A stretch of DNA of 64,000 nt from Paecilomyces variotii (lineage: Eukaryota): the NCBI GenBank assembly GCA_004022145.1, contig RCNU01000008.1; one strand, given 5' to 3'. A model generated the notes under the pieces. The model was not told where the DNA came from. It searched no databases and worked only from the letters and a program-made list of their open reading frames with translations. Of the stretch, positions 1-64,000 are shown piece after piece (within the stretch, counting starts at the first letter, position 1; every line of letters begins with the position of its first letter). Position numbers and translations under genes: made by a program.

Positions 1-905
1 TCTGAGACGACCATCCCGTCTTTTTATCTAATGCTCGGTGTTAGTGCCCTATTTGGGAATAACCTTACTATATAAAGAACCAACTGCATAATAATTAAAT
101 TATTATTCTTGGAGTGGAGAATGCAAGTGAAGTAAATAACTGCGCGCATACTTCTAGAGGACAGACTATGTAGTTGGGAAGTAAACAATAACCACCGCAG
201 TTCTCGATATAGGGAAACTGGATATGTTCGACATATCTATTCGAGGGAAGACTTGAAATGTAACTACTACCTGGGAGTTTTTATCATACACAAAATATCG
301 CCCTCTTAAACGCCGTTTCCATTACTTGTCGGCGTTGTGGTTTATGGATACATGGATAGTGTGTAAGTATATATTTTGATGGGAAGAGTCTTCCACATAT
401 TTGCCACATCCATGTCCGCACCATTTTCTTCTCAAATCTCAGTAATTCATGCACTTGCCAGATTAGCGCCCCTGTTAATCGTTTCTTCTATTAGACAATG
501 ACATTAAGTGATGCTCAGATATCCTTGGACTTTGGGATTCCTTGGGCTCTGGTTCTTGAATAAAATCTCATTTTTCTATAAACAATTTGTGGGTATCCTG
601 TACTCTGTATGTGCTGGAGCTATCTGCCTGTGATCTAACGTTGAAAAAAAGAAAAGATAACAGCGATGAGATCAGCCAATGGCTGAATGTAATTATAGGG
701 GGGGTTGAATATTCTTTCTCCTGCAGAAGTCTCTTGCTCATCTAGAAAGCATGATGCCAGTTTCAGACGCTGATGATTGTTACGTTACGCCTTCATGGCG
801 CGACGGCCGAGGGATGGCTATTGTTGCTGTCCCGTGTTAGTCCCCATCACATCGGCTTCGAAATATAATAATAGCATTTCGCTAGATCTCTCGATGGGTC
901 TTGTC

Positions 906-3885
906 TTAGACTGGCGAAGTTGACAGCAGAGCATCAGTCTGATGCGACGGACGCTCGTCCTCGACAACCTCAGGTCGCTCTTCCGCTATTCCAGGTAGAT
1001 CGGCCTCCGATCTCCTGACAAAATGACTCGGGGATGCTTCTCGGCTTCGCACTTCGTCTGTCTCGTAGTAAGAATCATCCTCTTCGACATCGTCCAAGAC
1101 ACTTCTCGACCGCCTCATGAAGCCTGGCTCCGGCGACACGATCCTGGGACTAGTAGTACGGCTCGGTCCTCTGGACGAAGTCGACACCGTATCTGGGAGT
1201 GGTGTTCCTCTATCGCTCGACCTTCCACGACATGATGCACTGCGGCCCGTAGGTTGACTGTGACTATGCCTGCTGTCGCTCCAACCCTCCCCAGTTCGAT
1301 TATCTTCTGTCCACAGCTCAAATTCGCGACTGCTCCAGCTTGCGCGCGACGGTCGTGCACCGTATGGCAAACTAGAGTAGCTGACCTGAGACCGGAGCGA
1401 CATGGACCGCCTATGATTTCTCGATGGAACGCGTTGATCATCCTCAGACATAGATGCATGAGACATATCCAGACTCTGCTTTTGTACAATATTGTCCTCG
1501 TCCTCATCCTCGATCTTAGGAACACGGTGCACGATACCCACGTTAAATGAGGGTTCTTTTGGACCTTCATCGACTGGTGGAGGTGGCGGCGGTGGTGGAG
1601 GTAGATCTGCAGCTGCTTTCTCGACATGGTTAAGATATTTTGTCCGCAACGGCAGCCAGCTTCGTGGTCTGAATTGTTCCTTTTCCTTGTAGCGTGTAAC
1701 GGATATGTAGCTTGAGATAGCTCCCATGACGATGGCGATAAGGAGAAAGATTGTCAGCACCCCCTGAATGACAATGATGACAATACCAATGACGGTGGCG
1801 ATGATGCGGCTAATATTGAATCGAGGATCAAATGCTGAGGATAGGGCCACTGTAGAGACCTTGCTGAATCCAAGGAAGTACACCATCATCGCATTGAGAC
1901 GAATTGCCTCGAAGGGTCTCATCCAGATCATAGCGATGAGAGCAATGAACTCGACCGCAAGGTTCCCAAAGACCTGAGTCATGGCGTGGCCAGCAGCTGC
2001 ACCAAAGAAGCAAGCGCGCACAAATTCATACAGAAGCCATATTCCAAAGAAAAACCATCTGGTTCTCCGAAAACGAGCAAAGAGCCAGCCGAATCTTTTC
2101 AGGTAATCCTCATCTTCATGGACAGACTTTTCGGACACAGCAGAAAAGTGTATCCTCCACCATGGTAGCGAGCCTGAAAAAGAAACCTGTGTCTCTTTCT
2201 CATCAAGTTGGCTTTTGCGATGCACACTCCACCAGGGTACACAACACAGAACTGTCCTCCGCTTAAACAATAGTCTATCTGGCTCTGATATGAGTTTCCC
2301 GGCCTTTAGTCGATAGTAGAAAGCGTATCCTGCCGCAATCCACACACCGCCCAGAAATAATGCGAATACAACGGCTGCGACTGCGGTGACGCCTGCTGAT
2401 CCGCCCAGCGTGAACTGGAATAATGCGAGGAAAATCATCATATAGAAAGCAATAAGGACAGTCCTCAGCAAAGCGGCTGCAAGGAAACTCAGCCAGTGAC
2501 TACGAAAGTATGAGAGTCTCTCGGTCTTGGTAAGCTTGCAGCGAATCAGCAATTCGATGGTCAATTTTAGCATGATAATTGTTACAGCGACTCCGGCGAA
2601 CAAGATCAGGAACCAGATCAGGCCGGTCATGAAAGCATTCGATGCGGGGATATTTTCCTCTGCGAGAGTGCCCGCAAAACCAGAAAAGTTTCCAGGCAGT
2701 GGTAGGCCTGGTTTCACTGGAGAGCCATGCCAAGGATAGACATCCGTAGCGTTAGAATCCGCACGCTTGCTCAATGCATGACCTAGTCCTCGTTTGTATA
2801 TCTGTGAGATGTCGTATCCACCTCCCACATCGCTCACAGTGGTCCCGGCAGCTGCAGCACCGACGACACTGATATTACCCTTATTGCTTCCAAGGAACTG
2901 ATTGATCGAGTTCTGCATTTGTTCGACGTATATGAATCCGGCTGCCCACGCATAATTCGACCAAAAAGCAACAAGAACACTGGGCCAATTCATTGACAAG
3001 GCACCTGTGAAGTAGATATGGTGGAAGACAGCGAAGACCACCAGAATCGAGATCGAATGTGCGTAGTGATTTCGCGTCGAGCCAACATCGGAGCCATAAA
3101 TCGCCACTAGAATCGAGGAGACCAGTGCTATCACTGTGAAAGCACCCAGGGTGCTGCCAACGGCAGCCGGGTGTCCAAATGAAGCGCCGTTCGTTAATAC
3201 AGCGGAATAGCAGCCGATTTGCGACTCAGTCAAATTTGAGAAGACCCGTAAGATGGCCTGACCTTCGAAATCAGGAATGCTGAAAGCTATTGACGGTATG
3301 ACGGAGAGCTGAGCTTCACCAATTGGGATAATGCCATTGGCTTGGATTGGGACACTGGCATTCATGGGACATAGACTGTAAGCTTGTTAGAATCTCAATT
3401 GCCCTTTTTGGATTAGAAAGAGGAGACAGAGGCGGATGTCAGACCTTGCGATGTTGGCAGAGCAGGGGTTAAACGTCAGGGTCAGTCTGCTTTCACCATA
3501 TGCGAAAACACCAATGTAAACTACATCAATGTCAGTCCCCTTGAAACTTCGCCATTGAATGCCTGAAAAACTGACGCATCACGTTGTCTTGCGGGATTGA
3601 AGTCTGGCCCTCGAAATTGAAGGTTACCGTCATATTGTCCTTATAGAATGCTCCGTCGAAGCGGGTCACATTGATCAAGGAATTCCCTTGACAATCACCG
3701 AAATCCTGCGTATATAACGCAGGCCGCCTGTTCACAGGAAGTTCGATAGTGTTGCCCTCTGCATCCACCGCCGTGACATATTGAGGTTGCTGTGCTATCG
3801 ACAGTTGACCGAAAGAAATGAAGGCAACGAAAAACAGAACCCAACGCCATGATAAAGCCGAAAAGGAAACTCGTAAACGGGTCAT
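906..3885 (-). CDS. TRP-like / flavin-carrier (FLC/Pkd2 family) membrane protein with N-terminal ML-like lumenal domain
   Basis: Exons ~3885-3576, 3520-3445, 3375-906 with GT-AG introns. Signal peptide, 'RPALYTQDFGDC...INVTRFDGAFYKDNMTVTF' ML-like segment, 'GALSMNWPSVLVAFWSNYAW' family motif, many TM helices, and a long disordered C-tail. Confidence 0.85.
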
Positions 3886-6498
3886 GATTCAGTCTGTGAT
3901 GAGAGAACTGCGAGCCGTCAAGGCTCCAGCTGCGCTGAGTGTGTCGCTTCGTTTGTGTGACTTGGTGCGGGGTGTAGCGGAAAGCGGTCTGGATATTGTC
4001 TATTTGCGAGATAAAACCAATGTCTGCTTTCTATCACAACACTCCAAGAGACATTGTTGTCCAGTGTCTGCTTCACTCCTGCGCTTCACTGTCTTTGAAA
4101 CCCTAGGAAGATGATAAGGACCGCCGTCCTTTTGGGTCTTGTTCGGTTCTGCATATAGCGGGTTGTCCGCTATCAGTGACAACACAGCGGGGAGTTTTTG
4201 AGATGATCTTCAGCACGTCAGAGCGATCTTGTCACTGGTGACTTGCAGATACAACAGGGCGATGGAAGCTTCAACAAGGCAGTTCAGGGCCAGCTAGTAG
4301 TCTTTTGAATGGGAGCACATGGTAAGCTGTCCGCTCACCAGTGGAAGAGACACTCAAAAGAGAGACAAACGGCGCTCCGGCCCGATACCACCTCCACTTC
4401 ACCTGCCAGTATTTACCTCCGTACTAATAGTGAATTTTAGTGAACGACTTGACGCTTACCAGCAGAGCAAAAGAAGGCGACTAGGTGTCGATGCCCCACT
4501 GATGGTGCCCGACCGCTCTCTTGTCTCCGATAGTGAGACTTGGAGGATGGGATATTCGGTATCAGCTTATCAGATACGACGAAGATCCTGCAGGTGAGCA
4601 CAGCGACAGCAAGACTTGCACAGAGAGTGGGCGATCCCCCGGGGTGTCGACATCAGGCATATTATTATTGCCATTGCGCCTCTACGCAGGATGCTGGGGC
4701 CAGAAAACACAACAAGCCCATAGTCTTACTAGAAAGCGGCTAATCCGAGAGTTACCCAAGGACAAAGTGACTCCTGGCCAGTCATACTCCAGGGAGTCCA
4801 GAGGCACAGAAATTGTTGTCTGGTCGGTCTGTTTTCCGAAGCGAACTAAGCTTGAGATCAGCCAACCTTAATGGTGTTTACTTTCTCGCTTGGCGCCAGG
4901 ATGCACCGTATCTAACCATCTTTATTCTTTCGTTGACAGCTGGCACGATCCATACGAAACCTCTCGTATCAACGAGAATCAGATTAGAGCTTGCTGACCT
5001 GGCTGCAACAGAGAAAAACCGAGAACCTACTCTACATTTTCTGTTCCGATTTCTCTTCTCTTCTTCCCCTGATGATCATTAATTAATTTGCTGAGTGGGC
5101 ACTACGTTCGAGCTATCGACACCGTCTGACCATTGTGGCTCCTAACCGGAACCTGCGGAGACTACTGAGCTTCTAGTGCAGGTCTCGAACCTCGCGTTTT
5201 CCTTCAATCGCCGACCGATCTCAGGAGGATGATCAATCGTTCTACGCCGCACTGTTGTCTGATGCGGCCCTGGAATCCATGGAGAGGTAATATGTAATAA
5301 CGATAACAAAAATAGCTAGAAGAGCACACTACTGGTCTGTGGTTTCTCCGGATGAACGTACTCGAGGCCATGTCTTTCTGATAATTCGATCTGCTGCGAC
5401 ACGTCTCGCTTTCCGCGGACAGGCCCTCACAGAAACCCATTCGGTATGGAGTACGAGTGCGCTCAAACCGTGAGACGAGGCCCATGGAAAAGGTCAACTG
5501 GATGCTAGGCTCTGGAAGAGCCCTTCTTAAACGGTGAACCGCCGTTGGTAGGCACATTGCACTCGCTACGACATACTCGTCGACCCTTTATTATTGACCA
5601 TTTAAAAGTCCAAGTATCCGGCCGGATGTTCTGAGATTTCAGGGTTCAATCAGAGGGAAAGCAGTGAGAAGTGCGATAACCACAGGCGGCAGATTGCCGT
5701 TGATCTTTCATATAAAGCATATCGATGTCGGATGAGATCGACATTCTGAGTCTACTCCGTAACTGTCTGCATAAAAGAGGAAAAACTAAATAGCATTAGA
5801 GGCACGAGGCCTCTATCTAGCCTCCAGAGTTCATTCGGATCTCGGCTTCAGACACTTCCGTCCTCGACAAAACGCCTAGATAGCAGTGCTAGGACACCAG
5901 TTCTAGTAGTCGGCGATACAGTGTACCAGGCACTCAAAAGTTTTGGTCAATAACATTCCCCTGAATCCAGGCAGGCCGAACTTGCCGGAGCATGTGTGAA
6001 ACTCGGTGTCCTCTCAATTACTCGTGTAGTCTACTAACTATCTAGTACTGGAATTTTAAGTTCCGCTGTTTAGATGGCTATGAAAAACTGGTGCTTAGCT
6101 GAACAAACATATCGAAACATGTCCTAGAAAAACAGTTCAATTGTCTCGATCAGGAAGATCCCATGTTGTAAACCTAGTGCATGCACGGTGACCATTGTAT
6201 CACCCGTTTGCAGCAGGTCCTTTGATATGGAAGAGAACTTACTAGATCCATAGGAACCATATCCTTGTCTAACGAGGAGATCGATACGGTAGACTTCTTC
6301 CCAGATCTAGAGTCAAGCAAGTGATTAGTATGATCTGCTAAAGATTTCAAGATACTGTTTGCTTTTGTGCCGGTTCAGATTGGACACAATCATCTAGTGG
6401 GCCATCGATTCATGGTACGTATATGGTAACTTCTATGTTATCATTTACAATGCAAACGCCAAAAAAGCATAATATGCTCAAAGAATTCAGATGGGGCT

Positions 6499-8772
6499 TT
6501 AAGACAGTAATCTCACGCAGCGACCAATGTAATTCTTCACTCGCTCAGTATCCTCCAATGCTGCAATGGCACCGACGTAACCATCGGGCCTGACTGCCAC
6601 AATGGCTCCCTTCTTGGGATCGATTCCATAGGTGGCATACGCATCATCGATGGCGAAGCCGCTGTAGAATCGCATCTCCGAGTGCAGTTTTATCTCAGGA
6701 AGAATATCTTTCCAGTCAAAAACGGCCTGGGGAAGCTTGGGGTGGATGACGATCTGCTCGATCAGGGACGAGGGACTGCGGGAGATGATGGAGGTGCTGA
6801 GAGCAGAAAGAGCTTTGGCGGACTCGCCATGCGGATCGAGGAGGTCGTCCGATGTCAGTACGAGAAGGCGGAAACGACCAGTGGAAGGGAAGTCTGGAAT
6901 CGACGAAGAGCGAGTTAGTTCATACCAGTCTGAATGTTTGCAGATGTTTAGATAAGGCGTGTGTACGTACCGTCTTGCAGGTCACGACGATAGCCGTCCG
7001 CATGTCTCTTCAGCTTGATATTCAGTAGCCTCCTTCCAGGTCGGAGGCATCCGCCTAAGTAATCCGTTCCACTGACGGGGTTCCGGACGTCCTTCGTCAG
7101 AGTCTTCTCAACGGTCACGTTGTCAGGGTATTCAATTCCACAGCCGCTGGTGAAGCCGTTGCCAGTGCTGAAGACTTCGAGAAACTCATCGTGGGACAGT
7201 GCTTTGACACCGCCTTCAGCTGTACCAATCTTACCAGAGAACATGGAAGAGAATGCCCTGTCGAATTCAATGAGCTGCTGAGCGACCGTGTGCCGCTCTG
7301 TGTGATATGTGTCGAGTATAGGGTCTGGGTCGCCAGAAGTGGAGTCTGGTGTAAGGCCATTGACGGCATAGGCAAGCTTCCATGCGAGGTTGTAGGAATC
7401 CATCATGGACACGTTCATTCCTTGTCCAGCCTGAAAAGGAGAGTCAGCACAAGGTCAATTTGATTCTAAAGACATTCTAATTGACATACCTTCGGACTAT
7501 GTGTATGACAGGCTATATAGAGTATTGATTAGCAAGTGACGCATGAACAGAAATATCTCAGACGGTACTAACCATCTCCCGCAATGAACACTCTGTTCAC
7601 GCCCTTCGAATCCTTCACGCTGAACTGGTTTGTAACTCGCTGGCCGATCTGATATGCAGCCCACCAGTCGACTGCACTCTCGCCCTTGGGGCGGATGTAA
7701 TATGGCTTGAAGGCTTCCGCAGCTTGCTCAAAGATACCTTCAAGGGTCACTTGGCTTCTTCGCGCTTTTGCTTCCTCTTTCTGCCGGTCAAGGTCTCCAA
7801 CAGGAGTCTGATCACTGTCTGGTTTCGCAAGACCATCCACCTGGACATAGAGACGAGTCAAGTAGTCACCGGTTGCGATCCGCTCACGCGGAATCACCAT
7901 CACTGACCCCGCTGGGGAATGGATGGCGCAGCGTCTCCGGATATCTGGGAAATCGGTGTCCACGACCAGATCGACCACTCCCCAGATATGGTCTGACGAT
8001 TCACCTTCCAGCTTGAGACCCATGCTTCGTCGCACGGCCGAATGTGCTCCATCCGCTCCTACCAGATACTTCGAGCGCACCGTCCTGCGGTGTCCCTCGG
8101 TCTCAATCTCTGCCACGACGGGGTACTCGGGGTCACCGTTCTCGTCGATCTGGACGTCGACCACCTTGCTGTTCCTTTGCACTCCTCGCTTGGAATATCG
8201 GAGCAAATCCGTCTCCAAGATTCGTTCAATCCTTCCTTGATGGATGGTAACCTCATGAGGGAATCTGGAAGGAACCGCAACATCCGGTACAATTGACGTC
8301 CTCTCAATGATCTTGTCTTTGTCCTCCGACGGGTTCCAGAAGGCGACCTCCCACATTTGACATCCTTCGCACAAGATCTCGTCCGAGAGACCCAGGGACT
8401 TCAGAACTTCGAGCGTGCGTGGTTGAAGTCCATCCGCCTGTCCAGACTTGAGGGTACCCGGTTTCGAATCGACACAGAGGAGAGAGTCATCGTCAAGGCC
8501 ATACCGGGCAAGCAGCAAGTTCAGCATCAAACCGGCGGGACCAGCCTGTTATCCATCACATAAAGCGTGAGCAGAATCTATTTTCATAATTTTTTCTGGC
8601 CATGTTCGAGAAACGGGTACACATGTTTGCTTACCCCGGAAATAACGACTTCATACTTCTCTTGCTGGCCCTTTGATGCTGGCTTGGGCGAAAGGCGGGG
8701 CAATGGAGGGGCAAATGAAGGGAGAACTCTCAACTCGCGAGATGAAAAGGAATACTCAGTGAACAGAGGCAT
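6499..8772 (-). CDS. FAD-dependent phenol 2-monooxygenase (phenol hydroxylase family)
   Basis: Spliced model gives YEVVISGAGPAGLM (Rossmann), [43 protein letters not shown] (via a 23-nt exon at 7512-7490) and C-terminal thioredoxin-like 'VAVRPDGYVG'. Stop TAA at 6501-6499. Confidence 0.9.
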
Positions 8773-9648
8773 TGTTGGCGATGAAGTTCACAGATGGTGC
8801 TTTAATTATTCAACACGCGGTTTCGACTGCCAACTGGGCAACAGTGTACGGCCTTGCGACTTTCTGGATTCACTTTAAGATGTCAGAGGGGCGCCCTTTT
8901 GATGTGAACCCCGGTCTACGAGCCTAATTTCTCCAGACTCCACAACTAAGGGGGTTGAGCTATTATCCAGATTATCAATTGCTTAGAAACAGACTTGTCC
9001 AGTTAACTAGTTATCTTGAATGCGCACACGTCGCGGTGTTTCTAGAGACGGCGGTCACGGGACTCGACTTTGCTCCGAAACGCCAAAATCCTTCGATTTG
9101 TTGGACTTTAATAATGCTGTGTCAGCGACTCACGCAGGATGAAGATCCCCCGCTTTTGCTCGTTTCGCTGGCGCTCCCTCGGCTGATGCAGTTGGTTGCC
9201 AATCGTTGGTTAGGGGAATTCCCGAGTGCCTGTGAATCTGCCTTCGCCGTGCATTAGTTCTGTGGGCGGCTCCTTGCGACTAGTGGGATCTGTTCCTTTC
9301 CCGTTTCTGACGTGTATTAACATGGAAAGAAACACCACAGGAGACGACTTTGCTCCATTGTCAGTGAGGCCACAACAGTGCTGTCTCTCTCTGGGGTATG
9401 TGGGACGAGGTTTACGTGAAGGAGAATACGCCGCCCCGGCACAGACGGCTACTTCTTGCTTCCTTTTCAGACCGTTTACCTGACATGCGCACTCGAGTAT
9501 AAAGCAGCAACACAAGCAGAAAGGCCTGGAATCGTGAAATGAGGTTATTTCCGGTATTATTTCTCGATGACCCGAAAATAGCCCCGCAAAGCAAGATCTC
9601 CGCATTGTGGGGTAAATCGGTCTTGAGGAAAGTTTGAGAACGGTGAAG

Positions 9649-9664
9649 GGGGTTATCCCGGAGT
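9649..9664 (+). promoter_or_regulatory. Candidate regulator-binding site GGGGTTATCCCGGAGT in the divergent phenol-monooxygenase/BVMO promoter
   Basis: 15/16 identical to GGGGTTATTCCGGAGT at 18900-18915 upstream of the SDR. Fits the GGGG-N5-CCG pattern. Confidence 0.45.
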
Positions 9665-10070
9665 CCACGATGTGTTCGTTGGAAGCTATAGACTCAATAT
9701 TGGAATTAGCGGAGGGCTATGACCGTACTGAGCTCCGCCATCCTCCCCGAGATGTCTGCATTTCCCGCTGCTGTCTTTGATCGTTGAAAGCCATGACAAT
9801 TGTATTCGGCCTGTCTAGCAAGAATGGGCGTTGAGTGGCTGATTTAAGTACTGAGACTACTGATCGTCAAGTAGCGACATGGGCGCCATCTTGCTAACAA
9901 AGGATAAACGGTGGACCTGAAATAGTGGGCTGAAGCGTTACATTTATATACCGTTATAGCCACGCTTGTGGTTGTCATCGTTGTCTCCATGGTGTTTTCA
10001 AAGAGCCATTACTTTTGTTCAGAAACATAACATACCGAGTTCAGTGATATCTGTGACACCCTGTGAAGTA

Positions 10071-12246
10071 ATGCCTTCAATACGTCGTCTCTCCAGCCTC
10101 TTTGGGGCCTCCCGGAATGGTACCCCCGCAAAAGTCGACGAAGCTCCTCAGACTCTCGAGACGGAAGAGAAATGGGTTCTGGAAGATCGTTCCGCTGATG
10201 AATACCGACCTTTGCGGGTTATTGTCATGGGTGCAGGCATTTCAGGAATCTTGTCCATCATCAGACTGACCCAGCGAATTCCAAATCTGGACCTGTGTGT
10301 CTATGAGAAGAACGCTGATGTTGGCGGCACCTGGTATGAAAACAGGTATCCCGGTTGTGCATGCGGTATGTTTCTCAGCTTGTCTTTCAATATGTTCAGG
10401 GATTGACATTATGTGCTGTATGAAGATATTCCTGCACATACGTACCAAGCCACTTTTGCACCCAATGTGGAATGGTCGCAGTTCTATGCATCTTCGAAGG
10501 AAATTCACCGATACTGGAAGGGCATTGCCCGAAAGTACGGCTGCATGAAGTACATCAAATTGAAACAGAAAGTGGTGGACGCGCGTTGGGACGACGAAAA
10601 GTCGAAATGGATAATTCAGGTTGGTTGTCTCACGTCCTAGAGATGATCCTGAGTGCTCATGAACAATAGGTCGAGGACGTCGAGTCTGGGTCCAGAACGC
10701 GGGATTCCTGTGACGTTCTTATTTCCGGCACCGGTGCTCTGAATGACTGGAAATGGCCGAAGATTCCCGGGTTGCATGATTTCAAAGGCAAGCTGATGCA
10801 CAGTGCGAAGTGGGACGAGGGCTACGATTATAAGGTAATCTCATTTCATCATGAGGATATATCCCCCAGAATGAATCGCTAATATCGTTACAGGGGAAGA
10901 GAGTGGCCGTAATAGGCAATGGATCGAGTGGTATCCAAATTGTTCCTGCTATGCTTCCCGATGTGACACACATCGATCACTATATCCGCGGAAGAACATG
11001 GGTGTCCCCAACATTTGCGCGCGACCAAATCGACAAGAGAGGCTCCAATCTAGAGAATTGTAAGCACGATGGCAAGTTCTCTATTCCCCTAGTTTGCTAA
11101 CAACCGACATAGTCTCTTTCACTGCCGAAGAAATCGAGACATTCAAGAAGAGACCGGAAGTCTATCAAAAATTTCGGAAAGGTAAGTTGCTATTGCTCTA
11201 GTGATGACGGTCATGCTAACTTGCTCTCAGAGATCGAGCTGGAACTCCAATCCGTCCATGGCGTGACAATAAATGGCACGGCCGAGCAGCTCGGGGCCCG
11301 GGAGGCCTTTCTACAGAATATGAAGCGACGATTGTCGAAGAAGCCAGAGCTTCTAGACGAGATGCTGCCATCGTTCCCTCCTGGCTGCCGCAGGCTCACG
11401 CCTGGGCCTGGCTACCTGGAGGCTCTTACAGACGATAAAGTCGACGTCATAACTTCAGAAATCGTCAAGGTTGATGAGACCGGCATCACCACTGCGGACG
11501 GAAAACATCGTCCCATAGACGTCCTGGTGTGCGCGACAGGGTTCGACACAACCTTCACCCCGCGTTTTCCGATGGTTGGACGGAATGGCATCTCGCTTGC
11601 TGATAAGTGGAAGAAAATCCCCGAGACGTACCTTGCTTTGGCTACGGATGACTTCCCGAACTACTTTATCTCTTTGGGCCCAAATGCAGGATTAGGAGAT
11701 GGCAGTCTGCTACTTGTTATAGAAAAGGAGATAGACTACTTCACAGAATGTGTCGCCAAGATGCAGCGTGACAACATCCGAGCCATGACTCCCCGAAGAG
11801 AAGCAGTCGAGCGCTTCACCACGTATTGCGATAATTACTTCTCTCGGACCGTATTCGCCAATAAGTGTCGAAGCTGGTACAAAGGTGGAACCGAGGACGG
11901 ACGAATCAATGCCTTGTGGCCAGGTAATTCTTTTCCCTTTGGCGCTCGTGTAACATAACAGAGTGCACTGTTCTTATAATGTGGTTACTGACAGTCTACA
12001 TCAGGATCCTCACTACATGCCATGAAGATCCTGGCTCATCCACGCTGGGAGGACTTTGAATACCAATACGTCAACAATAACCCTAACGGTTGGATCGGCG
12101 ATGGTTGGACGCAGGCCGAGAAAGATAAGACCGTTGACGTTGATTACTTGGACGACGATAAGATTGATTTCCCAGTACCAGTTGCCCAAGATGATGCCCC
12201 TGTTGAACACACGAATGGGGTGTTAGGGACGAATGGCGTCCACTAA
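10071..12246 (+). CDS. Type I Baeyer-Villiger / flavin-containing monooxygenase
   Basis: Multi-exon. GAGISG, GGTWYENRYPGCACDIP, BVMO fingerprint FKGKLMHSAKWD (~10780-10816), second Rossmann VAVIGNGSSGIQ, CRRLTPGPGYLEAL, ATGFD and CRSWYK...LWPG. Confidence 0.9.
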
Positions 12247-13680
12247 TTTCATGGCTGGCTTTCGTTCTATCTCATGAACACGTCGAAATTCAAATTTCGC
12301 TTGCATATATCCTTGCTGGTCTTCAGCTCAACAGTTCACTTTATATATGTAGAACATTAATATATATATCTATCGCCATCACCGCTTGTCGTGCCTGCAG
12401 TAGTGGTAGCTGTACGCGACTTGGCGATTACTGATCTGCGGTAATTGGTGAAGGCCGGAGGATCTTCTTGTCTTTAATCGCGGAAGAAGACATAATTAAT
12501 GATATGTCTTGTTTTGCCATGTTAGAAAGTTCTTCCTCGGTAGGATTAGATGTTGCGAGTTTACTGAGTTTACTGCATGATGCATAGTACGTAAAACATG
12601 CGAATACTTTATGATTTTGCTGAACCGGCGGAGTACTTATTGGACCTTTGTTTTTCATTAACTGTAGTTTATAACTATACCCCAGGCTCAATTTTCTAGG
12701 AGAACGAGCGAACCACCGGTAGATAATTACGACAGTTAAGTTAGTTAACTAGTTACGTGAGAATTATTATATAATTAGAGGCTTTGAGTTGAAGAAAAAA
12801 AAAAAATCAAGAAATGTCCAGATCAATTGGCTGGGTAGCGGCCGTTGCTAGTGCGCTGGATCCCCAGTTCTGCTTCACCGGAGAAGAAAAGTATGCCCAC
12901 TCGGTGTCCTGATCTGGAAAGAGATAGTCTGCTAATTACTAGTAGGCCATGGAGTGTGGACTAGACTATTAAAGATAATAATGAATAATAATGTGACGAG
13001 CAAATTATACAAACTGCTTTGGAGAGAAAATGGATTTGTTACCTAATTATTCCGAGAGGAGTGGCAGAGTTGTAAGTGATTCTTCAGTATGTCGTGTGTT
13101 ATTTTGTTCCTGGTAACTTGGATAACTAATATGGGACGCGGAATGGAAGATAATAATGTATAAACATATTATTATTATTGACGGCTCCATGCATAGAGTG
13201 ATGATGGATGTAGATCTTAGCTCACTTGAGGCAATGGGCGAATTTACGGTTTTCCGCGCGCATGAAATGATACGAATATGACCTCACGTTGAATTGTGTT
13301 GCAGTTTCAGCATCCATCGAAGCTTTTCTCCTCACTGCGCTGAGGGACGAAAGAAAATGCCATATAGTCTGGTACGGATGAAAAGACAAGTATTGCTTTT
13401 CCCCGGGAAGATGACGCTCGTTGCAACAGGTGGAATATCCTCCAATTCCGGTCTGACAGCGGTGTAACTAGACTTCGCCCCGGACCATAGGGTTAGCCGG
13501 GGGGTTTCCTCTCCATATCAGGGTTGTAATGTCAACCAGGTTCGGTTCTGTGGACGGGGATATCCTTCCTCTCAAGAATGATTTGATCCTGCGTGGAGGA
13601 ATAATACATAGAGATTGTTTCCTTTTGAACCTCCTCTCGATGCCCCGCAAGAACGCGATCATTAACCTCGGGTAATCAAT

Positions 13681-13700
13681 TCTCTCTCTCTCTCTCTCTC
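13681..13700. repeat. (TC)n microsatellite
   Basis: About 10 TC units. Confidence 0.85.
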
Positions 13701-14515
13701 CAGCACAGTGTGAATGGTGTTCCAGCTAGAGCCTGAGAGCTCGATCCACGGAAGCTTTAACTGTAAAACTGGGTTGAAAGGAATGTGACTGCAGCCGTGA
13801 CATCCGATGATGATGAGGTTAAGCGCATTCTCTCCCCGGTCCTCCACAGCGTCGATACGCCCGGGCGTGCGTTGGACTGCACATCCTCTCCACTAAGTCT
13901 GCTTCTTCGCGCTCTGGCGCCCCCGAACCATGTAATAGTCAGATCTCCACTGTCCAGCGATGCCCTAGCCCAGCCTCAGGAGAACGGGATGTGCAGGTTG
14001 GCACAGCTTGGCTCTGGCACCGGATCCAAGTGGGACTGCAGAGGCAGAAGAAGGCAAAGGAGGGGAAGTGGTCAGGTTGACGGAGCGATGAGAAAAGGAA
14101 GAAAAGAGAGACAGATGCTTGCTTCTGCTCATCATTGTGATTTCTGTCACAGACAATAATAATGAGTTGAGCCAGATCAACATTGTTAAACCAGTATCAT
14201 CATCATCTCCACTCACTATTATCACCGTCTATCATCCCCTTCCTCCGCATTTAGAACCACTCAACTCAACCAAATAATAATCCTCTGCGTTCAGCTGGTG
14301 CATCAGAGACAAATCCGGGGAGACAGACTGCCCTCTTGGTCTGATCCCAACAGTCCAATTTTCTTGCTCCTCCCCGATCGTCCCCTCTCCACTCCAGGAC
14401 CTTTTGCCGCCACGGTCGCTGTCATTCATCATTCTTCTCCCCCAGATTTTCCCCTTACCCCAGATCCCCCCAGCCCAAGGAACTTCCCCCCGATGGGCGC
14501 CTTCCAAACCTCGCC

Positions 14516-17067
14516 ATGAAGCCTGCCGCTGATAAGCATTTTCGTTGCACTATCTGCCAGCGCGGATTTACGCGCATCGATCATTTGAAGAGACATCACT
14601 TGCGGCGTACGTATTACTTCTGATCGTGTCTCCGCCAGCATTCCTCGTCGCGGGTGGCAGACAGTAGAGAGCCGCGGTGGCGGTGTGACTGACTTGACGG
14701 GTATCAACATCAGACTCCGGGCTCAAGCCATACTCGTGCGTTTTCTGTGACGAGTCTTTTGCGCGATGGTCAGTTGAAATTCTATCAATGTTACTCAGCT
14801 GCATGCAGCAACCCTGGTTCTGACGTCGGAAACAGTGACAATCTACGAGACCATTATCCCGACTGTGCCCAACGGGGATCTCGACCCATCCCAGAGACTG
14901 GCCAGAGGGGGAGACGACGCCATGCATGCGAGTCAGTAAGTCCAAGCGCCTTCTTCTTCTTTCTGTTTTTTTCAATGGCGAGACATGGTCGCTGATGGGA
15001 TATAGTGTACTTCGATGAAACTCCGCTGCGACGGAGAGAGTCCGTGCGGTTCATGCATCAAGAGGAAGCTCAAATGCAACAACCAGAGAAAGAAGCCATC
15101 AAAGGAAACCATGACTGAGAAAGGTAGAGTCCTCTGTTGAACCAGTTCTAGCTAGTACTAATAGTTCATCCATTCTAGGACCGTCGCTGGCAAAGCGCGA
15201 AGAGTATGACCAATCTTCGGATCGGGGCTCAATCAAATTCCTCTTGAATGGCGGTACAGACAGTTTCACGGAGAAGTTTCTACTCCCGCCATGCAGTGAA
15301 CGCACCAGAGGACTCGTCTATCACACCAAGAAAGAATGGGAGGAGAGTCCAAGTCCAACTGTGTCATATGGCTATGACGGGGTCCGGACAGACTATGCGC
15401 CTGCTTTCATCGACGCGGACCCTGGAGACCTTGGATTCTTCCATGACACGTTCATCAACTTTTTCAATGGCCCTTTTGGTGAGACGCAGAAATCACTATA
15501 CGATCCCCTTACGGGAGGGTTGGCCTACCGCCCTATTGTCCCTCCGGGACAAGACCCCAACCTGACGCTGCCTGGAGAGACTATCTATGAACCAGAGGCC
15601 CCATTTGCGACTGCCTTGATCCAGTCGATCTTGACCAAAGTATGGACCGTAAGCCTCGACACAAAGGCGCAGGAGGAAATCTCAACAAATCTGCATTTTC
15701 TCCTCACGCCGGGCCGAATCCGAAAGTTTATACAGCTCTACTTTAAACACTGGCATCCTCACTGCCCAGTCATCCACCCACCGTCATTCGATCCAGATCA
15801 TGTGCCTACGTCACTATTGGCATCCGTTGTCTTCATGGGAGCCATGTACTCGACCGACGAGAGGGAGTCGTACGCTGCCAAGCGTGTGCTTGACTTCGCG
15901 GAGCTATTCGTCTTTTCGACGGAAGCCTTTGCATGCGAAAACGAGATTGCCCGTGTTTTTACTGGGACAGTCAACCCGGACCTCGAGAGAGGCGACTGGC
16001 TGCATTTCCAACACTTCCAAGCAGGGTATTTGATGGTAGTCATCCAATACTGGGCTGGTAGTCGGATATCGCGAAACAGGGCAATGGAGAATCGGTTTGG
16101 TGAGATCATTAAGGTATTTCAGCTGTCACCTCAACCGAAACGTAAACTGACTGTCGAAGGTGGCACGCAAGCTGGGCCTTCTCAAATGTCGTCATCTTCC
16201 AGAGGACCGGATTCACGAATATCTCTGGATTCAGAAGGAATCGCGGATACGGTAAGTGCACCGATCGGTTGCCCCCCTGACCGTGATCACTGACGCTTGC
16301 AGAACAATCAACGTCGTGTCTCTCCTGGACTGTGCCTTTTCTTTCTACCAAAATTATCCGTGTCGCCTAACACACAACGAGATGGAGTGTGACCTCCCTT
16401 GCGAGGAGTCGGTCTTCTGCTCCCAACATCCATTCGCAGAACCAAACTTTCGTTTCACCCGAAATGTCACAATCCGCGAGGCTTTCCAGCAGCTCTTTTC
16501 TGAAGAGTCGTCCAACAGTAAATCGGTCCTTGGCCGGTCTCAATCTGTCTCGTCAGCATTCACGCAGACATCCATGCAGAACTTGGAAGGCCTGCAACTC
16601 ACGGTTCTGGATATGTTTATTCTTATACACTGTATGTTGATCACTCTTGTGAACAGTCTCACGTGCTGTTGCTGATTCGAATAGTACTATACGCTTTCAT
16701 AAACTCCCACATGACCCTGCTCGATCCGTTTATTCGGATGCGAAGGGCGGCGGCATCCAAGGCAGAAACACCGTCTCTCACAGACTCTTCCAGCAGCCCC
16801 AGCCACCAGATCTCCATGCCCGACGACTCCATCTTGGGAGCAATCCGGACCGCGCTGGCGCGGTGGCGTTCTGTCTGGCTGACACTGAACAGCAAGGTAC
16901 CCAGTCATGAGTGGGCCGCCATGGGCTTCTACAAGAATGGGTACAATTTCTGGCTCGTGGCACAGCTATTGATCACCAAGAAGGACAGCCTGGATGTTAC
17001 CATGCGTATGGAAGTCAAGTGCGAAGATAAGCTGGACAAGTTGAAGGTATTACTGCAGGACGATTAA
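14516..17067 (+). CDS. Hybrid transcription factor: two N-terminal C2H2-type zinc fingers + Zn(II)2Cys6 cluster + fungal-specific TF domain
   Basis: Spliced N-terminus: MKPAADKHFRCTICQRGFTRIDHLKRHHLRH-SGLKPYSCVFCDESFARCDNLRDHYPDC...RHACESCTSMKLRCDGESPCGSCIKRKLKC. Downstream 'LYFKHWHPHCPVIHPPSF' and 'LDCAFSFYQNYPCRL' match Fungal_trans-type domains. Confidence 0.88.
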
Positions 17068-17459
17068 TTAACGAAGGAGCGAGTTATATTTGGACTATCA
17101 TATTCTAGGGGCGCTGTTATGTGCAATATTCATGGATAAGCACAGGCATGGAGTGTTCAAGAAATGTGTATTTGGTATATTATCTGGCCATCATGACTTA
17201 TTTTTGCACAGAGGACAACATTCCGTGCTGTCATGTTTTGGGAATGGGTTTACGAAACTGCTTGAACGTAGCTTGCAGCTGCATATAACGAGGCGTTAAT
17301 GAATTGAGGCACTAGATAACTGGTTATGCGTGAAATGGAAATATAATCCTTTACTCATGGCTATACATTGAACGCAGTTAGGTCCCACACCCCCCATGTT
17401 ACCTACCTCAGCACATCCCAGGATACGGGCTATCATTCCTAACCACCTCAAGAATATAA

Positions 17460-18477
17460 TCATGCATATCCCAACGACCAAAACGTCTCAATATTCCTCT
17501 CCGTATCCTCATCCACATACGGCGGAGGCTCCGCGAACGAGACAACCTTACCATGCAACTCGGCCACTTTCCCCGTCAGTGTCGGATCAGCCAAGAACTG
17601 CGCCACTGCATTCGTAGCGGTCTCCATCGGCGTCAGGACCATATGCTTAAACAAGTCCTGACTCGGCGCGATATTCGTCTGGATAACCGCCGGGGCCAGG
17701 GCGTTGATTTGGATCTGTTCCCTTTCCAATGGGCGGGCGAGAGCTCTCACGAGTCCGATGACTCCGCTCTTAGTAGCGGCATAGATGGGCGCGATGGGGA
17801 ATGGGTATATGCCTGCGTTGGACGCGGTGCAGATAATACTGCCTTTACTTGCTGTATTGTCGATTGCGACGTTTTTGGAGATGTAGTGGATTGCGAGTTT
17901 CGTAGCTGGGTATCAAAGTCAGCTTTACCATCAATCACCACACACTCAAACCCAAATCAACAAAGAAAGATGAAAGTACTGACAATAAATCACCCCAACC
18001 AAATTGACATTCAGCGTGCCCAAATCCGGCTTCATCGGCTTCTCCTCCCTCTGGGCCCTATCCGTCTCAATCAACTTGCCCTCTTTCGAGATCCCCGCAT
18101 TCGCAAAAACAATATCAATCCGTCCTTGATCCGCATATACTTTCTCAAACGCATCAGCCTGGCTCTCCCACGACGAGACGTCACATTGGACGAAACTCAT
18201 GCTGGCGCCAGAAGGGAATTCGGTTCGGAGCGCAGAAAGTGTCTCGGAGCCTGTGGAGACGTTGACGTCGAAGATGGAGATGTGGGTGTTTGGGTCTGCG
18301 GCAAAGTGTCGGGTTATACCGAGGCCGATTCCTGATGCACCTCCTGGAGGGATATTGTTAGATTCTGGGCTGGAGTGTTGGGGGTTTTATGTAGTTCAGA
18401 ATAGAGGGAGGGCGTAGGTAGGTGATGAGGAAAAACAAACCCGTGATGATGATGCTTTTCTTTGCGGTTGAGCCCAT
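17460..18477 (-). CDS. Short-chain dehydrogenase/reductase (15-hydroxyprostaglandin-DH-like)
   Basis: MGSTAKKSIIITG|GASGIG (TGxxxGxG across intron), RIDIVFANAGI, catalytic PIYAATK (YxxxK), QINALAP. Confidence 0.88.
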
Positions 18478-18899
18478 GGTTAATGTGTGTCTGTATACGG
18501 TCCAGAAGTACGATTGCTATGTTTTTTTCAGCGGTTGAATGCTATGTTATATGCTGGGAAAGGATGAATGAATCCAAAGAAAATAACTATGCAGGAGGTA
18601 CTAGTTATCTTATCACAACTGAAACGAAGTGTTGAAAACAACTGCTCTCTCTTCCGAGGCTCGGAGCGTTCCATGCATAATTTACTTACTACCAGTACCA
18701 GTACTGATACTAATACTAATACTTAGAGCATGGTACACGTTCGCGGAACCCCACCACAGAGCTCTGAGTTAGTTATTGGTATAGAAAACAAAAATACCGA
18801 GACAGACATCCCCATGACCCCTCTTCCTCTGCGGGAGTTTCTCCACACAATTGCGGGGATGGGGGGAATCTCCGGCAACTAACGGTTGGATGGGATAGA

Positions 18900-18915
18900 G
18901 GGGTTATTCCGGAGT
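18900..18915 (+). promoter_or_regulatory. Candidate regulator-binding site GGGGTTATTCCGGAGT upstream of the SDR
   Basis: Near-identical to 9649-9664. A second GGGG-N5-CCG lies at 18863-18874. Confidence 0.45.
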
Positions 18916-19562
18916 GTAGTTAGGGTGTTATGTATTAGCTTCGTGTATTGTTTTGCTATGTTGGGTTAGATGCATGCCATGTCTCGGACTTCAATAAGGT
19001 GTAGAGATTAGGACGACAAGTGCTTGATTTCATACCTGAGGTATCGATGCAAAAATGAGAGGAGGATAGGAACACGTTCTTTCGAAGAGGTCTGGAACAA
19101 CAGACGCAGACAAAGAGCTTACGGGGACAAAAAGAACCCCTCGGATGGTAGCACAAGGGCATAACTAGTCATGTAGTTATAGGTTGAATCGCTGACAAAG
19201 AAGATGACATCAATGAATAGATCGATGCTTATGGGTACTAGTTAGATGTCAGGTTACTCGAGGCTTTCTAGATGCGTAAAAGAACAACTTCAGTCAGGGT
19301 AACCTGAAACATAGCCTCAAGCTAACTATACCGAGTCTCTAGAAAGAATCTACGATCTCTAGGTTCATCCGAAAATGTAGCTCAACAGTGCCACCGTAAT
19401 TTTTATTTGAATTTCTGGTCCAACAATAAAGAATGTTCGATACTGCGAGCACCATCGACTGGACTTCAAAGAAGGTGCTGACATGCATTGGCCCCCGCCC
19501 TTCCCTTCTTTTTATTTCATGCCGATATGACAGATACAGGATCCTCGATGTTATGTCCAAAA

Positions 19563-19933
19563 TCATGGACAGGCGATAATAATAGTTGACGGGGGGTTAC
19601 AGTTCCCACTTGTGTTCGTGGCGTAGCAGGAATCTAAATATTAAAACCCATCGTTAGAGATCCGGTAGATATCCAAATGAAGTGTGACGGGAATATTGCT
19701 GGGCTTTGAAAAGTAGATCTAAATGGAATCGAAAACGTACTATCTCCCGCGCAGAAACAGTGAGCGGGGGTATTGTGGACTTGGGAATGTCTGAAATTTA
19801 TGTCAGTACGAGGATTCCTTTGGGATCATTGGGTGAAGGACTAATCGTACTGGATGTAGCAAGGCGGGGCCTGCGCCATGCCCAAGGTGGCGACTGCTAA
19901 AGCGGTAGCGATGATGGTGGAAATGAAGTGCAT
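19563..19933 (-). CDS. Small secreted cysteine-rich peptide (67 aa, 6 Cys), unknown family
   Basis: Exons 19933-19851, 19790-19741, 19633-19563. Both introns begin GTACG and have CTGAC/CTAAC branch points and AG ends, and phases join cleanly. Product: MHFISTIIATALAVATLGMAQAPPCYIQHSQVHNTPAHCFCAGDNSCYATNTSGNCNPPSTIIIACP. Confidence 0.8.
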
Positions 19934-22192
19934 TTTGCTTTGTCTCGTAGTTGTGAGTAGATGGTAGAAGAGCGAAATAGATATATTCGAGTCTTGGAAA
20001 ACGAAGATATTTAGTAGGCGAGGGAGAGAGGAGTAACGAGATGGATAACAGCATCTTATACCCAATTTTCTTCTGTTTCTCAAAGAGCGTAGCTTTCATG
20101 ATTATTTTTTTCGAGTACTTTTTTTTTTGGATCTATCATCAAGCATTGTTGTACATGGATGCAATTTGTTACCACCATGCTTCACAGGTCAAATAATATA
20201 CTTGGGCAGCATGGAAGTATGGTACTTTATGCATATATTGGGGAATCGGAAGTATGTCGACAGAGATTACGCTCCTGGTATTGGCTTTTTCCAGTAATCA
20301 AGTTTGTTGGCGCTGGGCCCTACATCTGGGTCGTACACCATAACAAAGAGAAGGGCCGTACATGTCATACTCCATAAGTATTTTCTCCTTTTATTTTGAT
20401 TCAATTTCTCTCAATTTGTTAATTGAAACAAAACTAGCAAGACTGTGCAGCATGAATGGAATAATAAAGGTGTCTATTTCTTATCTGCTGTCCATCTTCC
20501 ACCTTGTCGCCAAGACAGATAGCGCCACGGTGCTTATGGCTTTACGTTTTTTGGATACTCCATGATAGGGAGGTACACTCGAACACAGTATATGCTTTGC
20601 AGATAATTACAGTGGGAATGGAGCGAAAATGCGGACAAATATACTAGTTAGCACTCATAGAATCCGTTATAACAGAAACCTCGAGATGTCTACTGTTGTC
20701 GACCTCATCCCGTCTGAATATCTAGCTTATATTCTATCTATCGCACTGAATCTAGTCACGACAGGTTGTTATTTGTGAACAAGAAAGAGAGAGCAATGAT
20801 GGTCCACATGAGTCTCGTTTCTCCACATAGCCAGAATCTGGTACGTTCTCGACCCCTTTGCGCCTTTGACTCGTGCTACGCGGCCATACATGAGAAACAA
20901 GAGCTATACACCTACTCAAGAAAGGTCAGCTGATACCTCCGAACTATAAGGAGGTTATGTGGCTTTCTTGATGAACTCTATAGATACGAGCCGCTGTACC
21001 GGGTCGGACAATTCCCCAAGGACACATCTCGCCACATCGGACGACCCAAGACCAACTAATGGCTCCAATGACCAGGAGATAGGATCTGGAATCAGAAGCT
21101 ACATCTTGACTCAAATGCCAATGATACCCGACTCGCAGAATTAGCAGCTTACCTAGAGGAGGGCTTCTACGGCATTGACCCGTATGAGATATTCCTAAAC
21201 AGGCAGGAGTTAGGATACTGTGAAACCGAACATCGATCGAAGTTACTTGTGAGGTATGAACGGGTCCAAGGTCACAACGAATCTCTACTCCCAGGAGTAA
21301 AGAGGTACTTCGCTTTCCCCTACTCTCCTTGAGGTCGCCTCAAAGCTCCAACACCAGGGACATCCTTTCCGTTTCTTTGCCCCAAAGCAAAAAATTAAGA
21401 GATATCTGCAGAGTTTATCTTACCCTTGAGCCACTGCATACTCCAGCAACCTTCACAACGGAAATGCTGACGAGGCCTACGGACATACCCCGTTTCCGGC
21501 CCAAGGGGAAACCCCCGCAATATTCCCGGCTTTGCGCATTACGAGTAGCTCAATTAAGTTGGTCTATCGCGGCGAAAAGTGCGGAGAAGTCGTTAGTTCT
21601 TCCCCGGATTGAGTATCATCTGCGACTCATTCGCTTAGCCCAATAGCAAGGATCTCAACGTGACCGGTCCCCTATGCCGCCACGAGGCTTGAATACGGGG
21701 TAGACCCGCCCAGGGTCAATAACGTGGGGAGATTTTACAACAGGATGGGGCTCAGATGGGGCCTCAGTCTGGGGAGGAACAACTGTTCTACGCGTGACAG
21801 ATACTCAGAGTATGCAGTAGCGAGGAGCTAAGAAACGGTAGGTCCTGTTGGAGTCGGATTAGCATTTAGGATGATAGTATATACTATAGAGTCAGAATTA
21901 TGGATTTAGCTTTGTCACTAAGCCCTGACGTCTGGTTTTTTCGACGATCTGATACTTATAAAGTCGCATATCGCTCTCCACTTCCCATACTGTGGTGTGT
22001 AGCTGCAGGTCGTTCAGGGTTATAGTGCAGGGACTCTGTCGATATCATTACCATCTCAGAACAGCGAGGTGACAGTGATCTCCCCAGAAACCATCTATCC
22101 GTGCTCCTTTTTTGCGAGTTCTATCCTACCTTTCGTTTGGTGAGACCCGCGCTTTTCGAATCGTTTTCGAGTACTTCAATATCTGCTCTACC

Positions 22193-24170
22193 ATGCCCCT
22201 TGGTATTCTTGAGGATGCTAAGCTGGAGCATGTCCCCGGCACTGCCCCGTTGAACGAGGTTGGCCGTGAAGACCTCAATCTATCCGGCGTCGATGCTGGT
22301 CTCTTGAAACATGATCCTACAGGGGAAATTGTGCTCGTCCCTCAACCGTCTGACTCTCCTAATGACCCCTATAACTGGCCGCGGCGGAAGAAAGAACTAT
22401 TTACAGTCGCATTTGCCTGGTCGTGTGGTTGCGTAGGAGGTACGTACACCGTGGGAACTCTCATTCTATGCTGAGGGCCATCTGAAGCTCACAAATACGA
22501 AAGCTGTCGGACCGCTTCTGGGAGCAGCCTTTGTTCCACTGGCAGCAGATTTCGGTATTCCACTTACAGATTTCGTTTCCGGGGTTCAGGGCGGCGTGAT
22601 TGCCGCAATTGCAGTTGGAAGTTTGATATTCAACAGTCTGGCAGTAAAATATGGCAAGAGGCCTATATACTTAGCTACAACCGTCGGCCTGATGGTGTCA
22701 TGCTTCTGGGCTGCAGAAGCGCGCAGCTTCAGATCACTGGTGGCTGCTCGAGTTCTCACGGGCCTATGTATGGCGCCTCTGGAAGCTCTTGTTCCCGCTT
22801 CCATTGCGGATATCTGGTAAGAATGCCTTCTTTCAAGCCGAGCCTTCTGAGGATCTGAAAATGCTTTAGGTTCGTTCATGAGCGTGGCTTTCGCACAGCG
22901 ATATTCAACCTGGGAGTCCTAGGCGGTATCAACCTGGCCACACCTATCGGTAAGCTCTCCATCACGAGTAGGATATAAACTGTCCATTTCTGTTAACATG
23001 TTATCTCTTCAGCCGGTGCAATTATTGAATATGGATCGTACCGAATAACTCTCCATTCTATGGGAGGCGCGTTTGCGATAGCGCTGATCATGGTCTTCTT
23101 CTGGATGCCCGAGTCAGCCTTCGTCAGGCACGACGTCCTGAATATTGATACAGGGAACAAAGTAGTGAGTACTGCACGGACGTACACAGATTAGCTTTTA
23201 CTAACCAATAGTAGGTCGTCGCAGAAGAAATCAAAAGCAAAGTCGAATTAATAGAACGATCAGAAAGCAAGACAAGCTCGCCCACAACTACGCGTTCGGG
23301 AGAGAAACCTATTTCTTGGGCGAAAGAGTTGCTCCCATACAACGGCTATGTCAACCATGTATCATTTTGGAATACGCTGGTCCGCCCTTTCTACCTTCTT
23401 GCTTCTCCTGCTGTTGTGTGGGCCACTCTTCTCTTCACCACGTGTATCTCGTGGCTGGTGGGCATCTCGATCACACTGTCTCAAATCTTCTCCGCTCCAC
23501 CATACAACTTTTCGGTTGGTGCTGTGGGCGCTACAAACATGGCTTCTTTCGTGGCATCGCTCATTGGTACGATTATTGCCGGACCCCTGATTGACGGCGT
23601 CGTTAAAAGAATGTCGAAATGGAACAACGGCATATTTGGTAAGCCGAATCACCATGTCTGTACGAGGGACTGAACAACTAATATCGTGGCTAGAACCAGA
23701 ATTCCGTCTTCCTATCATGATCACCTATCTTGTCTTTACAGCCACTGGCTTTTTCGCATGGGGCCAGTCTGCCCATGCGCAAGATCCATGGCCTATCCCC
23801 GTCATTGTCTGCTTAGGACTCATCAACTTGGGCGTCCAACTAGGTACCACCGGCGTCGTAGCCTACGTAGTTGACTGTCACCGTGAGAAAGCCGGCGAGG
23901 CATTTGCCACTATGAACTGCATCAAGAATTTCTTCGCTTTCGGTATGACGTTCTACATGAACGGATGGATCGCAAGTCAAGGAGTGAGGAATACGTTCTT
24001 TGTGATCGGTGGTATTACTGCAGCAGTGAGTCTGCTCACTATTCCGATGTAAGTTTCCAGAGCCTCTTGTTTCTTCTTGTTCTATGGCTGATATTCTCTC
24101 TTATAGGTATATTTGGGGCAAGCGAGCGAGGAGCTGGGTCTATCGCCATGAGATTGCGAGCAGAATTTAG
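22193..24170 (+). CDS. Major facilitator superfamily transporter (HOL1/DHA1-like)
   Basis: Multi-exon. 'IVLVPQPSDSPNDPYNW', 'LAVKYGKRPIYL', 'SIADIWFVHERG', 'EPEFRLP', C-terminal 'MYIWGKRARSW'. Confidence 0.9.
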
Positions 24171-25418
24171 TTGATTGGAGGAATGTGAAATAATTATGAC
24201 TATTTTTGAAAAGTGAATATTCTATTCTCGAGTACGACAACAAAATCTTGGAAAATCAATATTGTTACATATCATTGTTATCGGCTTCGGTCTTTTCCGA
24301 TTGTTAGTTACACTACTCTACTGACGTGGTCTAGCGTCTTTGGACAGGTTAACTACACGACAGAACTGTCCTACCATGAAGGGGTAACAGACACTTTCAT
24401 AGCGATCCTATCAAGTTTCATACTCTAAATAACTATACAATGCAATGTGGATATCTGTACATGGTTAATGAATGTCTATCACGTGCACCTGCCATAATGA
24501 ACAGCGACCGCTATTATTACTGTCATATCAAGTTCACTTGAGGAATATAGTTATTTATGAATAGCTGTCATATTTTCATCTCATGAGGCTGAAGAAGCTA
24601 GAGTGTGGCCCTAGTCCGTAAGCACTTAAATCAATCGTCGTTGCATGACAAAATCTAGCTTAGCTGCAATGCATAAATAGCAGGAGCTTCCATAGTAATG
24701 CAGGTTATCTCAACAGATAAACCGGCGGACAACCCTAATAATATGGCAATATGGTACTTTACTTTAGGCCAGGTCCGGCCTGTCGAAGAATGATATTGTA
24801 ATCGATCAACCCCCTGGACTTTCGGGCCTGGGCTGTGGATTCGGCCCGGCATACGACAGGTACGATACACGAATGGGCCTATGAGAATGGTTACCTATCC
24901 GACCGAAAAGAGCTAGTTATATCTCACAACCTAAATGTGCAGAGTGAATCATTTGATGCGGTTCGCGTCAATCTGGTCCCTTACGAGGCGAGCAGACTTG
25001 TTAAATAATTTGAGACCAGCACGTCAATAACGTCAATAGATACTCTCTACCGATTCGAATTATTAGCTGCTATAGCAGCAGACCTAGCTACGGAAAAGCT
25101 TGTTGCGTTGATTCAAGAGACTGTCGGCGCCACCATTATTTGCTAGGTTCAGCAGTACATAAATGACATTAAACTGTGATGGTTGGTGGAGAGAAATCCG
25201 GACCCGGTCGAGATTCACCGAACTGGCCGACATCGACTGATTCTAGACGGCCGAGAAGAGCCTGCGCGCAGCAGGTCTGAACTAAGTCGAATAACGGCCT
25301 CGTGGTGGATACGAAGACGCGACTAAATAGTAAAGCGGGCTTGGTATTATTAAGGTTGGCCTCCGTGTGGTCAGAATGTCGGCGCCATAATGGATATCCG
25401 AACGGGCTGGGGATAATA

Positions 25419-25568
25419 CCGAGGTTTGTGTGCGTGCTAGCTGTGCGATCTGCATAGTCTGTACCAGGTTCCAGTTGTGAATAATGATTCCCACCGATCT
25501 CATGCGTCTTTCTGGGTTCTAGCAAGGGAAGGGGACAACGCCTGCTGCAACCTCGATCGGGACCTCGG
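25419..25568. promoter_or_regulatory. Two CCTCGG (FarA/FarB-type) motifs upstream of the P450
   Basis: CCGAGG at 25419-25424 and CCTCGG at 25563-25568. CCTCGG is the established Aspergillus FarA/FarB site in fatty-acid utilisation genes. Confidence 0.4.
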
Positions 25569-25878
25569 CCGTGGCACAGACCAGACAGGCCTGTGATGCT
25601 CGATGAAGATGCTCCATGATGAAAATGATCCGTGGAATCCCCACACATGCCCGCGGAGCGTCCGTTGATGGAGCTTGGGATCATGCCAGAAGTTGTCCAG
25701 CGTTTCAAACTTATAGACAAGAAAAACCATAAATGTCATCTCCTTTCCCTTCAGTCCCCACTTCACGCGAACCATGGTCTTTGGCATAGGAGATAGGAAT
25801 TACTATATCTGCTGAAGTAGGACAGGCCCAGATCTTCTATTTTTCTGCAGACACCAGCGATTGACAACTCCCGGCGCA

Positions 25879-27625
25879 ATGTTGTCACTCCCGGGGACGA
25901 TTGTCCTTGTCGCCGTGGGCATCTTGCTAATTGCAACTCGCTATCTGGCTCGTCGATTCACACATCGAAGGCAGGCGAAAGCGTTGTCTTGCAAGCCACC
26001 ACGTGCTACTGTCCCCGCTGGTATTTTCGGCATCAATTCGTTCTGTGATTTGAAGAAAGCAGGACAGGAGAAACGATTTGTCGGACGGATCAGAGAACTG
26101 CACGACGAATATGGAACTACCTACCTCATGAACATTCTCGGTACCAACTGCATCTTTACGATCGAACCGGAGAACATCAAGGCCGTGTTGGCGACTCAGT
26201 TCAATGACTTCTCGTTTGGCCGCCGTCATGAAGTGTTTGCACCCCTTCTCGGGGATGGTATTTTCACTCTCGACGGAGCTGGCTGGTCGCATTCTCGAGC
26301 GCTCCTGCGTCCGCAATTTACCCGGGATCAGGTATGATTCCTATAGAAGCTATAAAACTCGCCTGCGGGGCCTCTCTAATTAGTATATGCTAGGTTTCCG
26401 ATCTGGACCAAATGGACATTCATGTCGAGCGACTGATCCAGGCGATGCCGAAAGACGGAACTCCTTTTGATATTCAGGAGCTTTTCTTCCGATTGACATT
26501 GGACTCTGCCACGGATTTCTTGTTTGGAGAGTCTGTTGAATCGCTCGTGTCTGCCACTAGTAACCAGATCGGCATCAGTGAGAAGTCCGTGGAAGGCAAA
26601 CAAGGCTTCGCCGATGCCTTCAACTACTCTCAAGATGTTCTGGCCCAGCGTGGTCGTGCCCAGGGTTTCTACTGGTTGATCAATTCCAAAGAATTCCGGG
26701 AGGCAAACAGGCTTGTCCACCAGTTTGTCGACTATTATGTGGACAAAGCCATCCGCTATGTTGAGAGTGGAAATGCGAAAGTTCCCAATGAGCAAGGGCG
26801 ATACGTCTTCCTCGAAGCCCTCGCCCTACAAACAAAGGACCGCAAGGTTCTGCGGGATCAGATGTTGAATATCCTGCTCGCGGGACGAGACACCACTTCT
26901 AGTCTTCTCAGTTCTGTCTTTTATTTCTTGGCTCGCAACAAGAGAGCTTGGGATACTCTCCGGGAGGAGATTGTGGAACGTTTTGGCACTGATGCTGAGA
27001 AGGGCGCGGATATCAACTTCCACTCCATGAAAGACCTGCCTTATTTGCGATACGTTGTTAACGAAGGTAAGACCTGAAGGGCTTCTAGAATGAAAACGGG
27101 ACATCGTATCTGACGTGCTATAGCACTGCGACTTCTTCCTCCGGTCCCAGCGAACGGACGTACCGCGATCAGGGACACCACTCTTCCTGTCGGTGGTGGA
27201 CCGGATGGTCGATCGCCGATTTTCATTCCAAAGGGCACAGTCATCCGGTATGTCGTGTGGGCTCTCCACACACGCCGTGATATCTGGGGTGCGGACGCCG
27301 AGGAATTCCGCCCTGAGAGATGGGCCGAATTCACCCCTAAAGGATGGGAATATTTGCCTTTCAACGGAGGTCCCCGTATCTGTCTTGGCCGTAAGCCTCT
27401 CTCTCTTCTCAATTAATCCCCGCGGATTTTTCTAATGGAGTCAATGAAACAGAACAATACGCACTTACGGAAGCAAGCTATGTCATCATTAAGCTGCTTC
27501 AGCGTTTCCAGACTCTGGAGAACGCCGACCCGGGTCCTGATCGTGGCTCTCGGCCCATTATGAACCACACCTTGACCCAGGCCCATGACAAGGGTGTCCA
27601 TGTTCGGCTATATGCTGCCAACTGA
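25879..27625 (+). CDS. Cytochrome P450, CYP52 clan (alkane/fatty-acid hydroxylase-like)
   Basis: [44 protein letters not shown]-helix AGRDTT, ExLR, PERW and heme motif [15 protein letters not shown]. Four exons. Confidence 0.92.
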
Positions 27626-28309
27626 TACCCACTGTCTCTGTTACTATGTGGTTCCACACGTCGGGACTTTTCATTCGGGCAGAAAGATTTTAAACAATGT
27701 TTTGGCTGATATATATGAAGCGTGGATATATATCTCCGCTATTCTTATTCGTACGATCCTCAGATTCTTGGCTAAATAGCGTCATGCTTTCGATTCCAGA
27801 AAATCCGTTTCCTTTCACGGTGTCAAGTCACAAGACCCTTCTGTTGCCGCTCCATAGTTCGTTGTTGCAGATCACCAACTATTCCGTGTGATACGGACAT
27901 TCACTTCTGGCTTTGCACGGACAAAAGCACCTGGCTTGGGAAAGTCGAGATAAAAAGTGACTGGTGGCTGTTAGGCGTCCCGTCACTCTCCCCATTTGTT
28001 TTGTGGTCACGAATCGGGCCTCTGTTGTCTTCATGCCCAGTGAGATCCCGTCTCGTTGTTGATCTGCACTTTTATGTTTCTCAATTTGGAGTCGCGAGTC
28101 ACCAACATGATTATCCTCGAGAAGTTCGCGGAGAGCCGTGTCTGCGTCTGTCTCGAAGAAAGTCTCTTGGGGCCCTATATGCATCACATCACACATTCTC
28201 AACGACACAATCCCCGACATCAGAAGCGTCATGTTTCGTCATATATTCGCAATCTGGATCTTCTACGTTTAATCCAATTAGCTTCATCTCCTCTGTAGTG
28301 ATAGTGGAA

Positions 28310-29476
28310 TTAGTACAGCTCACCGCGAAAAATATCAACAGCACTAAATATGATAGAGCCAATCAAGCATAGCGGCAGAACTTGGCCAAAGCTCATTTGG
28401 CTCTCATCGCCTTTCATATTCGTTTGGTTTAAGCGCCATGTGCTGATTGCGATGAAGGTATCCCAGGAGCTGAAAAAGGCATTCAAACACCAGGTCATTG
28501 GCGCAAAACTGTTTCCGTAAGACCAGACATCGAGACATAGCACCACGATGAACCAAAGGACCCTACATGTCAAAGACAAAGCCACCATGAAGTATGCCTT
28601 GAGCTGTCCGAACTGGGGGACGGCGGCTGGCAGGCCAGAAGACTGAGAGATTGTCTTTTCCCGCGTTTGCTGTGAAGTGACGTACCACTCCTCGAGTCTT
28701 TGATTGACTATCTCCAGGCTGTCCAAATACCACTTGACGAATATCTTGGTTTTCCGAAATGTGGCTGATAACAAGGCAATGCAGAAAAGACAGAGCCCAA
28801 TCATCCACGGAACAGGCGTTGATCCGTCTTCGTAGCGGTAGCAAGGACCCTGGCTGTCATTCCATGTCCGTTGCTGAAGTATGATATATCCTTGAAATGA
28901 TATAACTGCAAAGGATGGATACTCGTCGCACTAGGATACGAATGTCATCGTCCTCCACATCGAAATCCAAGTAGTTGACACGGCCTGCCCAGAAGGAGTT
29001 GAGCGTAAGCCACCAGTAGGTCACCACCAGTTGCTCATGGTAGTAGTTGATGGTATGGATCTGGGACCAGCTGGCTATAATAATACCGATACCCGTGATT
29101 ACTTGGAGATCACACAAAGGTCCTATCAGCTTCTGAAACTTTGCCGCAATGATACCAAAGGATTGCAGGTCGAGATCTGATCGAAATACTGGATATTGTC
29201 GGCCAGTTTGACATTCACGTGTCGCGCGGAAAAGGTATCGTTTTTGCGGATTTTAGTAACTCTCGACTGCTTCATATATCGCTGGAACTCCAGCCACAAA
29301 TATCGTAATCCAGGTGACCACAATGAAAGACGAGAACACCTAATACAGTCAGTCCCAGTCTCTGACTTGCGGGTTCGATTAGGTGAAAAACCGACTCCAA
29401 GGCCACTAATATCAGGATCAGGTGCAATTTCCGCCTTGCAAATATAATCGCTCGAAAATCGTGGCCTTAAGTTCAT
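28310..29476 (-). pseudogene. Probable pseudogene of a fungal multi-pass membrane protein (PDISGxGV / CDLQVITG / MSFGQVLP family)
   Basis: After the intron at 29395-29340 the frame reads ...AIYEAVESY*NPQKR... with an in-frame TAA at 29255-29253. A frameshift near 28905-28885 is also needed to join ...RRVSILCS to ...FQGYIILQQRTWNDSQGPCYRY... Confidence 0.6.
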
Positions 29477-31203
29477 GGTCCCATAGTATGTTAAGGTGGA
29501 AATCTTGGCCCAAAATGGCCTGAAATAACTGCAGTCGTGTCTATTTCTGAGGCATGAGCCAGGGAAATCGTGGGTCTCCTGAAATGTTGACGGTCTGTTC
29601 GTGGCTGGCGGCGAAGGGCAAGATTAATGCGCATAGTCTAGTAATCTCATCTTCTTTGTGAAAAGAAGAGAAAGAGGAAGAGCACACAGCTTTTAACATT
29701 ATAGCGAAAAAGATCATCATCAATGGATTCCGAATATGAAATTGGACGACGGGAACTGTACTTACGTGGGGCTTGAGGCTGTGAGGTTAGTTTTTGAAGA
29801 TCACCAAATGAATTGGCCCCCACGAGGGGATACGAAGGCGGTCACTGCGCATATGCACAAATACGCTGAAGTGCAGACATGAACTGTGGCTCTCCTGATG
29901 ATAAGCTGGAGATAGAGAATTTCTCAGAAAGATATAGGACTTTGACATTACCCCCGAGCAATTCTATGATAGCAATTGCTCGACCGTATAAGACAAGAGT
30001 ATGCACTCTAGTTTCCATGTAATAGTGATACTAACTGAATTCAGCCTGCAAAACAAGCATATACATGGCCATATCTTATTCTAATATATTTGCTATCTAG
30101 GTCAAAAATTGGCCTACCTATAAGGATGGTCGACAGGGCTTGCGTGGCGGTAGAAAGAACGTTGATTTACTACGAGTGCTATTAATTGAGGACGCAGAGA
30201 CATAGTGTCTATGCACAAAGCGTACATCCAGGTGATCTGTCACATCCATTTGCAGCAGATTCTTTAATATCCTCTCGGGCACGCGAAGCTAGGAGATGAA
30301 GATGCTTGATTCTCTAGGATCGAGCTCTGAAGCTCTAGCTATCTAAGCTATCTGTGCGAAGCACTAGGCTCAATGCGGAAGGAGGCAGGCGATACCTAGG
30401 TATCCGCCTGGCCTACAGGCCCAAAATATCCTAATAATAGGATAAAGACTATTAGATCATCAGGTTCTAGATACTTCATATGCTACAGTCTGCAGAGCTA
30501 AATATGGAGTCAATCTTCCTCCTAGATCTAGAATTGGGCAAGTCAAGTAACTTGGCTACTAAGTAGGAGGTCCAAACTATACTATTGCTTCCGTGATTTG
30601 GATTCGATATATGTAAAGTCTTTACCACCTTGCGAGTTAACACCACATCTGGCTCGTACATGGGTATCTGGATTCTATGTGTACACTGCTTGGTACCAGT
30701 GAAAAAAAAAAAGCTTCTGCTATGTGTCGCTGTCTAACATAGCAGTGCAATTTAAACTATGGTTTATGGCCTCATGTATGGCTAATCGCCTTCAGCATCG
30801 CATACGAATTTCGGAGATCCTTAACCCTGTACTGATACAAGATAGATCTGGCCGACAGTATACTGTATGAATTATAGCAAACTGAACTTTGTAGTCAAGA
30901 TGCAAGACCGGCAGTTAAAAACACCCTCCTACCTCATCATTGGGATGTAATATTTTCGACCGACGCAGCGGAGGATTCGTGACGGTAGTAGATAGCATTC
31001 CATCGAGCGTGGGCCATATTTGTGATCTCAGAGTCGACAAATCAAACGGGAGTCAATATCTAAGCGACTATCTGATTTTAGGGAAGCATCTGAGCTGTTA
31101 ACAGATAAGATATTGCTGCAAGTAAACTTGAATTCCTGTAAAACAAAAGACCACACAGCAAAAAATGCAAGATCTCATATACCTGTAATCACCTTTATCC
31201 GGC

Positions 31204-31322
31204 ACATACGACCATAGGGTGTGGAAAACAGGGCTTCCCGTCCGCTCAGCCGTACTTAAGCCACACGCCGGCCGGTTAGTAGTTGGGTGGGTGACCACCA
31301 GCGAATCCCGGCTGTTGTATGT
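31204..31322 (+). rRNA. 5S rRNA: Dispersed 5S rRNA gene
   Basis: 119 nt ACATACGACCATAGGGTGTGGAAAACAGGGCTTCCCGTCCGCTCAGCCGTACTTAAGCCACACGCCG...GTTGTATGT, typical of Eurotiales 5S. The termini pair. Confidence 0.97.
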
Positions 31323-31323
31323 A

Positions 31324-31349
31324 TTTTTTTGTTTTTTGTTTTTGTTTTT
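31324..31349 (+). terminator. RNA polymerase III oligo-T terminator of the 5S gene
   Basis: TTTTTTTGTTTTTTGTTTTTGTTTTT immediately after the 5S 3' end. Confidence 0.8.
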
Positions 31350-31960
31350 AGGACCGTCGAGATTCTGATAATGACTAACTATATGTAAGTATAGTTAGTT
31401 AGTGCAGGTCGGCCGAGATAAAACGGGTGAGAAAATTGCTCGTCTTGGAGGTTCAGAGACTAGATGATAAAGAAGCTCAAGAATCTACCTAGGTAGCTAC
31501 CTACTATCTGCTGTGCGCCAATCTAACCCAATAGGAAAAGGGTGTAGACGATTGCCTCCAGGACCGTAGGGGCCTAAAAGAATACTATCTTATATTAAGT
31601 TGCAGAACCCTTTTGTCGCCATTCCATATTTTGTCTATTGTCGATCACTGACTGTTAGTCTGTATACGACAGACAATAACTACCGGGGTTGTGCCAAATA
31701 AAGTTTACAGAGTAATTATTAGCGGTAACCCCCTCCTGCCTTGATAATTATCTACTGGTATTCACCGGATCATCCCGGTTCCAAGGTTGTTTTGCTCAGT
31801 CACCGCTTTGCGTGACATTTAAAACCCCCCTTTCTTCTCCCGTGCTTGGATTTCTCTTACCTGCCTTACCTTCATCTCCATCGAGTCAGCCATAAGGACC
31901 AAAGTCATCAACAAATCCACATTACCAAACACACTGAATCTATCAAGAAAACAATCGACA

Positions 31961-32424
31961 ATGTCTTCATCCGGAAAGGGATACGACTACGTCAGCTCGG
32001 GGACTAATAGTCAGGTAAGCAAGGCGGCTCCCGGCCTCCTCTTTATCGGCCTAAGATACAGAAGCTACTGGTATAACGAGTAGTATACGATTTACTAATT
32101 ATACATCTACATTTGACTAAACTAATGTCTAAATATGTAATGTCTACGTGATGAAAATCAACTACGTTCTAATCCTATCAATCGTACAGGGCAACCACTA
32201 CTGTGTCCGCGACTACGGGACTGGAAGCAACAGCAACGGCCAAGGAAGTGATGCGTATCATTATTCCAACGCGTGAGTTGATCAATCTGAAGCATCTGGT
32301 TTGTCCTTTTCTGATACTGTCTCACAGAAACGGTTCCTACTACTATTCCAACTCCAACGGGAGCACGTACTACAATGATGGCAAGGGAAGTGCGACTTAT
32401 ACCCCACCTAGTGGGAAGAAATGA
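31961..32424 (+). CDS. Small Gly/Ser/Tyr/Asn-rich fungal hypothetical protein (77 aa)
   Basis: Exons 31961-32014, 32190-32272, 32328-32424 give MSSSGKGYDYVSSGTNSQGNHYCVRDYGTGSNSNGQGSDAYHYSNANGSYYYSNSNGSTYYNDGKGSATYTPPSGKK. Confidence 0.8.
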
Positions 32425-32955
32425 ATTCTATTGGAATTCTTTCCCGAAAGGCGGAGTCATAGCAGGACTTTTACCGGAGTTTGGAATGTAGCTTTACAAC
32501 GGGGATTCCGCGGGACGGATAGCTTCTTCAAGTTTGGAGACAAGATGTTTGCAGACCCTGTTTGTAGACCAGACAATTAGGCTAAATTTCAAGACACTTG
32601 AATCTCACAACGTGGATCCCGAACATGAATTTGCTTGCTGTTATGGAGACTTTCTGAGACCGCTCTTGTCCAATCTTCTGGATTGACGGATTAGCGGTTC
32701 GACGCCGAAAGACTCAATAACCAGGGTGACATCTCGACGTGCTCAGTTCGAACTGATTCTAGGTTGCAATGAGACGTGTCTAGCACTGAAAAGCTGATAC
32801 TCTGAAGATCCAATCGAATTCTAAAACGTAGCTTTAAATTTTTAATTCCGCCCCGAGTTGATTAGTGGAGACTGGCTACCAGAGTCATGGCGTCTTCCCT
32901 GATAGAAACTCTCGTTATCTATACATGGTATAGGACATATATATGTTTTAATGCT

Positions 32956-33729
32956 TTAGTTGCTCTTCTTCAGAGCTCCCTCGGCGGCCTTCTCGACTGC
33001 CTTGGCGGAGTCGACCACTTCGTGCTCGATCTCCTTGGCAGCCTCAGCTGTAGAGCCGGCCTGGCTGCGTTTCCAGAGGAAGATACGGGTGACCTGGACG
33101 ACACCGACGCATCCCAGGAAGAAGTTCACGGTAGCAAGACTAAGGTTGAGGTCAGTGATGTTGTTTTCAAGTCGTAGTTCAGGAAGAACACTACATACAG
33201 AACATTACGAGGCTTGATGATCAGGCACCATCGGGTCCAGATGGCACCCGTGGCCATGAGGGCACCGTTCTGAGTCAAAGACAGCTTCTCAGCTGGACGA
33301 CCGAAGTCGGAAATACCTGCGATAACGAGAGCCCACTGAAACACATAAAATTAGCCATCTGTAGTCGTATCGCACTAATCGTCCATGATTATATATGCTG
33401 GCGCAGCGAATATGGAATCACGTCTTATCAGGAAATTGGTCCAATTGTACCTTCATCATGGGAGCCCTGAACATTGCGAATCCAACCGTTAGCAGCGGTC
33501 CCTTTAAAACGGACAATTCATACAGCGCGCAATTTGCTCACCAGAAATGCACCGTCTTGACGCCAATAGGGCTGTTCCATAGACGCTGGAAAGTGCTCTG
33601 CTGCTCCTGCGCCGCTCCAGCCTCTGAGCTCTGGAACCGACGGCCCTGTCTGCGGAAAGGAGCAGAGGCGTTACGGAACGCAGCTCTGGTGTTCTGGAAA
33701 AAGCGCAAACCAACGCGAGAGGTCGACAT
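32956..33729 (-). CDS. MPC2: Mitochondrial pyruvate carrier subunit (MPC2/3 type)
   Basis: Arg-rich presequence, then LWNSPIGVKTVHFWAPMMKWALVIAGISDFGRPAEKLSLTQNGALMATGAIWTRWCLIIKPRN..LATVNFFLG. Multi-exon. Confidence 0.9.
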
Positions 33730-34237
33730 GATGGGCGGGGAGAATCTGGGGTGGTTCAAGAGATAATGTCGCGCGACAGCCGGTGATTTTTCGAACTCGA
33801 GCTGTGACCTGAGCCCTGAAGGGAGTGGAGAGGAAGAAGGACGAAATGGGAAACGCCTCTCAAGATAGTCTGTTGAGGATGAAATGAGAGTCGACTGAAG
33901 ATGGGGATAGTCACAATACTGCTCTCCCCGGGCGATCTCGGCGGATTATCCGTTCGTCTCACCGGCCGTTCTTTGGGGATTTCACTTATGTCCGAGCACA
34001 ACATCTCTTATGCCCGGCTGAGTCATCCCTGACATTACGCTTGCCCCGATTGGTCGATTCGCTCAGCCTGCAACTTCCAACCGTCCGCAAAGCTGCTTAA
34101 CATATCGACTCTGTTCCCCTCTCTCTCTGCTTCTTGGGTTCTCCTCCGCCCACCAATTGATACCCTGGTTAGATTATCATATTGTCTGGCTTATATCGCA
34201 GCGGAAAGTCGACCTTTTCCCCGAAAGCTGCACAGAA

Positions 34238-34724
34238 ATGTCGGCCAAGTACGCCTTCTCTCAGGGCCTGAAGGAGCTCCGCTTCCTTTTCTGCCAGACC
34301 TCCGCACACAGCGAGGCTACGAGGTTCGTGATCTATCGACATCTACCGGCTGAAAATGCCAATGGCGCGTCTCTGTGCTAACGCTGGAGCCGATAGGTCA
34401 TTCCTCAAGCGCGCGTACCCCACGATGAAGAAGAACAACCCATACATTCCCATCCTCATGCGAGAAGCCGCGGGCACGGAGCCGCGGGTCTATGCGAGAT
34501 ACGGTACGATTCTATTTCCATGGAAGTATTGTGGAATCGAGTGAGGGACTGACGGTGTGGTGATTTGTACAGCCCTGGGAAAGGAGAAGCTTGAGCTGCT
34601 GAACGGTAAGTATCTATCTGTCTCCAGATTTCCGTCGGGATGGCCCCCGCTGACATAAATGCTACCAGGTCTGTCCGACAAGGAGATTGAGGAGAAGGTG
34701 ACCTCGCTGGTAAAGACTGCATAG
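34238..34724 (+). CDS. NADH:ubiquinone oxidoreductase 10.5 kDa (CI-B8 / NDUFA2) subunit
   Basis: MSAKYAFSQGLKELRFLFCQTSAHSEATRSFLKRAYPTMKKNNPYIPILMREAAGTEPRVYARYALGKE...LSDKEIEEKVTSLVKTA across four exons. Confidence 0.9.
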
Positions 34725-34889
34725 CCGAAAAGATCTGCGTTCTATCTCTGTTTTATGCACTGCGCCCTCGAGCGACTCCGTCTGTACCTCTACATGAAAA
34801 TGAAATTCCTCCTACAATCTCGGTGACCCGCGTGAGATATTGGTTGTTGACTTGTTTTGATTATCTTCGATTTACTATATCCGGAGAAA

Positions 34890-36345
34890 TTACAAGGTGC
34901 CATTGACGGCAGGCTCGCCGAAACGGAACTGCGCCCAACTCATACTGCCTGACTTCAGAGTCCATAGTCTCCTACCCTTATCCTCGCCAGCTGCACCAGC
35001 CGCGATGTGGACGGGAAGGATATGATCGAAGAAGGGGTGCGCTTGTCTTGCGTCTGGTCTCTTCAGCAGATCAACCATGGCCTGCTCCCTCTTCTCTGGC
35101 GGGGCGGTGGCCGCGTCCTTGAGCGCTTCGTCGAAACTGACCGTGTATGGCAGGGGTCTGGGATCTCCAAACGTGAAGTGCATATCGCGCAGATTGTGCA
35201 CCGCCATTCCGGAACCAATGATCTGGATATTCTCATCGCGCAGCTTCGACAAGGCCTGTCCTAGTTTGTAGTGCTTGGCCGGGTCCTCATTTCCGAATAG
35301 AGATACCTGCACGATCGGAACCTTCAGTGGATTCGTCTCGGGATCGAAAGCTAAAATTATAAGTGTTAATCATATATCTCGTGAGAATCGCAGAATATAT
35401 TAACCATACCGCACTTAAACCCCGCCCAGACACCGTGATCAAGACCCCTCTTGACTCCCTCGGCTTTGATTCCGGCTTCATGCAGAGCATCAATGACCTT
35501 CTGAGCGACCTCCTTGCTTCCTACATTAGGAAATTTTTCCTTGTAGTAGTGGCTCGGAAAGCCATAGAAACTGCCAATTTTTCAGCCATGTTCTTTCTCT
35601 CCGTCATCACAATCCAATCGAATTCCACATGAGATCCTCAGAAACTTACTCGTAGATCAAATCCGTGATCTCAGCCGTGTTCACCTGGATTGTGTCCGGG
35701 CCTGCTTGCCAATGGGCAGAAAAGACGACCACCGCGCGCGGCTTCACCTTGGTCGTGATCTCACGGCCCAATTCCTGCAATTTGCTGTATGCAGGATGGT
35801 CACGCTCATACATGACGTTTGGCTGGTGGTTAAGGTTAGCTTGATATCCATAACGTGGTAAAACAATAAGTTTATATATCCTTCTGCGATGCAAATTCCA
35901 GTGTCCCCCCAGAGAATAAAATCCAGTATCCCCAAAATCAAAAATAAATCAAAATCAAAATAAAAAAACCCACCCCTCCATGACTGATAAAATAAACCGG
36001 CGTCCTCATCTTGAATCCAGTCTCCTCAGCACGAAGATTCGCAAGATTCGACTTGGCTTGAAGAGCCGCTGAATTCGAAACCTGTCTAACAACAGACTGC
36101 CTGCTAAGCAGTCGTGAAAAGGGAAAGAATCGCGTCACGGTGGCGGTATCCTGGTCTGCAGAAGCGGTTGTGGTTGTAGTTGTAGTTGACGAATGAACCA
36201 GATACGCGATAAAGACCGCGGAAAGAACTGAAAGGATGGAAAGGAGGATCGTGACGGGCGATGTGCTTGGACTGCTGCTATTGCTGCGTTCTGGATGTCC
36301 CTGACTCGGGTCCTTTGGCGGGATATTGGCGGGAGATGAAGGCAT
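34890..36345 (-). CDS. LigB-family (DODA-like) extradiol ring-cleavage dioxygenase
   Basis: RTPVYFISHGG|PN, VVVFSAHW, DLIYDFYGFPSHYY, RGLDHGVW, IIGSGMAVHNL, AHPFFDHILP. Start uncertain: 36345 (with an N-terminal TM extension) or 36009. Confidence 0.85.
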
Positions 36346-36537
36346 ATATAGGATAGCTGCGCAGGGGACAACCGGCAACGGGAGAGTAGATAGGTATTGA
36401 TTTGGTCCTCTCCTCTTTAATTCCTGGAGGGTTTCTAACTGTGAGGTTGAGTTAGAACCGACAAAGCATACCTAGTTATCCCTCCGTTTGATGATAGAGT
36501 AGTTCGGAGTAGGATGAGCAAGGATCAGGGCTAGTCT

Positions 36538-36562
36538 ATCAATCAATCAATCAATCAATCAA
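36538..36562. repeat. (ATCA)n tetranucleotide microsatellite
   Basis: About 6 tandem ATCA units. Confidence 0.85.
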
Positions 36563-37362
36563 ACTAGAACGGACTCTAATCAGGAAGCAGATATATGTGA
36601 TTCAAGGGAAGCCGGCTATATATCCAAATGCATTAATAGTTGCTTAACTAACCGGATACGTAGGATATGTAAGCGAAACCCGGCTTTCTATGGAAAATGG
36701 GAGATACTCGGGATCGCCGCGCGGAATCTGTCCGCGGTTGTCGGCCCGTTTGTCAGTCGCCAAGCCTATATATGCAAACGCCCCTTGGCATAATTACTTA
36801 TCCTTTCATTGTAAGACGAATAACTAGAAGTACATTGAATCGTCTACTAATGAGTTGCGTGAGGTCACTCTCTGGAATCGAGTAGGAAGCTACTGGCGAC
36901 ATTGGAAGCTTTGATAGTCCCACAAAATCTAGTGTCTACCTCCGGCGAAACGTGATTAAGACTACGACAATAATAACACGAAGTAATCACATCCCTACAG
37001 AAGATATGCTTCCACAAGTTCAGGTGCCAAGTCCCAAAAATAATATCGTAAGGGTCTGCATTGTACTGTAGGTCATCGCCTCATGCCGGCAACCCTCGAT
37101 TACACATTTCTGTGAAATCTTAAAGCTGCTCTCAAACTAAAGATAAAGGTATCTAGGCCACATAGGCCATAACTGCCGAAAATAATATGCCGAGTCCTGC
37201 CGGAAGAAATCAGGTCTGCAACCATGTTGATCCTGGCTGTTTCGAATAGGGGTAAACGAGAAAGTCCAAAAGTTACGGGTATCCCATGGACAAAGAAAGA
37301 AAACAAAATGCAGACAAAACGTGAAGTTGGAAAGTAGAAAGAATAGTGTTTCTTTTTGATTT

Positions 37363-40194
37363 TTACATGACGATGCAATCGCCTTCGTTCTGTTTGGTGA
37401 CGTTGGAGCGCGAGACTCGTGTCTTTTGCATCCTGCCACCGCCCTTTTTTAGATCCTCGAGGCGTTCACGAGCTTTGTCAAAGTTCTGAGCTGTAGAATC
37501 AGTCAGTATTATGATTTATGCGGAGACCAACGTAACAAACAACTTACAAGCTGCCCGCCAATACCATCTCTTGGCGTCGTCAAGGTTGGAGGCGACGCCG
37601 ATACCAACCTCCGTAAAGTAACCCATGGCATACTCAGCCTTCGCGAGACCAGCAGAAGCTGCTTTCCTCGCCCATAGATAGGCTTCAGTGTCGCTCTGCT
37701 GCAGAATGCCTTCAGCTCCGGTCAGGTACCAACCACTGAGGGCAAGTTCACTCTGGTGTTCACCCTGTGCAGCCGCGCGAGTGTACCAAATGATACTTTG
37801 ACGCGCATCCACAGGGCAACCCATGAGACCATACTCGTATGCAGATCCGAGTCGGAACTGAGAGAATTTGTACCCAAGCTCTGCAGCCTGGTGGAAGAGC
37901 TGTCTGGAGTATTCTTCGTCCCGGATAACGATATCGTTGCCACTAGCGCTCTCATATAACAGACCGAGCTCATGGAGAGCGTGGGGATTCTCCTCGTCTG
38001 CACGTTCCGCAGCACGCTTCAACCATGAGATAGCTTCTCGCGGGCTCTTCTGCTGTCCCAGGAGACCCTTCAGCAGAATCATTCCCATCTTATACATGGC
38101 AGGCGTATTTCCCAGGGCTGCAGCACGCTTGTACCACTGAACCGCCTTGAACGGGTCGCGTTTGGTTCCGCCGCCTTCTTCCTGCCCCAGTTCGCAACAC
38201 ACAGCCACACGGTAAGCGGATTCCGCATGTCCCTGTTTCGCAGCAGATTGATACAAATGGAAAGCTTCCTTCGTGTCAACTTCCAGACCCAGCTGGCCTT
38301 GACCATAGCAGTCTGCCAGATAAAACATGGCTTCTGGATATCCGGCATGTACGAGCTTCTTTACCATTTTATAGGCATCCATGATATACTTTTCGCGTGT
38401 CTTGCTCTTCGTTTTGGCATCAAGCATTCCGTCTCCGTTAACAAGGACCGTTGAAGCTTCAACCATCTTCTTTGCTAACGTCAACTGTAGCTTCCGGTCC
38501 TCCGGACGGCTGCGCACCATTAGCTGCAGACGGTCAAGCTCTTGCTGAGTGACTGGCCCCGAATCCGGTTCTTCTCCAGCCACAGTTTGTTGCGGGATCT
38601 GACTAGGCCCGGGTGCGCCAGCAGGAGGGCCACCGTACTGTCGCACTGGAGCGGGTTTGGGGCCTTGATCAAGCCCAGGTCTGAAAGGTGTCGGATGAGC
38701 AGGCAGGGAGTCTGGGTTTTGCGGATCCACGCCCTGAAACTCCTGTGATTCCATACTGGGCTGATTTGACCTATATGGTCGTGGAGGGCCATTGTCTTGC
38801 ATAGACCCACCATATTGTTGTGGAGGCGCATAACCCCCGTAACTCTCAGTATACATCGGCATAGGTGGCCCCTGGTTTCCTGGGGGATATTGACTGTTCA
38901 TCGAATCTCCGTAGGTATTCTGATCATTAGGAAGGTCGAACTGAAACCCTGCATTTGCAAGCTCGTCGTGATGGTTGGTTCGGAGGTCGGGCTGCGACTG
39001 AGCTTTGTGAGCTTGTGCCGAGAACCCTGGGTTGTACGCAGCGTATTGGCCTCCCGACTGAGCAGCGGCTGGCGCCGGGGGCTTCCGGTCTTCTACCCCT
39101 GGTATAAAATGCTCCTGGTGACTCTGAGGATTGTCCGGCATAGCATCAAAGTTCGGCATATCGGGTTCATCGCCCTCTGCTGAGTCAAAGTAATGATCCA
39201 AGAAGTCGTCGTCCGAGGCGTCTTTGTCATCTGTGGACGCAGGTTGCGCAAGATAGCCTGCTGGATCTGACCGAGGAATAGTCGACGCGTCAGGCCTATA
39301 TCCAGTCGTAGTAGACGGTCTTGGAGGAGGGGGCTGGCTGTAAGGATCTGCATTGTAGGAAGTCGCAGATGCGGGCGTGTGTTCCTGGTACGTAGACTGT
39401 CCAGGGTACAGTGGTTGTCGCGGTGGCCCTGACTGCGTCGGAGAGTTGATGGGCATAGTCGCGCTTCTCGTTGCTTGCGGCATCACCGGCGGGACATTGG
39501 GATCAATGTACGGCCGCTCAGGTCTGCCTCGAGGTGGGCCATATCCAGCAGGTGGTGGTCCACGCGATCCGTACGGGTCCCTCCCATTTCTATATTCTCT
39601 TGGAGACGAGTGAGCACTTTGTTGTCTCGAGGAGTCGGAGCGGATCGAGTGAGAGGTATGCGGTCGCTCCGGGGCGCGCACAGGCGGCGATCTATCCTTC
39701 AAATCCATGCCTGCCATCTGCCTCTCAATACCAGTATCCGGCGGACCCTTGCGCATGTCCCAGGATCCATTCTGCGGCGGTCCTCCTTGTGCTGAATGCT
39801 CATTAGTTCTTGTTCATTTATTTCTGTTCGAAGCCTCTTACTCACGTGGTCTCATTCGCCCCTGCGGAGGAGGTCGATTCATCGGCCTGCCTCCTGGCCC
39901 GCCTGGCGGAGGTCGTCTTCTGTCCGGATTGCCTCGACCGTCATATCCAGGTTGGTGTGGCGGTCCACCGTAACCACCGCGCTGTGGTCGCGACTGCGAT
40001 CGCGGGGGATACGCCTGCTGGCCTCTGTATCCAGCGTCGCCATAGCCATCGTAGTTATCGTACCCATAATCCTGGTATCCTTGATCATAGCCGTTCTGCG
40101 GCGGACCCTGCCAGCCCGCAGCCTGAGGATACGGATTGTCGTATTGTCTGGTAGGAGGAGGCCGTTGCGGCGGCGCTCGCTGAGGATACGCCAT
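37363..40194 (-). CDS. CHS4: Chitin synthase activator (Chs4/Skt5 family; Sel1-like repeats, CaaX)
   Basis: Pro/Gly-rich N-terminus, then Sel1 repeats (EAMFYLADCYGQGQLG, AMYKMGMILLKG, AEYAMGYFTEVGIG). The last exon ends ...NEGDCIVM* (CaaX prenylation motif). Confidence 0.88.
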
Positions 40195-42828
40195 CCCCAG
40201 TCTGATATTAGCACCGAGGCCTTATCTTTCGCTTCGCCGTCGATTTGAGGGGCCGTCTCCGTCTTATGCAGCTTGACTGAGACTCGTTCCGTAGGGCTCT
40301 GGGACGGGGGATAAGGGTACTTGGCAACACTGCCAAGTATTAAAATGTGTTAGTCCTCACCATTATTATCGTCAACAAAAGAACCGTGAATGTCCGCGGG
40401 GCGTGGGTCTCACCCAGGGGCGTTTCTTTAATTTTAAGCTGAGGCCGATAGGAACGAACGGACGACGCTACGCAGAGAGCCGCGACGGAAGAGCCAAGAA
40501 ACGGGGACGATTCCGAATCTGAAGCTTGGAGGAGCACTGTAGAGAACCAATGCGGACAGATATCAACAGGGATTGTGACGCAAAAGGGCGCATTGGCATG
40601 AACGTGCGAGGAAGTAGTTGAGTTTCGATCCCTATCATAGCAGCATCGCAACACAACACAGAATCCGCAGGTCTGTCGCCTGCTGGCACTGCTCCTCTGG
40701 CAGGGGGACGAGAAGCAACAGCAGCAAGAATAATTGTGATGAAGCGCAGAGTGGCAGAGGGCTGCAATAATGAATCGTTAACAATTTTCAGCAGTGTCGG
40801 TCTCACGACTCCGAGGGGAGCAGCGATCACCTGTCGGGCCCGAACAAGTGGAGGGGGCAGTTGAATCTACCGCATTAGCTTCAGGAGAACGAACAACCAG
40901 CATCGTATCCGTTTGCCGGTTCCACCCCTCTCTGTCCTCTTGGAACTGGCCTATCTCGCCGATTGGCGCAGGTCTCTACAAGCTGAAAAAGGAGAACGAT
41001 GCAGCGCTGACTTGTTCGCGCAGCTCGCCGTTCGGCCGTGGATTCCAACTCACGATGAACGTTTTTTTGTCGCCCACGCCGCCGGCGTAAGGCTTTGGGT
41101 CCCTACAAGTTTGTTCTTCACCCCGCTGCTATTGTCGTCCTGGGCGCTGATCCTTTACGTTACACAGCAGTGGACTGTCCAACGAAGTTGGTCCTTTGGC
41201 CGGTTCTACAAAGTATCTAAGGCGCATCCAGTAGTATATCCACTGCTCGAGACAACTGATTCACCAAGTTATATCAATCCTTAGCCCTCCGTCTGTGACC
41301 TATCGAGAGCTAGAGACCCTGTCAAGTACTTAAAAGCTCTTGGTCTGCGGCCCCGCAAAGCGGAATGGTCCAACCTCATCTTCAAACGCATCTGACATTA
41401 CAGTTAAACTATTAGTCTTTCTGATACATACCTTCACTCTGCTTCTCCTGGCGCCCCGTACACCCCCGTCATCGGGAGAATTGTGCCTTGCGGGCCGAAC
41501 GGCTTGCGGGTAAAGCAGAGGCCAATGAGGTCTATGTAGATCAGGGGTTTGGCGTGATGCGAATCCGATCGTGGCTAGTTAGGTTCGATAACTGTTCGGA
41601 AGCCTGCTATCTCCATCCTTTCTCTGTGGCGCAAACGGGTTCCTTGACACGCCGGCCATTGGTGAATCTCCTATCTAGGAAACCGACGGCGTTGAACAAT
41701 GTGCTTATCTCCCCATCCCCAAACCAGCATTCAATTTCGGAGCATATAACGATATGTTGCTCCTGACGTCAACGGTCTTTAGATCTGCAGGTCGTGTTGC
41801 ATTTGGCGCAATTGGCGTCTCATCCAATACGTTCCGACCATTGTTTCATGCAATCAGAGCCAGAATGGTCGCCGATATGTTTCTCGAATCGCGTTCCTTT
41901 CGCCCATGTCGACTCAGAGAACGAAGCGGTACAGAATTACCATTTAGGCACGACATACTGACAAGGTACCTGATTGGACTTCAGACTGACCATCTAACTT
42001 GGTTAACCCATCTTTAATTACAAAGTCCGTAATTTGACACCATTGGCCGAGCAGGGTATGTATTTACTGAATCACTTACCCAAGCTTACTGCTCCGTAAT
42101 AGTTTATGAAACCGAGCGCACCTTTGATTCCCACAATATTCAGTCAATGATCAGAGCGACGCACTAGACGATAATACGATATTGTCAACGCTGCTCCGTA
42201 GTCTCATATCCGTACTCATCGTTCCCCAGTCCCAGGACGCAGAGGGATATTTATTGTGCCGGTTGGCTCTGGACTACCTCTAAGTCTTCTGATGATATGA
42301 GTTCTGGGACGATATCTTTGTTCTTTCTCTTAGTTAGGTTAGGAGACCGTTTAGTTAATGGTTGATTGTCGCTAGGTACCTAGGTAGAGAGGAAGTCTCC
42401 GAGATTGGTACACATTACGGTCGATAGCAGCTGGACACGGCCTTATGAGATTCTATGTTGCATATTCACCAGCTATGCAGATCTGTGGCCAGCCTGTCAA
42501 AACACGATGTCAAAAGGCATCATCTTATATGTGAATATAGGGACTTCCAGAGCACTGGTTGTATCCTCGATGTCACGGACTGCACGGGGTGTGGCTGCTC
42601 CCGAGAGCTGCGCCACAGAGTTTAATGCGCCACGTCCCAACTCCGGCGATGCGGCGAGTTACGCGGTAGCGATGGAAAGACTGGATAGTCGATTCCACTC
42701 AAACTCGACGGATTTGCATCCAGTCTCATTGCGGGCCAGGGGACTGGCATTATCGAAGTTTCGAGTTACGCCGGAAAGATTTGAATTGTCTCATCGGACG
42801 TGCTATCGAATAGCCTCAAACCTTCACG

Positions 42829-43447
42829 ATGTCGCGCGCAGTTACCTGGATGAAGATGGCCGGAGCGTATGAGCTTCCCCTTTACCAAGGCATACGATTT
42901 TCGCTATAATGATACAGTTACTCACATTTTCACAATTTTAGTGGCATAGTTCTCTGTGTCGGCGGCCCAGCTTTTGTTCAATATATTCGTCCAACAGAGG
43001 AGGAGCTTTTCAAGGTGCGCTTCTACATCGTTTATATCGTTCAACTATACCAATGGCGCGGGATGAACTTCGACTGACGACGTTCTTTACTATAGAGATA
43101 TAACCCTGAGCTTCAAAAGAAGAGTCTTGAGAATCGCGAACGCCGTGAGAAGGAATTCGATGACTACGTCACCAAGTTGAAGGAGTGGTCAAAATCGGAC
43201 AAGTCCAGTATGTTTTGACCGGATATTACAGCCTGTCTATTTTCAATCAATACCCCCGAGCAACCAGCTATTTCACTATCCTGTACACAAAACAATGACT
43301 AACTGCTCCGCGCAAATAGTCTGGGTGTCCGCTCAAGAAGATGCAGACAGGAAACGTGCAGAGATGGAAGCGCGTACGGTCCGTGCGAAGGAAGAAGCCA
43401 GGATACAAAGGGAAGAAATGCGAAAGGAGCTACAGGGCGAGAAATGA
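42829..43447 (+). CDS. CBP4: Cytochrome b / complex III assembly factor Cbp4
   Basis: Four-exon model absent from the ORF track: [81 protein letters not shown]... Confidence 0.85.
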
Positions 43448-43747
43448 CCCGGATTCGCAGATGAAGGGGTGACGCGCGCCCCTCGGAACCCTGTCTAATG
43501 GGCTTGTATTATATGACTGTCTCAGCTACGAAGCGATGCCAATGGCCTTTCTCTCTGAAATTGATACACTAATATGTACATTATATAACACTTTTAGGAC
43601 CTTCATATACGGCTCTTGCCAAAAGGAAGAGCAATGACAACTTCATCTCTACACAATACCTTGCTTCAGAGCTGACATATCTCGTGCCGCAGTCCCATCA
43701 TGGATTCATCAAGATAACTGAACTCACATGCAACCGAAAGGAGAATC

Positions 43748-44618
43748 CTAATCCTTCCCACGGTACAACTCACTCAACGGCCCCTGCCTGGTCCAGATAT
43801 TCATTCCCATCTTCTTCCCACTCGTCACCGGCAATCCCGCATGAAGCGTCGCCCGATCCCCAGTGCCATCTTGTTTCAGATTCTGCCAAAACACCGCGTT
43901 CCTTGGGATCGGACGGAACGTCACGCCTGCATCCCACGGCTCATCACAGTTGATGAATTCACACCATCGTTCGTCCATTGGCGCATCGAGCATGGGGAAA
44001 TTGGTCCCCCCACCCGTCACGTCCTCAACGGTGACATACACAAAAAAGGAAGTGAGCCTGTTCCCACCAACCTCGGCAGTTGTCTGGGATGGAGATTCGA
44101 ACCAGTCCGTATGATGCTGGTAGTTTTCACCAAGTTCATACGCGACGAGCTGAAGAGGTTCGAGATGCGAGCGCGGAATGTCGAATCCTTGGAACGCCAG
44201 GGCGCGGTTCTCAATGCAACGGATAACGTCGTCGCGAGGAGGGCTGGTCGAGCGAGAGTTGCGAGTTGTCGCGTTCATTCTGTTTCCGGCTTCATCGACG
44301 ACTTCGGATTTGGTGAATTGGGATTTCCTATAGATGTATTAGCAAAGCGACTTCAAATATCAAATGCATTTTCCTATATCCTGGGGGCAATACTTACGTT
44401 ATCTCTTGAAGGTGCAGTGTTTCTTCCTCCGTGATAAAATCAGGTATATAGATGACTAGAGGATCCTTGGAGAAGATATGGACACTATAATGGTGATCAG
44501 GACATGTTGTTTCGGATATGCTTTCTTTATTCCCGACGACTATTTGCTTCGCAGCTGCAATGCCAAAGCATAGAGAAGCAATTGTGCCAAGAAGTGGATA
44601 GAACAATGTGCGTCGCAT
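43748..44618 (-). CDS. Prolyl 4-hydroxylase-like 2OG-Fe(II) oxygenase with signal peptide (~266 aa)
   Basis: Exons 44618-44398 and 44327-43748. Signal peptide, 'IFSKDPLVIYIPDFITEEE', 'EPLQLVAYELGENYQHHTDWF' (HxD), 'GNRLTSFFVY', 'GGGTNFP', 'TLHAGLPVTSGKKMGMNIW' (distal His and 2OG-binding Lys). Confidence 0.88.
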
Positions 44619-45189
44619 GGCGCTTTTCTCTTGCTATCTATTCTGTGAACCTGAGTAGAATAAGAATCTTAAAATCCAAACAGAGAGAAGACATCCAGTT
44701 CCTACCCCTCCTGATGCGGAAAATATAATAGTAGTAAAACGGCCCTCCAACTCTCTACCCTGAAACAGAAAAATATCTAAAATAGAATATACCCCAACAC
44801 TTTCTCATCTGTCGCGCCTCCAAGTATAACTAACGGAGGCTGACACAGAAGTGGTTCAGATGATGAAACACCGCTTGTATGGATCTTGTCTGGGGAGCTC
44901 CGCGAGCTCCTGATCTACGCCAATCTACAACGAATCATAAATCAACAATGGTATTGCTCGCTCCTCAAAATGATGCCTCTTTGCATTACGTGGGGTGATG
45001 TTCCGTAGCTTCTCCCGGGGCTCTTTTTTTTTTTTTTTTTGTCTTCTTTTGCTCGATCGTTAAGCTGGCTTGTTTTGTCAACTTGTCTTTTTCAATTGTG
45101 CATATCATACTTCTCAGTTGCGGGACGAGGGAGTGTTGGCAGAAAGCAAATTGATAGACGTCAAAAGAAAAAGAAAAAACCTCCCCAAA

Positions 45190-46775
45190 ATGACGACACA
45201 GACGTCTTTCCGATGTCTATGGCCTTTGTTGTTGTTGGGCTGCGGTCTTTATCAGAGCTCTTTCGCAAGCGGGGAACTTGTCCCGATAGTATCGGAGAAA
45301 GAGTTCAATTCGATTGTCGGGAAGGATAATACGGTACTTGCTACTTGTAAGGATTCACTAAAATCATGACATTTCTATTTATGCCAAGTGAAGCTGATTG
45401 AAGGAAAGCTAACTGTGCTAATTGATAGTTATCTCTGTATGTTCTCATTCAGTCTTGAACATATATTAGGGACTCAGGCTCATAAACCGGTCAATGTACC
45501 TACCTACCTATATAGCCACAAAGGTAGGTACTATTACGCCTCTCTTCTATCCCATGGGATAAATGAAAAGACCACTAGCTAATAATGGAATTTCTCAGCC
45601 CTCCAAGTAACGCTTTATTCCCTGAACTTACGCAGGCTGCATCTACATTAACAGCGCCGCTCATCACTGTCGACTGCACGGCTGCTACAGCTCTATGCAA
45701 GAAATACGATATCAACGCCTATCCCACCATCAGACTCTTCCATGGCTTGGAAGATAATATTCGATATAGGGGCCCAAGAGCGGCAGATGCGTATGTACAT
45801 GACATTACATTGCTCTTTCTCCACTTGTACCCAATATCCTAATCTAGCAGAACCAACAAGTTATTATACGAAATAACTAACAATCCGATTATTATAAAAC
45901 CAGAATAATCTCATTCATGATAAAACAACAACTCCCCCCACTCACAACCCTCGACAACGAAACCATCCAAGTCTTCAAATCCATCGACGATAAAGTCTTC
46001 ATCGCCTATCTCCCACCTCCAACAGATGATGACGAGGAGGTATCTCCCGATGATCTCATCCGAGAAATATACACGTCCGTCGCGAACCAGAATCACGATC
46101 GTTTCGTATTTGGGATCTCGTTCGATCCGGCCCTCGCAGCGAAAGATGGTCTGCCTGTTCCGTCGATTGCGTGCTACAAGACGCGGTCCGAAGGGAATAA
46201 TGAGGCTCTTGCGGGAATCGAGTTCTCACGGAGGAAGGTGGAGGAGTTTGTGCAGGCGATGAGTCGGGACGTTATTGGTGAGATGAATAGGAGGAATATG
46301 CAGGAGTACATGCAGGTGAGCTCTGATCTGGCTTTTCGTGATCGGTTTGGGCGAGAAAACGGTCAGGACTAATGAAGTATATGAAAACAAGCCCTCTAAA
46401 CTCCTCGCCTATATCTTCTATGACACGCCCTCTACTCGCACGCATCTCCGACGCTCTCTTGGTCGCGTGGCCAAGAAACTTCAAGAATACGTGACGTTTG
46501 TCACCATTGATGATAATGAGTATGGTCATATCGCGACAAGTTTGGAGGTGCGGCCAGAGCTGTTACCCGCGCTCGTGGTCCACGACATGATGACGGATCG
46601 AGTATTTGTGTACGACCAAGAGGCAGAGATTTATCCTAAGGCAGTGGGGAAGATGCTACTAGATATTCTACAGGGAAAATCCACACCGGGGGTGCAGCCG
46701 GTGGAGGATCAAAAGGCACATGAAGAGAACAACGATGAGCAGAAGGGGAATGACAATGGACATGATGAATTGTAG
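45190..46775 (+). CDS. ER-retained PDI-like protein (a-b-b' thioredoxin folds, no CxxC, C-terminal HDEL; ~386 aa)
   Basis: Exons 45190-45346, 45429-45436, 45516-45523, 45599-45790, 45904-46315, 46392-46775 (1161 nt, in frame). Signal peptide, VDCT..ALCKKYDINAYPTIRLF, YRGPRAADAIISFMIKQQLP, and ends GHDEL. Confidence 0.8.
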
Positions 46776-47192
46776 GCTGCATGAGACATATCGTGGATAC
46801 AAACCCGTTGTCGACCAGGAATTCCGTGTAAAGACAAGTATAAAAGACACGTAGGAGAAGTATTAATGGCAATGGCTATGCCCATCTTCTGATCCAGATT
46901 CCCTGGCGTCGGATCCATTTTTGAATATCTAAATGGGCCCCCCGAGATTTGATTTGATCGAAATATTCCGCGGGGCATATGATCGTAGGAACCTCCCTTG
47001 ACTGATAGCGTGTCATAGGGTGTCATGGATTACTGTAATGTTCAATAGATGAGTGCAACCGGTAATATACAATTTCAATACTAGGATCAGCCCAGTTTTC
47101 TGTAGACGGACAGCGAATAGTTCAGACCATATACAATCACACGCCATACACCGCAATTGGGGGATACCAGGGTGTAGCCCCTAGGTACGAGG

Positions 47193-48723
47193 TCAAGATG
47201 ATACCATCCAGTAAGCCCCACCGATAGTGAAAATAATAACAAGGCCAGTAAGGATACCAGCACCAGCACGATCAGCAACAGTGATCTTGTCTTGATAATC
47301 ATGCAGGGAATCGTCATCTGAGGCGCCGGTGCCTGCAGAGTAGTCACCTTTACTGGTACCGCCGGTCATGTTCGTGACGGTATCTGGAACCTGGTCGATC
47401 AGATTGGATTGGAAAATTTCCATCGCACTCATCTGCTCCCCAACACCGAGACTGCCATCGAATTGTGCTCCCATCGTCCATCGCAAACCACAAGCATTAT
47501 TGGGGCCGCTGCACTGTTGAGCAGCTGCCATGGCTGAAGCCTGTAGCTTTGGTAGCAGTAGGTCGTGTGTGAAAGGCGCTAGCTTGATGGTGGCTGCCAT
47601 CCATCGTGCGAGGTAAGCTTTAAACGATCGTTGATCGACATTGCATTTTCCATTGCTTTCGCACGCTACTTCAGTCATGACGTTGTTCTCGAAGAAGACG
47701 TTTGTACCACGTATGATGCCTTCCAGGCGAGTCTTCCAGGTCTCTGATCCATTTGTCTGGGGTGTCTGTCAGTATAAAGGAGGTAGGAATTGACGAATAA
47801 GGCAGCCTTACAAATTTATACATGGCCGCCGCTCCCATCATGAAGACGCCACTATTGTAGGTCCACTGTATGTGGTTTAAACTCGTACAGTTTTGCGTAT
47901 CATCAGTACCATCGAAGAAAGTGTAGTCAGACGTGCCGAGTCCTATGGCCATAACCCAATCGAATGCTCGTTCCGCCCATTCCGCATATGTCTGATTGCC
48001 AGTGTACACGGCCAACCGAGAAGCTAGGTTGAAGAAGCAGCCGTTTGAGATAGTATTCTTGTAATTGTATCCGTTGTTGAATGAAAATATTTGCCACTTA
48101 AGGCCTCCTCCGCAGGTCGCGTTGTCCCAACGAGGAGCTTGCGTATTGAAGACGGCCTGCGCCAGCGCGAGCCACTGAGGTTGATCCTCCGGAGGATTAG
48201 GAAATCTGGTTTCGGCAGCAGTCATGGCTGCCATACCCCAGAACCCCTGATCATCATTTCCCAAAGTCTTTGACTGATTCGGCGGCATGTAATTTTCTTC
48301 CGGTCCGACCTGCCAAAGCATTGCCTGGGTTGTCACATCCACGTATTGCTTGTCCCCTGTGTAATAGTAGTAGTCGATCAATGCCCCGAACATCGCTCCA
48401 GCTTCCCACCAGTAATATGGATCCGGAAGGTTTCCAGGGACATCACCAGGGTGATCTCCCGTGTAGTATTTCATCATGCCAGCCGCCGCGGTCTTTGCCG
48501 CATTCTTGATCGATTCTAATGCGTAGGCAGTGAGCATCGGATGTCATAGTCATAGTTCGCTTTGCTGACAGACAGCGGAAAACACAAATCTTCAATCACA
48601 CATACCTGGGCTGTTCAGATCCAGATCAATAGCAGCTTGCACCATATGGGCACCCAGAAACACAGCACAGACGAGGGGTTTCCATGACCAAGTCTGGTCG
48701 AAAACATGTGGTAGTAACCTCAT
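47193..48723 (-). CDS. GH76 mannan endo-1,6-alpha-mannosidase/transglycosidase (Dfg5/Dcw1 family)
   Basis: Signal peptide, [12 protein letters not shown], catalytic [39 protein letters not shown], and a hydrophobic GPI-type C-terminus. Confidence 0.92.
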
Positions 48724-50824
48724 GTTTGCGCAAATTGAGACGTCAAAAAACAATAGGATAGTGTCGATACAGGGATAAAGCAAGATCTCAAATCGTCAAG
48801 CGAAAGCTATATGCATATCAACTGCACCGCGATTAAATTATGTACCGGATCATATCCAAGATACAGCACGTTGGTAAGGTTTGACGAGGAACGGCAGTCA
48901 GTTTCTTGCAAGGTGGTCATCCGGAGGCTGGAGATGTGTTGCTTCCCGCTGTAAAGTGCTGGAAGGAGAGAGCACCTAGGCGTTCACAATACGGCCAAGA
49001 CTCCAGCGAGGAGGCAGGGGGTTTGCTAGCGGGGTAAGCTCAAAACATAGCCACAGGAAGGAAGGAAGTGATTGTTAGAAAAAAAAAAAAGTGATCGGAA
49101 AGGAACGAGTGACCACCAGCATAGACTTGACGCGGTGTAGTATAGTTCGATGATGCTGCGGGTGTCAGCGACGGATGGGAGCCCGTCTAGGTTTATAACG
49201 AGTGTTAGAGAAGCCGCGGATGAGCACCTTGGGCCAGAAAGAATATAAATAAGCGAGTCTCATCAATTTCCGGCCTCAAGAGCTGCATGCGAATCCTTCC
49301 GCCGACAGCCATCGCCAAGTCACTGCACGGGAGGCGCGGGCTTGAGTACCTCCACTGCCAAGGAGCTTGGGAAGAACAGAAAGGCGCCCGGCGGAGTTTG
49401 TATTGGTCTTGGCTCCATGTTCCCGCCGGAAGAGGCATCTCCAGGGAGAGCGCTCATTGTTCTTGGTTCCAGAGGCCTGAACGGGCAGACTTTATGGTAC
49501 GAGGTCGAGTATATAGACTATCTAAGGGCATCTGGAGAGGTCACGATGTTGTTGCTCGCTCAATCGAGTAAAGGACGATAATAGGGCCCGAACCCCGCGA
49601 TCTTCAGGTCTAGACTCTTTCTCCAGGTGTGGAACTCCCCGGGGTGCCTTATTGCTCTCCCCAACGTCATGGTATCGAGTATTTAAGTACCTAGCTGGCT
49701 GTTTGCCAGGTCAGAAAAATCGCTGCGACAGTCCGCGTCCCAAGGACGACCGTGACCCAGGATAGCTGAAGCAAGAAAGCGCCATTGTCGAGCGTAGCTA
49801 GCAAAAGGGCAAACTAGGGTTGGTTTGCCAATACTACTACCTCCTCTGGCGCAGAGAATGTCTCGAGGGTCGCCGGTCTGGCGCTTTCTGCTCTTATTGG
49901 CGTAGCGCGACGCAGATCATCATAGGCCATTGGATGATGGACATGTTGACTAGTGCTGCGATTCAGTGACGACTAACGAGATTGGAGTCTGGAACAAGAT
50001 TATTGCCCTGTCCTGTTGGCTGCGAGATTGGATGCTCTGAAGGACATGTTTTGTCCTTGGATGGCGTTGCATACTGAAAAATTTCACGGAGGACCATGGA
50101 ACATTCCACCATGTCCAAAGCCGTTGTTGGCAATTCCATAGGACAGCCAGCCTAGAGTAAGCACAGTTGCCATTCCGTTATTGGGCTTTGGGCCATCTCA
50201 TCCTGGGCTAATAATCGCCACGCGAAGTGGCTGTTTTGGCCTGCACAGCCCCATACTGTCTCTCACGGCAACCAAGACACGCAGGCAGAGGCAATCTCAA
50301 AGGTTCAGTGATGATCCCATCACACTGTTGGATGGACAAACCAGTAGAAAGGACATTGGACTGTAAGAATGACTTGAGGATCTGGATCAGAATGACTCTG
50401 ACAAGCGCTAACTATTTTTCTTTGGTTATTAATGATGCTACAGCCGGGCGTAAAAATAGCAGACCGGCCACGAGCGGCGCGGTCACGTGCAGCAGCCCCG
50501 ACAGAACCGAAACGCTTCCATCTCCAGACGGTCGGCCCATTCACGCCCCCGACAGCGTCCTAGTGCCTCTGCTGCTTTCCCTCTTGTTCTCGACTTCAAC
50601 TTTGACGTCTCCCATCATCTCTCTCCTTGATACCCACCTCGTGATACCCACCACTTCCTCTTCCATCTGCTGAGACTCTCGTTGTCCTTCGTCGATCGAA
50701 GTAGAGAGATCTCCCCGCCTCCTGGTCAAAAGTTGCCAGCTAGCTTGACGATTTTACGAGATAACCGGAAACGCCACTACTCCTTGACACCTCGACCTGA
50801 CCAAACCGCATCGTTACCGTCACC

Positions 50825-51441
50825 ATGGCCGACCGCGAACAGCCCTACGACCCCTATATCCCCTCTGGTGGGAGCGCGCCCTCTGGGGGAAACCAGAGGA
50901 CCGCAGCTTTACAGGCGGTAGGTTCGACCTCGGCTTTCTAGGCTGCAGCGAGAAAAAAAAGGATCGCATTCCGGCTCCTTTCAGGGGACGCGACACTCTC
51001 AAGCCCGGTCAAAACGGTGCTAGGGACCAGTGATGCGCTATTGCCTGTGGACTGGAATGAGAAAATGGATCGCTCAGCTGCCCTAGATACGCTCTGTTTC
51101 AATTTGCGATAACAATGCTGACTTGGTTGCAGCAAATTGATGATACCGTGGGGGTGATGCGCGAGAATATCAACAAGGTGTCGCAACGTGGAGAGCGCCT
51201 TGACTCCCTTCAGGACAAGACGGACAACCTGGCTGTATCGGCACAGGGATTCCGCAGAGGTGCCAACCGTGTGAGGAAGCAGATGTGGTGGAAGGACATG
51301 AAGATGCGCGTGTGCCTGGTCATTTGCGTCATCATCCTGATCGTTGTCATTGTTGTCCCTGCAGGTAAGTCTCGGCTCTTGATGCTCCTTTCTGCGATTC
51401 GAGTGTCTAACGCCCTGATAGTTGTTGTGACGAAACACTGA
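50825..51441 (+). CDS. SNC1: Synaptobrevin/VAMP v-SNARE (Snc1/SynA)
   Basis: [16 protein letters not shown]...[61 protein letters not shown] followed by a TM helix. Confidence 0.93.
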
Positions 51442-52190
51442 GTCGATGTATACGGCAAAATTGTTTTTGGGCACGGATTTCGTTTTTTCTTTTTCTAATT
51501 CCTTTACGGTGTACTCCTGGGGGAGAGTTGAAGGCCAGATGTCTCTCGAATGGAGCTCTGTCCTTCTGGTCTCCGCTCCATGCTTCTCGGTCGGGCGTGA
51601 ATTAGCTGACTTCTGACGACTACTGAACCATGCCTCCACCTTCGATGCTGCGAGCTGACCTGACTCTGGGCGGGCGCTGGCATACGATTCCTCGAGGGTG
51701 AAGCTGTACATGATACTCCTGGTGATTGCTGCATGTTCTGTCTCTGTTACTCCTCCTGGTACCTCTTAGCGACTTATAATGAATTGTGTGTCGGGCTTTC
51801 GATTGCGTTGCAACAGAAACCCCCTGTCGACGTGTAACTTGTTCCATAGATGTATGAAAAAAACCATTCGTATTCCACTGCAAGGTACTGAACTAGTACC
51901 ACTATAGCACTAGTATAAGTATCTATCTGTCAGGCCCATTGAGCTCTTCCACAGGCCGCAATCGGCTGGTCTAATAAGGTAATGGCACGCGAAAACACGA
52001 CAGTTATCAGATTAGATCCTGGCTCCACCTGCAGGAGAACCGATCTTGACGATGTTACGCCACGAAAGACGAGTAGGCCACTTAATTATTCGTCTACCGA
52101 TTTTCCTGATTGGAGAGCAGCGTAGTTTTAACGTGGGGTGCAAGTATGAGTCCGGCGTGTCTCCGAAAGTCGCTGCCAAGCCCAAATGGC

Positions 52191-52226
52191 GAAAAAAGAA
52201 AAAGAAAAAGAAAAAGAAAAAAGAAA
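52191..52226. repeat. (GAAAAA)n purine-rich tandem repeat
   Basis: About 6 imperfect GAAAAA units in the intergenic region upstream of ARG5,6. Confidence 0.75.
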
Positions 52227-52348
52227 ACCAACGGAATGAAGAAGGAAGCCCAATGGCAAAAAGGAATGGCAGTGATAAGGAGCAAGAGGGATTACTTGTA
52301 GCCAACGGGTGATTCTGTAAATGAAGAAGAGTAATAATATCAGAGAAA

Positions 52349-52357
52349 ATGACTCAT
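52349..52357. promoter_or_regulatory. Gcn4/CpcA recognition element ATGACTCAT
   Basis: Perfect consensus ~360 bp upstream of an arginine biosynthesis gene. Confidence 0.7.
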
Positions 52358-52705
52358 AACGTGAAATGGGAAAAAACGCACTAAATGTGCTCTTCTGCTT
52401 GCTTTTCCAAGTGATCTAATTAACTTACTGAGGGACTCCCGAGCTCCCGCGGCACAAATCCTTGGAAGAAAAAAGCCAGTTACTAGTCGTCACCGCCTGA
52501 GACCCTCCCCGGACCCAGCCAGACTGGCTCCGACTTAGGCGGCGTAAATTTCAGAGCCGGGCATTCTCAGTAGAAAATCCCCTTCCTGTCCACCCTTTCA
52601 CCTGAACTCTCCGGCAGCGGACTGTCTTGTGTGTAATTAACCTCTGTTCAGGTGTTTCCTCGCTCGTCCAGGCGTCTCCTTGGGCTCCTTTGCTCTCTGA
52701 ATTGA

Positions 52706-55556
<2,851 letters not shown>

Positions 55557-56793
55557 ACTGCCCAACAACTACATCCCCAGCTGAGATACAAAATACGAAT
55601 AGGGAGGACAAATGCATTACCGAGGTTACAGACCGTCCATCAACGGCTTCATGAGTATCCTTTGATGCGCGGTTACCAGTCTATTCCATCGAGGGTGTTC
55701 CGCATTTGTTCCAGCATGGTCTTAGACTTTTCTCTTAGGCCTATCCTATATCTTACCAGGCGCCTCATGTTATGTTAAAATCTGTCTGTACATGTTGAGT
55801 TTACTAATCGGTTATCGGTTACTTTTTCTGTAGTGGCTGCATTCAGCCTGCGTTTTGATCTACTCTGCTATCTTGCGTGCCTGCACTGTATTCAGGATTC
55901 ATGTGTCATATACGATGGGTCCATCTATTTGCTTTCTATTTCCTTCATATCTACATTATAGACGTCAGTGATGACGATGTCAAGGTGGACATGGTGCTTT
56001 ATCCCCACATTCCGTGAAGCCTTTGTGAAAAGGAAGGAGTACAACTAAAAAAAAGTACATATACATACGGTCAACTCTGCTATGTTCGTGTGCAGTAATC
56101 ATAACTAGTTGGAGATGTTGCGTTTATGGTACATCCTCGAGGCCAATGGCTTCTTGAAACACATCTCATACGGCAGGTGCCAATTGGAGCCACACTGGGC
56201 CAGTCTTCGTGGATGCAGAATCCTCTATCTGCTTATTTCAGGGGAAGAAAATCCTTATATACATCAAGATCTTTAACTACTACTCATTTCGAAGTCCAAG
56301 AAGTTTCAAGACCATGACAGGTGCATGGAGTTTCCTTCGAACTACGCCGAAAGACATATCCTCCATGGTTATGAGTCTACGAAATCCCATTTATTATCCC
56401 TTTCCAAAGAACCGTAAAGCATTCTACAAATTCCATCTTCAGTAGAGCTAACTAGTACTTCCGTGCAGTCAGGAGGGGTGGGCTGGCTCTTCCTCTGCCC
56501 GGACATGTGAACTTGTCGACGAGCGTACCTCCGTCAACTCACTTCGACAAGCTTCCACCATCCTCCTTTTCCAACATCGCCATCTTTAATGATGCTCATC
56601 GCGTCATTACTCGACAAAAGCCTTACTGGTGTCAATTAATAGTAATCCTGGGAGTTATTTCGTTATTGAGGGACGTGTATCCCGATTTCTTGACGCGGTG
56701 AGATAGATATCGAGTGAAACTCTAGCTGGACGGCTCAGGGGCCAGACAAAGGATATCACTGCAGGACTTCTACATTGACTATCTAGAGCAAAG

Positions 56794-59483
56794 ATGTTCT
56801 ATAGTCATGAGAGTAAGCCCTTCTTTATTGTTCTTTGCTCTTCAATGGCTCGTCCAGGGGAAAGGACCCCCTTATGGATCTGTAACTATCCATGAGTTAA
56901 CAGAAATGACTGACGCGTGTCTTTGGTGCAGTCCTTACGTCTCGCGAGCATGGAGTCGCTACTATATGGTCAGTTTATCTATCCTTCGTCAGATGTTTTT
57001 CGTTGCATCTAGTTCGAGTCGCATGTCTTTGGATGAAAGTGATGAAATGGTTCTTCAACAGCATTGAACTCTGGCAAGTTCTATATGTGGTTATACGTAG
57101 CTAACCTGAATGGATGCAACAGGCTCGTTGCAACGCTAGGCGCCAAGTCGACCACTAGAAGGGTGAATCGCAAAGCCATTCTCGATGTGGATGTTCCCAA
57201 GGCATGCGATACGATCATGCGTCCTGAAGCTCCAATGGCGCTTAGGCTTCAGGGAAACCTCTTGTGAGCAGATTCATAGTACAATTGTTCTAGCTGCTTT
57301 TGCCGTATTGGTTAACATTAGATGTGGTAGATACGGGGTCTCAAGGGTATACAATCAGCAGTGTGTATACACACTGACAGACACCCAAGCCATGCATGAT
57401 AGAATGAGAATCATGCTGAAGTCTGTGCAAGGGACGGGGTTGGATCCAGAAGCTGGAAAGGCCAGGTTAGTAACTGCCAAGCAAGGATGTCCTATGTGCG
57501 AGCTATCCTAGCCTTGAAAGTATGCGTTGATGACCCGAGGTGTATCGTGCAGACCCGACCATCTAATCGTGCCATACGACAAATCCTTCATGCCAGACAC
57601 AGACCTTCCCGGGTTCTATCACGAGTTACTCGCTCTGGGTGCTGGAACAGAGTTCCTCCCTAGTCCGCGCACAACTCTTTTGTCAACGCAAGACTCGTCT
57701 TCTGACGGACATAGCAATCTGGTGTTTGACGAGCCTCAACTTCAGATATCTTCATCTGACATAGATATAATGGGTTTGACTGTTCCTGGGAGTGTCGGGA
57801 AGATGAGTGATTCTATCATGGCAGGAAATCAGATCAGTCAAACTATGCTGAGTGATGAAGAGGGTGTGCTCCTACAGCCAGATTTCGAATTCGACGAGGA
57901 GGGAAATATAGTAGAGCTTGGGGGGCACGGAGGTAACAACGAAGGCGGAACTCAGGGCCAGAGTGAGGCCGCTTCCGCCCATCAAGTGAGAGAAGGTCAG
58001 GACCACCAGGTATGTATCCAGTGATTAGTGTTCTAAGGTTATGGTAGCTTACACCATGATGCAAGGCCGATGCACTTATACACCAAGATGAGTATAATGA
58101 AACTCTTCTCGGGGACGAATCTCTTCCCAGCGACCACGTACCGAAACGGGGTCGCCTTCCAGACCCTGACTATATAGAAGAGACAGCCCAAATGCCACCC
58201 AAGAAGGTCGCCAGGATTCTTGTTGTCGATGAACGAAACCAACTCCGCAATGCAGACCTAGCGCAGTCGAACTATCAATATCTTGAAAATATGGCGGCTG
58301 CTTCTAAGCAGAAAGAGCAATATAAGATTTTAGTGCAAGCAAAGAAGAACGCCGCATTCTGGGTCTTCGGCCAAGGAATTGCCTCTGTAGGCGTGGGCCT
58401 GGGCATATCTCGCGTTGAGCATCCCTTGAGCTGTTTCTCTGGAGAGCAACTTTTCGACGTTATACAAGGAGAGAACTCTTCGGGAAGAGGAAAACGTAGT
58501 CGTGGCTCGACTGAGGACAGCGAATCTGATAGTGACAGCAGAAGGGTCCGCCGCCGCAGGGATGAAGGCGAAATCGGTCGTGGAGATGGGTTTGAGTTAG
58601 GTGATGGAGCTGAATACAAGGTACATCTATTCTGGTTGAGTGTTTCACTGGTCTGGAGATGAGCTGACCGGCTGTATAGGACATAGAGATAGGTCGTCAG
58701 GGGCCGCCTTCTCTTCAAGACGACCATTCCTCCCAGATGCCATGGAACCTCACGTCATCCATCCAAGGTTCCCGCCACGGCTCTTCAGCTCCTAGCCTTC
58801 CTCGTGGATTTGGAAGTGCTAGTGAGATAGCACGAGGGCATATCGGTTTTGGCAGGGCTGGTAGTCGTCTCACAAGCGCCAGCCCTCTTGCTGGTCGTGG
58901 GCTCGGCCTTGATCTCGCAGGACAGGATCTTCTGAGTAGCCTTCCGATCCCTGGGAATGAAGGAGGTGACATTGATGTACTTGGAGATTTCGATCTCGAT
59001 ACTTACCTGGAAGGGGAGATGGATGATAGGCGTCCAGTAACCACCACCGAAGGGCATGACTCCTTCCAACTGTTCGGTCCAGCCGCGGCCGTGGACACTC
59101 AGACTGCGGCACAATCTCAATGGATTGCCTCAGCACTCGACCATGAGAGCAAGAACTTCTTCGAATTCGTGAAGAATAAGATCGACACCCTAGTTGTTGA
59201 GCAGTCTATGGTCGGAGAGCAAAAGAACGGACTCGGCGAGGGATCTACCCACGAAGTCACCGGCTCGAAGGAGATCGCCTTCTCAGTCCTCCTGCCACCC
59301 GAGATGAACAGTCGTGTGGTGGCCACTCAGGGCTTGATGCACGTCCTAACACTTGCCACAAAGGGTATCATGAGTGTGCGCCAAGCTGAAAGTGCCCCAA
59401 GCTATGACTCCCATGGTCAAGACGAACCGCAAAGCGTCATTGGGGATATATTCCTCAGCGTGAAAGAAACGCAACACTTCTAG
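56794..59483 (+). CDS. rec8: Rad21/Rec8-family kleisin, probably meiotic Rec8
   Basis: Spliced N-terminus MFYSHEILTSREHGVATIWLVATLGAKS...APMALRLQGNLLYGVSRVYNQQC. C-terminal winged-helix 'NSRVVATQGLMHVLTLATKG'. Confidence 0.85.
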
Positions 59484-61065
59484 ACGGCCACTGCTGTATC
59501 ACAGTGCAGGATTTCCACAAGAAAGCCGTCTTTTACAAGGAGGTACCATCGTTACAAACACGTAACTATTTCAGGAGTCTGCCTTGTGCGCGCATCTCCT
59601 TTTGATCTACGGCGCTGAATATCGACTTAGTTCGTTACATTTATTTATCACAGCATTTATTATGACATCAAGGATCAGCTTGCAAGAATGGGCATATTCC
59701 CCTCCCCTGCACAGGAGATGAAGCTATATCAATGAGGTTTTCCATGTTTCTTTCTCTGGGTTTGTTTTATTTACTTCCGAACTCTGCGAGTTGTTGCTTT
59801 TCATTACACGATGCGTACTGTCTTTCCCACGGCTCCACCTAGTGGAAACGATGCAAGCGATCTCTCTCTTCCTATCGATTGCCGGGAATTCTTATGCTTA
59901 ATTTTATTTTAGCCTTTTATTCCCCTTTCCATGGTGTTTCTTTCTAGGCTCAGTCTACAACATAGTTATGTGGTTATGACGGGTGTACAGATACGCCGTA
60001 CGCATACCGGGGACGGTTACGTTTACAGCCATACAGCGTACGGTACATTTAGTACGTTAGCTTGACGAGCATGCATAGCAAGGTTGATGACAACTATAAT
60101 GAGACCTACTAATTTTATATTTACATGGGGCTAAGGAGATTTCTTTTGATGTCGATTGTATCACTTCTGGGGCTATGGTCCAGCGCGCGTGATCGACCTT
60201 GTGAAATTTCTGCCATCTACCAAAAGTCCTACGAGTCGGCGGCCCTACTTGGGTGGGCGACGCGCTGAGTCGAGCTCTAGCAGCTTTGGGCTTGAAACAC
60301 CAGACTTGTCTGCGGATCAGAATAGCACGGGGCTCCGTTGTATATGATCGGAAACCATTTCACATTGACGTGTTCGATTCGGATTCCCATAGTGACAATG
60401 CCAATGCGACCGGTAGGACCGATCGACACGCGTCGAGTTATCTCAGGCCAGCCACAGAAAATAGGAACTCCCAATCGCCATGTTGACTAGCAGCCCAATA
60501 CGTCCATTGGAGCGCCCACTCTGCCAGTTCCAGAATATCACGCACACGCGGGCAGTAGATCGTGCTCAACTTTGGTTGCACTCAGCGGTTCCACGCGCGA
60601 ATCGCTCCAGCATAATAAGACTGTAGCTGATGGTGCCAAATTGCACGGTGGAAAGGAGAGCGCCACGGGTAAAACAAGATAAAAGATATCAACACGGACA
60701 GGATGCTTGAAGTTCAGCACAGTCGGGACATATCTAGATCACTTAATATTAATACTTAGTCGAACGAGGCAGCGATGAGCGGCCAGCCGCGGGAGGAAAA
60801 TTACGCCGAGGCGGTTTCTGACGGAGCTCGCGTAACTTAACCGCGCCACCGTCTTGTCCTGTCTCTGTCTCCGTCTCGTCTCGTCTTGTCTTTCCCACCC
60901 TCTCCCGTTTCCTTTTCCCTTCTGCCTCCCTCGCCCGTTCCAACACCTTCGACGCGACCGACACCCTCGCAAGTCAACCGTCATCGAGTCTCAGCCAGTT
61001 TCGAGAACTGTAAAGTACCTCCCGGCATCTGAATTCAAAGATCAGTCGTGTATCTGGGGGAAATC

Positions 61066-62573
61066 ATGGGTCGCACGGTCGACCAGGAAGTCCACGCGGC
61101 GTTCGTCGAGTTCCGCGCCAAGGAAGACGATAAGGTGTGTGAATCTGTATTTCCCGTATCTGGGTAATATTTCAACCCACCACCCGACGTCTTCAATACT
61201 GACATACAAACCCTCTTTCTGGTCTCCAGTGTCTTTCCGTGCAGTGTATCTACTGCCAGCAGATCCGGGCAAAGAACACCTCTCGTCAGAAGCAACATCT
61301 CCTCGAGTGTCCCGGTCTCCGCGGTCATCCCAATGCCCCTCAGCCGCAGTCAGCAGCTCCTGGCCCCAATGGCATCGGCCCTGCCAACGGCTATCCCGCA
61401 ACTCCAAATGGACCAGCTGCCACAGCCCCAGGACCTGGCCCTGGGCCAGCGGCGGGCACGTTGCCCAACACAAACGGACCGATGATGTCCAACGGCGTCA
61501 ACCCTCATACTGCCGCGATGCAGACGCCGCTGCAGAATCTGTCGAACCGTCCTCCATTGCCGACGCCGGGTGCTACCGCAGCACCAGCCGGTTCGTCGGC
61601 CGTACCTCAACCCCAGCAGCGTCCTGTTCATACTCCTAAGTCTTCCAGTAAGCCTAGGACAAGCACCTCTAATCTGCCCGCGCCGCCTTTGGATGATGTT
61701 CACGCTGCTTTCGTCGAGTTCCGCGCTAAGGAGGAAGACAAGGTAAGGATGGCTTTGTTGCATCGGAGTCTCATGGTATATATTAATGAATGGTATATAT
61801 TAATGAATGAATCCAGTGTCTGTCTGTCCAATGCATCTACTGTCAGCAAGTTCGCGCAAAGAACACAAGCAGACAGCGCCAACATCTGCTCGAATGCCCG
61901 ACCTACCTCAATGTCATGAAGGATTCTATTCCCGCCAACAACCTGCTCCACACATTCCCGGAGGGTGATATTGCTCGCTCTTTGCAGATACCTACGCCTT
62001 CTCTGGAACTGGATTTCCGCATGAGTATAAAGCTCAACCCTAAAGTCTCCGTTGGCGCAGGCATCTGGGGACAGAGGGACTGGATCACCTTCATTGGTGG
62101 ACAGTGGGCTGGTCGATGGGGCAAGGGTGTGGTTCTGGTATGTGCTCTTATTCATCTTTCAAGCTCTGTCCAATGCTAATTTCTATGTACAGCCTGGTGG
62201 ACAGGATTCTCAGGTCGTGGTGAAGGAGTTGGCCACAAGCATTAAAGCCAACTACATGCTACAGACTGCCGACGAGCCTCCCGCTTTCATTGTCGTCAAG
62301 ACCAATGGTTGGTTGACTGGCGCTAAGGACGTGCTGGAAAAGCTGGCTGATCCTAATGTCGCCGATACCATTAACCCGAACACATATAAGTATCGCATCA
62401 ATCTCTCTATGGAAACCGGTGATGAGCGATATGCCTTTGTGAATACCCTGATGTGGATCGGCAGCTGCTGTCGCAGAGGCCATGAAAGTATGTGCAACCC
62501 CTTACAGATAACTTAAACGAAATAAATTGCTAACTCCATCCTAGTCATCTTCGACGCTTTCCGCGTGAACTGA
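61066..62573 (+). CDS. Protein with two duplicated BED-like zinc-finger modules and a C-terminal DUF3237-like beta-barrel
   Basis: VHAAFVEFRAKE(D/E)DK|CLSVQCIYCQQ(I/V)RAKNTSRQ(K/R)QHLLEC occurs twice, separated by a Pro/Ala/Gly linker. C-terminus 'WGQRDWITFIGGQWAG...PGGQDSQVV...METGDERYAFVN'. Confidence 0.75.
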
Positions 62574-63467
62574 TATGCTACAACACGATTTAGTTATGCT
62601 TTGACCGTTATTCAGCGAGTGACATATATGTTCGAGTCAAATCCCGTACTCTAGTCTGAAATTGTGGTTCCTGATGGTGTCTCGGTCAGAATTGGGGTCT
62701 GTTTCTTCTTATCGATACTCGTATTTCCACTCTTCCAATTATGATGCTGGCACGACTTGCTTTTGTCACTTTCGACGTTGGGCGTCGTTTTTCTTTTCAA
62801 TCGGATGGTATTCTCTTATCCACCATTTATGATACGCAAAACTGTAACTTTTAGCCTAAGCTTATGTGGAGCATTTGTTTCTCGAGTGATGTAACAATTT
62901 GATGGAGACCATTTATTTCTTTACAGGGAACGTGAACAACTCGGGTGTCTTTCCATCTGATATAATCAAACAGCCTTGAATCAGGCTGGATAGTTCACAG
63001 CTACTGATGAAACAACTGCCCGAGCTTTTATATTAGTAAAGCCCCTAAAGCTTATTATTTCGTCCGAGTATGTTGACCGACAAAGTACATACATAGATTA
63101 ATGCTCCAAACGATCTGTATTTCCGCCGCTGCGGACGAACCCTAAAGTGGCAACCGATTGATAATCGGACCGCATCTCCGAGATCTTCGTCCGCCCTCCG
63201 CTAAGTGGCTAAGTAGGTAGATTTCTCGAATCTATGCAGGAATCTCTCTTCAAGCGACCCCAGTTCTTTTGTCTTTTTCGAGGATGACAGATGTAGAAGG
63301 AGTGTAGTTACTATCTACTCTAGTGAAATATAAGGACTGACTTCACGAAGCAAATTGCTCCTCTCTGTAGCAGAAATCAATTTCGATTGATCGCTCCGCC
63401 CATTTCGTCTCCGGTAAAAGCCATGCAAGATAATACTAATTTATCTCGTCCGAAGCAGCTCCAAGTC

Positions 63468-64000
63468 ATGGCTAACTCAACCGTTGTCTTTATCACTGGC
63501 GTGAGGACAGGTATGTTCTATTTACAACTCACCAAGTCAAACCCTCTCCCGTCGAGGGGGTCATCTACTGTGCTACCTAGGTATCCGAGCTAATGTCCAT
63601 TCTAGGAATTGGTAAGGCCTTGGCTCAAGCATATCTCGCCCGGTCCAACCATATTGTCGACACCTCAGACGCGAGTGTCCAGGAGCTCAAAGATAACCCC
63701 GTTGCCATTGGTTCTAAACTACTTCTCGTTGCCTTCGAGAGCACCTCAAGCACTGACATTGCAAAGGCCATCAAGGAAATTGAGGCTATTGATATCTCCT
63801 ACATTCATCTTGTCATTGCAAATGCAGGCGTCTGTCCTGTCCTTACCCCAATTGCCACAGTTGATGTGAACGATGTGATCACTGCCTTCAATGTCAACGC
63901 GGCCGGCCCTCTTATTCTCTTCCAGGCAGTCAGGCACTTGCTCGAAAATTCAAAGAAGTCGCCCAAGTGGGTGTCTATGTCGAGTGCCGCTGGTTCCATT
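63468..64000 (+). CDS. SDR ketoreductase (Nor-1/toxin-biosynthesis ketoreductase-like), 3' truncated by window end
   Basis: MANSTVVFITGVRT|GIGKALAQAYL, LVIANAG, FNVNAAGPLILFQA, KWVSMSSAAGSI. Runs off the window. Confidence 0.8.

Follow-up and report, generated by a model that had tools for sequence, protein, structure and literature searches.

A divergent gene pair conserved in filamentous ascomycetes points to a probable prolyl 4-hydroxylase with a dedicated redox-dead PDI partner

A gene for a short prolyl 4-hydroxylase (P4H) and a gene for a protein disulfide isomerase (PDI)-like protein without a CxxC motif stand head to head in Paecilomyces variotii, within a 64,000-nucleotide stretch of contig RCNU01000008.1 (hereafter, the window; Table 1). 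The arrangement is conserved across the orthologous P4H clade, and structure modeling predicts that the two proteins bind each other. We consider it probable that they are the two subunits of a prolyl hydroxylase heterodimer retained in the endoplasmic reticulum (ER), the pseudo-PDI being dedicated to this role. We hold a broader reading more tentatively, with slightly more doubt than belief: that this is an obligate two-subunit ER P4H of filamentous ascomycetes, in which a pseudo-PDI that arose by PDI duplication, with loss of the a' domain and the active cysteines, holds a lineage-specific P4H loop, and in which P4H and PDI came to be paired independently of animals and through another interface. 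P4Hs that require a PDI subunit are regarded as an animal speciality. A dead PDI paralogue beside a short P4H in four classes of filamentous ascomycetes would, if this reading is true, represent a second solution to the same problem, structurally unlike the animal one. Our search of full-text literature, with subscription journals outside its coverage, found no prior description of a fungal P4H with a PDI-type partner.

The P4H product is 266 amino acids long and matches the P. variotii database protein P0001 at 257 of 266 residues. Apart from the N-terminal signal region, the catalytic domain (Pfam PF13640) accounts for the entire protein. H146-x-D148, H236, and K246, the last being the 2-oxoglutarate (2OG)-binding Lys ten residues past the distal His, are invariant in our 18-sequence family alignment (A1) and align to the same residues of the Chlamydomonas enzyme Cr-P4H; the pattern H.D...H.{9}K recurs in 86/86 listed homologues of at least 240 amino acids. 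All nine PDB sequences matched by the family profile are P4Hs, aligned over the whole catalytic domain, among them 2jig_A (E 2.6e-24, profile positions 42–251), 7zsc_A (2.5e-22), the Bacillus anthracis enzyme (~1e-21), P4H-TM (2e-14), and the PBCV-1 enzyme (2e-11). By its sequence, the protein is classed as a short-type P4H oxygenase whose relatives are the P4Hs of algae, plants, and viruses; its activity would be peptidyl-proline 4-hydroxylation. Its C terminus (...YRGKD) is not a retrieval signal, and an ending of the form [KHR][DE]EL occurs in 0 of the 86 homologues of at least 240 amino acids (from 120 listed). The spliced form of the single P4H intron was seen in no RNA contig. For both proteins, signal peptides were judged by eye from hydrophobic N termini.

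The PDI-like gene (45190–46775, plus strand) comprises six exons, two of them 8-nt micro-exons that are needed to run from the ATG at 45190 to the HDEL end. This model is open, encodes 386 amino acids, and matches P0121, a second P. variotii protein, at 374 of 386 alignment columns. Pfam places Thioredoxin (PF00085) at residues 33–128 of P0121 and Thioredoxin_6 (PF13848) at 170–343, and the PDI-like family profile aligns to residues 9–330, the a-b-b' portion, of a solved 507-residue PDI (E 1e-94); the a' domain is absent. At the position of the PDI active site, the window's protein reads F-I-S-P-Q-S-P-P-S, with S-P-P-S in place of C-G-H-C, and a Knufia homologue reads F-V-S-P-W-T-P-P-S; C84 and C91 form a structural Cys pair. 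CxxC is found neither in the window's protein nor in any of the 33 sequences of the family alignment (A2), and a few family members keep the second Cys only (T-G-P-C). HDEL-like ends occur on 50 of 58 CxxC-less relatives of 300–420 amino acids. Judged from these alignments, the protein is a fungal PDI paralogue minus the a' domain and the nucleophilic cysteine. The family is widespread in filamentous ascomycetes, with members in named genomes from four classes, and is not specific to P. variotii; word-based searches, which returned 4 and 5 proteins, had suggested a narrow family, and an exhaustive search overturned this.

RNA contigs contributed to the gene model. In run X1, the sole assembled isoform of the PDI-like gene carries the 45523>45599 joint, retains the 79-nt intron before micro-exon 3, and meets a stop at codon 66; the 3' splice site of micro-exon 2 is not represented in the RNA contigs. 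Run X2 gave nothing, and the contigs of runs X3 and X4 were unspliced and are uninformative on splicing; a strain 95–99% alike was the source of at least some of them. An alternative 5' end with a single 246-nt intron (donor GTACTT) was dropped in view of the RNA joints and micro-exon homology. Reading through the retained 79-nt intron produces F-I-S-V-C-S-H-S, and we judged this apparent relic, C-S-H-S, coincidental because the micro-exon model needs no gaps when aligned to Knufia or to the active-site region of PDI. The two micro-exons also account for the differing lengths annotated across P. variotii strains, from 259 to 386 amino acids. Upstream of the gene, X1 contigs end at 44929 and restart at 45058, flanking the T run of the spacer; such contigs cannot mark transcript starts.

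Table 1. Features of the P4H/PDI-like locus, in window coordinates (A1, alignment of 18 P4H family sequences; X1, RNA run)
Feature	Position	Strand	Support
P4H exon 2 (residues 74–266 and stop), double-stranded beta-helix catalytic core	43748–44327	-	Translation; PF13640, E 7e-9; 97% identity to P. variotii P0001
Codons H236 (third Fe ligand) to K246 (2-oxoglutarate-binding Lys)	43811–43843	-	Invariant in A1
Codons N200-C-D-E-P-W-D206, conserved loop at center of predicted interface	43931–43951	-	Lowest-error contacts
Codons H146-T147-D148, first two Fe(II) ligands	44105–44113	-	Invariant in A1; aligned to H-Y-D of Chlamydomonas P4H
P4H intron, 70 nt, GTAAGT...CTATAG	44328–44397	-	Excision gives colinear family sequence LQEIT-KSQFTKSEV
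P4H exon 1, hydrophobic N terminus (signal peptide or signal anchor, by inspection) and first conserved strand region	44398–44618	-	
Divergent intergenic region, 571 bp ATG to ATG, presumed shared promoter, 18-base T run	44619–45189	.	
PDI-like exon 1, hydrophobic N terminus and start of a domain (...NTVLAT)	45190–45346	+	Joint 45346>45429 in X1 RNA contig
PDI-like micro-exon 2, 8 nt (completes F, then I, S)	45429–45436	+	GT..AG on both sides, open frame; matches P0121 and Knufia F-V-S
PDI-like micro-exon 3, 8 nt (P, Q, start of S)	45516–45523	+	3' joint 45523>45599 in X1 contig
PDI-like exon 4, dead active site, Cys pair C84/C91, cis-Pro loop, RYRGPR loop	45599–45790	+	PF00085; joint 45790>45904
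PDI-like exon 5, end of a domain, b domain, start of b'	45904–46315	+	PF13848
PDI-like exon 6, b' domain, acidic tail, HDEL (46761–46772), stop	46392–46775	+	PF13848; 99% identity to P0121; joint 46315>46392

These models bear out the description of the locus in the earlier note. Both genes lie where it placed them; the HxD...H...K residues of the oxygenase are intact and a retention signal is absent from it, as the gene models and the 18-sequence alignment attest; the ATGs, said to be about 570 bp apart, are separated by the 571 bp of 44619–45189; and the a-b-b' layout, HDEL end, and lack of CxxC described for the partner agree with Pfam, with the profile match to the solved PDI, and with the checked gene model. 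The pattern recorded there, with a retention signal on the PDI-like protein and none on the P4H, holds across both families (0/86 P4H homologues versus 50/58 PDI-like relatives).

Head-to-head gene neighbors are common in fungal genomes, so the layout of one window proves nothing and its conservation elsewhere is the telling observation. Using the P4H as query in a metagenome survey, we fetched 80 loci. A CxxC-less PDI-like gene was found upstream, on the opposite strand, in 31/31 distinct lineages (46/46 loci) of the orthologous P4H clade for which at least 850 nt of upstream DNA was present, compared with 0/8 lineages of a distant P4H clade, a positive outcome for the conservation test proposed in the earlier note. 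Between their nearest aligned ends, the two genes are separated by a median of 687 nt. The PDI-like gene recurs in 32–43 loci, versus five at most for other genes flanking the pair in the window. In 28 of the 31 PDI-like neighbors no aligned piece contains CxxC, the three exceptions carry it away from the active-site position, and 25 of 31 have an HDEL-like end. Retention signals are complementary: HDEL-type ends mark the PDI-like proteins, and none of the listed P4H proteins has one. Consecutive accessions for the two genes appear in Lophiotrema nucula (KAF2117642/43), Xylariaceae sp. FL0594 (KAI0397150/51), Apiospora arundinis (KAK8026253/54), and P. variotii (DTO027B5_7152/7153), and named genomes with such consecutive pairs span three fungal classes. 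Were the adjacency due to chance, or a relic in which the PDI-like gene is decaying in this strain, one could point to the abundance of divergent neighbors, the truncating RNA isoform, and annotated P. variotii lengths of 259–386 amino acids. Retention of the pair in all 31 lineages while the surrounding genes change, a spliced frame open for 386 codons to an HDEL end, and the micro-exon explanation of the length variation argue against this and already make it very unlikely.

We then consider whether the products interact. For complex prediction we used P. variotii P0001 and P0121, each 97% identical to the corresponding window protein (257/266 and 374/386), with a procedure independent of the family alignments built here. 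The pair scored ipSAE 0.74, 0.74, and 0.74, versus 0.00 for the best of three controls, with 54–59 contacts, at least 98% contact agreement between runs, and a partner pLDDT of 86–87. In calibration, the pass mark of this tool was reached by 51 of 78 solved complexes and 2 of 108 mismatched pairs, and by 7 of 44 blindly drawn neighboring genes. PDI-family/client complexes have already been solved (7ZSC; ERp57–tapasin), so part of the score is possibly memory. The predicted interface joins the N-C-D-E-P-W-D loop of the P4H to the cis-Pro and RYRGPR loops of the PDI-like protein, all of which are conserved motifs; C201, D202, and W205 of the P4H loop are invariant in A1. PDI-like interface residues have a mean top-residue frequency of 0.62 versus 0.42 elsewhere, a value reached by 1 of 20,000 random residue sets. 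For the P4H the corresponding figures are 0.79 and 0.69, reached by 716 of 20,000 random sets. The PDI-like motifs are also kept in catalytic PDIs (Y-K-G-Q-R in the solved PDI), and their conservation may therefore partly reflect constraints of the fold. In the distant P4H clade without a partner, the N-C-D-E-P-W-D loop is altered, W205 is missing, and the T-G-G-G turn is one Gly shorter, the latter two being interface positions. The predicted interface takes in little of the b' pocket (residues 249–251 only), where clients of PDI usually bind.

The prediction bears on an account in which the two genes serve the same pathway without a stable complex. Here the PDI-like protein would be a redox-inactive chaperone of proline-rich substrates, or itself a substrate, and a bidirectional promoter alone would keep the genes together. 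The conserved divergent adjacency suits this account, as do the Ser/Pro-rich dead loops of Paecilomyces (S-P-Q-S-P-P-S) and Knufia (S-P-W-T-P-P-S) and the enrichment of a CCCCTG-type motif in the shared spacers, with ACCCCTG in 18 of 32 versus a shuffle maximum of 8–11; the exact motif is absent from the window's own spacer and hence carries no weight there. The passing complex prediction, set against controls at 0.00, speaks for binding, Podospora has L-P-K-E-E-N-S at the dead-site loop, so that the Pro-rich loop is not a family-wide feature, and the b' pocket is nearly unused in the model. We regard a shared pathway without a complex as distinctly improbable.

Taken with the conserved pairing, the predicted complex favors the earlier idea of a dedicated, non-catalytic PDI partner; what changes is its scope, since the partner family reaches far beyond this fungus. 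In the two-subunit reading that we prefer, the 266-residue oxygenase would be the catalytic subunit, without a retention signal of its own, and the dead a domain of the PDI-like protein would clamp its N-C-D-E-P-W-D loop. The former active-site loop would line the clamping groove together with the cis-Pro and RYRGPR loops, at the place where thioredoxin folds normally hold a client peptide. The HDEL of the PDI-like protein would keep the whole complex in the ER, with the P4H retained by piggy-back, and the complex would there hydroxylate prolines of secretory proteins, its presumed substrates. The PDI-like protein may also keep the P4H soluble, and we infer a 1:1 stoichiometry. If the enzyme is indeed obligate, hydroxyproline would be a widespread and overlooked constituent of fungal secreted and wall proteins, and possible substrates would include the collagen-like proteins of fungi tallied in bioRxiv 10.1101/2021.10.08.463732. 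Such an activity would be relevant to cell-wall biology, to the P4H "effectors" reported in plant pathogens, and to the production of hydroxylated collagen in fungal hosts. The pair would also offer a simple two-gene model for a PDI fold becoming a structural subunit, and an initial clue to the function of a widespread family that is labeled just "thioredoxin-like" or "protein disulfide-isomerase" in annotations.

Conserved pairing and predicted binding fit equally well with a private chaperone or escort, in which the PDI-like protein binds the P4H transiently in the ER, for folding or inactivation, and the P4H is then secreted or passed to the Golgi or cell wall, acting there or, in pathogens, in the host. 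The secretory N terminus of the P4H family and the absence of a retention signal are in keeping with this, and Fusarium sacchari provides a candidate case: FsP4H1, a P4H-domain protein of 275 residues that has an HxD...H motif and a signal peptide, is reported to be a secreted effector that acts inside plant cells, and its signal peptide to be functional in a yeast secretion trap (PMC13581073). The available text describes FsP4H1 as binding a plant transcription factor, mentions no partner protein, and gives its homologues, per the authors, as widespread in plant-pathogenic fungi (PMC13581073). The trap, however, probes the signal peptide only, and FsP4H1 bears on the escort account only if it belongs to the partnered clade, in which case permanent ER retention would be doubtful. 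A large (54–59 contacts) and confidently predicted interface of invariant residues would better suit a stable complex, and we judge the transient escort unlikely.

The two-subunit reading invites comparison with animal collagen P4H (C-P4H), an alpha2-beta2 enzyme in which the redox chemistry of PDI is dispensable for its beta-subunit role. As in the fungal pair, the P4H catalytic domain has no retention signal and is paired with a PDI-family protein that carries one. Relative to the animal alpha subunit, the fungal P4H (266 amino acids) lacks the dimerization domain and the peptide-substrate-binding domain, and its catalytic domain has no apparent N-terminal extension. The animal beta subunit is a general, redox-active a-b-b'-a' PDI, whereas the fungal partner is a dedicated paralogue with neither a' nor CxxC. 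The fungal P4H interface loop, residues 186–208, falls in a break of the alignment to 7zsc_A and is presumably an insertion, apparently absent from the human alpha subunit. According to PMC9676403, PDI binds the catalytic domain of human C-P4H (PDB 7ZSC), where Cys311 contacts a', Ile324 the b' pocket, and Cys529 a. There, as in the fungal prediction, a thioredoxin-type domain grips a hydroxylase segment with its client-binding face, cis-Pro loop included. The predicted fungal interface, between a dead a domain and a P4H loop, looks unlike human CAT-PDI (PMC9676403). With regard to the comparison with the animal enzyme drawn in the earlier note, a complex is thus predicted (ipSAE 0.74 versus 0.00 for the best control), at an interface that appears to differ from the human one. 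A tetramer is not expected for the fungal pair.

Short P4Hs of algae, plants, and viruses work as monomers, so in principle the fungal enzyme needs no partner. The closest solved relatives by sequence belong to this monomeric group, which also has bacterial members (Chlamydomonas Cr-P4H-1, 2JIG/3GZE; PBCV-1, 5C5T; B. anthracis, 5IAX). They match the fungal P4H in size class and in Fe and 2OG residues, and the loop that holds its Cys pair has one in them too. The fungal clade differs from Cr-P4H by three extra loop positions at the D-E-P-W motif, and from the monomeric short P4Hs in general by its conserved neighboring partner gene.

On the partner's side, ERp27 and ERp29 are redox-inactive or atypical PDI-family members, and ERp44 matches the PDI-like family profile (E 3.5e-27). 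As is proposed for the fungal protein, these three are ER-resident thioredoxin folds without a full CxxC that act by binding and not by catalysis; they differ in domain make-up and clients, and the fungal family is closest to the a-b-b' portion of fungal-type PDI (E 1e-94). A PDI-family protein serving as structural subunit of a non-redox enzyme, as in the fungal model, is described for MTP-PDI and for yeast Mnl1-Pdi1 in the accessible parts of PMC9676403 and PMC12170172. By those accounts, both use a general, catalytically active PDI, whereas the fungal pair has a separate redox-dead paralogue that is genetically linked to its client.

2OG/Fe(II) oxygenases of the prolyl 4-hydroxylase (P4H) type are marked by an HxD...H...K set, which the earlier note had read as intact in the window's P4H; its residues (H146, D148, H236 and K246) are invariant in an alignment of 18 homologues, as are C39, C111, C196 and C201. 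The 266-aa protein has 257 residues in common with P0001, its P. variotii database match, and the source of the window is P. variotii-like: P4H exon 2 shares 97% identity with one P. variotii protein, and the last exon of the divergent PDI-like gene shares 99% with another. PF13640 is the sole Pfam match. A profile of the 18 homologues, hand-picked among 120 listed of 464 found, matched nine sequences of solved structure, all prolyl 4-hydroxylases, led by Chlamydomonas Cr-P4H-1 (2jig_A, E 2.6e-24) and including the human C-P4H-II catalytic domain (7zsc_A, E 2.5e-22). By inspection, the hydrophobic N-terminus appears to be a signal peptide or signal anchor. There is no retrieval signal at the C-terminus, as the earlier note also stated, and none of the 86 listed homologues with 240 aa or more ends in [KHR][DE]EL. 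A 7550-nt contig from RNA run X1 (window 43600-44929) spans the entire gene, its intron and 311 nt past the ATG with no splice joint, and thus bears no trace of mature P4H mRNA; its source may be pre-mRNA, antisense or read-through transcription, or carried-over DNA.

Features of the divergent pair and its surroundings in the window
Feature	Position	Strand	Detail or basis
P4H gene	ATG 44618, stop 43748-43750	minus	two exons; window sequence, translation
P4H intron	44328-44397	minus	70 nt, GTAAGT..CTATAG; gene model
Run of 18 T, uninterrupted	45024-45041		mid divergent spacer
PDI-like gene start	ATG 45190	plus	571 bp from P4H on opposite strand; window sequence
PDI-like splice joints	45346>45429, 45523>45599, 45790>45904, 46315>46392	plus	X1 spliced RNA contigs
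Two 8-nt micro-exons	45429-45436 and 45516-45523	plus	splitting of 95-nt piece as in annotated P0121
Intron between micro-exons		plus	79 nt, GTATGT..TATAG; as in annotated P0121
GH76 (Dfg5/Dcw1-type alpha-1,6-mannanase) gene	47193-48537	minus	downstream of PDI-like gene; two ORF pieces, PF03663 at E 6.5e-115 and 2.3e-32

The distance between the divergent ATGs agrees with the earlier estimate of about 570 bp. Within the PDI-like gene, the 95-nt piece 45429-45523, read as assembled in the X1 contig, shifts the frame and meets a stop at codon 66; the only RNA contig assembled across it keeps the 79-nt intron, and the micro-exon splice is in none of the RNA contigs. Splitting the piece as in P0121, the matching P. 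variotii database protein, yields an open frame of 386 codons with every intron GT..AG and 374 of 386 alignment columns identical to P0121. The dead active-site stretch then reads V-L-A-T-F-I-S-P-Q-S-P-P-S-N-A-L, which aligns gap-free with the PDI active-site stretch (...FFAPWCGHCKAL...), and F-V-S-P-W-T-P-P-S of a Knufia homologue matches this reading. On these two alignments we accept the micro-exon model as the likely gene structure, judged by homology. The micro-exons and their intron sit exactly at the former active site. Annotated lengths across P. variotii strains run from 259 to 386 aa, a spread probably due to micro-exons missed by gene finders.

The PDI-like protein comprises a thioredoxin domain and a Thioredoxin_6 (b-b') region (Pfam), contains no CxxC, retains a conserved cysteine pair (C84/C91) and ends in an acidic tail followed by HDEL. 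Against a 507-aa PDI of solved structure, the profile of this family aligns over PDI residues 9-330 (E 1e-94), which identifies the protein, at the level of sequence, as a PDI paralogue ending after b' and lacking a'; the a-b-b' layout, HDEL and missing CxxC described earlier are all borne out. Word-based searches found only 4/109 and 5/7999 candidate homologues; an exhaustive search returned 2420 proteins at E<=1e-3, 62 of them at E<=1e-30. Among 153 inspected (the best 150 of the 2420 plus earlier matches), 66 contain CxxC and 58 are CxxC-less and 300-420 aa long, 50 of the latter with an HDEL-like end. The family is wide, with named members in the Eurotiomycetes (Cladophialophora, Knufia, Exophiala, Rasamsonia, Paecilomyces), Dothideomycetes (Neocucurbitaria, Lophiostoma, Lophiotrema), Leotiomycetes (Acephala) and Sordariomycetes (Niveomyces, Cladorrhinum, Podospora, Xylariaceae, Apiospora). 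Across 33 aligned members, hand-picked as full-length, mean column identity is only 29%; the first active-site cysteine is gone from all 33 and the second is kept by a few.

Scanning metagenome contigs with the P4H alignment gave 98 pattern matches, 82 confirmed, and 80 loci, forming 56 clusters at >=95% nucleotide identity, which we searched for PDI-like genes with 50 CxxC-less family members. We divided the P4Hs into an orthologous clade (at least 46% identity to P0001) and a distant clade (33-45%), counting orthologous-clade loci as informative when at least 850 nt upstream of P4H was present. The divergent adjacency proposed earlier proved conserved: a PDI-like gene lies upstream on the opposite strand in 31/31 informative orthologous clusters (46/46 loci), versus 0/8 distant-clade clusters (0/10 loci) with enough flank, all fetched DNA having been searched. 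Nearest aligned ends of the pair are 361-1942 nt apart (median 687, 31 clusters); 16 further orthologous clusters with less than 850 nt upstream are uninformative, two showing a gene start and 14 nothing. These neighbours belong to the dead type: 28/31 are free of CxxC throughout their aligned pieces, and the three CxxC strings that do occur sit away from the active-site position or come from non-coding read-through. An HDEL-like end is visible in 25/31, and several of the remainder reach the contig end. When 24 kb of the window was compared with these loci by tblastx as a synteny control, P4H bins matched 54-80 loci, PDI-like bins 32-43, and all others at most 5, mostly L001-L005. The two accessions are also consecutive on one contig in Lophiotrema nucula, Xylariaceae sp. 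FL0594, Apiospora arundinis (five assemblies) and many P. variotii strains. Together, these results show that the pair has been held together across four classes despite turnover of its surroundings.

The two proteins, suspected partners in the earlier note, are predicted to bind. With mature P0001 (residues 25-266) and P0121 (27-362) as input, without family alignments, the complex scored ipSAE 0.74 in 3/3 runs against 0.00 for the best of three controls; the runs gave 54-59 contacts, agreed with one another on at least 98% of contacts and had a partner pLDDT of 86-87. The pass mark is reached by 51/78 solved complexes and 2/108 mismatched pairs, although similarity to solved complexes may raise the score and 7/44 blindly drawn neighbours pass. 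The lowest-error predicted contacts join P4H 200-206 (N-C-D-E-P-W-D) to PDI-like 96-103 (cis-Pro loop, A-Y-P-T-I-R) and 113-118 (R-Y-R-G-P-R); further contacts would come from C84 and from the dead active-site loop (55, 57-59), and P4H residues 145 and 235 of the modeled interface adjoin iron ligands. Interface conservation is 0.62 versus 0.42 elsewhere in the PDI-like protein (equalled by 1/20000 random residue sets) and 0.79 versus 0.69 in the P4H (716/20000).

In human C-P4H, according to PMC9676403, the catalytic domain contacts PDI in three ways; the N-terminal extension brings Cys311 to the a' CGHC and Ile324 into the b' pocket, and the C-terminal tail joins Cys529 to the a-domain CGHC and forms main-chain bonds with the cis-Pro loop. 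In contrast, the fungal partner lacks a', the fungal P4H lacks the N-terminal extension as far as alignments show, and the contact loop falls where the profile alignment to 7zsc_A splits into two stretches. The parallel with the human enzyme drawn earlier thus appears to hold in principle, a thioredoxin-fold client groove holding a piece of the hydroxylase in the fungal prediction as in C-P4H, but not in detail: the modeled interface is not a copy of the human one.

With sequence features and conserved linkage observed and binding predicted, the pair is best read as a heterodimeric prolyl hydroxylase of the ER, in which the non-catalytic subunit would give retention and probably stability; its ER retention, stoichiometry, hydroxylase activity and substrates we infer. 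The main rival casts the PDI-like protein as a private chaperone freeing the hydroxylase for secretion; it stays plausible through the secreted Fusarium P4H effector reported in PMC13581073, which could belong to either the partnered or the distant clade. For the heterodimeric hydroxylase, fungal collagen-domain proteins are possible substrates: a bioRxiv survey (10.1101/2021.10.08.463732) counts 508 of them and cites collagen prolyl 4-hydroxylase activity that is endogenous to fungi. The earlier reader knew of no such fungal system, and we likewise found no fungal P4H with a PDI-type partner described in searches of the openly available full-text literature.

In the distant P4H clade (L067, L069-L078; 33-45% identity), which has no PDI-like neighbour, W-C-x-x-x-x-C-(R/Q/H)-(D/N), then D-E-G or E-T-G-G, takes the place of W-C-E-F-x-x-C-D-E-P-W in the partnered clade; the distant clade lacks the Trp at position 205, and its T-G-G-G turn is shortened.

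Loci L001-L005 represent one related organism (P4H 57% identical to P0001) with gene order common to the window on both flanks of the pair and a much longer spacer, about 1.9 kb between aligned ends; the GH76 gene is conserved beside the pair only in L002-L005. The shared spacers are enriched in a CCCCTG-type motif, which frequently takes the form ACCCCTGA and is frequently present in both orientations at a distance of 30-40 bp (L010, L014, L018, L022, L026, L027, L046, L050, L053-L059 and others); ACCCCTG is present in 18/32 spacers, against 8-11 at most over 30 mononucleotide shuffles. In the window's spacer only a look-alike one base shorter, TACCCTGAAACA, occurs, near 44753, and the RNA contigs flanking the T run of this spacer end before reaching it.
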